The notes: generated by a model from the sequence alone, not told the origin. A DNA stretch of 64,000 nt from Myxococcota bacterium (GCA_963674735.2 CAXXQS010000002.1:736001-800000); one strand, 5' to 3'; positions 1 to 64,000 are shown, numbered from the stretch's first letter. Made by a program: numbers and translations.

Positions 1-13714: not shown

Positions 13715-14704
13715 ATGCGTTTAATCATCATTCTGGTTGCCCTTCTTTTCCTTGGTTCGATTGCCCTTACACTGGCAACTTTCTGGCCTGAAATCAGCGG
13801 TCCTTCAGAAGAAAAGCCGTTACAAACCCAGCCGAAACAGATTCAAAATAAACCCCTATCCGACAATACAACGGCGCCGACATCACCGAAAGAGCCTTTC
13901 GATCCGGCAAAACGCGACACTTATACACAACGGGATGGAGCTGATTTCATTCTTGCGGCCGAAAGAGCCTACTACGATGCAGCCTCAGAGGATCCCAAAT
14001 CTCAGTTCACCATTGCGAAGCTGCTCGACCTTTGCAAAGCGCGCGCGCAGTTCGACCACCCGGCTCAGGTCGATTGTTTCAATCGTTTTTTCGATCTTGC
14101 AGGGGAAGTGGAGATCGATCCGGTGCTCAATCTCACCGCTTACAGATGGCGCACCATGATGGCGGTCAAGCATAAAAACAAGCGAGATGCCAACTTTTAT
14201 CTGGAGCAGTTGCTCGAACTCGAACCGCCCATGCTTCTGCGCGGCAAGGTATCGACCCCCATGCAAGCGTGGACGCAGTACATACGTGCTCTCACCCTCG
14301 ATATGAATGGTCAGTACAATGAGGCATTAAAGGCGATTGCGTTCTCCATCGAACTCTATGATGCAAGTGGAGAAAAAGACCCAGGAATCTACTACGACAA
14401 CTACCTGCAAAAAGCGGATATTTACGATCACATGCAAAAACCGGGGGAAGCGGTCAAGGTTCGCTTTGAATTGGTCACGATCCTGGAGCAAACCCTCGGA
14501 CAGATCCACCCCGACATCGCCATGGTACGCCTGCTGAATATCAAATCCCTCCTTGCCAACGGCGACAAAGAAAAAGCTCGTAGCGAGTGGGATTACGTCA
14601 ATAACGTCATCGGGCGGATTTTCCCGAAAAAACTACCACCGGAAATCAACAAAATTTTCGGCGAATTGATCGTCTTGCTCGACATGAATCAGCTGAATCC
14701 CTGA
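13715..14704 (+). CDS. Membrane-anchored helical-repeat (TPR-like) hypothetical protein
   Basis: N-terminal hydrophobic segment, Pro/Gln-rich linker, TPR-like helices (GQYNEALKAI..SIEL; LEQTLGQIHPDIA). Alternative start GTG 13679. Confidence 0.6.
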   Translation: MRLIIILVALLFLGSIALTLATFWPEISGPSEEKPLQTQPKQIQNKPLSDNTTAPTSPKEPFDPAKRDTYTQRDGADFILAAERAYYDAASEDPKSQFTIAKLLDLCKARAQFDHPAQVDCFNRFFDLAGEVEIDPVLNLTAYRWRTMMAVKHKNKRDANFYLEQLLELEPPMLLRGKVSTPMQAWTQYIRALTLDMNGQYNEALKAIAFSIELYDASGEKDPGIYYDNYLQKADIYDHMQKPGEAVKVRFELVTILEQTLGQIHPDIAMVRLLNIKSLLANGDKEKARSEWDYVNNVIGRIFPKKLPPEINKIFGELIVLLDMNQLNP

Positions 14705-14710
14705 CGATCC

Positions 14711-16891
14711 TCATCCCTTGATCGCCAAGCGCCCCACCTTGACCCGATCGGTGCCGTCGTTCGGCCCCACCGTAACCTGCAAGCGCTGAGGCCCTTTGAA
14801 GAACCCGATAAAAAGCTCCATCCGCCCGTTGCTCATGTTATGGGGGATGCGTCCCTGCCAAACATCTTGAATGATTTGACCGGGCTTCCAGCGATCGGTC
14901 GGGTAATAGCCTTTTCCGGGCGTATGATCGCCATTGAGCCGACCGCCCCCCAAAGGCGCATCGCCATGAATGAAGATAGAATAGTCGTCGCTCACGGATT
15001 GGAGCACTTTGAAGTAAAACGTCAGCGTTACCGACTCCCCGGGCCGATAGGATTCCTTGTCGCTGGCCCATCCCAGCAGTTGAATTTTATCTTCCCACTG
15101 AGCTTTCATGGGCTGTGGAATGATCGGAACCTGGTCGAGCACCACACCTTTTGATTTCTCCGGTATTCCTTCCGGCTTCTCCGTAGCCACCAGATAAGTA
15201 AACGGATGATCGCTGTTGACGATATACAACTCGCGTTGATTTTCCTTCTTGACCCGATCGCGGAGTTTTGAATAAACATTGCGATCCACCATGCAGAACA
15301 ATTTTCCCGGTCGGGCAAAAAACCGTTTGGTGGTGCCTTGCTTGCGCGAATTCAGATAGACGGATTTGTTCTTGAAGTAGTAGGATACGCTTCGACGCTC
15401 CCAGCTGTGGTACTCGCAGACCGGCTCGTCGTTGGTAGCCGCCTCCTGGTAAGCCTGCCACAACATCTTTTGGGAAAATGTATCGGCCAACCGCGGCAAA
15501 AGCCAGGTATTGCAAAACAAGGTAAACGCCATGGCGGCAACCATCAAACCCGTCAAACTGACCCACCCCATCTTGCGCCTGACGAGTGGCCATCCTAAAG
15601 CGACACCCATGGGAATGAAGAAGGCATACAAATACGGTCGCGGATTGACGCTGGTCGGTAGCGCGCGATCGTAATAGTAAATGAACAGGTGGATCAGATG
15701 CTTGTAGTGAGTCACCAGATCCTTGGCTAGAATGATGAAGATGAAAAGCGCCAGTAACGCTTCCAGTCGGTACTCGGATTTTTGCGGACTGGTCAGCAAC
15801 CGCGCCAAGTAAGCCCCGATGATAAGCGCCATAAAAGGCACCACCGGGAAGATGTAGTGATTGAACTTGGTGGAACTGAGTGAGAAAAAGATATAAGGCA
15901 TGGCAAAACACAGAAAGACCATCAGGTATCTCCGGCCCTTACCGATCAGGTCCGCACTTCGCCAACTGAGAAACCGCAGCACGGCCATCGGAAACAGGGC
16001 CGACCACGGGAAGGTGGCATAGAAAATCTGTTGCACGTATAGATCGAAGGTATTGTTGGGCTTTTTGATCAGCCCTGCAGCGCGTTCGAAATGATGATAG
16101 ATGAAAAATTCTTTGGCGTAGGACATCCCGAATTTGGCGGTCATGAAAACGAACCAAGGCGCGGCCAAAGCAAAGAAAATCAACAATCCGCGTCCGAAAC
16201 GCATGCGCTTGAGCACCGACCAGTCCCAGGATATGAAAATATAGCCCCCCACCACAGAAGCCGGCAGGACGACGGCGAGTAGACCTTTGGACAACATCGC
16301 CAAAGCCGAAAAAGCCCAAAAGGCATAGATCCAACGCGAACGCTTCGAATCGGTATGGAGTCCGAGAAGCAAACACCCGAAGGCAGTTGTCTGAAACACG
16401 ACATACGGCATATCGAAAATGGCCTGACGCGCAATAAAGAACCATTGCGGCGATGTCATCAAAACCAAGGTCGCCAGCCAACCGGTACGCCAATCGAACA
16501 GGCGCAGAGCTACGAAATTGAAAGCCAACAAACCGAAAAGACTCACTAGAACGATCGGCAAGCGCGCGGTAAACTCACTCTGCCCGAAAACCTGGAAAGA
16601 CGTTTTGTAGAGCCAAAGAGGCAAAATCGGCTTGGAAAACCAGCGATTGCCGTTCCGATAATGTGGAACCAGCGAGTCACCGGCATCGTTCATTTCCATG
16701 GCCACCTGAGAGTAATGCGGTTCCCAAGGATCCCAAAGAGCGTACGAACCCAAAGAAGGAAGATAAAGAGCCAATCCAATTACGACAATCAACAGGCTCA
16801 GCGCCACATCTCGCCGCAACCAGAAAGGCAACGTCCGTTCCCGATTTTCATCGTCCCATTCACGCCAGAACCGCCAACCATTCCGAGTCAT
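14711..16891 (-). CDS. GT-C fold glycosyltransferase (ArnT/PMT family 39-like) with C-terminal Ig-like domain
   Basis: LWDPWEPHY, SKPIL, EFTARLP, DMP, LSKG, TKFNHYIFP, many transmembrane helices; C-terminal YSIFIH...DH.P..G.YPT..W.PG domain. Confidence 0.85.
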   Translation of the reverse strand: MTRNGWRFWREWDDENRERTLPFWLRRDVALSLLIVVIGLALYLPSLGSYALWDPWEPHYSQVAMEMNDAGDSLVPHYRNGNRWFSKPILPLWLYKTSFQVFGQSEFTARLPIVLVSLFGLLAFNFVALRLFDWRTGWLATLVLMTSPQWFFIARQAIFDMPYVVFQTTAFGCLLLGLHTDSKRSRWIYAFWAFSALAMLSKGLLAVVLPASVVGGYIFISWDWSVLKRMRFGRGLLIFFALAAPWFVFMTAKFGMSYAKEFFIYHHFERAAGLIKKPNNTFDLYVQQIFYATFPWSALFPMAVLRFLSWRSADLIGKGRRYLMVFLCFAMPYIFFSLSSTKFNHYIFPVVPFMALIIGAYLARLLTSPQKSEYRLEALLALFIFIILAKDLVTHYKHLIHLFIYYYDRALPTSVNPRPYLYAFFIPMGVALGWPLVRRKMGWVSLTGLMVAAMAFTLFCNTWLLPRLADTFSQKMLWQAYQEAATNDEPVCEYHSWERRSVSYYFKNKSVYLNSRKQGTTKRFFARPGKLFCMVDRNVYSKLRDRVKKENQRELYIVNSDHPFTYLVATEKPEGIPEKSKGVVLDQVPIIPQPMKAQWEDKIQLLGWASDKESYRPGESVTLTFYFKVLQSVSDDYSIFIHGDAPLGGGRLNGDHTPGKGYYPTDRWKPGQIIQDVWQGRIPHNMSNGRMELFIGFFKGPQRLQVTVGPNDGTDRVKVGRLAIKG

Positions 16892-16904
16892 TCTACAACC
16901 TCTT

Positions 16905-17705
16905 TCAGGGCGTCGCCGCGCCCGCTTCCGTCCGCTGTCCAGTTACAGACGCCGCCGCATCCGGACTCGCTTCTGGAGACTTCATATTTCCCAACAATTT
17001 TATTATATTATCGTTTGTTAAAAGAGCCTGAAAATCGGGGTCACGCATAACGTCCCAAACCCGCCCCCCCCGAATATCTTCCATCAGAGATTCGTTCTCC
17101 ACCACTTTGCGAAACGCGGGTGATCGGGTGATTTCCTTGACCGCCGGATCCTTCATTACGCTCTTTTTGCGTTCCTTGTCGGCTGAAGCGTCAGCTAAAT
17201 CGGCCAGCTTCCGAGCGGTATCCGGCGTTAGACGATCTCCGATCGCAGAACGTTCCAAAGCTTGGCAAATCAACGATTCACGTACTAAATCAAGGGTTTC
17301 AGGACGATAACGATAAACCTGTTCCTTAACCAGCCCGAACAGGATGAACAACAGAACGACAATCAAAGCTCCCTTGGCCAGCCCGAGGACAAACCCCAAG
17401 TAGCGGTCCCAACCCTCCACCGTCTCCGACCCGGCATGAACCGTTCGAACAAATAGCTTGCCGATGAAAAGTAAGATCAGATAGAGAACCAACCAAACGG
17501 CAACCAGAGCTGGAAACTGTGCGATTTCACGCGACTGCCCCAGTTGTTCCTGCACAAAACCCAGCACGATGGGACGTGACCAGAGCGTTCCCAGATACGC
17601 CAACACCAAGGCCGCAAGTTTGACAATCTGCGCCAACCCCCCGGCAAAGTAGCCGAACAAGGCATACAGCAAGCAGAATCCAAGAATAACGGCATCCAGA
17701 GCCAT
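16905..17705 (-). CDS. cvpA: CvpA (colicin V production) family membrane protein with C-terminal extension
   Basis: D......GY..G pattern, DRYLGFVLGLAKG, ES; start set at ATG 17705. Confidence 0.78.
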   Translation of the reverse strand: MALDAVILGFCLLYALFGYFAGGLAQIVKLAALVLAYLGTLWSRPIVLGFVQEQLGQSREIAQFPALVAVWLVLYLILLFIGKLFVRTVHAGSETVEGWDRYLGFVLGLAKGALIVVLLFILFGLVKEQVYRYRPETLDLVRESLICQALERSAIGDRLTPDTARKLADLADASADKERKKSVMKDPAVKEITRSPAFRKVVENESLMEDIRGGRVWDVMRDPDFQALLTNDNIIKLLGNMKSPEASPDAAASVTGQRTEAGAATP

Positions 17706-17885
17706 GAAACGGAACTCCCATGAAAAAGTTGCGTCATGGTAGCGAGAGATCTGCGGAAAGTCAATTGTGCAACACCCTAAAAACACTCGCTTGACGCCAC
17801 ACGCCACCAAGGCTACACTCGCAACGGCGGTATCGAAGAATAGCTGCCGGACCAACCGCTTATCTCAACAATTAAGGATGCAGCC

Positions 17886-18608
17886 ATGGCCACCAAGCCG
17901 ATCCTTCACCGACTGCTTTATTTTGCACGGGATACCGTCTGGCGGTCCTTGTTCCCGGTTTTACGCGAAAACGTACGCGGTCAGGTATTGGATGTCGGCG
18001 GTTGGGATTTTTTCACCACTGCGGTTGAAAAAGGTGTGACCTTCGAGATGTGGACCAACCTCGAACCCGACCCGGATCGCCCACTGCCGATCGAGGATCC
18101 ACGCTACAAGTTAGTCTGCGGTGATGGCTGCGCCATGCCTTTTGACGACGAAAGCTTTGATACGGTGCTGAACATCCAAGTACTGGAACATGTGCTGGAA
18201 CCCTTGGCCATGGTATCCGAATGCGCCCGCGTCCTCAAACCCGGCGGCCGCGTCGTCTTTCTCATTCCGCAAACCGGTGTGCTACACCTGGAGCCGCATC
18301 ATTACTACAATTTCACTCCGTTCTGGATCCGTCAAGCCATGGAGCGGTATGGGCTGTGCATCGAACGGCACGACCCCTTGGGCGGCGTCTGGAAAACGGA
18401 AGCTTCACACCTGTTTTATTTTTTGTATGGCCTAATCCGGCGGCGTTTGCGGTCGCCCATCGGTATCAAACGACCAGTGGCCTTTTATCTGCTTCTGCCC
18501 TTCATGAGCCTATATACCTTGCTCAACATCCCGATTTGTCTCTTTTTCGGTCTGGCCGACCTGCCGGAAGAAGCCAACAATCACTTAGTAGTTGCACGCA
18601 AGCTCTAA
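17886..18608 (+). CDS. Class I SAM-dependent methyltransferase (type 11)
   Basis: VLDVGG, MPFDDESFDTV, QVLEHV.EP, RVLKPGG, H.EPHHYYNFT. Confidence 0.85.
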   Translation: MATKPILHRLLYFARDTVWRSLFPVLRENVRGQVLDVGGWDFFTTAVEKGVTFEMWTNLEPDPDRPLPIEDPRYKLVCGDGCAMPFDDESFDTVLNIQVLEHVLEPLAMVSECARVLKPGGRVVFLIPQTGVLHLEPHHYYNFTPFWIRQAMERYGLCIERHDPLGGVWKTEASHLFYFLYGLIRRRLRSPIGIKRPVAFYLLLPFMSLYTLLNIPICLFFGLADLPEEANNHLVVARKL

Positions 18609-18631
18609 ACGTCCGAATTCCCAAATCCAAT

Positions 18632-18660
18632 AAAAAACGCCCCCCGCAATCGAGGAGCGT
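18632..18660 (-). terminator. Rho-independent terminator
   Basis: Minus strand ACGCTCCTCG-ATTG-CGGGGGGCGT (10 bp stem with two G-U pairs) followed by a T run, downstream of the 18686-20743 gene. Confidence 0.7.
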
Positions 18661-18685
18661 CTGAATACCGTGGAGATAAGAGCTG

Positions 18686-20743
18686 TCATTCAAGATGCAC
18701 GGGGGCTTGCCACACTCCGCTGTTGCGTGTGAAATTCCAGCGCTCGGTTTGTCCTTTCTCGGTCAGGTCCACCTGGAAGGGACCGAACGAGGGCGTATCC
18801 TCGTTGTCGATATAGATGTTGATCGTCGCGGTCGCTTCTTCTTTCCCGAGGCTGGTCAAGCACAGGTAATTGAGCGGATCGTTCACGGCATACGGGCAAT
18901 TCTCATCGAAATTGAGACGGAACTCGTAAGTGCCATCAGGCGCGTAAGCGTGGGTGACGGTCTCGGTCGTACACACCGAGGCGGAACCACAACCCATCAG
19001 GTTGATGGTGCCATAAGCGCTTGGAACCTGGCAGGTTCCCGTGCTGGCCGCGCAAACCTCCTCATTGTAAAGGTTCCCGAGTGGGATGACATACATCAAA
19101 TCCACATCGCTCAAAGCGCTGATTCCGCTATAACTCGCCTGAATACGCATGGTGGACAATCCGGCCGTGGCGGTTACCTCGACATTCTTCGGATCCGATT
19201 CATCCCCCTGCTCATCGGTCACCACCAACGAAATCAGGTAATTGCCCGCCACATCAAAGAGCAATGAAACCGTTGGCGAGGTCGTGTCGGGAATCAGGTT
19301 GGCCACCGACGCAGGCGGTTTGGTGAGATACCATTGGAAGGTCAGATTACCCGAATTTCCATCGGGATCCCGACTGATGGCCCCATAGAACGTCTTGGTG
19401 GAACCCACCGGAATTTCGAGTGGCGCACCGATGTCGGCACCGTTTTCCACCTGAGAGACACGCGCTTCGGGTTTTTCGTTGCGCGCACTCCCCTCCGCCA
19501 GAATGGGGAAGTAGAAACTGGTTCCGTTGAAATCGGTATCGACCCGCAGCTCGGCGTCGTAGTTTTCAACGGCACTGGGATTGAAGGTCAACTGAAATTC
19601 GTGATTGGCTCCGGCCGCCAAAGCAACCGGGTCCATGCCACCGGCCGATGAAGTGAAGATGGTCTGCCAGTTGTCAATGCCGGTGATCCGTAAAGAGGTG
19701 ATATTGATTTCGCCCACATCTCCTTTGTTGGAGAGCCGGACATCCAAGGGTTTCGCACCAAAAAGTGGAACCGATCCGAAGTTCAGGACGGGTGGGGTCA
19801 TGTAAATCTGGCCGATCACAGCATCGCCGCTGATCGGGACTTCGAGCACCTGACCGGCACTGTCGAGATTGGTATGGTATTCGACAACCAATTTATCGCT
19901 GTATTCACCCGCCGTTATGGGATCGAACCAGATGGTGAACGGCGACGAGGAACTCGCCGCGATGGTCAGCGGCTCGTCCTCGCTGATTTCCAATTCGTGC
20001 TCATAACTAAACGGCTGAGCGCCGTTGGATTGCATGTATACTTGGGTCACGATGATCTGGCTCGATCCGGTGCCCAGGTTGCCGATTTTAAGGCGCTTCT
20101 GGGCCGCGTGGGTACCCAAAGCTTTCTCTTCGAATTCCACCGCATCGGGATCCGAACCGATCTCGGCCTCCCCGATTTCCTTAACGGCATCGCCCGCTAA
20201 ATTCAACGTCGCCTCAGGCATGTTATCGCTATCATTCGAAATACGTAGAACTCCGGGATTCTCTCCCAGGACGATGGGCTGGAAACGGATTTTGAACGTG
20301 AAACTCTGACCCGGTTGAATGGTCGCTTCCATATAGCCGTCGAGCGACCAGGGGTTGTCCACTTGCGGTTCAGTGAAGGTCGCCTCGTAGAGGTGCATCG
20401 CCTGATTACCATCGTTGTAAATCACCACATCGGCAAAGGCCGAGTCGACCAGTTGCACTTCGCCGAAGTCCAACGTTCCGTCGGGGGTCATGCGAAAGAT
20501 GCGGGTGGGGTTGGGGTCATCGCCATCGGCCGGCAAATCGCCATCGATGGGAATACACACCTGATCCGCACCGCAAACCTCGCCGCTTGGACAATTGGAA
20601 TCCGTGGTGCAAGGGGTATCGCCATCCGCCCCATCCCCGTCGGGAGCGGTCGAGCTGCCGCCGCCGCAACCGGCCATCCATAGAGCGGCAAACGCCAAAG
20701 CCATCCAGATTAACGGACGAATACGGGTTTCGTGAGACGTCAT
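18686..20743 (-). CDS. Surface lipoprotein with Cys-rich motif, three ASH/choice-of-anchor-D-like Ig domains, a PKD-like domain and a C-terminal domain
   Basis: Lipobox LWMAGC; CTTDSNCPSGEVC; repeated LDFG/LNFG...N.G...F.P...G Ig pattern; SRDPDG..LTFQW.L..PP.S and AGNYLISLVVTD PKD pattern. Confidence 0.75.
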   Translation of the reverse strand: MTSHETRIRPLIWMALAFAALWMAGCGGGSSTAPDGDGADGDTPCTTDSNCPSGEVCGADQVCIPIDGDLPADGDDPNPTRIFRMTPDGTLDFGEVQLVDSAFADVVIYNDGNQAMHLYEATFTEPQVDNPWSLDGYMEATIQPGQSFTFKIRFQPIVLGENPGVLRISNDSDNMPEATLNLAGDAVKEIGEAEIGSDPDAVEFEEKALGTHAAQKRLKIGNLGTGSSQIIVTQVYMQSNGAQPFSYEHELEISEDEPLTIAASSSSPFTIWFDPITAGEYSDKLVVEYHTNLDSAGQVLEVPISGDAVIGQIYMTPPVLNFGSVPLFGAKPLDVRLSNKGDVGEINITSLRITGIDNWQTIFTSSAGGMDPVALAAGANHEFQLTFNPSAVENYDAELRVDTDFNGTSFYFPILAEGSARNEKPEARVSQVENGADIGAPLEIPVGSTKTFYGAISRDPDGNSGNLTFQWYLTKPPASVANLIPDTTSPTVSLLFDVAGNYLISLVVTDEQGDESDPKNVEVTATAGLSTMRIQASYSGISALSDVDLMYVIPLGNLYNEEVCAASTGTCQVPSAYGTINLMGCGSASVCTTETVTHAYAPDGTYEFRLNFDENCPYAVNDPLNYLCLTSLGKEEATATINIYIDNEDTPSFGPFQVDLTEKGQTERWNFTRNSGVWQAPVHLE

Positions 20744-20997
20744 CGAACATCACCTTTCCGTTAGAACACACTGATCGTGGCGGTCACTACCTTGACCTAT
20801 GATCATAGTATGTGCAACGGCGCGTGTCAATTTCGTTCCAGCGGTAATCGATCGAAACAAAAACCCGGGTTTGATCTCGCCGTCGGATCGGGTTCTATTG
20901 ACTTTGCCCGTCACGTAAGACACAATCGGAGCTGTATCAGGAAAGCTATTCCATATCCAGCGCCTTTCCGGGCAACCCACAAGCGGAGCTTTGCAAT

Positions 20998-23094
20998 TTG
21001 ACATCACCGCGCGCCTTCATTTCTCACCTCGATCGCTTTCAGGACACCGCCCGACGGTTGGGGGCGCGAGTGGTTCTTCCACGTCCGGACGGCAGCCTGC
21101 TGGCCGTATGGACACATGACGATCAACGTGCCGAGTTGATTTGGCAACCACGCGCAATTGCGGGGGAAATAACCGATGATCGTCTGGCAGGCGAGTTCGT
21201 CGTTCGGGGTTTGGACGATGAACACATCAAACAAGCTTTGGATGTCTTCGCCGACCTTCAAGCGATGCCCAATCCTTTTCCGCCGCCTATTTCCGACGAC
21301 CCGAAGCAGCCGATACAGCTCAACCGCTGGTTTGTTCACGCTCATTTAACCTCGCATCTGGAAGTAGGACGTAGCGTGTGGGGACCGTTCCGACTGGCCA
21401 AAGTAAGCGAAAACGGCCCTCAGATCATACGCTTGCATTTCGAGGGAACCCAACCTCCCCTGGTAGTCGAAATCGGAAGTCTGCAAGCCGTCGAGAACGA
21501 CCTTGCAACGAATGGGTGGCACCCCGCCCCACCGCTGGCGCTACGCGTCTGCTCGGTTCCCGATACCGCCTCGCTAAACTCACCTCTGGCGCTTAAGGTA
21601 TTGGATTATCTCCGCTTCGCCCTCGCACGCAGTTTCACACCCGATCAACCGCTACAAACGCTCGGAACGGACGATCTTCCACCGGAAACGTCCCAAACCA
21701 AGACAAGCAAGCAGCAAGCCGAATTCGATCCACGCGATGAAATCGACCCCGGTCGATTTTTTATCGGTTGGTTGCGCCCAGGTGCAACCGAGGGAATTAG
21801 CACGCTTTTCGACGATCCCGACTTGGCGATTATCCTTTATGGAGCCAATTCCTGCTGCATGAAACATCCAGTCATCGACATCGACGATCCGGGCGCAGCC
21901 GGTGCCGCCCGTTTCGATGCGCTGGCTTTGACCCTGCCGCAAAGACGGGTGGCGGTGAGCAACATGCACGAGTTGGACCTGATCCTCGGCGACGAAACCG
22001 CTTTTCGTCAGGCCCTGGAGGATGCAATCGCCAACTCGAAAGCTAGAGCCGTCGTTGTGATCGCAACTTGTGTCGTGGATATGATCGGATCGGACTTGCA
22101 CGGTATTGTGAAAATGGCTCAGGATCGCAGCGACAAGCCGGTTTTATTGTTCGAAACCCGGCCCCAGTTTGCCGAAGCCGATTATTTGGGCGATATCTGG
22201 TCAACCTTATTCGAGATTGCCGATCCTCGGGAAGTTCCGAAGAAGCGGCACATCAACGTGATCGGTCTAGCGGCCCCCGCAAGCCGTAGCGCCCGAACTC
22301 TGAGGCGGGAATTGGCCGAACTGGACCTGACGGTCAACCACTTTTTTTTCCCTTCCTTCCGATTGCAGGCGCTCAGCGAGTTTTACCGGGCGGAAACATC
22401 GATCATCGCCGACACGCTGGCCACGCGCCTCGAATTCGCCACGATCGCAACCCGACTCCCCGAAACCCATCGCCATGCTCTCGATCCGCCCTTCGGCCTA
22501 GCGGCCAGCCTGAAATTCTATCGCTACATCGCAGAGTTGTGCGGAATCGAGGAAACGAAATACAAAACCGCAGTGACGCGTATCTGGAAAGCACAAGCGA
22601 CGGAATGGGAACATCTCCAATCCCGCGCCAAATCTTTTCGCGTCCTGCTGGTAATATCGCCGGAGGATGCCGACTTCCTGCTGGACCCCGGTTCTCGTTA
22701 CGGGTTGGACCTTCCCGCCATCCTGCTTGAAATGGGCTTTTCTTTGCAGATTCTGTGTCTGCCGCAAGAGCGTCCTTCGGATGCGCTAGCCCTGCGCGAT
22801 CGCCTCGCGCAAACGATCTCAGTTCGTGTCCCAAACACGGCAAACCTGTGTTTCGACGTTCTGGCCGATGTTTCCACCTTGCCGGAATGGTTGGCCAAAT
22901 CCGACGCCTCCCTGTTATTCAGCGAATTTCCGGGAGATACCCGCGCCCTTCAAGCCGGGCTGTTGCCCTTGACGCCGCATCACTTCGAGCCGGGATTGGC
23001 CGGTGCACGCCGGACTTTGAGGCGGCTGGTGCGTCTGGCCGAAGCCTCCAAGCGGCTGCTAGGAAAAGATGTCAAAGGAGGAAAGCGCTCATGA
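20998..23094 (+). CDS. Nitrogenase component-1-like oxidoreductase subunit A with N-terminal extension
   Basis: IILYGANSCC...SNMHELDLILGDE..F..AL...VVVIATCVVDMIGSDL..IV and INVIG match the NifD/E/K/BchN fold pattern (T.l.E.d.i.Gge; TC...IGdD; iNiiG). TTG start after GGAG. Confidence 0.75.
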   Translation: MTSPRAFISHLDRFQDTARRLGARVVLPRPDGSLLAVWTHDDQRAELIWQPRAIAGEITDDRLAGEFVVRGLDDEHIKQALDVFADLQAMPNPFPPPISDDPKQPIQLNRWFVHAHLTSHLEVGRSVWGPFRLAKVSENGPQIIRLHFEGTQPPLVVEIGSLQAVENDLATNGWHPAPPLALRVCSVPDTASLNSPLALKVLDYLRFALARSFTPDQPLQTLGTDDLPPETSQTKTSKQQAEFDPRDEIDPGRFFIGWLRPGATEGISTLFDDPDLAIILYGANSCCMKHPVIDIDDPGAAGAARFDALALTLPQRRVAVSNMHELDLILGDETAFRQALEDAIANSKARAVVVIATCVVDMIGSDLHGIVKMAQDRSDKPVLLFETRPQFAEADYLGDIWSTLFEIADPREVPKKRHINVIGLAAPASRSARTLRRELAELDLTVNHFFFPSFRLQALSEFYRAETSIIADTLATRLEFATIATRLPETHRHALDPPFGLAASLKFYRYIAELCGIEETKYKTAVTRIWKAQATEWEHLQSRAKSFRVLLVISPEDADFLLDPGSRYGLDLPAILLEMGFSLQILCLPQERPSDALALRDRLAQTISVRVPNTANLCFDVLADVSTLPEWLAKSDASLLFSEFPGDTRALQAGLLPLTPHHFEPGLAGARRTLRRLVRLAEASKRLLGKDVKGGKRS

Positions 23095-24380
23095 AAATCA
23101 CGCCTTACTTCCTATCCGGTATATATCTGACATTGGCGGCACGACCGGACGTCGTCGCCCTGATCGACGCCCCTCGTTGCGAACAAGACGTGGGCGGGCG
23201 GGGCGGTTTCTTGCAAGACCGCAGGGGAACGCTTTTTGGCGACGGTGCCTACGCACGCAATCGACGCGTCTATTCGCCCGGCCACTGGATGCACCCGGGG
23301 GCGAGTTCCTCTGCCGAAGACGACCTGCTGAAGACTCTCGACAGCATCGCCGAGCGACATCCGAACAACCCCATCCTGCTCGCACGCGGATACCTGTCGG
23401 CACTGGCCAACACCGATCTGGCCGGGTTGGCGAGCGAGTGGTCGGAACGGACAGGTCACCGAATCGCAACGGTGTCCCAGGGGTCGCTGGACGATGATTG
23501 GCGCGATGGCGCAGCTGCCGCGCAACTCGCACTCCTGAGCATCTACGAAAATGACGACGCCCCGCTCCGTCCCTTGATTACAGGTTGGGGACCCATGCGC
23601 ATGGAAGGCGACGAAATTGGCAACCTGATTGAATTGCAAAGGCTTTTCGCCTTGGCCACCGGGACGGATGCGGGTTTTCTGCTTGACGGTCAACTAAACG
23701 GCGCCTGGCATCGGCCCGACGCTCCGCATATCGTACTGGGTGAGACCGACCCGGAAAACGCGATTGATTCCCTGCAACTTCCCGCCCTACCTTACGGCTT
23801 GGGGGCAACGGACGCCTTCGTACGAAAGCTGGCGGAACATCGTCATGAATTCTCGAACGATCCAGCCACGTTCGATGTATCCGTCTGGGATCGTGAACGC
23901 CAAGAAACCCAAGAGCAACTCTTGCCGCTGGCTATCCGGCAACTGGCCGGACGCGGAGCGGCCGTGGTCGCGGATCCGGCCCGCGCACGGGGACTGACGC
24001 ATGCCTTGCGAGAACTGGGGCTGGAAGTCGCCCAGGTCTACCTGTTGCGAAGGATGGATGCCGTTTGTCCGGAAGCGGACGAACTCAGCGCCCTTGGAGT
24101 GCAGGTTCTGCGCGACTCGGATTATTACGATGCCCGCGCGACGCTTTTCGAGGCCGCCGAGGACGGTGCCATCGAGGTCATCGTGGGAGCGGGAATTTTT
24201 CTGGATGCGACCCGCGAAGCCGGGCTGGCTTACGTTGAAGAAGGATTTCCTTGTTATCTCGACCACTTCATCATGCCGACGCCCACAATGGGAACTTACG
24301 GACTGTTGTATCTCGCCGAACGGCTGGACCGAGCATTAGCCCAACGCGCCCACCGCAACCGGAATCAAACTCGCGGTTGA
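23091..24380 (+). CDS. Nitrogenase component-1-like oxidoreductase subunit B
   Basis: ATG 23091 overlaps the upstream stop (ATGA) after AAGGAGG. GIYLTLAARPDVVALIDAPRC, GNLIELQRL, LPYGL.ATD.F, L.GRGAAV..DP, ALRELGLEV, GFP...PTMG..G...LAERL (NifK/N/BchB-like C-terminus). Confidence 0.75.
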   Translation: MKITPYFLSGIYLTLAARPDVVALIDAPRCEQDVGGRGGFLQDRRGTLFGDGAYARNRRVYSPGHWMHPGASSSAEDDLLKTLDSIAERHPNNPILLARGYLSALANTDLAGLASEWSERTGHRIATVSQGSLDDDWRDGAAAAQLALLSIYENDDAPLRPLITGWGPMRMEGDEIGNLIELQRLFALATGTDAGFLLDGQLNGAWHRPDAPHIVLGETDPENAIDSLQLPALPYGLGATDAFVRKLAEHRHEFSNDPATFDVSVWDRERQETQEQLLPLAIRQLAGRGAAVVADPARARGLTHALRELGLEVAQVYLLRRMDAVCPEADELSALGVQVLRDSDYYDARATLFEAAEDGAIEVIVGAGIFLDATREAGLAYVEEGFPCYLDHFIMPTPTMGTYGLLYLAERLDRALAQRAHRNRNQTRG

Positions 24381-24384
24381 CTTT

Positions 24385-24951
24385 CTACATCCTTTTCCCG
24401 CTTTCGGCCTCATGTTCGCGAATCAACCGACCCGGCAAACGGAAAAGCAAAAGACCATAGCTCAGAATCACGAACAGCAGCAAACCGACCCACGGCCACA
24501 CCATCCAGGACGGCAAGCTGTCGAATTGACCCGTAGCCAGTCCGACGGTGGCATGCGCAATACCCGCAAACAATAAATTGCAGCATAGCGCCATCGAGAT
24601 CATCATTTCAGTAACCACGCGAAAATACGCATCCTGCTTAACAGCCGGTAACTTTAAAAAAAGCTCTTTGCGTGGCAGGTTGACCCATTCGGGATGACGG
24701 GCGACCATCCAGCGGACAAGCCATGTCAGGCCATAAAGGAGAAGACTCATCAGCCAGGGAAACAATACGAAAAGGGCAATCAACTCAAAGCCCTTATTCG
24801 TCCAGCGGTCGGGTTCATTATGGAAATCGAAATGAATCGGCACGCGCTCGGGTAGAACATCCCACACTCGCCAGGCAAACCAGGGCAGATAGACCAAAAG
24901 CAGTGCATTTCCGACATGATAGAGGTTGAGGCGTAAACGGACGGACAACAT
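24385..24951 (-). CDS. DUF1648 (SdpI-like) membrane protein
   Basis: LPERVPIHFD....PDRW..K followed by transmembrane helices and a WVNLP.KE motif. Confidence 0.8.
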   Translation of the reverse strand: MLSVRLRLNLYHVGNALLLVYLPWFAWRVWDVLPERVPIHFDFHNEPDRWTNKGFELIALFVLFPWLMSLLLYGLTWLVRWMVARHPEWVNLPRKELFLKLPAVKQDAYFRVVTEMMISMALCCNLLFAGIAHATVGLATGQFDSLPSWMVWPWVGLLLFVILSYGLLLFRLPGRLIREHEAESGKRM

Positions 24952-25184
24952 ACCGGTTTCCTTTCGTTTTCCTAACCACAACAATCGCTTTCACGATCAA
25001 ACACAAGCAGATAGTTCTTGCTTCGCAATGTACACGGCTGTGAAAGAAAAGGCAACCAAGGCCTTGTTTTTTCAGAAACTTTCCGCTTTATACGATGTCT
25101 TTCCGTCTTTTGGTCACCCGTGAAAACGAATCTGCCAGCAAAAGACCTTGTGATCGGAGGCCGTCGCGGCTACAATGCCGCCCC

Positions 25185-26117
25185 ATGACACAGACGAAAA
25201 CCATTCTAACTCTCAGTCGCTGCCCCAACCCCACACGCCTCGATCATGCGTTGAGCCTGGAATTGCCGGATATCAGCCGCCGCCAGATCGTCAAGCTGAT
25301 TCAGAAACGGAAAGTCTGGGTGAATGACCGCCGGGTGTGGATCGCGTCGTGGAAAGTGAAAAACGGCGACCGCGTGAGAATCGATCAGTTGCCCATCCCC
25401 ACACCCCAGACGCCAGCGGTACCGCAAGAGTGGATTATCGCGGAAAAACCGGAGCTACTGGTGGTGAATAAGCCGGCCGGGCTGGTCAGCCATGCCACCC
25501 GCCACACTCCCGAGCTCGATCTCACCTCGCAAGTTCGTCAACGCTACGGCGAAAACGCGGCTCTTTATCACCGGCTCGACCGCGACACCTCCGGGCTGGT
25601 TTTGTTTTCGCGCAGTTCCGAACTGAATGCGGCGTTGGATCAAGCTTTCAAAGCGGGGACGGTGAGAAAGCATTACCTGGCAATCGTCGAAGCCGAAGAC
25701 GCCGCCGACCTCGAAGCCAGCGGTGTTTTCGACGAACCCATCGACCGCCACCCCAAGCGGCGCGACCGCATGCACACCCATCCGGACGGCCGTAAATCCG
25801 AGACACGCTACCGTTTTCTGGCTGAAGCGGACGGCTTGGCCCTTTTGCAGCTTATGCCCATCACCGGACGCACGCACCAATTGCGTGTCCATCTGGCAGC
25901 TCACGGCGCGCCGATTTTGGGCGACAAGCTTTACGGCCGAAAGTCCACCCCGGCTCCACGACTGATGCTGCATGCCGCCAAACTCGAACTCCCCATGCTG
26001 GGCGTCTTCCCACCGCAGCTTTTCCGCGCCCCCTGCCCTCTCGACTTTCTGGAGGCACTTCCGACCGACCTGCAAAACGCGGCCCGTGCCGCCGACCCGC
26101 TGAACATCGACAAATAG
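25185..26117 (+). CDS. RluA-family pseudouridine synthase with S4 domain (RluC/RluD-like)
   Basis: S4 RLDHAL...SRRQI; VNKPAG; HRLDRDTSGL; TGRTHQLRVH; PILGDKLYG; LMLHA. Confidence 0.93.
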   Translation: MTQTKTILTLSRCPNPTRLDHALSLELPDISRRQIVKLIQKRKVWVNDRRVWIASWKVKNGDRVRIDQLPIPTPQTPAVPQEWIIAEKPELLVVNKPAGLVSHATRHTPELDLTSQVRQRYGENAALYHRLDRDTSGLVLFSRSSELNAALDQAFKAGTVRKHYLAIVEAEDAADLEASGVFDEPIDRHPKRRDRMHTHPDGRKSETRYRFLAEADGLALLQLMPITGRTHQLRVHLAAHGAPILGDKLYGRKSTPAPRLMLHAAKLELPMLGVFPPQLFRAPCPLDFLEALPTDLQNAARAADPLNIDK

Positions 26118-26170
26118 CCGGAGTCAAAACCCACTGCCGATACGCCTAATCGCGTGACGACTGGCTGCAT

Positions 26171-27043
26171 TCACGAAGACAGCTTTTTAATGACATAATC
26201 AACGTAAATCCCGGCGGCATCGAGACCACGCGATTCACGCAAGCCCCGAAATCCGCCAAAAGCCGACACCTCGAAGACCCGCGGTCCCTCGGGTGTCTCC
26301 GCCACATCCACCGAAGTGAAATCGAGACCGAAACAGTCCTGAGCCTGCCGGGCTAGTTCAATCACCTCCGGCGATGGATCGTGGGCTTCGTAGTGACCCC
26401 CCGAATGCGTGGTCGTATTCCAGGAATCATTGCTTTTAACCCGCGAATAGGTCGAAAGATAGGTTCCTCCAACAAAGACCACCCCCAGATCCTTTCCCGG
26501 CGTTTCCACCATTCGCTGGATATACATGACCGGGTGTGCCGCACGGTATTCGCGCACGCGTGACAATGCTTCCGGACCATCCTCGATGATGACCATCCCC
26601 CGCGCTTTGGAAGTAAACAACGGCTTGAAAACCGCACGTCCGAAACGGGCGACGGCGACCAGCGCTTCGTCGATCCCTTCGGTGATGACGGTTTCCGGCA
26701 TGGGCACGCCGCCTTTACGCAACTCCAGTGTTCCGGTCAGGCGGTTGATGGCGCGTCCGATACGAAGGGGTGAGGAAAAAATACGCACGCCCTGCCGTTC
26801 AAGGTCGGCCAACAGTTCCAATCGGTCGCACATATGATGCGAATAAATCGGGGCCACTTTCTTCACCATCAACGCATCGAACTCGAATAGATCGTGGCCT
26901 TTGATGCGATAGCGGCGGTCGTGCAAATCCACCGTAAGGTCTTTCATTTCGAGTAACAAACGAAAGCCCGTTCGCTCTTCCACGGCATCGGCCAATCGCT
27001 CAGAGGACCACTTTCCGGCAATCCCAATCACTCCGATTTTCAT
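26171..27043 (-). CDS. RimK-type ATP-grasp ligase resembling the GAK-system ATP-grasp enzyme
   Basis: MKIGVIGI.GKWSSE.LADA..RTGFRL; VFKPLFTSKARGM; WNTT..GG.Y; LDFTSVDV; FEVSAFGGFRGL. GAK subfamily assignment is from recalled similarity. Confidence 0.8.
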   Translation of the reverse strand: MKIGVIGIAGKWSSERLADAVEERTGFRLLLEMKDLTVDLHDRRYRIKGHDLFEFDALMVKKVAPIYSHHMCDRLELLADLERQGVRIFSSPLRIGRAINRLTGTLELRKGGVPMPETVITEGIDEALVAVARFGRAVFKPLFTSKARGMVIIEDGPEALSRVREYRAAHPVMYIQRMVETPGKDLGVVFVGGTYLSTYSRVKSNDSWNTTTHSGGHYEAHDPSPEVIELARQAQDCFGLDFTSVDVAETPEGPRVFEVSAFGGFRGLRESRGLDAAGIYVDYVIKKLSS

Positions 27044-27075
27044 TGTTCTTTCCACCTGATTTCTCCCCGGTCCGC

Positions 27076-28284
27076 TCAAGACAGACGGCTTCGGTACTCC
27101 TCGATGACTCCTTGTTTACTAATCGTATGGCGAGCCAGACGTTTCCGAACGGCCAGATCGTCCCAGGCAGGCTGCACTCCGATTTCACGGGCCGCTTTAG
27201 CCGCATCCTGGCGCGCGCTGTCTTTGACCTTCTCCCCCATGTGACAGTCGTCACCCATGGTGACCAAGAGTGGACGCTGCCGACGCGTAGCGGTTCGATT
27301 GAGACGCTGGACCGCACTGATCAGAAATTCCGTGTAGGCACGCGATTGCGGGTTCCACACCTCAAAGCCATCGACATCGTAATCGGCCAGCAAAATCGGC
27401 CAAAACTGCTCCGGATGCGGCACGATGATTCCCGCCCCACAGCTGCGTGCTTCTTCGATTATTTCGTTGACCTCGTAAAAATGTCGAGGATTGAATGCCC
27501 GTTTCACTTCAACCTTGATCGCGCGCAGCAACAGTTGAGCGTGGTCGATAAAACGGTCGGCATAGACGTTGCGAAGGCCATCGAAAAATTCACGCACCAA
27601 TTTATTGCGCAACATTTCAGGCGCAGCGCGCGACTCATTCCGCTCGATGAGTTGGATCAGCTTCCTTGAATAGATTTGCACAAAGCGAACCAGAACCGGA
27701 TCCGCCGATGATTCTTTCACCGCCCGTTCAAGACGATCGGCAAAAGCCGAGTCAAGAATGGAGGCGAGAAATTCAAGAAGCTGATTCGACCGGTAGTTGA
27801 AGGTATGGTCAATCATGCCTTTCAGGATGTCGGCCTGCTGCAAACGCTCGGTCTTGAAATGCATGAGCAACTGAACCTTCAAGCGAAACGCCTTGGCATA
27901 ACAATCGACTTCAACACCGGAATAGCCCTGGCGGTCGAGAATGCGGTTGTGTTGAGTCGGCACGATAAACTGGCACTCGGCATGGGGAAAGGTGGCCGCG
28001 AGACGCTGTTCGATCAGGTTCATGGGTACGAACTCGGGATGCCAATGCAGCCCCATCACCACTTGCTCACCGGAAAGAACGCGATGAGGTTGGACAATCC
28101 GTTGTTCCTGCTCGGGGGTCAACGTGGTCGACGTCACGGTGTCGTAAATAGCCTGATCCTCTTCGGTGACCTCTTCAGAGATAAAGGCAAGTTCCGACAC
28201 GCTTTGCGGATACAAACCGTTGCGAGGATTCACCGTCACATGGATTTCCGGTCGACCGAAACTCGGGTCATCGTGCTTAGCCAT
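27076..28284 (-). CDS. PHP-fold-like metal-dependent phosphoesterase, hypothetical
   Basis: LHWHPE, PTQHN, GVEVD, IVPHP, DGFEVWN, TMGDDCH resemble the PHP motifs HxH, D/H-N, GxE, HP, GxEV, GSDxH. Start ATG 28284 after AGGAG. Confidence 0.65.
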   Translation of the reverse strand: MAKHDDPSFGRPEIHVTVNPRNGLYPQSVSELAFISEEVTEEDQAIYDTVTSTTLTPEQEQRIVQPHRVLSGEQVVMGLHWHPEFVPMNLIEQRLAATFPHAECQFIVPTQHNRILDRQGYSGVEVDCYAKAFRLKVQLLMHFKTERLQQADILKGMIDHTFNYRSNQLLEFLASILDSAFADRLERAVKESSADPVLVRFVQIYSRKLIQLIERNESRAAPEMLRNKLVREFFDGLRNVYADRFIDHAQLLLRAIKVEVKRAFNPRHFYEVNEIIEEARSCGAGIIVPHPEQFWPILLADYDVDGFEVWNPQSRAYTEFLISAVQRLNRTATRRQRPLLVTMGDDCHMGEKVKDSARQDAAKAAREIGVQPAWDDLAVRKRLARHTISKQGVIEEYRSRLS

Positions 28285-28528
28285 GGCATCTCCTGGAACC
28301 CAGCCATACAGTCGATGGATACGGCGCAACTCCGGACCGCATACGCGAATCAAGATGGGGTTAACCGGGTTTCTGTTCTTCCAAATGATTAAACACTTGG
28401 AATGTTAGGCGGCTATTAATTCTTTCTTGGCCCCATCGTATCATGAATGAGGGAGGAATCGGAAGCGATGCATCTAAATGCTTATTTCAGCCTTATTTTC
28501 CGGGATAATCTCGCCGCAATGAATCGCT

Positions 28529-28876
28529 TCAATCTCGCCTGTTCGCCAAGATTTCTTCGATGGCACGTCCGTCTTCCTGCTCCTCCACCCCTTGTTTGAC
28601 GGCCTTGTAATGAGCCATCAATGTTTCGGCAAATTCGGACTGGGCCTGCTGCGTTTGCGAGCCCGTCACCATCGGACGTTGAAGCATGAGACGCAGATAG
28701 CTTTCGTAGGGTTTTTCGGAGGTATACATTTTAAGCGTGTAACGCGCCACGAACGATCCGCAAGCGGCGCACTCGACAAACACTTCCACATCCTCGCCGG
28801 GCATGATGCGCATGTAATTCTTGAGTTCGACGCCGTCGCAGTTCGGGCAATGCTCCAGTCGGGATGTGCCGCGCAT
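28529..28876 (-). CDS. Small zinc-ribbon hypothetical protein
   Basis: CPNC...ECAAC..FVARY; AAGGAGG ribosome-binding site before ATG 28876. Confidence 0.75.
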   Translation of the reverse strand: MRGTSRLEHCPNCDGVELKNYMRIMPGEDVEVFVECAACGSFVARYTLKMYTSEKPYESYLRLMLQRPMVTGSQTQQAQSEFAETLMAHYKAVKQGVEEQEDGRAIEEILANRRD

Positions 28877-28889
28877 GGTCAGTCCTCCT

Positions 28890-30263
28890 TTACGCACCGA
28901 ACACCACCACGCAATAATACACGTAGAACAGGGAGAGCACCACCCCGAAAAGCGTCATCAACAATCCGACTTTAAGCATGTCGGAGACCGCGATCATGTC
29001 GGAACCGTAAGCGATGGCGTTGGGCGGAGTCGAGACGGGCAGAGCCATGCCGTAGGAGGCCGACAAGGCCGCCACGGCAGCGAAGTAGATGGGATCGGCC
29101 CCGCTGAGCGAGAGCGCGATAGGGGCGACCAGATTGGCGCTGGCGGTGTGGCTCATGAAGGTAGCCAGCAAAGCCGTGAGGGTTCCCATGATCAAACCGG
29201 CCATCAGCGGAGACAGGGCATTGAGGTTCAGTAGTTCCACCACCGACCGGCTCAGTCCCGTTTCTTGAATGGCCGCGCCCAGCGCAATCCCTCCACCGAT
29301 CAACAGCAGAATCTCCCAAGGCAGCTCCCTCAGATCACGGCGATTGGACAAACCCGCCACGGAAAAAACCAACACCGGCAACATGGCCACGACCGCCGAG
29401 GGAATCCCATGCCAGAAATCGGTGAGCCACAGAAGCACCGTCAAAGCAAAGGTGGTGTAAACGATTCCATGGCGGCTGGCCGCCCCCTCCTGCGCAGTGG
29501 AAATCCGCAAGTCACCCGCTTCTTTTCCGGGTGGAAAGAACAGCAACAGCGCCGCCCAGCACAAAATCAGCAAGACCAACATGGGCGGCACGCCATACAG
29601 CACCCACTGCACAAACGAGACGTTGATTCCACGATCGGCCAAAAGGCCGATGGCAATGGCATTGGGAGGCGTGCCGATGGGCGTCCCCACCCCGCCGATA
29701 TTGGCGCTGAACGGAATGCCCAGCATGAGCGCGCGTGCAAAAGGCGACCCTTTGGGAAGCTTGCGTACCACCGGCAACATGGCCGCCACCATGATGGCGG
29801 TGGTCGCCGTGTTGGACATCCACATCGACAAGAAGGCCGTCAGTCCCATAATACCCGCCAGCACCACCGATGGACGCGACCCGAGACGGGTGAGCACGGA
29901 ATTGGCGAAACTGACATCCAGATTGTATTTGGCAAAGATGCGTGCAAGAAAAAAGCCGCCGAACATCAGAATCACCACCGGACTAGCAAACGGCGACATA
30001 AACAAGCTGTAACGGTACGGTTCGAAGCCGAACAGATGGGCCAGCGGATCGAGCAGAAGCTGAATGGCTACCGCACCCATCAGGGCGGTGACGTAAAGCG
30101 GAATGATTTCGGTGATCCAGAAGAAAACAACCGTCGTGAAGACAGCGGCGACCAGACGAGCCGGGGTCGGCAACGCCCCACTGATGGCGAAAACCGCCAG
30201 CGCCAGAATCAGCCCGACTACGGAAAAAAGGACGTTGTGCGTCACCGATTTCGGTTTGCGCAT
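28890..30263 (-). CDS. DASS/SLC13 family divalent anion:Na+ symporter
   Basis: WITEIIPLYVTAL, LSMWMSNTATT, GGVGTPIGTPPNAIA, FMSHTA, LPVSTPPNAIAYG. Confidence 0.93.
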   Translation of the reverse strand: MRKPKSVTHNVLFSVVGLILALAVFAISGALPTPARLVAAVFTTVVFFWITEIIPLYVTALMGAVAIQLLLDPLAHLFGFEPYRYSLFMSPFASPVVILMFGGFFLARIFAKYNLDVSFANSVLTRLGSRPSVVLAGIMGLTAFLSMWMSNTATTAIMVAAMLPVVRKLPKGSPFARALMLGIPFSANIGGVGTPIGTPPNAIAIGLLADRGINVSFVQWVLYGVPPMLVLLILCWAALLLFFPPGKEAGDLRISTAQEGAASRHGIVYTTFALTVLLWLTDFWHGIPSAVVAMLPVLVFSVAGLSNRRDLRELPWEILLLIGGGIALGAAIQETGLSRSVVELLNLNALSPLMAGLIMGTLTALLATFMSHTASANLVAPIALSLSGADPIYFAAVAALSASYGMALPVSTPPNAIAYGSDMIAVSDMLKVGLLMTLFGVVLSLFYVYYCVVVFGA

Positions 30264-30424
30264 TCCCTGTACTCCCAGCCTACACGTCCATACCACCTCC
30301 CGGGTTTCCCCTTCCAGCTCGCGGGGGCGAGTTTACCACCGCCGAATGGAAAAGCAACGAAAAGCGCCGGAGAAATGGGCTTAGGCAACCCCCACTTTGC
30401 GATCTACCATGAAAACAGGTTCGG

Positions 30425-33400
30425 TCAAGGATTGAGGTCGTCGACATCCCAGAAATGGATGCCGCTTTCCCAGTTCCCGGTTATCAAGGTTGCACTATCG
30501 GGAGTAAAGACGACCGCGTTGATACCGCTGCCGTTTCGCACCAACTCACGGGCCAGAATACCGTCTGATGTACGCCAGATTAGGACCTCGCCTTTGGTTG
30601 CATCACCCCCGGCACCGGCCAGAAGTTGACCATTTTGTGAAAGGGCCAGACTTTCAACTTCCATGGTGGAGTCCGTGAGCGTCTGCAAGAGCAACCCACT
30701 CGACACCTGCCAGACCTTGACGCTCTGATCGTCGGACGCGCTGAACAGAAGTTCCGAATCCGGTGTAAAAACGAGGCTATTGACCTGAGCCGTGTGGCTG
30801 TCGAAGGTATCGACCTGTGCGAAAGTCGCGCTATCGTAAAGAGCGATCAAGCCATCCGCCGCGAGGGTCTGCCCGCCAACCACCAACCGAGCGCCGTCGG
30901 GGGAATAGGTCAGGGCACGAATTTCACCCGAAACAACAACCTCATCCGCCAACAGAGCGCCATCGGACATATCCCAGAAGCGAACAATCCCCTCTCCACC
31001 GCCGGCGGCCAGCCGTGTGCCATCAGGGGAAAAGGCCGCCGCATACACATCATCTTCCAAACCATCCAGATCACGCCAGAAAGCGCCATCGCCAAGCCGC
31101 CACAGCTTGATCTCTCCATCCTTGCCACCTGCCACCAACCAATGGTCATCGGGGGAAATTCCCAGAGTATAAACAGCCCCCGCATCCATCGGTAAGTGGC
31201 CGATTTCCTTTCGGTCCTGAACACGCCAAAGCTTGACGGCCCCATCGGAGGACGCGCTGGCGAGCACAAATCCCCCAGCGTCAAGCGCCAGACTATTCAC
31301 CCGTCCGGCATGACCGGTGACGGTGCGCTCGATCTCGCCATCGGCCAAACGATACAAATCGATCCGATTGTCGGCGCGCGCGCCCGCCAGAATCGAGCCG
31401 TTCGGGTCGAACGCCACGGCCCAGGCTCGTTGCGGACTGGTGAAAAGGCTGAGATCCAAACCACCATCGGCCACTCGCCAAACTTTAATAACGTAGTCAT
31501 ATCCGGCTGTTGCAATGCGTGTCCCATCGGGTGAAAAAGTCAGATCCTTCAACTCGTCTACATGGGCGTCGATAACCCGCAAACTGGAGCCGTCGGCGAC
31601 ATTCCACAATTTCAGGGTGTTGACACAGTAATACCCGCAAACGGAAGCCGAAGCGAGGATCGATCCATCGGGAGAAACGGCCACCGACGTCACCCGATCG
31701 GGATGCGAAGGAATGCTGCGCAACACCTGTGCATCCGCCACCTGCCAGATCACGACCACTCCACCAAGGTCCGGGTCTTTTCCGGCCGAGGCGATCCAGG
31801 TACCGTCCGGGCTGAAAGCCAGGTCATTCACCGCGCCTTTAAGGCCGTCGAACGTGCGTTCCACGGTCCCATCCGCCAGATCCCACAACCACAATTCTCC
31901 CTTGTTGATTTCATCGACGGCATCATAGTAGTAGCTACCAGTGGCTAAATAGGCACCATCCGGCGAAAAGGCCACCGCATTGACTTCCTCGCTGTGCCCC
32001 GGCAATTCACGCTCGACCCCGCCATCGGAGACACGCCACAAGCGCACGCTACGATCGGCACCGGCCGTGGCAATCCGGGAACCATCCGGCGAAAAGGCCA
32101 AATCGGTGATGCGCTGAGCGTGGCCGGTGAGTACGCGAATCAAGCCCCAGGTCGCGGTTTCCCAGATACGAACTTGTCCCCCGCCCACCGAAGCCAAAAG
32201 CTTAGCATCGGAACTGTAGCGGATTTTCGTGGGGTCCATGCCCCCACCTTGCAGCGCGTACCCAGCCCGGCAAATCCCCATCTGCTCACCGGCATCTTTC
32301 GCGCAATAAGCGTCTTGACAACACTCGTAAGCGCCTTCGCAGGCCACACCCAAACAATCGAGAGAAATTCCGGTACAGGTTTCGTCGAAACAATGGGTCG
32401 CGTAGGTTGCAGGCAAATCATCGGCGCAACCCGTGAGATCGGACTGCCCGATGCAAGCGAGAGTCATGCCGACACAACTTCCGCTCAGACAGCGATCGTC
32501 ACCGGTGGCTGCGTCCGAATCGTTGCAAGTCCCCCCCTCGTTGATGGGGACGCACCCGTCGCAACAAACCCCTGCTTCGTCGCAGCTGCAATCCGGCTGG
32601 GCGACTTCGACGAATTCGGCGGACTCACTCTCGTCATCACCGTCGACATCTCCGTCGGCATAAACCGGCTCGTCGGAACAACAACGAAAACCCAGGTTGT
32701 AATAGCGCGAATCGCGGTCGTAGATGTAGAAATCTTCGCAACGCAGGTTGCCGCCGTTGAAGTTGTCGGTAAACGATCCCCCACGAATAAGGCAATAGCC
32801 CCCATCTCCGGCTCCCTCGCAAGCATCGGTCCACTCCCACACATTGCCGCTCAGGTCGTACAAACCGGAATATCCGCCCTGACACGCGGCCTGTTCACCC
32901 ACCGACCAGGTCAGACGCAGACCGGTTTCCACCCCATTACAGGCGGAACCGGCAAAGGTATCGCCATATGGATAGGTCCGTTCACCCTGACGCGAACAGG
33001 CATTGTACCATTCGGATTCAGCGGCCTCATCGTGTAAGTCGTAAGACCCGTGACACAAGCGTTTGCCTTTTTCGGCGCAGTAAGCTTTGGCATCGCACCA
33101 GTCGATAGCCACAATAGGATGGTCGCCTTCAGTGCTGATGGGCCACGAATCGCGATAATCGGGGGTGGGATCTTCATTCCAGGCGCAATCGGGATCATCG
33201 GCCTGGCTGAAATCGGTCAACGCATCCAGATAGGCTTCATACTGCAAACGCGTCACCTCGGTGGCATCCATCAGGTAATATCCCCCGACCTCCGGCGGAT
33301 TGGGAACGCACACCTGTCCCTGCCCCGGAACAACCGACTCGCAGGGGTCGATAGGTTCCAGCTCTTCATCGAACTCGTTGTCGCCGTCCTCCTGTTCATC

Positions 33401-33814
33401 CTCCCAAATTTCTTCTTCACGTTCGATGAAGATGATGTCGCCGTCGGCAGGCTTTTCAAAATCCAATTCGCCATACTCGTCCGCATCCACCTCCTCATCG
33501 TCGAGTCGCTCTTCATCCCAATCTTCATCTCCATCGGGAAGATTATCGGGCACACAGGCATCGTTCGTGCAAACATACCCCTGCGGGCAATAGCCGCCAC
33601 AATCCGCATCGGTGTCGCGCTCGCAGCCATCGGGGCAGTCACCATCCACCGCAGGTAAATCCCCATCCTCCAACGGCAAACACCGGTCATCACTGCAGAT
33701 GTAGCCTGCCGGACAATACCCACCACACAGATCGAGGGTCGATCCCGACGTACATCCACTCACCAGCACCATTAGTAAGCCCAACAAGCCGATCCAATAA
33801 CGGTTCCGCATCAT
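30425..33814 (-). CDS. Lipoprotein with Cys-rich repeats, FGE-sulfatase (SUMF1-like) domain and 14 WD40 repeats
   Basis: Lipobox LVSGC; MDATEVT..Y, HPI..IDW.DA..YC, GLYDLSGNVWEW, RGGSF, LGFRCC; 14 (G/S/A)H...FSPDG...W repeats. Confidence 0.88.
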   Translation of the reverse strand: MMRNRYWIGLLGLLMVLVSGCTSGSTLDLCGGYCPAGYICSDDRCLPLEDGDLPAVDGDCPDGCERDTDADCGGYCPQGYVCTNDACVPDNLPDGDEDWDEERLDDEEVDADEYGELDFEKPADGDIIFIEREEEIWEDEQEDGDNEFDEELEPIDPCESVVPGQGQVCVPNPPEVGGYYLMDATEVTRLQYEAYLDALTDFSQADDPDCAWNEDPTPDYRDSWPISTEGDHPIVAIDWCDAKAYCAEKGKRLCHGSYDLHDEAAESEWYNACSRQGERTYPYGDTFAGSACNGVETGLRLTWSVGEQAACQGGYSGLYDLSGNVWEWTDACEGAGDGGYCLIRGGSFTDNFNGGNLRCEDFYIYDRDSRYYNLGFRCCSDEPVYADGDVDGDDESESAEFVEVAQPDCSCDEAGVCCDGCVPINEGGTCNDSDAATGDDRCLSGSCVGMTLACIGQSDLTGCADDLPATYATHCFDETCTGISLDCLGVACEGAYECCQDAYCAKDAGEQMGICRAGYALQGGGMDPTKIRYSSDAKLLASVGGGQVRIWETATWGLIRVLTGHAQRITDLAFSPDGSRIATAGADRSVRLWRVSDGGVERELPGHSEEVNAVAFSPDGAYLATGSYYYDAVDEINKGELWLWDLADGTVERTFDGLKGAVNDLAFSPDGTWIASAGKDPDLGGVVVIWQVADAQVLRSIPSHPDRVTSVAVSPDGSILASASVCGYYCVNTLKLWNVADGSSLRVIDAHVDELKDLTFSPDGTRIATAGYDYVIKVWRVADGGLDLSLFTSPQRAWAVAFDPNGSILAGARADNRIDLYRLADGEIERTVTGHAGRVNSLALDAGGFVLASASSDGAVKLWRVQDRKEIGHLPMDAGAVYTLGISPDDHWLVAGGKDGEIKLWRLGDGAFWRDLDGLEDDVYAAAFSPDGTRLAAGGGEGIVRFWDMSDGALLADEVVVSGEIRALTYSPDGARLVVGGQTLAADGLIALYDSATFAQVDTFDSHTAQVNSLVFTPDSELLFSASDDQSVKVWQVSSGLLLQTLTDSTMEVESLALSQNGQLLAGAGGDATKGEVLIWRTSDGILARELVRNGSGINAVVFTPDSATLITGNWESGIHFWDVDDLNP

Positions 33815-33978
33815 CGTTTTCCCTGCCGTTTGTCGAGAGTTTCTTCCCGTCTTCCCATCCTAAAACGCAACACTGCACTCAAAGCTCGTATCCAAGACTT
33901 TCCAAAGAATAAGGATAGTTGTCGAAAAAAAGCTATTCCGACTATAAGCCTGACAATTTTAATTCCCTGCAAAAACGA

Positions 33979-35220
33979 TCAGGCGGAAAGAATCGAGAGG
34001 GTTGCCTCGACGACGGTGGGATCGAACTGCCTCCCGATCTGGCGTCTGAGCTCTTTAAGGGCCTGCTTCCAGTCGCGACGGCGTTGATAGGGACGCTGGC
34101 CGGTCATGGCGGTAAAGGCGTCGGCCACACGAACGATGCGGGCGGCAAGGGGAATGTCGGCTCCCGCCAGCGAATCGGGATAGCCGCTGCCATCCCAATT
34201 TTCGTGGTGGTGGCGAACGATCCGGGCCACCTCGCCCAGTCCGCTGACCCGCTCGATCAATTGTTCGCCCAAAACCGGATGGCGCCGCACCCGGAGACGT
34301 TCTTCTTCACCTAAGGGGCTGGATTTCGAGAGGATATCGCCACGAAGCGACACCTCTCCCATGTTCTGAAGATGGCTGACCCATTGGATCTCTTCGCGCT
34401 GCTTCTTTGTCAGATCAAGCCTTTCAGCCAGCGAGTCGGCCAATCGAGCCACTTGGGATGCATGGCCTTGCAGATAGCGACCATTGCGCGTATCGATCAG
34501 ATCCGAAATGGCCGGCAAGGCGCGCGCCCAAAGGTTATCGCGCTCCATCAACCGCACATCACGTAACTCCTGACAGATGCCTTCTATTTCCTGGCCGATC
34601 CGCTCGGGTTGTAAAAGCAAGCCGAATGGGAGCGATCCCGTTAGCATCTCTTCAAACAAGTGTAAAAGGCGAGGAGCGAAATCTTCCCCCGATAACGGCA
34701 GAAGACTGTTTAGAATATCCTGTTCAGACTCCGGCCGGTCGGCACGAATCACCAAATCGACCTGATCGGCAAAACGCAGAATCTGAGCCCCCAGTTCGAT
34801 CTCTTCCCCAGCCAATCCGTGTGGATAGCCGCTGCCGTTGATGCATTCATGATGTTGCAGGACCAGCATCGCCGCAGGCCGAACCCCGGGCAGACGACGA
34901 ATGAATTCATGCCCGAATATCGGGTGAAAAAACAACGGACTATGGGCTTTCTGATTGATGACGGCCGGGTGCGCAGCCAAAACATGAACGACATGCTGCC
35001 TGAAATGCAAGGCCCCGCTGTCGGCCAGCATGGCGGCGATAAACACCAAGGGAGCTTCGAACGCCGAAACCCGCTGTGCCATGCGATAAGCCACCAGAGC
35101 GACCCGCCAGGCATGATTGAGCTGTCCGTCACTCTCGATATCCAACATCAATCCCACCGACGCAAATAAATCGGCCGGGTTCACCTGAGATTGATCGAGC
35201 GCTTTTGCCATCCGGACCAC
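33979..35220 (-). CDS. Tandem HD-GYP domain protein with degenerate HD dyads
   Basis: Two HHExxxGSGYP motifs and IPLAARI.RVADAF.AM...RPY; HD positions read LADSG and LQNMG. Start GTG 35220 after GGAG, or ATG 35211. Confidence 0.85.
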   Translation of the reverse strand: MVRMAKALDQSQVNPADLFASVGLMLDIESDGQLNHAWRVALVAYRMAQRVSAFEAPLVFIAAMLADSGALHFRQHVVHVLAAHPAVINQKAHSPLFFHPIFGHEFIRRLPGVRPAAMLVLQHHECINGSGYPHGLAGEEIELGAQILRFADQVDLVIRADRPESEQDILNSLLPLSGEDFAPRLLHLFEEMLTGSLPFGLLLQPERIGQEIEGICQELRDVRLMERDNLWARALPAISDLIDTRNGRYLQGHASQVARLADSLAERLDLTKKQREEIQWVSHLQNMGEVSLRGDILSKSSPLGEEERLRVRRHPVLGEQLIERVSGLGEVARIVRHHHENWDGSGYPDSLAGADIPLAARIVRVADAFTAMTGQRPYQRRRDWKQALKELRRQIGRQFDPTVVEATLSILSA

Positions 35221-35465
35221 CTGACTCTCCCTCTGTCTGTCGATTGCACCGCAATCGTAGCCCAAGCGCGCCGCTAACGCAACGCTGAGCTGTAAAAGAT
35301 CGCAAATTCAATCCACCTGAAAAAGAAGAAGACCGAAGTCCCCAAAACAGGCAAAGCTGTCGCGCGTTAACAACCGCAAAATCCCATGATTTGACAAAAT
35401 CCTGTTGCAGGGTCAGTATGGAGGCATGATATGGAAACCCCAAAAGAATATGGAGTGCAAAACCC

Positions 35466-36347
35466 ATGATCAAATCAATGACTGGTTTCGGTTCAACCGA
35501 TCTGGCGGTGGGGGCCTTTCACCACCGCATCGAGCTACGTTCCGTCAACAGCAAGTTCTGCGACATTAAAGTCAAAACACCCCCCGACATGAACGGCCTT
35601 GAGCAGCGCATCATGGCCAAAATTCGGGAGAGACTGGCTCGCGGACGCGTGGATCTGCTGGTTTATCGTGAAGCGGCCGAAATGGACGTCCCACGCGCCG
35701 TGACGGTCAACTGGGATCTGCTCGACCAATATTTCAAAGCTTACCGGTCGATCCGCGAAAAATACGGCGTCAACCAGGATATCAACCTGAACAACATGAT
35801 CAACGCCCGCGAGGTCGTCACCTTGCAACGCCAGGCCGGAGATCTCGAAAGCATGTGGAAGAGTCTGGAGCCCGGTATCGATACCGTGTTGGATTCCCTG
35901 ATCGACATGCGTGAGAACGAAGGGCGCTTGCTGGCGGTAGACATGGCCGGACGCCTGGATATCATCAAGAAAATCGTCGGCAAACTCGCCGTTCTCGCTC
36001 CTGAAATGGTGGAAATCTACAAGAAGCGTTTGGAGGAAAGAATCGCGGCGCTTTTACCGCAAGGCGGAGTCGATGAGACGCGTCTGGCGCAAGAGGTTCT
36101 GTTTTTCGCCGACCGCACCGACATCACGGAAGAAATCATCCGCTTGAAAAGTCATATTCAACAGTTCCTGACTTTTCTCGACATCGTAGAGCCCGTTGGG
36201 CGCAAGCTGGACTTCCTCATCCAGGAAATGAACCGTGAAATCAACACCATCGGTTCAAAAAGCAGCAGTGCCGAAATCTCGCAGATGGTGGTGGAAGTGA
36301 AGAGCGAACTGGAAAAACTGCGCGAGCAGATTCAAAACGTCGAATAG
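35466..36347 (+). CDS. yicC: YicC/YloC family endoribonuclease
   Basis: IKSMTGFG, SVNSKF, RGRV, DITEEI.RL.SH, GRKLDFLIQEMNREINTIGSK, EKLREQIQNVE. Confidence 0.96.
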   Translation: MIKSMTGFGSTDLAVGAFHHRIELRSVNSKFCDIKVKTPPDMNGLEQRIMAKIRERLARGRVDLLVYREAAEMDVPRAVTVNWDLLDQYFKAYRSIREKYGVNQDINLNNMINAREVVTLQRQAGDLESMWKSLEPGIDTVLDSLIDMRENEGRLLAVDMAGRLDIIKKIVGKLAVLAPEMVEIYKKRLEERIAALLPQGGVDETRLAQEVLFFADRTDITEEIIRLKSHIQQFLTFLDIVEPVGRKLDFLIQEMNREINTIGSKSSSAEISQMVVEVKSELEKLREQIQNVE

Positions 36348-36371
36348 CCGGGGAATAGGAGATCGCAAGAC

Positions 36372-37010
36372 ATGAGCGAAGAGAGGGGAGAAAAGCTGTT
36401 TGTCGTCTCAGCGCCTTCAGGAGCCGGGAAATCCACCCTGACCCAGGCCGTGGCCCAAAAGCACCCGGAAATTCGACTATCCATCTCCTGTACCACCCGC
36501 ATGCGTCGTGGCGATGAGCAAGACGGGCGTGAATATTACTTCCTAAGCGAAGAAGAGTTTTCCGACCGCGTCAACCGTGGCGATTTTCTCGAATGGGCGC
36601 AAGTGCACGGAAACCGCTATGGAACCAGCCGCGAATTCGTCAACCGTCTGCTTCAGGATGGTTTGAAAGTCTTATTCGACATCGACGTTCAGGGGGCCGA
36701 CAAACTCAAGCAGGTTTACCCCGACGCCACCCTGATTTTTATCGCTCCGCCCAGTCGAGCCGAATTGAACCGGCGACTACGCGAACGTAAAACCGATGAT
36801 CCGGCAGAAATAGCCCGGCGGCTCAACAATGCTCTCGGTGAGATCGTTTTAGCGCGCCGCTATGACTTTGTTGTCATCAATGACGATCTAGCCACCGCCA
36901 CCGCCGAATTGGAATCGATTCTGCTCGGTCGTCCCGCGGTAAAAGCCGATCGGGACGCCGTGCTCGACCAACTGCTTCGGGAATTCAAGGATGCCGCAGC
37001 CACCGATTAA
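36372..37010 (+). CDS. gmk: Guanylate kinase
   Basis: SAPSGAGKST, SISCTTR..R..E.DGREYYF, FLEWA.VHGN.YGT, DIDVQGA. Confidence 0.97.
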   Translation: MSEERGEKLFVVSAPSGAGKSTLTQAVAQKHPEIRLSISCTTRMRRGDEQDGREYYFLSEEEFSDRVNRGDFLEWAQVHGNRYGTSREFVNRLLQDGLKVLFDIDVQGADKLKQVYPDATLIFIAPPSRAELNRRLRERKTDDPAEIARRLNNALGEIVLARRYDFVVINDDLATATAELESILLGRPAVKADRDAVLDQLLREFKDAAATD

Positions 37011-39177
37011 AAAACGTTTTCGCGAGGTGCTGGCCAGCATCGTCGCGTATCTGCCAAACGCGGATGTGGAACGTCTGGAGCGGGCCTTCAACCAGGCCAT
37101 GCTTTGGCATGGAGCCCAGAAGCGGCAATCGGGCGAGCCGTTTATTCTCCATCCTCTTGAAGTCACTGCGATTCTGGCCCAATTGCGGCTCGATCAGGCA
37201 AGCCTGATCACGGGACTTCTACACGACAGCATCGAGGACACGGAAGCGACGCGCGAACTGGTCGAAAAGCAGTTCGGCAAAGAAGTCACCTTTCTGGTTG
37301 ATGGCGTTACCAAACTGACCCGACTGGATTTTCACACCAAGAAAGAACAGCAGGTTCAAAGCTTCCGCAAGATGTTTCTGGCCATGGCCAGCGATATCCG
37401 CGTCATCCTCGTCAAGCTGGCCGACCGTCTGCACAACGTCCGCACCCTGACCGGGCTGACCAGCGCGGATAAACAACTCGATCTGGCCCAGGAAACCCTC
37501 GATATCTATGCCCCGATCGCAGGCCGCTTGGGTATCCATTGGCTGCGCGTGGAGTTGGAAAACCGCGCCTTTGCCGCATTGATGCCCGAGCAGTACCGGG
37601 AAGTCGACGAATTCGTCACCCGTTATGTCAAAGAACAGGAAACATTTATTCATGGAACCGAGGAACGGTTGCGTGAATTGATGGCGGAACACGACATCCA
37701 GGCGAAAGTTTATGGTCGCACCAAGCATTATTTCTCGATTTTCCGCAAAATGCAGCGAAAGAATCTGCAACTCGACCAGATTTACGACATCATCGCCTTT
37801 CGCGTCATCATCCAGAATCTCGATCAGTGTTACCAGGCACTGGGGGCCGTCCACGCCGAATGGCGACCCATCCACGGCATGTTCGAAGATTACATCGCCA
37901 TGCCCAAACCCAACGGCTATCAGTCGCTGCACACCAACGTCATCAGTCATTACGGCGACCGCATGGAATTGCAGATCCGCACCGAAGCCATGCATGAGGT
38001 GGCCGAAAACGGAATCGCCGCCCACTGGCGTTACAAGGAAGGCCAGAAACAGGGATCCTTCGATGCCAACGAACAAGCCCAAATCAACTGGCTACGCCAA
38101 CTGATCGAAATTCACCAGGAAATGGACGACCCGGGCGAGTTGCTCGAATCCCTGAGGCTCAACCTTTTTTCCGGCTACGTGTTCGTTTTCACCCCTCAAG
38201 GCGAAGTCATCGAACTTCCGCGCGACAGCACTCCCATCGACTTTGCTTTCGCCGTCCACACCCAAGTGGGCCTCCACTGCGCCGGGGCGAAAGTCAATAG
38301 CCGCATCGTTCCCTTGCGTTACAAGTTGCACAACGGCGATGAAGTGGCGATCATCACCAACAAGAACCAGCGTCCCAAAAAAGAATGGCTGGATTTCTGT
38401 CAGACCAGCCGAGCCAAGAACAAAATTCGCCATTCCATTCGCGAAGAAGAACGCGAGCGTAGCCGTGAACTCGGACGTGAGCTGGCCGAACGGGAATTCA
38501 AACGTGTCGAGTTGAATTTCAACCGCCTGCTGAAATCGGGCGACCTCGACCGGGCTGCACAAGAGTTGAAAGCAAAGAATATCGAGGAGTTCCTCATCAC
38601 GCTGGGACGCGGCGGAAAACGCGTGTCCGACCTGTTGCGCATTATCGCACCCGAAAAAGTGGAACTGCCTCCCCCCGAGATTCCCGGATTATCGCGCGCG
38701 GCACAGAAATCCAAGCGTAGAAAATCACGTTCCGGCATCAAGATTTCCGGCATCGACGACCTGCTGGTGCATTTCGGAAAATGCTGTAATCCCATTCCCG
38801 GCGACGCCGTGGCGGGTTTCGTCACCCGCGGACACGGCATCACCATTCACCGCACGGATTGCTCCAAGATGCCGCGTGAAGAATCGGAGCGCATCCTGGA
38901 AGCTTACTGGGACGAAAAAGACGACATGGAGATGCCGGTCAGCATCAAAATAACCTCCCAGGATCGCCCCGGTATATTACAAGCTTTGACCGAAGTTTTT
39001 TCTAAAAATAACGTCAATATCAGTTCCGTCCAAGCCCAGACCGTAGACGGCATCGGCACCAGCCTGTTCCGTTTTCTGGTCAAAAACCTGGACCAGATGG
39101 ACACGATCCGCCGTAAACTCCGGCGGGTACGCGGCGTGCTGCGGGTAGAGCGCGTCGTGGATCATCGTCTACGTTAA
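36991..39177 (+). CDS. rel: Bifunctional (p)ppGpp synthetase/hydrolase (long RSH)
   Basis: SGEPFILHP, LLHDSIED, KLADRLHN, YQSLHT, AAHWRYKE, TGS (FTPQG..P.DFAFAVH), CCNP.PGD, C-terminal ACT (DRPGIL). Confidence 0.97.
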   Translation: MPQPPIKKRFREVLASIVAYLPNADVERLERAFNQAMLWHGAQKRQSGEPFILHPLEVTAILAQLRLDQASLITGLLHDSIEDTEATRELVEKQFGKEVTFLVDGVTKLTRLDFHTKKEQQVQSFRKMFLAMASDIRVILVKLADRLHNVRTLTGLTSADKQLDLAQETLDIYAPIAGRLGIHWLRVELENRAFAALMPEQYREVDEFVTRYVKEQETFIHGTEERLRELMAEHDIQAKVYGRTKHYFSIFRKMQRKNLQLDQIYDIIAFRVIIQNLDQCYQALGAVHAEWRPIHGMFEDYIAMPKPNGYQSLHTNVISHYGDRMELQIRTEAMHEVAENGIAAHWRYKEGQKQGSFDANEQAQINWLRQLIEIHQEMDDPGELLESLRLNLFSGYVFVFTPQGEVIELPRDSTPIDFAFAVHTQVGLHCAGAKVNSRIVPLRYKLHNGDEVAIITNKNQRPKKEWLDFCQTSRAKNKIRHSIREEERERSRELGRELAEREFKRVELNFNRLLKSGDLDRAAQELKAKNIEEFLITLGRGGKRVSDLLRIIAPEKVELPPPEIPGLSRAAQKSKRRKSRSGIKISGIDDLLVHFGKCCNPIPGDAVAGFVTRGHGITIHRTDCSKMPREESERILEAYWDEKDDMEMPVSIKITSQDRPGILQALTEVFSKNNVNISSVQAQTVDGIGTSLFRFLVKNLDQMDTIRRKLRRVRGVLRVERVVDHRLR

Positions 39178-39198
39178 TCCAAGCTACGGGAGTTTCAG

Positions 39199-39579
39199 AT
39201 GCCCCGAATTATCCTCCAAACCAAGAAAGCCCCGGCCGCCATCGGTCCGTATTCGCAAGCCGTTCAATACGGCGACCTGCTGTTTATCTCCGGTCAGATC
39301 CCCCTGGATCCCGGCACGATGAAACTCGTTGAGGGAGGAGTGGAAGAACAGACCCGGCGCGTGATGCTCAACCTCCAAGCCATTCTCGCCGAAGCGGGCA
39401 TGAGTTGGGATAACATTCTGAAAACAACCATTTACCTGGCTGACATGGCGGACTTCAAAACCGTCAATGAGATCTATGGCACATTCTTCCCAGAAAACGC
39501 TCCGGCACGCGCCACCGTGCAGGTCGGGCGTCTACCGCTCGACGTACGAGTGGAAATCGACGCCATTGCAGGCCGATAA
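39199..39579 (+). CDS. ridA: RidA family reactive intermediate deaminase
   Basis: APAAIGPYSQAV, SGQIP, F..VNEIY..FF, PARATV, LP....VEID. Confidence 0.95.
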   Translation: MPRIILQTKKAPAAIGPYSQAVQYGDLLFISGQIPLDPGTMKLVEGGVEEQTRRVMLNLQAILAEAGMSWDNILKTTIYLADMADFKTVNEIYGTFFPENAPARATVQVGRLPLDVRVEIDAIAGR

Positions 39580-39594
39580 AGCGGAGAAATAGGG

Positions 39595-39822
39595 ATGGTT
39601 AAAAAGAAACAAGCCGCCCCCGGCGCAATGAAGGGATTGGCCGCGATCCTGCTGATGATCGAAGAAGAAGCCGATCCCACGAAAAGCGCAGCCCTGGAAT
39701 TTGTCTTGAAAGGAAGCGTGGAAAAATTGAGCGTCACTCGAAAAGACGTCGAGCGCTACCTCAAAGAAAACCGAGCGGCGGTCGCCGACGAGTTGAGCCG
39801 AAAGCAGCGGCCGACATCATGA
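39595..39822 (+). CDS. Small hypothetical protein (75 aa)
   Basis: Fills the gap between ridA and mnmE; GGAG upstream; stop overlaps the mnmE start (ATGA). Confidence 0.65.
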   Translation: MVKKKQAAPGAMKGLAAILLMIEEEADPTKSAALEFVLKGSVEKLSVTRKDVERYLKENRAAVADELSRKQRPTS

Positions 39823-41207
39823 CCCGCATCACCGACGACACCATCGCGGCGGTCACCACCCCGCCGGGCTCGGGTGGGGTGGGCATTATCCGCATTTCGG
39901 GAGAATCGGCCTTTGCGATCCTCGATGCGCTGTTCCATCCCGTCGCACGGAAAACCCAAGCCACCCACGGGCGCTCCGTACCCGGTACGATCGTCGATCC
40001 GACCGATGGACAACGGCTCGACTTCGTCCTGGCCCTACGTTTTTTTGCTCCCCATTCCTACACGGGGGAAAACGTAGCTGAAATACACGCCCACGGCGGC
40101 CGCCTGAACCTTGAACAGATTCTGTCATTGTGTCTGGCCCACGGTGCCCGCACGGCGCGTCCCGGTGAATTCACCCTGCGCGCCTTCCTAAATGGCAAGC
40201 TCGATCTGACTCGCGCCGAGGCGGTGCGGGAAGTGATCGAAAGTCAAACCGCCGCCGCCTTAAACGCTTCACGCCGCCATTTACAGGGCGATATCGCCAC
40301 CTTGTGTGAAACCGCGCGCGAATCCCTACTCGACATCCTGGCTCATATCGAGGCGCTGATCGATTTCCCCGAAGAAGATTTGCCGCCTTCCGCCGCCGCC
40401 GATTATAGCGAAACGATCCAAACCGTATCCCACACCCTGGGCCGTGCGGCCGACAGCTACGAGCGGGGACGACTCTTGCACGAAGGAGTGGAAGTCACCA
40501 TCGTCGGCGCACCCAACGTAGGAAAATCGTCGCTCCTCAATCGCTTGCTGCGTTCCGAACGCGCCATCGTCACCGACCAGCCGGGCACCACCCGCGACAT
40601 GGTCGATGGCATCATCGATCTGGCCGGGCTACCGGTACGTTTCGTCGATACGGCCGGACTGCGCGAAGCCGCCGCCGATCCGGTGGAAGCCATCGGCATG
40701 CAGCGTGCATGGAATCGTCTGGCGCAAGCCGATCTGGTGCTGTGGGTACTTGATGGCTCGCGCCCCCTGACAGACAACGAGCGCACACTGGCGACGCGCC
40801 TGGCTCCCCAGCGCGGCATCGCCATCCTGAACAAAGCCGACCGCCCGACCGCTTTGGATGTATCCGAACTGATACAGCTTGTCCCGGACTGGCCGACGGT
40901 TACGCTTTCCGCCAAAACCGGAGAGGGAATCGACGGACTCGAAACAGCGCTGAATCGTTTACTGGGCATGCCGTCGGTGGATTCCGATGAATTGTTGCTC
41001 ACCTCAGCTCGCCATCAACAGGGCTTTCGTCTGGCCGAACAGGCGTTAACTCGCACCCTGAATGCGCTGGAAAAAGGCGAAAACGCCTGGGAACTCATGG
41101 CCGCCGACCTTCATGAGGCACTCAACGCCCTGGAGGATCTGGTCGGCATCAGCACCCCCGATGACATCCTGCATCGCATTTTCTCGCGTTTCTGCATCGG
41201 CAAGTAA
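39819..41207 (+). CDS. mnmE: tRNA modification GTPase MnmE
   Basis: DTIAA..T..G.GG.GIIRISG, SYTGEN..E...HGG, GEFT.RAFLNGK, G.PNVGKSSL, GTTRD, DTAG, NKAD, IFSRFCIGK. Confidence 0.97.
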   Translation: MTRITDDTIAAVTTPPGSGGVGIIRISGESAFAILDALFHPVARKTQATHGRSVPGTIVDPTDGQRLDFVLALRFFAPHSYTGENVAEIHAHGGRLNLEQILSLCLAHGARTARPGEFTLRAFLNGKLDLTRAEAVREVIESQTAAALNASRRHLQGDIATLCETARESLLDILAHIEALIDFPEEDLPPSAAADYSETIQTVSHTLGRAADSYERGRLLHEGVEVTIVGAPNVGKSSLLNRLLRSERAIVTDQPGTTRDMVDGIIDLAGLPVRFVDTAGLREAAADPVEAIGMQRAWNRLAQADLVLWVLDGSRPLTDNERTLATRLAPQRGIAILNKADRPTALDVSELIQLVPDWPTVTLSAKTGEGIDGLETALNRLLGMPSVDSDELLLTSARHQQGFRLAEQALTRTLNALEKGENAWELMAADLHEALNALEDLVGISTPDDILHRIFSRFCIGK

Positions 41208-41383
41208 TCTCCCATCCCACATGGGAATTGATTTCATTGGATAAACATGTCATCCTGAGAACGTTCAAACAGAGTTTTGGATCGGTAAGATGTTTCGTAT
41301 TATTACGGGAAGAGATCGTTCCACTATCGCGTCCACCCTGTAACCGATCATTTGCAACCGATCGGCCGATGAGGAGAAGCGTG

Positions 41384-42649
41384 ATGTCTGTCCGTTGGCT
41401 TGCACGATCGTTCATGCTTTTTGCCCTGTCGCTTGCCGTCTGGGCTTGCGCGGATGCCGGTCTGACCGTTACAGATGGCGACAACGGCACGTCGACTGAA
41501 ACCGATTACGACTTCACCGAGATTCCCGATGGCGATACCCCACCCGATGGCGACCCCGAGGCGTCCCTGCCCGATGGAGACATTCCGATCGACGGCGACC
41601 CGGACGTGCTTCCCGATGGCGATCTCGACGACGTCGAACCGGACCTCGACCCCGAGGTGGACGTGGAAGGCCCCGCCGAACACGACACCGATCTCGACGC
41701 CGAACCGGCTCCCGAAACCGATGGCGATGCGTTTGTCGATTACGAGCCCGATTTCGAGGCGGGTGGCCTTTATGTCGGCACCGAAAATCCTTACTCCTTA
41801 GCCCTCATGGATACCGCCATTTACGACGTGGCCAAGGACACACAAGGAGCCCCGGTCGCGATGAAAATTTTCACCCCGGCCGAGGAAGGTGAATACGCGG
41901 TTATCGTCTATCAGCACGGTTTTCTGATGGCCAACCACTACTACACCACCCTGCTCAATCACATCGCCTCACATGGCTTCATCGTCGTGGCTCCACAGAT
42001 GTATACCGCCGGTCCGATTCCAATCGGTCAACCCACGGCTTACGAAGAAGCGGCGCTGGCGCTTTCCCTGTATGAGTGGCTGCCGGATCATCTAAACGGC
42101 TATGCACGGGTGACGGCCCGCATGGACCGTCTGGGGTTGTCGGGGCATTCCCGCGGCGGCAAAGTGATCTGGATCGTTCTTAGCGAGCACCCCGAGCTCG
42201 CCGACGCGGTGGCGGGAGTGGATCCGGTAGACGGCCAGGGCGGACCGCTGGGTGGCGAGGAACGCATCATCGACGGCGCCTTCGACCTCGACTTTCCCAG
42301 TCTTATTTTGGGAACCGGGCTCGGTCCGCTTGCGGCAAGTATCTTTTCCCCGGCCTGTGCACCGGAAGGCGACAACCACGAACAGTTTTACGCCGCCAGT
42401 CCATCGCCCGCCTTCCACGTGATCGCACCGGAATACGGCCACAACGACATGCTGGAAGATGCCCCGATCGGCTGTACGGTGGAATGCACATCCTGCCTCG
42501 CCGGGCCGTCGCGCGCGCCGATGCGCACGCTGACCGCCGGACTGCTGGTGGCCTTTTTCCGCGCCACATTGCAAGGCGATGTCCAGGCATTCGACTATTT
42601 GACCGATACCCAATCCGCCCCCATATCGGTGACGGTGGAAACCAAGTAA
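41384..42649 (+). CDS. Lipoprotein alpha/beta hydrolase of the chlorophyllase/PETase-like family with an acidic DGD-repeat linker
   Basis: Lipobox AVWAC; HGF, HIASHGFIVVAPQ, GHSRGG nucleophile, DPVDG, CAP...NH..F, YGH.DML. Start after GAGGAG. Confidence 0.85.
   Translation: MSVRWLARSFMLFALSLAVWACADAGLTVTDGDNGTSTETDYDFTEIPDGDTPPDGDPEASLPDGDIPIDGDPDVLPDGDLDDVEPDLDPEVDVEGPAEHDTDLDAEPAPETDGDAFVDYEPDFEAGGLYVGTENPYSLALMDTAIYDVAKDTQGAPVAMKIFTPAEEGEYAVIVYQHGFLMANHYYTTLLNHIASHGFIVVAPQMYTAGPIPIGQPTAYEEAALALSLYEWLPDHLNGYARVTARMDRLGLSGHSRGGKVIWIVLSEHPELADAVAGVDPVDGQGGPLGGEERIIDGAFDLDFPSLILGTGLGPLAASIFSPACAPEGDNHEQFYAASPSPAFHVIAPEYGHNDMLEDAPIGCTVECTSCLAGPSRAPMRTLTAGLLVAFFRATLQGDVQAFDYLTDTQSAPISVTVETK
41473..41730 (+). 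repeat. Low-complexity Asp/Pro-rich coding repeats (CCCGATGG(C/A)GA = PDGD)
   Basis: Seven xDGD units within about 85 codons after the lipobox. Confidence 0.7.
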
Positions 42650-42691
42650 TGGATTTTGCCAAGTTCGCATAACGCAACAGGCGAGGTGAGC

Positions 42692-43333
42692 ATGGAAATC
42701 AAGGATTTTCTCGTATCGCGGCGGTCCACCCGCTTTTTCGATCCCTCCCGCCGCATCGACGAAAGCACGCTTCGGCGCATCCTCGAACAAACCCTCAATG
42801 CACCCTCCAATTTCAACTTGCAACCCTGGCGCTACATCCTGGTCACCTCGCCCGAGGGAAAACGACGGCTTTTCGAAACGGCCGCTCGACAACAGAAGGT
42901 GCACGACGCCTCGGCCATCCTGATTGTATGCGGCGACACCACCTGCTGGCGCGAAGCAGAACGGATGGCCGACGACATGGTCGAAAAAGGTTACTTCCCG
43001 GCCGAAGCGCGCCAGGGCTATTTGAATCTGGTCCGCGCCCGCTATAAAGACGCACCGCAAGCCCGCGACACCGTCCTGCGCGACGTCATGATGGCGGCTA
43101 CCCTGGTGATTGCGGCAGCCGCCGATGAAGGGGTGGATGCAACACCGCTTTCCGGTTTCGATCCGGCCGGGTTGTCTAACAGCTTCGGGATTCCGGACGA
43201 GGTGTTGCCCGTCCTGCTGATCGCGCTCGGTTACGCCCGTAAAGCCGATCCGCCGCGTGCTCGACGCAAGGAACTGGCCGACGTGTTGTGTGTGGAGTCC
43301 TGGACGCTACCCGTTGCGGGAAAAAAGGCCTGA
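42692..43333 (+). CDS. Nitroreductase family protein
   Basis: RRSTRFFD, APS.FNLQPW.Y, QQKV.DAS, P.SGFD, LIALGY. Confidence 0.93.
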   Translation: MEIKDFLVSRRSTRFFDPSRRIDESTLRRILEQTLNAPSNFNLQPWRYILVTSPEGKRRLFETAARQQKVHDASAILIVCGDTTCWREAERMADDMVEKGYFPAEARQGYLNLVRARYKDAPQARDTVLRDVMMAATLVIAAAADEGVDATPLSGFDPAGLSNSFGIPDEVLPVLLIALGYARKADPPRARRKELADVLCVESWTLPVAGKKA

Positions 43334-43391
43334 CTCGCCTTCCCGGCAAATCAGGCCTTCACATGCTGAAAAGAAACGGGACTCGAACTCC

Positions 43392-44846
43392 CTAAATCTG
43401 CACACCAACCACAAACCCGGGGGCGAGACGCACACTGGTGTCGGCGTAACTGCCCACCTTGAACTGCGGCAAAAAGCTTGCGTCTTTGTGTGACAAGCCA
43501 TCCGCTTCATACCACGAGACGTTCAGCGTCGGTCCGAAGATCAGCGCCACCCGCTCATCAACCTGCCACCCAGCCAACACGCGCCATTTGGACATATAGG
43601 CCGCTTCGCTGAAATCGTCGGTGGCATTGATACGCAGCGTCAGAATATCCGTATCGATGAACCAGCGTTCGTTAATGGGAATATGACCGCCCAAGCCCAT
43701 CCCGTATTGCAAGGTACGCTCGGCCACCAGCGGCTGCATACCGATCGTGTAGATGTTGTAAATATAGCGACTACCGAGCTTGAGTCCCATATTCACCACG
43801 GCGGTATCGCTACTCCAGAAATTGCCATGCAACATCCCTTTTTTGACGATGGACAAAAGCCCGATCGGCACGTCGACGTCGTCGGCGTAGTTTACCAAGC
43901 CCAGCTGCAAACCCCGATGGCGGCCGGTATCCACATTCACCAGACCGATTTGCGCCGCCCGTGCCTGTTCTACAGCCGCCACATTCACCAGACCAAGCTG
44001 TGCGCCGGTAAATCGGTCACCGCTGACCACATGCACCAAACCGAATTGCAAGCCTTTCAAATCGTGGGCATGGGTGACCAGACCGGTCTGCAAACCGCGG
44101 ACGTCTCCCAAGGTCAACGCCAGAAGACCACTCTGCCAACCGGTAGCATCGCCTTTCGCGGCAGCAAAAACGTAACCCCACTGCACACCGGTAACATCGC
44201 CCAAAGCCAAGCTGCCGAGCCCACTCAACTGAACGCCTTTCAGGTCGCCACCAGCGTGGGTGTAAAGCCAGCCCATCTGGAGACCCACCACATCCGCCGC
44301 AACATAGTCGACCAATCCGGAGGCCGAAAGGCCCGTTACATCGTCCAGCGTGACATTCACCAGGCTCGCCGTCACTCCTTTGCTATCCCGGTGGGTGACA
44401 TTGACGAACAACGACAAAGCCAGACCGCGTAAGGCATCCTGTTCGGTCGCGAAAAATCCCAAGCTGACATTGTTCAAAACGGGACCGTCAAAGGCCGAGT
44501 TGATCTGGGCGGGCGGGAAAAGCCCGAGATTGAAAGGAACGACGTTGTATTTCAATGGCTTGGGCGATTCTTTCGACTCTCCGAGGCGGGCGCGTTCCAG
44601 TTCGGCCCGCGCTTTTTCGGCCTCGGCTTGGGCCTTTTCGGCCTCGTATCCGGCTTTCTCCATTTCCGCTTGCAAGCGCTCCATTTCTCTCACTCGCGCA
44701 TCCGGCGGTTCCGCCTCGAAATGTTCAGATGCTTGGGCCCAAGCCGTGGAAACCATTGTAACTACAAACAAAAAAGATAAGAGCAGGAGATGCGGACCCT
44801 GCTTTGACCTGCGACTATCGGAGCGTAATCTAATTTGCGTATACAT
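43392..44846 (-). CDS. Exported protein with G.Q.GLVN repeats (LA_2272-like surface repeat) and C-terminal beta-rich domain
   Basis: Signal peptide ending AWA-Q, coiled coil, many G(L/V/A)Q.G(L)VN repeats, VPIGLLSIV, amphipathic beta-strands at the C-terminus; AAGGAGG ribosome-binding site. Confidence 0.75.
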   Translation of the reverse strand: MYTQIRLRSDSRRSKQGPHLLLLSFLFVVTMVSTAWAQASEHFEAEPPDARVREMERLQAEMEKAGYEAEKAQAEAEKARAELERARLGESKESPKPLKYNVVPFNLGLFPPAQINSAFDGPVLNNVSLGFFATEQDALRGLALSLFVNVTHRDSKGVTASLVNVTLDDVTGLSASGLVDYVAADVVGLQMGWLYTHAGGDLKGVQLSGLGSLALGDVTGVQWGYVFAAAKGDATGWQSGLLALTLGDVRGLQTGLVTHAHDLKGLQFGLVHVVSGDRFTGAQLGLVNVAAVEQARAAQIGLVNVDTGRHRGLQLGLVNYADDVDVPIGLLSIVKKGMLHGNFWSSDTAVVNMGLKLGSRYIYNIYTIGMQPLVAERTLQYGMGLGGHIPINERWFIDTDILTLRINATDDFSEAAYMSKWRVLAGWQVDERVALIFGPTLNVSWYEADGLSHKDASFLPQFKVGSYADTSVRLAPGFVVGVQI

Positions 44847-45152
44847 GATGCCTCCTTAAAAGCGGCCTCGGCCGCCTGTTTTGCCTTCGCCTGAATCAAC
44901 ACCGCTCGACGCCAGAGGTGTCACCGGTCAACTTGATTCGATGCAAACAAGCCGCGTCGTCTTTTACAACAGACACCAATCCGCTCCACGTCGCAGAATA
45001 ATCGACGCACCGCAAAATATTTCACTGGTTTTCGCGATTTTCTTGCCGTTTTTTGGCATCTGTGCTCTCATCAATTGCGGCTAATCGCTATGTTTGCCTA
45101 TTATCCGATGTCGATCCCGCGATTGCCCCGATTCAAACAGCAGGAGGAAGCG

Positions 45153-46577
45153 ATGCGTTACGAGGATGTCGTCGAGCTGTGCGAAACCCACAAAATCGAA
45201 AACCTGGATTTGAAGTACGTTGACCTGTTTGGTCGTTGGTACCACCTCACCCTCCCGGCTTCGCGGCTCAACCGCGAAATCTTCGAACAAGGCGAACCTT
45301 TCGACGCCTCCAGCGTCCCCGGCTACAAATCCGTTGAATCGGGCGACATGGTCATGATCCCGGATCTCGACACCATCGAACTCGATCCCTTCTGGGCGCG
45401 TCCGACCCTATCGATGATTTGCAGTATTTTCGAGGCGGACACCAAGCAGCCTTTCTCTCGCGACCCCCGAAATGTGGCGCGCCGCGCCGAAAGCCTGTTG
45501 GCGTCCGAATGTAAAGGAGCAAAGAGTTTATGGGGGCCGGAGTTCGAATTTTACATTTTCGACTCGGTCAACGTGAAAGAAGACGTGAATACCAGTTTTT
45601 ATATGATCGATTCACAAGAAGCCGACTGGAACAGCCAGATGGACGGCCAAAACCTGGGGCACAACATCCCCGCGCAGGGCGGCTACCACGCGATCTCACC
45701 CCAAGATACCATGCACGATCTGCGGGCCGAAATGGCCGCCACGCTTGAGGAAATGAACATCCCCGTTCGCTATCACCATCACGAAGTGGGCGGACCCGGC
45801 CAAAGCGAGATCGAAACCCTGCTGGATACGTTATCCCGCATGGGGGACAACACCATGCGGGCCAAGCACATCATCAAAAATACGGCTCAACGTCACGGAA
45901 AAACCGTCACGTTCATGCCCAAGCCACTGTTCAACGAAGCGGGTAGCGGCATGCACTTTCACCAATACCTGATCGGCCCCGACGGCCAAAACCTGTTTTT
46001 GGACGAAAGCGGCTACGCCGGACTCAGCGAATTGGCCCTGTATTATATCGGAGGTCTTTTACACCATGGGCGCGCGTTGCTGGCCTTTACGAACCCCAGC
46101 ACCAACAGCTACAAACGGCTCGTACCGGGTTTTGAAGCACCGACCAAGCTGTTTTTCGGGCAGGCCAACCGCTCGGCGGCGGTGCGCATTCCCAAATATG
46201 CACTGGGACAGAAAAAACGCATCGAATTTCGCTCTCCCGATGGCACCTGCAACCCCTACTTCGCCATGTCGGCCATGCTGCTGGCGGGACTCGACGGTAT
46301 CCGAAACAAGCTCGATCCGACAAAAATGGGGATGGGGCCCTACGATATGAACGTCAGCAAGATCGCGCCGGAAGAACTCGCCCACATCCGGTCGGTCCCG
46401 TCCTCGCTCATCGAGGCCTGCCACGCGCTGGAAGACGATCACGCGTTCCTGCTCGAAGGTAACGTTTTCACCGAAGAAATCATCGAAACCTGGGTGCGCT
46501 ACAAAATCGACAACGACTATTACGCCGTACGCAACCGCCCCCACCCGTACGAGATCAAACTCTATTTCGATTCTTAG
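45153..46577 (+). CDS. glnA: Glutamine synthetase type I (beta-type insertion)
   Basis: FDASS, SGDM, GPEFEFY, HHEVG, TFMPKP..GSGMHFH, NSYKRLVPGFEAP, NRSA..RIP, RIEFRSPD; AGGAGG before ATG 45153. Confidence 0.97.
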   Translation: MRYEDVVELCETHKIENLDLKYVDLFGRWYHLTLPASRLNREIFEQGEPFDASSVPGYKSVESGDMVMIPDLDTIELDPFWARPTLSMICSIFEADTKQPFSRDPRNVARRAESLLASECKGAKSLWGPEFEFYIFDSVNVKEDVNTSFYMIDSQEADWNSQMDGQNLGHNIPAQGGYHAISPQDTMHDLRAEMAATLEEMNIPVRYHHHEVGGPGQSEIETLLDTLSRMGDNTMRAKHIIKNTAQRHGKTVTFMPKPLFNEAGSGMHFHQYLIGPDGQNLFLDESGYAGLSELALYYIGGLLHHGRALLAFTNPSTNSYKRLVPGFEAPTKLFFGQANRSAAVRIPKYALGQKKRIEFRSPDGTCNPYFAMSAMLLAGLDGIRNKLDPTKMGMGPYDMNVSKIAPEELAHIRSVPSSLIEACHALEDDHAFLLEGNVFTEEIIETWVRYKIDNDYYAVRNRPHPYEIKLYFDS

Positions 46578-46611
46578 AGGGAACAGACAAACATTCGGAA
46601 AGACAGGCAAA

Positions 46612-46977
46612 TCAAGCCGTCACATCTTTCAGAATACGCACCAACTCCTTCGGGTCGATGGGTTTGGGGAGAAAGCGTGTCGCCCCGATTTCCAACCCGC
46701 GCTTGCGATCGGCTTCCGCACTTTTCGCCGTCAGCATAACAATCGGCGTCTGTGCGTAAGCGGGCATGGCGCGCAGTTTCTCGCAAACTTCAAAACCCGA
46801 CATACCGGGCATAATGATATCAAGCAGAAACAGTTCAAACGATTCGGCTGCCGCTTTTTCCAACGCCTCCGGGCCGTTGGTGGCGGTCATGACATCAAAG
46901 CCCTCGCTCACAAGGAGTCCTTCCACGGCAATCAACACCAGCTCATCGTCATCCGTCACCAAAATTCTACAGCTCAT
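46612..46977 (-). CDS. Single-domain response regulator
   Basis: ILVTDDD, LLDIIMPGMSG, MLTA, KP; AGGAGG ribosome-binding site inside the end of the kinase gene. Confidence 0.92.
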   Translation of the reverse strand: MSCRILVTDDDELVLIAVEGLLVSEGFDVMTATNGPEALEKAAAESFELFLLDIIMPGMSGFEVCEKLRAMPAYAQTPIVMLTAKSAEADRKRGLEIGATRFLPKPIDPKELVRILKDVTA

Positions 46978-48982
46978 GTCCATCCTCCTGTTTCGCATCC
47001 CCATTAACGGACAGATCGGCCAAGGGCAGCCGGATCGTGAAGGTCGTCCCTTCCCCCGGAGAACTGTCCACATCGATACGCCCGCGATGCTCTTCGATTA
47101 TGCCATAACAGATCGACAACCCCAAGCCGGTGCCCTTACCCACATCCTTTGTGGTATAAAAGGGTTCGAAGATCTTGTCTTGTATCTCTTTCGGAATACC
47201 AGGCCCGCTGTCGCTGATACAAATACCCACCGCCGGTTGTCCATCCAGATCCGTCAAACCCGTCGCGGCCTTCAAACGCCGATCTCCGTCAACATTTTCC
47301 AGAGCATCGCGCGCATTGGCGATCAGGTCGAGAAAAACCTGTTCGAGTTGATTGGGATCGGCCAGAACAGCCGGTAGCCCTTCGGTCAATTCCTTCTCGA
47401 TCTGGATGCCGTTGTTCATCAACTGCTGCGCGCTGATCAGGAGGGCATTATCCACCGGCAAGTTTGGATCGATGACTTCCATTTCCATGATAGTTTGGCG
47501 CGAGAATTCACGTAAGTGGTTAACAATCTTGGTAATACGGTGATTACAGCGCCTGAGAATCTCCACCCGTGGTAAAAGACTCGGGCCTTGCTCTTGCAGT
47601 TCTTTATCCAAAACGTGCAGCATCGTGGTGGAGGCCATCAACGGATTGTTGATTTCATGCGCCACGCCCGCAACCAAATCACCCAGTGCCCGCAGTTTCA
47701 TCGACTGAATCAGGTGCGCCTGCGCCTTCTTCAAATCGCCTTCAAGCTGTTTGACCTTGGTAATGTCGGAAAAAATACCCAAGGTGCCCATTTCATGCCC
47801 CTCCGCATCACGCAAAATCGAGGCTGAGGTACGGATGGGAATGGCGCCGTCGGGCCCTAAAAGCTGCATCTCGTAGCTGGTAACATTGCCTTCCTTGCGC
47901 AAAACATGCATGATTTTACGAGCTTGGTCGATCCCTCCTTCGTAAATGCCCCAAATGGGCCGCCCGATGATCTTTTCACGCCCCACCCCCAACATGCCTT
48001 CCATTCCGCTATTGGCAAAGGTAATGACGCCCTTCAGATCGGCGGTTACGATACCATCGACGGTGTTCTCCACCAAATTGCGATACCGCTCCCGGGATTC
48101 TTTCAACGCACGAGTCCGCTCCTCGACCGCCGCCTCCAGATTTTCGGTTTTTTCGCGCACCTGGTCGGCCATCCAATTGAAACTACGGGATAAAACGGCA
48201 ATTTCATGTCCACCGACAGGCATCGAAACCTGGCTCAGCAGGTCTCCTTCGGCCATACGCTCAGCCGCCTGCGCAATATTCACAACCGGCCGCGCAATCA
48301 GACGGTTCATGGCGAGGGTAAACAGCACCACGAGTAAAACACTCGCGGCAAAGAACGCGGTCATGTAAAGCTCGATCCGATCGAGGACCCCATAGACTTC
48401 TTCCTCGTAAGCCCCCGCCGCAACGATCCAGTCCCACTTCTTGAAGTACATATACTTCAGAACTTTCATGCGCGGGATCTTTTCGCCTTCCTCGACATTA
48501 CGCCACGGATAGCGGATGGTGCCCACCTCACCGGCTTTGAGATTGCCAGCTCTAGCCGTGATGGCCCGAATGAAGGCAAAACCCTTGGAATCCAGGCTGT
48601 CGATAATGTTCTGTCCGGTTTTGGCTGGATGGATGATCAGCGTACCCTTGCTGTCGATGACGTAAGGGTAACCGGTTTTGCCGACACGAAAGCTTAGAAA
48701 CACTTCCGTAAGAAAATGTAAAACATCCTTGCCCGGCCTTTCCGGATCCGACGACGATGCCTCGTAAAACGGAAGCGGTCCATGCGCAACATTCTGCGAT
48801 TGCAACTCGACGGCGCGCAGTAAATGCCGCACGACGTTGGTCAGCTCACGTTCGGATGTCTCTTTCAGGCTGCGGCTGAAGTAACCGATGGTAATCGCTT
48901 CGGAAGCTAGAAACGGCAGCAGAACCAGGACGAACAAAATGGCCAGCTGGCTGCGAATGCGCAAATGTTTGAAACGAATCAC
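46967..48982 (-). CDS. Sensor histidine kinase (Cache, HAMP, PAS, HisKA, HATPase)
   Basis: GKTGYPYVID.KG..IIHP Cache motif, two transmembrane segments, HAMP EI..L...FN.M, PAS, GVAHEINNPL, NARDA, DSGPGI, FYTTK..GTGLGL. Confidence 0.94.
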   Translation of the reverse strand: MIRFKHLRIRSQLAILFVLVLLPFLASEAITIGYFSRSLKETSERELTNVVRHLLRAVELQSQNVAHGPLPFYEASSSDPERPGKDVLHFLTEVFLSFRVGKTGYPYVIDSKGTLIIHPAKTGQNIIDSLDSKGFAFIRAITARAGNLKAGEVGTIRYPWRNVEEGEKIPRMKVLKYMYFKKWDWIVAAGAYEEEVYGVLDRIELYMTAFFAASVLLVVLFTLAMNRLIARPVVNIAQAAERMAEGDLLSQVSMPVGGHEIAVLSRSFNWMADQVREKTENLEAAVEERTRALKESRERYRNLVENTVDGIVTADLKGVITFANSGMEGMLGVGREKIIGRPIWGIYEGGIDQARKIMHVLRKEGNVTSYEMQLLGPDGAIPIRTSASILRDAEGHEMGTLGIFSDITKVKQLEGDLKKAQAHLIQSMKLRALGDLVAGVAHEINNPLMASTTMLHVLDKELQEQGPSLLPRVEILRRCNHRITKIVNHLREFSRQTIMEMEVIDPNLPVDNALLISAQQLMNNGIQIEKELTEGLPAVLADPNQLEQVFLDLIANARDALENVDGDRRLKAATGLTDLDGQPAVGICISDSGPGIPKEIQDKIFEPFYTTKDVGKGTGLGLSICYGIIEEHRGRIDVDSSPGEGTTFTIRLPLADLSVNGDAKQEDGHEL

Positions 48983-50112
48983 GGCACGCGTGCTCCCAAA
49001 ATGGGGAAGACCGATTGATGGAGCGCCGCCACCACGCGGTCGGCCTGCTCGCGGGCATTGGTTTTGTCTTCACCTTTGGTTTGAACCGGCGTATCACGCA
49101 AGCCCCCGATCTCGGAGCCATACATCATACCGCCGACCAACCCGGCATATTCATCCTCCGGTTCGATGCCGCACATGGCCGCAAAAGCCAAGGTCCAACA
49201 GCGCGACGTCCGGTAGATATCGTAGCCACCCCCACCCGCCGCAAACAGCTTCGGCGACTGAGCCACCAACAACTTGACCACTTCCTCATAACCGTTGTTC
49301 GTCAAACGCAGGTTGGTCAAGGGATCGGAGATCATCGTATCGGCCCCGATTTCGGCAATCACCACATCGGGTTTGAAGGCGTCGAGCAGCGGCGGCACAA
49401 CACGTTTGAAAGCATGGAGGTAAATCTCGTCGTCGGTGCGTTTGAGAAGCGGCACATTGACCGTATAGCCACGCCCCTTGCCTTCACCGATCTCCGTTTC
49501 AAACCCGGTTTGCGGATAGAAGCCCTCGCCGGACTCGTGCAACGAGATCACCAAGACTTGATCACTGTCGTAGAAAGCGTCCTGCACGCCGTTTCCATGA
49601 TGGGCGTCGATGTCCACATAAGCCACCCGCAGCCCCTTCGCGAGACAATAAGCCGCCGCGATGCCCACATCATTGACGTAGCAAAACCCTTCGGCGTGAT
49701 CCCGTCCAGCATGATGTAGGCCGCCTACCAAGTTAAAAGCACACTTGGCTTCCCCCGCAAGAACGGTCTCGACACCAGTCAGCGTCGCGCCCACCGTTTC
49801 CAGGCAAAAGTCGTATATACCTTTGAGCACCGGACAATCGGACGTCCCGATACCCGCCTCCAGCATGGCCAGATCGTGCGAGCCCAGATTGGCACGAGCC
49901 AAAATATCCAGGTAAGCCGGATCGTGAAACAACTCCAGCTCGTCGCGGGTCGCACGCCGCGGTTCGGGTCGAATAACGCCGATGGCGTAGAGTAGTCCAT
50001 GCCGATTGCACAATTCCATGGTATTGCGCGCCCGCATCGGTTTGAAGGGATGATCATCCCCATAATCGAAAGAAGCTAGGGATTCCGAGTAAATGAAAGC
50101 GGCTTCAGCCAT
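48979..50112 (-). CDS. acuC: AcuC / class I histone-deacetylase-like Zn-dependent deacylase
   Basis: HPFKP.R, GGLHHA, EGFCYVND, YVDIDAHHGNGVQ, SLHE, GAD...DPL, GGGGY. Confidence 0.92.
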   Translation of the reverse strand: MAEAAFIYSESLASFDYGDDHPFKPMRARNTMELCNRHGLLYAIGVIRPEPRRATRDELELFHDPAYLDILARANLGSHDLAMLEAGIGTSDCPVLKGIYDFCLETVGATLTGVETVLAGEAKCAFNLVGGLHHAGRDHAEGFCYVNDVGIAAAYCLAKGLRVAYVDIDAHHGNGVQDAFYDSDQVLVISLHESGEGFYPQTGFETEIGEGKGRGYTVNVPLLKRTDDEIYLHAFKRVVPPLLDAFKPDVVIAEIGADTMISDPLTNLRLTNNGYEEVVKLLVAQSPKLFAAGGGGYDIYRTSRCWTLAFAAMCGIEPEDEYAGLVGGMMYGSEIGGLRDTPVQTKGEDKTNAREQADRVVAALHQSVFPILGARVP

Positions 50113-50316
50113 ACTCGCCTCACATCTGCTGTCGAATTAAGGCGTTCGGTACGAGAATTCAGGCTCGCCCACGCCACAGTCGGTTTCGTCGTGCGCACTC
50201 AGAATACTTCAAATCGACAATTTCGCAACTGGAATATACAATGTCTCCGTTGCAAACAGAAAACGAAACCCGACAATCCCGAGCCGAACCCCCAAAAGAC
50301 GAGGAGACACGGCAGC

Positions 50317-51519
50317 ATGAACGCACACAACACGGTCTTACAGGCAATCGAACGCGGCACAATCGCGGCGCGCGACATGGCGCGCCTGGATGCCTGGCAA
50401 AAAGACGAAGCCTTATCAGCCCTGGCCGCAACCTTACGCCGTCATCGTGCATCCATCCTCGACGCAGCCGCATCCGACAACAGCGGCAAAACCGATGCCC
50501 CTTGGAGTCTGGATGCTGATGCCGTGGATCGTCTGGCCGACACGGCCGAACACCTGCTGCGATTGGCCGACCCCATCGGACAAGTCATCCCGCTTGATAG
50601 CAATGCCGATGACCCCGCTGCGAAAGGCTGGTCTGCGGCACGTTTACGCATGCCCATGGGACTTGTGGCCGTGGTCACCGAGGCCGCTCCCGGCTACGCC
50701 CTCCAATGCCTGATGGCCTGTATCAAATGCGGCAATGCCTGCCTCCTGCGCAGCGGTCCACGCGCCTTGCACACACTCGCGGCGCTGGATGCGGCCATAG
50801 GCGAAGCCCTCAAAGCCGTCAACCTACCCCGCCCGGCCTTCCAACTTTTATCCGACACCGGTCCCGAGGCCTTGACGGCCCTGCTTGCCGAGAGCGACCG
50901 CCTTCCGCTGGCTCTCGCCTGGGGTAATGGGGAGACTTTCGCCGCCACATTAAGAAAGTCCCAGATTCCCATTCTTTGGCCGGGAACGGGGACTCCGATT
51001 TTATACATACATCGCTCGGCCACTCTCGAACAGGTCGAGCACCTGTTGCAGACACCGGTGGCGGCGCATTTGCGCTGGTTGATCGACGCCGAGGTTCTAC
51101 CGAAAGTCGCCCCTTCCATCATCGATATCGCCGAGCGCTCGACATTCACGCTCACCGGCGATTCGGGCTGGCGTGCGACCGTCGGCCAAACCGAGCCCGT
51201 CACTCACCCAACCCAGCCAACCATCTCAATCGAGACGGCGGATGGACTTGACATGGCGCTCGACCTCATCAACCGTGAGGGTCGCGGACAACCGCTGGTG
51301 CTGGCGATCGGAGACTACGACGCCCAGAGTCAGCTGCTACGTGAAGCCGAGAGCGGTCTGATTCACATCAACACCCTGCCCTTGAACGATCTGTACACGT
51401 TATTCGATCCGGCGGCGGAGGATCCGGTGATTGGCTACAACGCACAGCGCCGCTTCGTGTTCGGTCCGGTGCGCCTCAGCGACCTGACCTTGCATAAAAC
51501 GATCCACCGCGCATTTTAA
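50317..51519 (+). CDS. Degenerate gamma-glutamyl phosphate reductase (ProA) homologue
   Basis: K..AL..LA..L, LADPIG, R.PMGLV.V..E, CIKCGNACLLRSG, GPV.L..LT..K align with ProA, but the catalytic CNA, ESRP and HT/STRF motifs are absent. Confidence 0.7.
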   Translation: MNAHNTVLQAIERGTIAARDMARLDAWQKDEALSALAATLRRHRASILDAAASDNSGKTDAPWSLDADAVDRLADTAEHLLRLADPIGQVIPLDSNADDPAAKGWSAARLRMPMGLVAVVTEAAPGYALQCLMACIKCGNACLLRSGPRALHTLAALDAAIGEALKAVNLPRPAFQLLSDTGPEALTALLAESDRLPLALAWGNGETFAATLRKSQIPILWPGTGTPILYIHRSATLEQVEHLLQTPVAAHLRWLIDAEVLPKVAPSIIDIAERSTFTLTGDSGWRATVGQTEPVTHPTQPTISIETADGLDMALDLINREGRGQPLVLAIGDYDAQSQLLREAESGLIHINTLPLNDLYTLFDPAAEDPVIGYNAQRRFVFGPVRLSDLTLHKTIHRAF

Positions 51520-51557
51520 GTAGAAAGAGAAAAGTTCGGTCGGATTCCGGGCTTACG

Positions 51558-52976
51558 TCAACGCTTGCCGTCCGGCTCGACCTCGGCCGACTTGGCTTCT
51601 TCCAGGTGATTGGGAAATGCCAGGGGATACTCGCCGGAGAAGCAGGCATGACAGAAGTTCTTGCCGCTTTTTTCCGTCGCCTCGACCATCCCACCCAGTG
51701 ACAGATAGCGTAAGCTGGTGGCCGTCAGTTGCTTGCGGATTTCTTCCACCGTGTGGGTCGCGGCAACCAGCTCTTGCCGGTTCGGAGTATCGATTCCATA
51801 GAAGCAGGGCGAAATGGTGGGAGGGGAACTGACACGCATATGCACTTCGGTGGCCCCGGCTTCCCATACCATTTTCACGATCTTGCGCGCCGTCGTACTG
51901 CGCACGATGGAGTCGTCGATCACCACCACCCGCTTGCCGCGAATGACAGCGCTGACCGGTAACAGTTTCAGTTTGACCCCGAAATGCCGGATCGACTGAG
52001 TCGGTTCGATGAACGTACGCCCCACGTAATGGCTTCGGATCAATCCCATTTCGAAGGGAATGCCCGCTTCCTGGCTGTAGCCGATAGCGGCCGGGACCCC
52101 CGAATCGGGCACCGGAATCACCACATCGGCCTCCACGGGATTCTCACGGGCCAAGGCGCATCCCATACGCTTGCGCACATCATAGACGCTACGATTGAAC
52201 AGCAACGTGTCGGGACGAGCGAAATAAACATATTCGAATATGCACTGGCGGTGCGGTTTAGCCTTCTCGAATGCCTGAATCGAACGCAGTTTGTTGTCGC
52301 CTTCGATCACGATCATCTCGCCCGGCTCGACTTCACGCACGTAAGTGCCGTCGATCAGCGATAAAGCCGTGGTTTCACTTGCGACCACCCAACTGCCTTC
52401 CAATTTACCCAAGACCAACGGGCGGAATCCCATCGGATCACGTACGGCAATCATTTTGCCCGGCTCTAAAAACACAACCGAATACGCACCGCTCACCTGA
52501 CTCAACGCATCGACGATCGCCTCTTCGGTGGTCTCTTTCCTCGAACGGGCAATGAGATGTACGATCGCCTCGGTATCCATCGTAGACTGGAAGATGGACC
52601 CTTCACTTTCGAGTTGGCGTTTCAAGAGGGCGGCGTTGACCAGGTTTCCGTTATGAGCGACAGCGAGTTGCCCGCGCGCGTAGTTCACCTGGAAAGGCTG
52701 CGCATTTTTCACATGCGAGGCACCGGCGGTGGAATAGCGGACATGCCCGATACCCGTACGGCCCGGCAATTTCTGGAGCACCGGCTCGCTGAACTGCTCC
52801 GAAACCAAACCCATCACCCGCTGAATATGCAGGCGGTGGTTGTCGTCGGTACAAATCCCCGCACTCTCCTGACCACGATGCTGTAAGGCGTGTAGGCCCA
52901 GGTAAATGAACCGCGCCGCCTCTTCGTGGTTGAAAATACCGAAGATGCCGCATTCCTCGCGAAACTTATCAAACAT
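51558..52976 (-). CDS. purF: Amidophosphoribosyltransferase
   Basis: Propeptide then CGIFG, LQHRGQE, GHVRYSTAG, HNGN, CIFEYVYFARPD, VPDSG, DDSIVR.TT, CFYGID, FCHACFSG. Confidence 0.98.
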   Translation of the reverse strand: MFDKFREECGIFGIFNHEEAARFIYLGLHALQHRGQESAGICTDDNHRLHIQRVMGLVSEQFSEPVLQKLPGRTGIGHVRYSTAGASHVKNAQPFQVNYARGQLAVAHNGNLVNAALLKRQLESEGSIFQSTMDTEAIVHLIARSRKETTEEAIVDALSQVSGAYSVVFLEPGKMIAVRDPMGFRPLVLGKLEGSWVVASETTALSLIDGTYVREVEPGEMIVIEGDNKLRSIQAFEKAKPHRQCIFEYVYFARPDTLLFNRSVYDVRKRMGCALARENPVEADVVIPVPDSGVPAAIGYSQEAGIPFEMGLIRSHYVGRTFIEPTQSIRHFGVKLKLLPVSAVIRGKRVVVIDDSIVRSTTARKIVKMVWEAGATEVHMRVSSPPTISPCFYGIDTPNRQELVAATHTVEEIRKQLTATSLRYLSLGGMVEATEKSGKNFCHACFSGEYPLAFPNHLEEAKSAEVEPDGKR

Positions 52977-53122
52977 CTCAGCTTCCTTGTCGTGGTGGAA
53001 ATAATTCCCTCAGCCGATGCCGCGCAACCGCAACCGGCAAAGCTTCGGTCGGATGGCGACCCGCGTCCGGTTTTCATCGCCACCGCCACACCCAATGAAA
53101 GCCGGACCTGCAAGAAGGGGGG

Positions 53123-53151
53123 ACTATGTCACGAAAGCCCGGCAAGGTCAA
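53123..53151 (-). promoter_or_regulatory. Putative sigma70 promoter of purF
   Basis: TTGACC (53151-53146), 17 bp, extended -10 TG-a-CATAGT (53128-53123). Confidence 0.55.
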
Positions 53152-53170
53152 TAGCAATACGGCCGGATTT

Positions 53171-54436
53171 TCAGGCTGGAGCCGCTTCAGTCCAGCGTTG
53201 AACCAGATTCAGCAAGGTACAAACGGCCTGTGCCATCACTCGTGTCGAAACCCATTCGCGCGGACCGTGGATCTGCATGGCCCCGGAGAAAATGTTGGGG
53301 GTGGGCAATCCCTTGGCGGTCAAGCCTGAGCCATCCGTTCCACCACGGATCGGCTTGAGTACGGGCTCAATACCGGCATCATGCACGGCCTGCACCAGAC
53401 GATCGGCCACGTCGGGCCTTTTTGCCAACCAGATCGACATGTTACGATAGGTTTCCGTAATCTCGACATGGGTCTTCAAACGCGGCTCCTCCTCCTCGAT
53501 CGCTTCGACCAGACGCCGTAGCCGGTGGCCACGCATCTTGAGCTCCTTCTCATCGAAGTCGCGAATGATCAGTTTCAAGGTGGCTTCGGACGCATTGCCG
53601 CTTATGTTGGTGGGATGTATAAATCCCTCGCGTCCGTCGGTGGCTTCGGGACTTTCGTCAGCTGGCAACCGGTCGAGCAGACGTCCCAGAGAGCGCAAGG
53701 CGTTGATCAATTTGCCCTTGGCGTAACCGGGATGCACGGCAACCCCGGTAAAGGTGATTTTGGCGGCATCGGCACAGAACGTTTCGGCATTGACTTCACC
53801 CGCAAACCCGCCATCGACCGTATAGGCGGCATCCGCCCCGAAGCGTGCGACATCGAAACGTTCGGCTCCCCGTCCAACCTCCTCATCGGGGGTGAAACCC
53901 ACTCGGATGGTCGGACGCGGCAGATCGGGATTCGCAACAAGAACCGTCAGAGCCGCCAATATTTCCGCCGCTCCGGCTTTGTCATCCGCTCCCAAAAGCG
54001 TCGAACCGTCGGAGGTGATGATCGTATCGCCCACGCAATCGAGAATCTCCGGCGATTGACGCGACGTAATCAGCACTCCGTTGGGCAACTCAATCGATCC
54101 ACCTCGATAGGGATCGTGAAAAATAGGATTGACATTTTTACCGGAAAAGTCGGGAGCCGTATCCACATGGGCCAGAAGTCCCACCGTCGGCGCATCCGGG
54201 ACGTTTCCGGGAAGGGTGGCGAATAAATACCCGTTCTCATCGCGTTCCGCATCGGCTAACCCGATTGCCTTCAGTCGTTCTTCAAGCCATTCCAGCGCCA
54301 CAAGCTGGCCGGGCGTAGAGGGCCAACTGTCGCTGCCTTCGTCGGCCGTGGTTTCCATACGCGCCAAGGCTAAAAAGTCCTCGACCAACGCGGTATCGGT
54401 CAAGATCGGGGCCGCATCGTTGAACGCTCGCTTCAT
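53171..54436 (-). CDS. pepT: Peptidase T (tripeptidase, M20B)
   Basis: PST.GQ, AHVDT.PD, SDG.TLLGADDKAG, FTPDEE.G.G, HPG.AK, PIRGGTDG..L..KGLPTPNIF.G...H...EW. Confidence 0.95.
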   Translation of the reverse strand: MKRAFNDAAPILTDTALVEDFLALARMETTADEGSDSWPSTPGQLVALEWLEERLKAIGLADAERDENGYLFATLPGNVPDAPTVGLLAHVDTAPDFSGKNVNPIFHDPYRGGSIELPNGVLITSRQSPEILDCVGDTIITSDGSTLLGADDKAGAAEILAALTVLVANPDLPRPTIRVGFTPDEEVGRGAERFDVARFGADAAYTVDGGFAGEVNAETFCADAAKITFTGVAVHPGYAKGKLINALRSLGRLLDRLPADESPEATDGREGFIHPTNISGNASEATLKLIIRDFDEKELKMRGHRLRRLVEAIEEEEPRLKTHVEITETYRNMSIWLAKRPDVADRLVQAVHDAGIEPVLKPIRGGTDGSGLTAKGLPTPNIFSGAMQIHGPREWVSTRVMAQAVCTLLNLVQRWTEAAPA

Positions 54437-54474
54437 CCTTACCTCCGGTATCAATCAATGACAGTCCCTGAAAC

Positions 54475-54498
54475 AAAAAAACGGGACCGTCGGTCCCG
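54475..54498 (-). terminator. Rho-independent terminator between arsR and pepT
   Basis: Minus strand CGGGACC-GAC-GGTCCCG followed by T7. Confidence 0.75.
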
Positions 54499-54525
54499 CG
54501 ATCATAGCACAGCCCGCTCACGCCG

Positions 54526-54828
54526 TCACCCCCGACGGCGCGATCCGATCCATTTGGCCAGCCGCGCGGCCAGAGCGTGGTTGATGGAATAAACCACCGC
54601 ACTACCGCTCCGCACTCCCTTGACCACGCCGCGGCTCTTGAGCTTGGCCAGATGTTGACTGACAGCCGATTGATTCAACTCAAGCCGCGTCCACAAACTC
54701 TTGACATTCGCGGGCTGTTCAGCCAGTAATACCAGCAGTTTAAGCCGCACGGGGTGTCCCAGTACGCGCAGCAACTCAGCTTCCTGCAAATAATCCCCAT
54801 CAGGGCTGTTTCTCGGTTTATCGACCAT
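54526..54828 (-). CDS. ArsR/SmtB family regulator
   Basis: LGHPVRLKLL, QSAVSQHLA.L, R.G..V.Y; GGAGG ribosome-binding site. Confidence 0.9.
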   Translation of the reverse strand: MVDKPRNSPDGDYLQEAELLRVLGHPVRLKLLVLLAEQPANVKSLWTRLELNQSAVSQHLAKLKSRGVVKGVRSGSAVVYSINHALAARLAKWIGSRRRG

Positions 54829-54964
54829 TCTTCCTCCGGCACCAGACTCCAATCACTGTTATACTCATTATATACATTGGGAACAACGATACAACTGAAA
54901 ACGTCGATCGCGTGGTGCGTATTCGAAAAGCAACAGACCGGAAGAAGAAAGAGGAAAACCCAGT

Positions 54965-57900
54965 TTAAACGTTATACGATCTTTCCGTATCAACCAAATC
55001 ACGCAAAACGGCAGGAAGAAGGGCCATGATATTCTGCACCAGCTTGCGCTCCAACACCGGTTTGGAAAGAAAGCCATCCGCTCCGGCCGTCAATGCGCGC
55101 TGGTGATGCTTGGCGCCACCGCGCGAGGTCAAAACGAGAAGCGGCAAATGCGCGGTTTCGGGATTCTCGCGCACCCGTTCCATCAATTCGTAGCCGTTCA
55201 GATTGGGCATCTCGAGATCCACGATCACCAGATCGGGCTTTAAGGTCTGCACCTTCTGCAACGCCACCAGCCCGTCTTTGGCCGTCGTAACGCGCATCCC
55301 GTGCTTGGCAAGCATATATGCCAATGTTTTTCTAACCGAGAGGGAATCATCGGCCACCAGAACTTCCACCTTACGCGGAGGACCGGGATCCGAGACAACC
55401 ATGGCGGGCAAATCGTCGTCCAATTCAAACAGGAAAGGAACATTCAGAACGGGTCGCACGTCCCCTTGCACCGTCACGGCCGTTCCCAGAAAATGGGAAC
55501 TGGCATCCAGAAGATTCGGAAGCTGCCGAACGATCACATCATCACGCCCGGTCACCGCGTTCACCACCAACGCCATACGACGATCCCCCGCCTTGAGGAT
55601 AATCACCGGCAGTCGTTGAAAGTTGCGTTCGTGGTCGAGCCGAAAAAAGCCCGCCAACCAGTTAACCGGCAAGATTTCGCCGTTCACTGACAAAGATTCC
55701 TCATCGGCGGCATCGAGGTCAACCATCCCGGGTTCCACAATGGTTTCGACATAGTTCATCGGCAAACTGAAATGAAACCGTTCGGCCGTCACGAAAAGGA
55801 TGGGCTGTACCGCGATCGTCATGGGCAATTTGATGGTAACCCGCGTTCCGGCTTCCGGCTCCGATTCCAGGGAAATCGAACCGTACAATTCGGCAATGGC
55901 GTGACGTACCGCATCCATTCCCACCCCGCGCCCCGACACCGTTCCGGCTTTGGGCCGCGTGCTGATCTGTGGGTGGAAAACCAAGTTCAGGAGTTCTTCG
56001 CGACTTTTGTTTTTCAGATCCTCTTCGTTCATCAGGCCGGCCTGCAAAGCCACCTCGGCAATGGCGTTCACATCGATTCCCGCACCGTCGTCGTCGATAC
56101 GCAAGACCACCGAACGTTCCTCGGTACTGGCCGACAAACGCAAAACGCCCGTCGCAGATTTACCGAGTCGCTCTCGTTCTTCCGGCAGTTCGATCCCGTG
56201 ATCGAGGCAATTGCGAATGACGTGCAGAAGCGAATCGGCAATGGTATCGATGACGCTTTTGTCGATTTCGGTCTGCCCGCCATACGTGAAGACACGCAGC
56301 TTTTTCCCCAGCGAGCGAGCAATATTCATACTTTGATAAGTGAGTGTGCGGAAGAACGTATCCATGGGAACCATACGGATCTGGATCATTTCGTCCTGAA
56401 TCTTACTCACGAGCGTATTGAACTCATAGCCCTGTTCGGTAAAATTGACCAGAAGGCTTTCGAGAATCTTGAAAACCGAACTGATTCGGTGGTCGAGATC
56501 TTCCAAATTCCGCGCGAATACGGCGAGGTCGGAATAGTGATCGAATTCCAGGTCACTGAAACCGGAACTATTGGGCTCCATCATGCCCGGCAACGGCATC
56601 GACCACTGGTGCTTCCGTTGAAAATCGCCAACCAATTTGGAAAGATTTTTACGTTCCCACTTGAGCTTTTTCGATAACCCGGAGAAAAGGCCGGTCAGAT
56701 CATCCAGGCGCGTGCGATAGGAGCTAAGCTCGCTCACCAGATTGATCATCTGATCCATGCGCGCCATCGAAACACGAAAGGTACGCGGATCGAGAACGGA
56801 TTCAACGGGCCGTTCGGAGGACGCCGGAACCGTTTGAGAATTCGCGGCCTCGTCGAACATCGATTCCGCCGCCGGATCTCCACCCGTCTGTCCGGCCGGT
56901 AAGATCTGAGCCACCAACCGATAAAGATCGCCAACCAGCCGATCCCCTTCTTCCGATTTCTCCGTCCCGATCTCGATCAATCGGCGTAAAATGCTTTCCG
57001 AACGATACAAAACGTCCAGCAGCACTTCGTCCAATGGCTGTTCCTTCTCGCGCCATAAATCGAACAGGTCTTCAAGGCGATGCGCCGCACGGGCCACCCG
57101 CTCGTTCCCGACCGTCGCCGCAGCACCTTTCAACGTATGTACGACACGATAAACCTGCTGCACCCGCTCGGACGAACGATCCCCGTTTTCAGCCTCCAGG
57201 ATATGCTGGCCAAGGGCCGCAAGATGCTCCTGGCTCTCCTGCATGAAGGCTTCTTCCAAATGGCGACGCATGGCCATATCGTCCAAGATGGGAGGAGCAT
57301 CGTAATCGAGCGATTCATCCTCCGTATCCTGGGGAATAAGCCTCGGCAGAATCAATTCGATATCATGCCGAAAGGCCTCCATAATCTCGACGTGCCGCCG
57401 TTCTCCTCGGGTCAGGTTCCGTAGAATGCCTTCCAAAGCCGCAAGAGCCGACTCGAAAAAACCCGAGACGGCATTGTCGATCGTCAAGCGACCGACTTCG
57501 ATATCTTCGAAAACGGCGACCATCACCGAGAGAACATCGAACAGTTCCTCCTGTTCGACCATCGCCGCGGACCCTTTGATATTCATCAGATAACGGAACA
57601 GGCGATTGCGCTCGATGGCACTTTCCGGTTCGCGACTCAGTTCGGCAACGCTACGGCGCATGCCTTTGAGAATCTCTCCCGCTTCTTCAACAAACAATTC
57701 GCGCAACTCATCGGATACGCTGTCGGGCAATCCCCCGGTTTGCAGGCCTGATTCGCTGACATGCGCGACATTCTTCCAGATGCCCACACAATCATCGCTG
57801 CGACCTTCACGAACCGCTTCGAGCATATCCACCAAAGCCAGACGAATCGTCCGGCTTTCTTCTTCGAGATCGGAAACCGTCGCCCCTCCACGAGCTTCCA

Positions 57901-58120
57901 TCTCTCCCAGTTTTTTGGAGAACGCGGCGGCAGCCTGAGCGATGGGATCCAATTGTACCGTGCTCGCGGCACCCTTGAAATTGTGCAACACATCATGCAG
58001 AGACGCGCGCACACCCAGAGGCTCGTCGGTATGTTGCGACAAGATTTGTGCGATGCGGCGCAGGTAGCCTTCCGCTTCGTCGAGGAAAGTGGCAAGCAAC
58101 TCCTGACGGTCGGGGGTCAT
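54965..58120 (-). CDS. ChpA/PilL-type hybrid CheA (three Hpt-like domains, HATPase, CheW, receiver)
   Basis: HNFKGAA, MNIKGSAA, HTLKGAA; LEFDHY; H.IRN..DHGIE; SGRGVGMD; C-terminal DDSLSVR...DLEMP...LTSR. Confidence 0.93.
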   Translation of the reverse strand: MTPDRQELLATFLDEAEGYLRRIAQILSQHTDEPLGVRASLHDVLHNFKGAASTVQLDPIAQAAAAFSKKLGEMEARGGATVSDLEEESRTIRLALVDMLEAVREGRSDDCVGIWKNVAHVSESGLQTGGLPDSVSDELRELFVEEAGEILKGMRRSVAELSREPESAIERNRLFRYLMNIKGSAAMVEQEELFDVLSVMVAVFEDIEVGRLTIDNAVSGFFESALAALEGILRNLTRGERRHVEIMEAFRHDIELILPRLIPQDTEDESLDYDAPPILDDMAMRRHLEEAFMQESQEHLAALGQHILEAENGDRSSERVQQVYRVVHTLKGAAATVGNERVARAAHRLEDLFDLWREKEQPLDEVLLDVLYRSESILRRLIEIGTEKSEEGDRLVGDLYRLVAQILPAGQTGGDPAAESMFDEAANSQTVPASSERPVESVLDPRTFRVSMARMDQMINLVSELSSYRTRLDDLTGLFSGLSKKLKWERKNLSKLVGDFQRKHQWSMPLPGMMEPNSSGFSDLEFDHYSDLAVFARNLEDLDHRISSVFKILESLLVNFTEQGYEFNTLVSKIQDEMIQIRMVPMDTFFRTLTYQSMNIARSLGKKLRVFTYGGQTEIDKSVIDTIADSLLHVIRNCLDHGIELPEERERLGKSATGVLRLSASTEERSVVLRIDDDGAGIDVNAIAEVALQAGLMNEEDLKNKSREELLNLVFHPQISTRPKAGTVSGRGVGMDAVRHAIAELYGSISLESEPEAGTRVTIKLPMTIAVQPILFVTAERFHFSLPMNYVETIVEPGMVDLDAADEESLSVNGEILPVNWLAGFFRLDHERNFQRLPVIILKAGDRRMALVVNAVTGRDDVIVRQLPNLLDASSHFLGTAVTVQGDVRPVLNVPFLFELDDDLPAMVVSDPGPPRKVEVLVADDSLSVRKTLAYMLAKHGMRVTTAKDGLVALQKVQTLKPDLVIVDLEMPNLNGYELMERVRENPETAHLPLLVLTSRGGAKHHQRALTAGADGFLSKPVLERKLVQNIMALLPAVLRDLVDTERSYNV

Positions 58121-58129
58121 CGGAACTCC

Positions 58130-60319
58130 CTAATCCGTCACGGGTTCAAAAGAGTCGTCATCCGATTCGGCATCGGATGATGGCGAAACACCCTCTGCGG
58201 CCGCAAGCTCCACCTGCGGGTCGAAGTCGGACTCGCCGAGCAGATTAGCCAGACCGGTCGTATCCTGATCTTTCAGGGCGGGCAACATCCAGGTCGCCTT
58301 CAACCCTCGATCGAAATCCGGCTGCAGGCGATATGAATGAATAAGGCTGTTGAGAATCAACAGGGGATCGTATAGATTTTTGGTCTCTTTGGTGCTGCGA
58401 TAAATCCCTTCGGTGGTTTCACGCGACACCTGATAAATCGATTTGATCTGTTCGCCGATTTCGTCGGTCTGGTTCACCATTTGACGTGAGACGTTGGAAA
58501 TCTCCATGATTTTTTCGGCGGCCGCACCGATCACCTGATCGATCTGGCGCAGAGTCGACCCCGCCTGGTCGGCCTGTTTCCAGCCTTGCTCCACTTCGCG
58601 AGTCACCTCTTCCATGGCCAAAACGGCATCGTTGGTTTCGATCTGGATATCTTCGATGAACGAGGAAATTTCTTTGGTGGCGTTGGAGGTGCGTTCGGCC
58701 AGTTTGCGAATTTCGTCGGCAACCACCGCAAAGCCCTTGCCCTGTTCACCGGCCTTGCTGGCTTCGATGGTGGCGTTGAGCGAGAGAATGTTGGTCCGCG
58801 CCGAAATGTCGTTGATCAACTCGACGATGGCATTGATCTCCAGAGAACGGTCGCCCAAGGTCTTGATGGTTTTGGCGGTAGACTGCACGTTGGAGCGCAT
58901 ACGCTGCATGCTTTGGATGGTGGCATTGACGGTTCCCGCCCCTTCTTTGGCGGCGATGGTAGCTTTTTGCGCTTCTTCGTTGGCCATATCCGCCGAAAAC
59001 GAGACCCGTTGCATACTGCGCGCGGCCTGCTGCACCATGCTGGTGACATAGTGGATTTCCCGGCCTTGGCGCTTGGCGTCCAACGCGATCTTCCGCGAAG
59101 CATCCATGATGGAATTCGCACCCATGGAAATAAGCATACCCGCTTCGCGCACTTTGGCCACCAGGTTGGACATGTGATCGAGCATCATGTTGAAGGCATC
59201 CATCACCGACCCCAGCACATCCTCCGACACCTGCCCACGTTCAGTCAAGTCGCCATCGGAGGCGCGGCTGACCAATTCCAGCAAGCTGATGATATTTTCC
59301 TGAATGCGCTTTTTGTCTTCTTCACTCTGAATCAGTTCGGTGGTAGTATCCAGCATCCGATTGAGCGCCTGACCCAACTCCAGAAATTCCTCCCGCATGC
59401 CATCCAATCGAACGCGGCGGTCCAAATCTCCGCGCCGAATCGCTTCGGCCGTGTCGGTCAATTCGCGCACCGGATTGATCACACGTAAACGGGTGCTTCG
59501 GAATAGCAGGATAACGATTATTCCCCCGACCAAAGCTCCGGCGATCAGCAACGCCAAACTGGTACTGCGAATTTTACGCGATTTTTGATCGATGGCCATC
59601 AAGGTTTGATTGATCTGATTGAGCGATCCTTCCATCTCACCCACCACCTGGCGGGTCAACCCGCCGATGGAAGCGACGACAGACAGCGAATAAGGCGTGT
59701 CTTTAATGGGGCGCACAATAACGAATTTGGCGGACTCCGACTCGGGGCCGGTTTCGCTATTTGTTGCCATATCACGTGGGCGATAAACGGCCGAGATCGT
59801 TCCGATATTGTCCTGCAAGGACGGATTTGTTCGCAGGTCTTTGAGGATTTTCAAATAGCCCTTCTCGCGCATCAGGCGACTGACCAGGGGTAGATTCTGG
59901 TCGATACTGCCACCGGGCTCCACGTATTTGTCGAGAATTATTTTATCGAAAAACGGATTGAGAATGGATACTTGGCTTTCTTCGCCGATACGAGCCGTCT
60001 GAACCATCTCCAACATGTAACGATCGTTGGGCAATTCGCTTTCAATCAGGTTACGCATCGAAACAATCAGCGCCGATTCGTTGGATAAGGTCTCGGAGCG
60101 ACGCAATGCCGACAGTTTGAACAAGGTCTCGGTGTTGTTCATGGCCTTGCGCAACGATTCGTTGGCCTGAACGTAAGAAGCCGTGGTTTTTTCCTTGATA
60201 TCACTGACATCCAGGTTCACGACCAACGTCAGAACGGTCACGCACAGGTAAGGAAAAGCCACCGCAATCAGAATGACGGCGATCAGCTGTTTTCGTAATC
60301 CGATGCGGGTGTTGGACAT
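58130..60319 (-). CDS. PilJ-like methyl-accepting chemotaxis protein
   Basis: Two transmembrane segments, HAMP, I..LL..V..ASDGDLT, RTNILSLNATIEASKAGEQGKGFAVVADEIRKLAER. Confidence 0.93.
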   Translation of the reverse strand: MSNTRIGLRKQLIAVILIAVAFPYLCVTVLTLVVNLDVSDIKEKTTASYVQANESLRKAMNNTETLFKLSALRRSETLSNESALIVSMRNLIESELPNDRYMLEMVQTARIGEESQVSILNPFFDKIILDKYVEPGGSIDQNLPLVSRLMREKGYLKILKDLRTNPSLQDNIGTISAVYRPRDMATNSETGPESESAKFVIVRPIKDTPYSLSVVASIGGLTRQVVGEMEGSLNQINQTLMAIDQKSRKIRSTSLALLIAGALVGGIIVILLFRSTRLRVINPVRELTDTAEAIRRGDLDRRVRLDGMREEFLELGQALNRMLDTTTELIQSEEDKKRIQENIISLLELVSRASDGDLTERGQVSEDVLGSVMDAFNMMLDHMSNLVAKVREAGMLISMGANSIMDASRKIALDAKRQGREIHYVTSMVQQAARSMQRVSFSADMANEEAQKATIAAKEGAGTVNATIQSMQRMRSNVQSTAKTIKTLGDRSLEINAIVELINDISARTNILSLNATIEASKAGEQGKGFAVVADEIRKLAERTSNATKEISSFIEDIQIETNDAVLAMEEVTREVEQGWKQADQAGSTLRQIDQVIGAAAEKIMEISNVSRQMVNQTDEIGEQIKSIYQVSRETTEGIYRSTKETKNLYDPLLILNSLIHSYRLQPDFDRGLKATWMLPALKDQDTTGLANLLGESDFDPQVELAAAEGVSPSSDAESDDDSFEPVTD

Positions 60320-60338
60320 CAATCGCTCCCGTAAACTG

Positions 60339-60821
60339 TCAGATTCTATCCGGTTCGCCTGGTTCGTCAACCCTCACACCGGCATGACGCATTTCCCGTC
60401 GGATCTGCCCTTCCGTCAACCTGAGCAGTTGATCCACATCCACCACCGTGACCGTCGGTCCCGGCTGAGATAACGTGAAACGCGAGATCGGCGTAACGCA
60501 AGGTTGCAGGTCGTCCACATCGGCGGTTACGATTTTATGTATTTCGCTGGCCGCAATGCTGAAACGCTGCCCGGCCGCCTCCACCAGGATTGCCTGCAGG
60601 TGGCGAAAATAGGGCATCCCCGTATCAGGCAGATTTAACGCCGCCAAATCCAGGACCACCAGCGCTTCCCCGTGGTAATTCGTCAGCCCCATCAGGATTG
60701 AAGGTGTCAACGGTAAAGTGGTCAGATTGTCCAGATCGAAAACACGTTCCACTAGTTTGGTTGGAAGCGCCCAACGTCCCGCCGCATCCTGAAAGAGTAA
60801 AAATTCCGACTTCGCCAGCAT
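60339..60821 (-). CDS. CheW/PilI-like adaptor
   Basis: ALP...VERV, T.LP.TP...MGL.NYHGE...VLDL. Confidence 0.88.
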   Translation of the reverse strand: MLAKSEFLLFQDAAGRWALPTKLVERVFDLDNLTTLPLTPSILMGLTNYHGEALVVLDLAALNLPDTGMPYFRHLQAILVEAAGQRFSIAASEIHKIVTADVDDLQPCVTPISRFTLSQPGPTVTVVDVDQLLRLTEGQIRREMRHAGVRVDEPGEPDRI

Positions 60822-60875
60822 AAGGTTGCCTCGCACGACCGCACAGGTGCCTGGACAGACCGCAAGGTCGCTTGG

Positions 60876-61238
60876 TTATGCCAGATACCGCTTGACTTTA
60901 TCAAGAAGCACGCCGACTTGAAAGGGTTTACTCAAATACTCCGTCGCGCCCTGCTTCAATCCCCAATAAACATCACTGGTTAGACTCTTCGCGGAAATCA
61001 TGATGATTGGAACACGTCGGTTTTCTTTTCGGGATTTTAGGCTTCGACAAACTTGATATCCGTCTTTTTTGGGCATCACCACATCCAGAATCATCAAGTC
61101 CGGATGCGTTTCATTGAACCGTCGCTCGGCTTCCTCACCATTCTCCGCCTCAACCAATTCATGGCCGAGTTCACGCAAAGCTTCGGCATAAACCTGCCGT
61201 TCAGTCGGTGAATCATCCGCGATCAGAATGCGTGCCAC
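60876..61238 (-). CDS. PilH-like single-domain response regulator
   Basis: ILIADDSPT, PDL.ILDVVMP..DGYQVCR.LK, SD..WG.KQGA..Y..KPF; GTG start after GGAGG. Confidence 0.9.
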   Translation of the reverse strand: MARILIADDSPTERQVYAEALRELGHELVEAENGEEAERRFNETHPDLMILDVVMPKKDGYQVCRSLKSRKENRRVPIIMISAKSLTSDVYWGLKQGATEYLSKPFQVGVLLDKVKRYLA

Positions 61239-61506
61239 ACGAACCTCCCTGTACAAGACCGCTAAGCCGCACCTTGCTTCAAACAGGACATCAAGCCTTG
61301 ATAGTTTGGCATAAAACACCGAAAATATCAAGTATTTCTGCAACCATACCCAATTCGAGACAAGACATGACCCATAGGCCAAGTTCACCTAATGCCGGGT
61401 TTTCCCTTGCAATTAAATCGGCCACTGGCTAATAATCTTGAATCTACTTGGCAGGGTACGCCGAACGAATCGTGCAGGGCCTGTACCGCCCGGGAAATGA
61501 AAAAAC

Positions 61507-62382
61507 ATGATCAAAGCGTTATTGGTGTCTGTTCGACCCAAACAATGGGTTAAAAACCTGATTATTTTCGCTCCGTTGGTCTTTTCGCAAAGTCTATTCG
61601 ACCTGGATCGAACCGCGTTGTCGGCGGCGGCTTTCGCTGTTTTCTGCCTCCTGGCGGGATCGGTTTATCTGCTTAACGACCTGTTCGACATTGAAAAAGA
61701 CCGTCAGCATCCCATCAAATGCAAGCGTCCATTGCCGTCGGGCCAACTCAAACCCGCCATCGCCGTATTGGCGCTGCTCGCGTTCAGCCTGGGATCACTG
61801 GCCACCGCGTTTATTCTCGACCTGGAATTCGGGGCCATGGCGCTGCTTTACTTCGTCAACAACCTGGCCTATTCCACTTTCATCAAACACGTGGTGATCA
61901 TGGACGTGATGTCCATCGCCTTCGGCTTCGTTCTGCGCGTCCTCGCCGGGGCGGCGGTGATTGATGTTCCCGCCACACCCTGGCTGCTGATGTGTACGGT
62001 TTTATTGGCACTATTCCTGGGATTCGCCAAACGACGCCATGAGCTGGTGCTGCTCAACGACAGCGCCGATTCGCATCGCCGGGTTCTGGAGCATTACACC
62101 CCGTATTTCCTCGATCAGATGATCCTGATCGTCACCGCCAGCACGGTGATGTCCTATGCGCTTTACACCATGTCGCCGGAAACCGTGGCCAATTTCGGCA
62201 CCCAGCATCTGATCTATACGATTCCCTTCGTTCTCTACGGAATCTTCCGCTATCTGTATCTGGTGCACCTGAAAGAAGGGGGCGGCAGTCCAACACGCGT
62301 CCTGCTGACCGACAAGCCGCTGGTGATCAACATTGTCTTGTGGTTGGGTAGCTGCATTCTGATTATCGAGGGTATTTTATGA
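61507..62382 (+). CDS. Decaprenyl-phosphate phosphoribosyltransferase-like UbiA family protein
   Basis: RPKQWVKNL, YLLND..D.EKDR.HP.K..RP..SG, GFVLRV.AG, KRRHEL, YGIFRY, G.SPT...L.D. Confidence 0.9.
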   Translation: MIKALLVSVRPKQWVKNLIIFAPLVFSQSLFDLDRTALSAAAFAVFCLLAGSVYLLNDLFDIEKDRQHPIKCKRPLPSGQLKPAIAVLALLAFSLGSLATAFILDLEFGAMALLYFVNNLAYSTFIKHVVIMDVMSIAFGFVLRVLAGAAVIDVPATPWLLMCTVLLALFLGFAKRRHELVLLNDSADSHRRVLEHYTPYFLDQMILIVTASTVMSYALYTMSPETVANFGTQHLIYTIPFVLYGIFRYLYLVHLKEGGGSPTRVLLTDKPLVINIVLWLGSCILIIEGIL

Positions 62383-62747
62383 AAACCGTTCACTTCGTCC
62401 TGATTTTCGCCCTGGTCGCCAATGCCGTGGCCAATATCCTGATCAAAGAGGGCATGAAAGCCAAAGCACTCGACCTGGGCAACCTGCTGGGAGTGTTCAA
62501 GGCCATGGCCTTCAATCCGGTCGTGATTGCCGGGTTGTTCTTTTTCGGCTTGGCGCTGGCCGCCTATTCCTTCGTGCTGTCGCAGATCAAACTCTCGGTC
62601 GCCTATCCGATCATGACATCAGCTGGCTTTCTGATCGTGGTCACCTACTCCATGATAAAGCTGCAAGAACAGATTACGCTCATTCAGTGGGGTGGTCTGG
62701 CCCTGATCCTCACCGGAGTCTGGATGGTGGCCACCAACCTCGGCTAA
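62379..62747 (+). CDS. Small multidrug-resistance/EamA-like membrane protein (ArnE/F-like flippase subunit)
   Basis: Four transmembrane helices, ANILIK, LS...LSVAYP, E.IT...W.G..LI..GV; ATGA overlap with the ubiA-like gene. Confidence 0.78.
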   Translation: MKTVHFVLIFALVANAVANILIKEGMKAKALDLGNLLGVFKAMAFNPVVIAGLFFFGLALAAYSFVLSQIKLSVAYPIMTSAGFLIVVTYSMIKLQEQITLIQWGGLALILTGVWMVATNLG

Positions 62748-62886
62748 CCTCAGCCAGTCCATCCGATGGTTCCGTCAATCTGCAAGGCGATGATTCCATT
62801 CCGAAATGAGATTGTAGCGCTGTGACCAAGCGCGGTGCCGCAAGCGATAGCTCAGCATTGAGAACATGATATCTATTTGAAATAAC

Positions 62887-62915
62887 AAAAAAAAGCGGGA
62901 CCGCAGTCCCGCTTT
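62887..62915 (-). terminator. Rho-independent terminator, possibly bidirectional
   Basis: AAAGCGGGAC-CGCA-GTCCCGCTTT with an A8 tract on the left (T8 on the minus strand), between convergent genes. Confidence 0.8.
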
Positions 62916-62938
62916 GCAGAGTCTCTTCTAACCGATGA

Positions 62939-63904
62939 TCAGAATGTGAACGCGACATCGGCATTGACGCCCCAGTTCTGACGCCGTTCACGCTGCGTGA
63001 GGGCCATGAAACCACCCACACCGCCCTCGAAAACGCCCAGATTGACGCGATAACCGCCCCCGACGTTTAGCTGGTGATTGGCGAAGTAGGCCATATCCAG
63101 TTTTTCGGAGTTCGTGTCGGCTTCCGCCCCGGCGCGGTAGCTGAGAATGTTGAGGACATTCTGTTCGCGTGCGGCCGACAAATCGCGGAACCAGGCCGTA
63201 TCTTCCACTTGGAGACCGATGAAATGCTGGCCGAGAATTTTCAGCAAGAAGTTCACCCGCGCATAAACGCCGCCGATGAATTCCTCGTCGTCTTCCGGGA
63301 TCACGGTGGTGCCCGGAATCAATTCGGCCTCTTCCGGATCGGAAATGTTCATCAGGAAGGATGCATCCACTTCCACGGCGAACCAATCGCCGGTGTTGAA
63401 GTAGAATTGTACGCCCGGATCCACCTCGTAAACACGCAATTCGTCGGGTTTGGTGGCAATCGGGAAATACGCCTGAATCGCGGCCGAACCCCACACCCAA
63501 TCGAGGTTGAGAAAACGGTATTTCGGCGTCAGTCCGATCGTGACGCTGTTGTTCCCGTAATTTTCCACCACTTCCTGGCATTCGGCGACCGACCCACTGC
63601 AGCGGCTCAACGTGACCTCTTCGACAGAATTGCGCCAGATAGTTTGCAGCGCGAAGCCGAAGCTGTCTTCGAACGCCAGTTGGAGGTCGAAGATGCCGCC
63701 GTGGGTCCCTTTGTTGACGCCTTTAACCGTGCCCTGCTCCGTGAAATAGCCGAATTTAACCGCGTTTTCAACCCTGGCATCGGTCCTGAAACCGAAGGGA
63801 GCCGAATACTGGTTGTTGAAATCGGCCGCGCCAAGCTCACCGGCGCTCAGAACGAGCAGGACGACGGCGAGGATAACAGCGTTTCGCCCAGACGGTGTCG
63901 TCAT
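62939..63904 (-). CDS. Hypothetical outer-membrane beta-barrel protein
   Basis: Signal peptide ending LGA-A, alternating beta-strand pattern, C-terminal Phe signature (GVNADVAFTF). Confidence 0.65.
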   Translation of the reverse strand: MTTPSGRNAVILAVVLLVLSAGELGAADFNNQYSAPFGFRTDARVENAVKFGYFTEQGTVKGVNKGTHGGIFDLQLAFEDSFGFALQTIWRNSVEEVTLSRCSGSVAECQEVVENYGNNSVTIGLTPKYRFLNLDWVWGSAAIQAYFPIATKPDELRVYEVDPGVQFYFNTGDWFAVEVDASFLMNISDPEEAELIPGTTVIPEDDEEFIGGVYARVNFLLKILGQHFIGLQVEDTAWFRDLSAAREQNVLNILSYRAGAEADTNSEKLDMAYFANHQLNVGGGYRVNLGVFEGGVGGFMALTQRERRQNWGVNADVAFTF

Positions 63905-64000
63905 CGCTTCACTCCCTCTAAGTATCTTGGTCAAAATGGGTGACTACTTTGGTGATCCGGTCTACCGTATTTCGGGACGAGTGTCAAGATTTTTCTTGAA

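What the first reader, a model, noticed from the sequence alone, without database searches (positions are those of the whole stretch)
20998..24380. Orphan, highly divergent nitrogenase-fold (NifD/NifK-like) heterodimer with no reductase partner nearby
Seen: two co-oriented ORFs (698 and 429 aa) coupled by an ATGA overlap and a strong AAGGAGG, flanked by opposite-strand genes, so they form a self-contained two-gene unit. Subunit A keeps YGANSCC and IATCVVDMIGSDL, equivalent to the HGPxGC and TCxxxxIGDD cluster-ligand loops. Subunit B keeps only IDAPRC (its TC site reads ARGYLSALANTDL) plus the GFP...PxMGxxG C-terminus. Established: NifDK, NifEN, DPOR BchNB, COR BchYZ, CfbD and MarDK all need a NifH-like P-loop ATPase, usually encoded adjacent. 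No such gene occurs in these 64 kb, and I see no FeMo-cofactor ligand motifs. Inference: one interfacial [4Fe-4S] cluster (2-3 Cys from A, 1 Cys or Asp from B) in a reductase of unknown substrate that uses a distant or different electron donor. I recall similar 'nitrogenase component 1' pairs next to radical-SAM (His-Xaa-Ser system) genes in Myxococcota/Elusimicrobia-type genomes; that recollection is unverified.
Basis: partly seen in the sequence, partly recalled or inferred. Interest (0 to 1): 0.88.

Follow-up and report, generated by a model that had tools for sequence, protein, structure and literature searches.

The report
Reductase-less nitrogenase-like NflDK paralogue
Two coupled genes encode the catalytic half of an uncharacterised nitrogenase-like reductase whose ATP-driven electron donor is encoded elsewhere in the genome, and whose family turns out to travel with His-Xaa-Ser radical-SAM systems.

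Summary
Window 20998-23094 (698 aa, A3) and 23091-24380 (429 aa, B3) are intact, ATGA-coupled ORFs, and both pass PF00148.

"Orphan" is true only locally. The genome has two complete NifH-like + long-A + B operons elsewhere, and A3/B3 are a third paralogue, closest to A1/B1.

The three pairs belong to a discrete clade. It also holds Elusimicrobia and Myxococcales-MAG loci and fits the published, uncharacterised "Group VI" nitrogenase-like (NFL) systems. The features that fit:
- no NifB in the genome;
- only two conserved Cys in A and one in B;
- below every NCBIfam cut-off.

Things I did not find described in the papers I read:
- a confidently folded two-lobed N-terminal domain of A with no Pfam or clear PDB match;
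- NflH-NflD fusions;
- recurrent reductase-less A-B sets, 3 of 23;
- linkage to the His-Xaa-Ser type-4 system. HxsB-HxsA4-rSAM-NflHDK form one cluster in an Elusimicrobia contig. In Myxococcota, 36 of 37 NFL-positive genomes carry HxsA4, against 68 of 264 others.

Function is still inferred.

The parts
20984..20987 (+). possible weak Shine-Dalgarno (GGAG), 10 nt before the TTG start of A3
   Evidence: read from the sequence; not tested. The promoter-like site at 20898-20926 is no better than the shuffles.
20998..23094 (+). A3: NflD-like subunit, 698 aa, TTG start
   Evidence: PF00148 85 bits. AlphaFold model pLDDT 87.6. Foldseek top matches are NifN/NifE/NifDK/MarD chains, E 1e-15 to 1e-13, target TM 0.52-0.69.
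20998..21672 (+). N-terminal two-lobed alpha+beta domain of A3 (residues 1-225; lobes about 8-90 and 105-215), followed by a low-confidence linker to about residue 262
   Evidence: Model pLDDT 85.7, above 90 for most of residues 10-220. No Pfam family. No Foldseek match at E<=0.001. Best VIA Z 5.5, below the tool's stated typical best for unmatched models. Homologous domains occur in A1 and A2 only in this genome and across the family.
21853..21855 (+). codon of Cys286 (YGANSCC): conserved cluster-ligand candidate
   Evidence: Cys in 136 of 139 non-gap rows. The family profile aligns it to the HSPIGC motif of MarD chains 9d9u/9fmg.
22069..22071 (+). codon of Cys358 (IATCVVDMIGSDL): conserved cluster-ligand candidate
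   Evidence: Cys in 147 of 148 non-gap rows. Aligned to TSCPTAIIGDD of MarD.
23075..23081 (+). Shine-Dalgarno AAGGAGG for B3
23091..23094 (+). ATGA start/stop overlap coupling A3 and B3
   Evidence: A1 and B1 also overlap by 4 nt (238755-238758).
23091..24380 (+). B3: NflK-like subunit, 429 aa
   Evidence: PF00148 67.4 bits. Sister to B1 with 100 SH-aLRT.
23178..23180 (+). codon of B3 Cys30 (IDAPRC): conserved cluster-ligand candidate
   Evidence: Cys in 15 of 16 B-family sequences.
23214..23219 (+). codons of B3 Gln42-Asp43, where the family has His-Asp
   Evidence: His in 15 of 16 and Asp in 15 of 16 B sequences; B3 is the one sequence with Gln at position 42.

Best explanation
A3 and B3 are the D-like and K-like subunits of a nitrogenase-like (NFL) catalytic component. 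It belongs to the uncharacterised clade published as Group VI. It is the third paralogous D/K pair in a Myxococcota genome.

Shown: both proteins have the nitrogenase component-1 fold. They are intact and translationally coupled. They fall inside a discrete clade together with two complete H-A-B operons of the same genome.

Inferred:
(1) A3B3 forms a heterodimer or heterotetramer carrying one simple [4Fe-4S]-type cluster at the A/B interface. The ligands would be A-Cys286, A-Cys358, B-Cys30 and a fourth, non-Cys or unidentified ligand (B-Asp43 is a candidate). There is no P-cluster and no FeMo-co-like cofactor.
(2) It has no reductase gene of its own. It receives low-potential electrons, ATP-dependently, from one of the two NifH-like proteins encoded elsewhere. 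H1 is the more likely donor because A3/B3 are closest to A1/B1. This resembles the way NifEN borrows NifH.
(3) It reduces a substrate different from that of A1B1, since two otherwise conserved His residues are replaced.
(4) The undescribed N-terminal two-lobed domain of A is a family-wide accessory module, for substrate, carrier or partner binding.
(5) The substrate is unknown.
For: Fold and family:
- PF00148 for both proteins.
- Structural matches to NifEN/NifDK/MarDK.
- Profile-to-PDB best hits are MarD at 110.6 bits and a NifEN fusion at 109.1 bits.

Paralogy:
- PF00148 and PF00142 searches of the genome give H1-A1-B1 at C2:235827-240053 and H2-A2-B2 at C1:1576938-1581329.
- Identities: A3-A1 33%, B3-B1 43%, A3-A2 21%, B3-B2 25%.
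- A3 and A1 lie in one 23-row clade (99 SH-aLRT). B3 is sister to B1 (100).

Discrete clade:
- My A-core HMM scores family members at 225 bits or more: relatives, an Elusimicrobia MAG at 446 bits, a Myxococcales MAG at 365 bits.
- One intermediate sequence scores 142 bits. Every other nitrogenase-like ORF in the 80 NifH-bearing loci scores 123 bits or less.

Reductases look competent: H1 and H2 keep the P-loop, the switch motifs and both cluster Cys.

No complex cofactor: NifB was not found.

Not degenerate:
- A3 keeps 29 of 35 family-conserved columns, against 30 for A1 and 30 for A2.
- The terminal branch of A3 (1.12) equals that of A1 (1.11).

Sharing a reductase is plausible:
- 3 of 23 A-B sets with context lack an adjacent or fused H: the window, G001:C79 and L124.
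- The G001 set is sister to that genome's complete operon.

Hxs lead:
- An Elusimicrobia contig carries HxsB (521.8 bits, cut-off 370), HxsA4 (112.8, cut-off 55), an HxsC4-like rSAM and NflH-D-K co-directionally.
- A second contig of another, unclassified bacterium carries HxsB-HxsA4 about 8 kb from the rSAM-NFL genes.
- In the Myxococcota sample, 36 of 37 NFL-positive genomes have HxsA4, against 68 of 264 NFL-negative ones.
Against: - There are no expression data for A3/B3. No RNA run is listed (see Tried and rejected).
- No metal, cluster or activity data exist for any member of this clade. The 2026 review says Group VI has no characterised member.
- B3 has Gln where 15 of 16 family sequences have His. 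A3 has Tyr where 80% of the family has His. The B3 terminal branch is longer than B1's, 1.10 against 0.75. These fit relaxed constraint as well as new specificity.
- The fourth cluster ligand is unidentified. The equivalence of B-Cys30 to a NifK/BchB ligand position was not shown: the printed profile alignments start after B residue 60.
- Which NifH-like protein serves A3B3, if any, is untested.
- The Hxs link is by neighbourhood in 2 non-Myxococcota contigs and by genome-level co-occurrence among related genomes, which are not independent.
- In the window's genome no Hxs gene lies beside any of the three NFL loci.
- The rSAMs next to NFL genes score far below the HxsC4/HxsC cut-offs: 99-166 bits against 500, and 68-125 against 267.9.
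- HxsA4 is much more widespread than the NFL family, 104 against 37 of 301 genomes.
Confidence: 0.6

Rival explanations
1. A3/B3 is a duplicate on its way out or already non-catalytic, for example a regulatory or structural remnant. It lost its reductase gene and is drifting.
For: - No NifH-like gene or remnant in the window.
- Substitutions at two conserved His positions: A H281Y and B H42Q.
- The B3 branch is about 1.5 times that of B1.
- No close orthologue was found. The word-index search returned only the protein itself. The nearest representatives are 34% identical or less.
Against: - Both ORFs are intact over 3.4 kb, with preserved ATGA coupling and a strong SD.
- All three conserved Cys are kept.
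- A3 keeps 29 of 35 conserved columns, against 30 in the H-linked paralogues.
- The A3 branch equals the A1 branch.
- GC3 of A3/B3 (0.62/0.65) matches the neighbouring genes (0.60-0.69), as expected for a long-resident gene pair that has stayed open.
Confidence: 0.15
2. A3B3 is a NifEN-like scaffold or maturase, not a second catalyst. It would prepare a cofactor or substrate for A1B1, using the same NifH-like protein.
For: - The arrangement mirrors nifEN: a D/K-type pair without its own H, encoded apart from an H-D-K operon.
- The best, though far sub-threshold, NCBIfam matches of A3 are NifEN and NifE.
- A3/B3 are the closest paralogues of A1/B1.
Against: - No NifB and no sign of a complex cluster to assemble.
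- The NifE/NifEN scores are 34-39 bits against cut-offs of 505 and 1229, and cover only about 70 residues around the TC...GxD motif.
- The other reductase-less set with a resolved tree position is a recent copy of a full operon, not an ancient separate lineage.
Confidence: 0.07
3. A3B3 takes electrons from a donor other than a NifH-like ATPase (ferredoxin, flavodoxin or another partner).
For: Only the absence of an adjacent NifH-like gene. The N-terminal domain of unknown function could be a docking site.
Against: - The same N-terminal domain is present in A1 and A2, which do have adjacent NifH-like genes.
- 20 of 23 sets in the family have an adjacent or fused H.
- Some members are H-A fusions, including one with the order H, N-terminal domain, core.
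- From established knowledge, recalled: all characterised members of the superfamily need a NifH-type reductase.
Confidence: 0.08
4. A rival on the substrate: the clade reduces a tetrapyrrole to make a novel cofactor, as proposed for Group VI by its discoverers. The Hxs association would then be incidental.
For: - Meheust et al. 2020 (bioRxiv 10.1101/765248, passages read) propose this. They base it on the NifH position next to Groups IV and V, and on radical-SAM neighbours with B12-binding or HemN_C domains.
- One rSAM in the Elusimicrobia cluster is HemN/HemZ-like, below cut-off at 134 bits against 380.
- The characterised simple-cluster relatives (DPOR, COR, CfbCD) all reduce tetrapyrroles (review PMC13474568, sections 2.4 and 7).
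Against: - None of the Myxococcota loci examined has a tetrapyrrole gene or an rSAM beside it.
- In the same Elusimicrobia cluster, HxsB and HxsA4 pass their curated cut-offs. The other rSAMs hit HxsC4/HxsC or peptide-maturase models (PapB, HxsB) best.
- 36 of 37 NFL-positive Myxococcota genomes carry HxsA4.
- I did not test tetrapyrrole-pathway co-occurrence, so this rival is weakened, not excluded.
Confidence: 0.2

Closest known systems
Group VI nitrogenase-like (NflHDK) systems of Elusimicrobia, Gracilibacteria and Myxococcales (Meheust et al. 2020; reviewed by North & Shafaat 2026)
   Same: - Very divergent D/K homologues with at most four of the six P-cluster Cys positions.
- No NifB.
- A NifH-like partner with both cluster Cys.
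- Several copies per genome.
- Reported in Myxococcales.
- An Elusimicrobia locus with many radical-SAM neighbours falls in the same clade.
   Different: - This pair has no reductase gene beside it.
- The Myxococcota loci I examined have no radical-SAM neighbours.
- The N-terminal domain of D, the H-D fusions and the Hxs linkage are not mentioned in the texts I read.
- I could not place the authors' own sequences in my trees because the supplements are closed.
DPOR BchNB/ChlNB (Group V)
   Same: A heteromeric component-1 pair with a single interfacial [4Fe-4S] cluster, bound asymmetrically by Cys of N plus one residue of B (review section 2.4). It has no complex cofactor and depends on a NifH-like reductase.
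   Different: - The BchN and BchB models score 25 and 26 bits against cut-offs of 420 and 490.
- A has two, not three, conserved Cys.
- B has Cys where the review gives Asp as the ligand. That positional equivalence was not shown here.
- A carries an extra 270-residue N-terminal region.
NifEN
   Same: A D/K-type pair without its own reductase gene that uses the NifH of a paralogous system. It gives the best (sub-threshold) sequence-model and Foldseek matches.
   Different: There is no NifB and no L-cluster chemistry to serve. Scores are 34-39 bits against cut-offs of 505 and 1229.
Methylthio-alkane reductase MarDK (Group IV-C; PDB 9fmg, 9d9u)
   Same: The best profile-to-PDB match for the A family (110.6 bits) and for B3 alone (27.4 bits).
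   Different: According to the review, MAR carries a P-cluster and an L-like cluster. This family keeps only three Cys in all, and the genome has no NifB.
His-Xaa-Ser (HXS) system: HxsA repeat protein matured by the rSAM enzymes HxsB and HxsC, with HxsD. Shown in E. coli to be an anti-phage system (Li et al. 2026, Nat Commun; abstract and section 10 read)
   Same: - The window's genome has HxsB, an HxsD-like protein and HxsA4, all above curated cut-offs.
- NFL genes of this clade lie inside or beside HxsB-HxsA4 clusters in two contigs.
   Different: - The published system has four genes, five repeats and no nitrogenase-like component. The words nitrogenase and NifH do not occur in that paper. 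It is reported to be 99.7% Pseudomonadota.
- Here the repeat proteins have about 17 repeats and belong to the A4 model.
- Nothing of the system lies in the window.

Membership tests
PF00148 nitrogenase component 1 type oxidoreductase | Pfam gathering score of 28.6 bits | tested here: met
   A3 scores 85 bits, B3 scores 67.4 bits.
PF00148 nitrogenase component 1 type oxidoreductase | three-domain Rossmann-like component-1 fold | tested here: met
   The A3 model (pLDDT 87.6) matches NifN/NifE/NifD/NifK/MarD chains at E 1e-15 to 1e-13, target TM 0.52-0.69. B3 was not modelled.
Group VI NFL (NflHDK) | the NifH-like partner forms a clade apart from Groups I-IV, together with the Elusimicrobia sequences | tested here: inconclusive
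   H1 and H2 fall in a 19-row set (98 SH-like) with both NifH-like sequences of the Elusimicrobia MAG, a Myxococcales MAG, relatives and fused H domains. The other 75 NifH-likes fall outside. Caveats: FastTree only; long branches; one long Intestinimonas row sits in the set; no Group V sequences in the tree; the authors' own sequences could not be added. The window pair has no NifH of its own.
Group VI NFL (NflHDK) | no NifB or cofactor-assembly genes in the genome | tested here: met
   The best TIGR01290 match is 22.6 bits against a cut-off of 343.65. The genome is 94% complete.
Group VI NFL (NflHDK) | D and K keep at most four Cys at the six P-cluster positions and no FeMo-co ligands | tested here: met
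   Two conserved Cys in A and one in B. There is no other Cys above 25% of rows except position 681, which is Ala in A3.
Group VI NFL (NflHDK) | radical-SAM genes beside the locus (varies from 0 to 13 in the original description) | tested here: not met
   The window neighbours are CvpA, a methyltransferase, a PKD lipoprotein, DUF1648, RluA and an ATP-grasp protein. Loci 1 and 2 are flanked by sensor kinases and response regulators. The feature is met in the Elusimicrobia and L047 loci. The original paper allows zero, so this does not exclude membership.
Group VI NFL (NflHDK) | the D/K sequences cluster with those of Elusimicrobia loci | tested here: met
   There is a gap in A-core HMM scores: family members score 225 bits or more, including the Elusimicrobia ORFs at 446 and 273 bits; others score 142 bits or less. 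The A tree roots the 85 family rows apart from 3 outgroup rows (99).
NifDK / VnfDK / AnfDK nitrogenase | NCBIfam equivalog cut-offs; six P-cluster Cys; Cys/His FeMo-co ligands | tested here: not met
   nifD scores 18 bits against 653.55. nifK scores 13.3 against 427.3. vnfK (for B3) scores 14.2 against 873.95. Cys counts as in the rows above.
NifEN | NCBIfam equivalog cut-offs | tested here: not met
   NifEN scores 39.4 bits against 1229. NifE scores 34.5 against 505.1. NifN scores 18.5 against 326.8.
DPOR BchN/BchB and CfbD | NCBIfam equivalog cut-offs | tested here: not met
   BchN scores 25 bits against 419.95. BchB scores 26 against 490.35. CfbD scores 28.3 against 268.4.
NifH / CfbC / BchL / BchX (for H1 and H2, the presumed donors) | NCBIfam cut-offs | tested here: not met
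   H1: CfbC 284.6 bits against 402; nifH 277.7 against 394.35; BchL 195.9 against 345.15; BchX 190 against 331.2. H2 is similar. Both pass PF00142.
His-Xaa-Ser system (in the genome, not in the window) | HxsB, an HxsA-type repeat protein and HxsD above curated cut-offs | tested here: met
   HxsB scores 554.3 bits against 370. HxsD-like scores 74 against 41. HxsA4 scores 84.2 against 55. The HxsC/HxsC4 cut-offs are not reached by any rSAM tested.

The most novel reading that the evidence does not exclude
Group VI-type nitrogenase-like enzymes, this pair included, are not tetrapyrrole reductases. They are ATP-driven low-potential reductases of the type-4 His-Xaa-Ser system. They would act on the radical-SAM-modified HxsA4 repeat protein or on a product made from it. 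That would make them the first nitrogenase relatives working in protein or peptide maturation, in a system whose characterised cousin is an anti-phage defence. The reductase-less A3B3 pair would be an extra catalytic module with altered specificity that shares one NflH. The undescribed N-terminal domain of NflD would bind the peptide or carrier.
Probability: 0.2. Interest if true: 0.85.

Novelty: new member of a known kind. Interest (0 to 1): 0.55.

Why it matters
Group VI is the one branch of the nitrogenase superfamily with no characterised member. The 2026 review says gene context has given little help. This locus is not itself a new kind of system, but following it gave four usable handles.

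1. A near-complete three-contig genome holds three paralogous D/K pairs and two reductases. That allows mix-and-match tests of reductase sharing.
2. NflD carries a confidently predicted N-terminal domain without a clear structural match.
3. Natural NflH-NflD fusions argue that the reductase dependence is retained.
4. There is a concrete, testable alternative to the tetrapyrrole hypothesis. The physical and genome-level association with HxsB/HxsA4 points to a defined candidate substrate that can be followed by mass spectrometry.

Tried and rejected
- **Word-index search.** The search for homologous proteins with A3 returned only the window's own protein. I did not try the 'longer' or 'shorter' options. 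The exhaustive representative search covered all lengths.
- **ESM Atlas.** The whole A3 gave only generic PF00148 clusters at 0.86 or below. Residues 1-225 gave no usable hit.
- **Is the N-terminal domain a decayed NifH?** An hhalign match between my first N-terminal alignment and NifH was an artefact. It lay in columns filled only by rows with a fused NifH, where A3 is all gaps. P0058 has NifH, then the N-terminal domain, then the core, so the domain is separate. Idea rejected.
- **Fold searches of the N-terminal model.** Foldseek found nothing at E<=0.001. VIA wide gave a best Z of 5.5 (KA1-type) and about 4.4 for LysR-effector or lipid-binding-like folds. All are below the tool's noise guide, so no fold is assigned. 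This does not show the fold is new.
- **Complex prediction.** A3 residues 272-698 plus B3 plus a 4Fe-4S cluster gave no verdict (score 0.06, mark 0.32). It says nothing for or against binding and gave no contacts, so convergence of the Cys residues remains untested.
- **Ligand positions in B.** The profile-to-PDB alignments printed for B start after residue 60, so B-Cys30 could not be mapped onto NifK/BchB ligand positions.
- **The search for related loci.**
  - The B alignments found no confirmed relative in genome contigs or metagenome contigs.
  - P0006 gave one locus, L124.
- **Expression.** No RNA holder is listed. Three runs of one study hold the DNA.
- **Variation.** Read laying on two runs showed no variant positions. 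One run holds the whole stretch identically and may be its source. The other holds identical fragments. No test of selection was therefore possible.
- **Promoters and terminators.** The scan around the pair was no better than the shuffles.
- **NrdD as an anaerobe marker.** It was found in only 9 of 301 genomes, 4 of them among the 37 NFL-positive ones. It is not prevalence-matched, so it is a weak control for the Hxs association.
- **Conserved neighbours in Myxococcota loci.** All-against-all clustering found only sensor kinases and response regulators, recurring in 3 loci.
- **Papers.**
  - The two Group VI texts were searched for 'fusion', 'N-terminal' and (in the review only) 'Myxococc' and 'orphan'. 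The Meheust preprint mentions Myxococcales; the review does not.
  - The HXS paper was searched for 'nitrogenase' and 'NifH', with 0 occurrences.
  - I claim only that the N-terminal domain, the fusions and the Hxs link are not in these texts.
  - Supplements (gene-cluster figures, sequence sets) were closed and may already show some of this.

Full report
**1. The observation**

The two ORFs are as described. A3 runs 20998-23094 (+, TTG start, 698 aa). B3 runs 23091-24380 (+, 429 aa). They overlap in ATGA, and AAGGAGG lies at 23075-23081.

The neighbours on both sides are on the other strand and are unrelated: CvpA, a methyltransferase, a PKD/Ig lipoprotein, DUF1648, RluA, a RimK-like ATP-grasp protein and a DASS transporter.

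Both proteins pass PF00148: A3 at 85 bits over residues 317-644, B3 at 67.4 bits over residues 233-416, against a cut-off of 28.6. No NCBIfam model comes near its cut-off. The best for A3 is NifEN at 39.4 bits against 1229. The best for B3 is VnfK at 14.2 bits against 874.

An AlphaFold model of A3 (pLDDT 87.6) matches NifN, NifE, NifD, NifK and MarD chains at E 1e-15 to 1e-13.

**2. "Orphan" holds only within the window**

The window is G000:C2:736001-800000, in a genome of 5.26 Mb, three contigs and 94% completeness. A PF00142 search of the whole genome gave 14 matches at E<=0.01, none inside the window. Two are strong, at 273 and 266 bits. Each lies directly beside a PF00148 pair:
- H1 (271 aa), A1 (726-aa ORF; 702 aa from the likely start) and B1 (432 aa) at C2:235827-240053;
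- H2, A2 (731 aa) and B2 (442 aa) at C1:1576938-1581329.

H1 is about 520 kb from the window pair on the same contig. H1 and H2 are 45% identical. Both keep the P-loop, the switch regions and both cluster Cys.

Pairwise identities are A3-A1 33%, A3-A2 21%, B3-B1 43% and B3-B2 25%. A1 and B1 overlap by 4 nt, as A3 and B3 do.

**3. What family**

*Size and shape of the family.* A profile of the three A proteins, searched against 1.84 billion cluster representatives, found 1460 proteins at E<=0.001 and 335 at E<=1e-30. The top 150 have a median length of 653 aa.

*Occurrence in relatives.* Among 41 relatives (including G000), 13 genomes have a match at E<=1e-5. These include all 5 other genomes of the same family. 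A sample of 301 genomes of the phylum has 37 with a match at E<=1e-40, in 29 of 209 genera. At most 3 candidates per genome were scored.

*Phylum.* A same-phylum genome carries a contig of the same length as a named record titled "uncultured Myxococcales bacterium". The phylum is therefore Myxococcota.

*A clear score gap.* A scan of named genomes with H1/H2 returned 80 NifH-bearing loci. On their ORFs my A-core HMM separates three groups:
- family members at 225 bits or more, including the Elusimicrobia MAG RBG_16_66_12 at 446 and 273 bits, the Myxococcales MAG at 365 bits, and an unclassified bacterium, L047, at 311 bits;
- one intermediate sequence at 142 bits;
- everything else at 123 bits or less.

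*NifH tree.* In a FastTree of 94 NifH-like sequences, H1 and H2 sit in a 19-row set (98) with those same genomes and with NifH domains that are fused to A proteins. The other 75 sequences fall outside.

*Fit to published Group VI.* This matches Group VI as described by Meheust et al. 2020 (passages read) and by North & Shafaat 2026 (sections 2.4 and 7):
- Elusimicrobia lineages IV and V, two Gracilibacteria and fourteen Myxococcales genomes;
- several copies per genome;
- no NifB;
- at most four of the six P-cluster Cys;
- radical-SAM neighbours.

Here NifB was not found. The Elusimicrobia and L047 loci do have radical-SAM neighbours.

*Caveats.* My trees contain no Group V sequences and none of the authors' own sequences, because the supplements are closed. 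The FastTree has long branches.

**4. Anatomy**

*Conserved Cys.* In the 152-row A alignment, Cys is conserved at two places only: C286 (136 of 139 non-gap rows) and C358 (147 of 148). The family profile aligns them to the HSPIGC and TSCPTAIIGDD motifs of MarD. By my recollection of nitrogenase numbering, these are the NifD Cys62 and Cys154 positions. In 16 B sequences, C30 is kept in 15, and a His42-Asp43 pair in 15 each.

*How A3 and B3 compare.*
- A3 keeps 29 of 35 columns that are at least 80% conserved in the family; A1 and A2 keep 30 each. A3 has Tyr at the 80%-His position 281.
- B3 is the single B sequence with Gln at position 42.
- Terminal branches: A3 1.12 against A1 1.11; B3 1.10 against B1 0.75.

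*The N-terminal region.* The first 270 residues of A have no Pfam match. They fold confidently (pLDDT 85.7) into two alpha+beta lobes. Foldseek found no match at E<=0.001. The best VIA Z is 5.5, under the tool's noise guide.

*The domain is family-wide.*
- 118 of 146 non-fused representatives have more than 150 residues before the core.
- 23 of 50 shorter N-termini match the second lobe at E<1e-3.
- In this genome it occurs only in A1, A2 and A3.

*Fusions.* Six of 152 representatives carry a fused NifH. One has the order NifH, N-terminal domain, core. In the Elusimicrobia contig two tandem sets are NifH-A fusions.

**5. Reductase-less sets recur**

I examined 23 A-B sets with flanking sequence. 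Twenty have an adjacent or fused H, in the orders H-A-B or A-B-H, or divergently transcribed. Three have none:
- the window pair;
- G001:C79, with 20 kb examined;
- the metagenomic locus L124, an A-B-A' block with 20 kb examined.

G001 also has a complete operon, and its reductase-less A is sister to that operon's A (96). The window's genome likewise has complete operons.

A3 and A1 share a 23-row clade (99) that contains none of the sampled relatives. A2 groups with the orthologues in G003 and G004.

**6. Context and the His-Xaa-Ser lead**

*Myxococcota loci.* These are bare three-gene operons in varying contexts. The only recurring neighbours, in 3 loci, are PAS/Cache sensor kinases and HD-type response regulators.

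*Radical-SAM neighbours elsewhere.* The rSAM proteins beside the Elusimicrobia and L047 NFL genes hit NCBIfam HxsC4 and HxsC best, though far below cut-off. One is HemN-like.

*The window's genome.*
- It has 19 HxsC4-like matches, including a trio that is 28-35% identical to the Elusimicrobia trio.
- It has two His-Xaa-Ser repeat genes.
- HxsB (554 bits against 370), an HxsD-like protein and HxsA4 are all above cut-off.
- None of these lies near an NFL locus.

*Co-occurrence in the 301-genome sample.*
- HxsA4 is present in 36 of 37 NFL-positive genomes. The exception, G005, is 79% complete. It is present in 68 of 264 NFL-negative genomes.
- The HxsC4-like double rSAM is present in 34 of 37 against 51 of 264.
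- NrdD is present in 4 of 37 against 5 of 264.
- These genomes are related, so the Fisher p-values overstate the case.

*Outside the phylum.* All 3 further NFL-bearing genomes I could reach have HxsA4 above cut-off.

*Physical linkage.*
- On the Elusimicrobia contig the genes run co-directionally in this order: HxsB (521.8 bits); HxsA4 (112.8 bits); an HxsC4-like rSAM; NflH-NflD-NflK; six rSAM genes; then two NflH~D fusion + NflK sets.
- On the L047 contig, HxsB (487.6 bits) and HxsA4 lie about 8 kb from the rSAM-NFL genes.

*Literature.* The one characterised HXS system is an E. coli anti-phage system in which HxsB and HxsC mature HxsA. The paper does not mention nitrogenase-like genes.

**7. 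Reading**

Most likely, A3B3 is a functional extra catalytic component of a Group VI-type NFL system. It would carry a simple interfacial Fe-S cluster and be served in trans by H1 or H2. The substrate is unknown.

The tetrapyrrole proposal stands as published. The Hxs association is the more specific lead from these data. Neither has been tested biochemically.

The pair itself is a new member of a known, uncharacterised kind. Its value lies in the handles it gives on that kind.

Noticed in passing
L032 7995-15334 and L132 (G301:C186:50000-69999): One Elusimicrobia contig carries three NFL sets. Two are NifH-NflD fusions. The frame of the first fusion is split across two ORFs, which may be a frameshift or an assembly error. 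Seven to eight radical-SAM genes lie between and around them, and HxsB-HxsA4 sits at the head of the cluster.
   Followed up: partly
P0058 (958 aa) and P0046, P0101, P0103, P0123, P0131: Six of 152 family representatives have a NifH domain fused N-terminally to the D-like protein. P0058 has the order NifH, N-terminal domain, core.
   Followed up: partly
L116 (G001:C79:10200-13714) and L124 8715-13606: Two further reductase-less sets. One is an A-B pair in a same-family genome. The other is an A-B-A' block on a 218-kb metagenome contig, next to a U32 peptidase-like gene and FeoB.
   Followed up: partly
L122 3158-9765; L123 4579-6927 and 11546-14539; L109 13294-16202: The two complete NFL operons of this genome, and one in G004, are flanked by multi-PAS/Cache sensor histidine kinases and by response regulators with HD, HD-GYP-like or HDOD domains.
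   Followed up: partly
G000:C1:2646512-2649588 (L127 6512-9585) and G000:C2:1270943-1271458 (L126 8943-9458): A canonical-looking HxsD-like, HxsB, His-Xaa-Ser repeat gene and rSAM operon, plus a second, solitary HxsA4 gene. Each repeat gene has about 17 H-x-S repeats ending in W.
   Followed up: partly
G000:C1:1873584-1879639 (L125 7588-13637): A cluster of four radical-SAM genes, one of them a double-domain 593-aa protein. They are HxsC4-like, below cut-off. They lie next to an ApbE gene and a large TPR-CHAT protein.
   Followed up: partly
window 20998-24380 versus G000 loci 1 and 2: GC3 of A3/B3 (0.62/0.65) resembles the neighbouring genes. The two complete operons are GC-richer (GC3 0.68-0.75; GC 0.62 against a genome mean of 0.56). 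This may mean different residence times or expression levels.
   Followed up: no
window 27076-28353 (-) and 28529-28897 (-): A 425-aa ORF and a 122-aa ORF with no Pfam family lie beside the RimK-like ATP-grasp gene and the DASS transporter gene. The 122-aa ORF has two CxxC pairs.
   Followed up: no
rows for G268:C4, G268:C161, G028:C100, G063:C44, G263:C241: Some family matches in other Myxococcota genomes contain 1-2 in-frame stop codons, mostly TGA. Possible causes are read-through of neighbouring frames, broken genes or recoding. I did not examine them.
   Followed up: no
L115 (G023:C51) 7927-10610: A more distant nitrogenase-like pair (A-core HMM 153 bits, B HMM 93 bits), without a NifH-like gene in the 19 kb held. 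It lies outside the clade as defined by the score gap.
   Followed up: no
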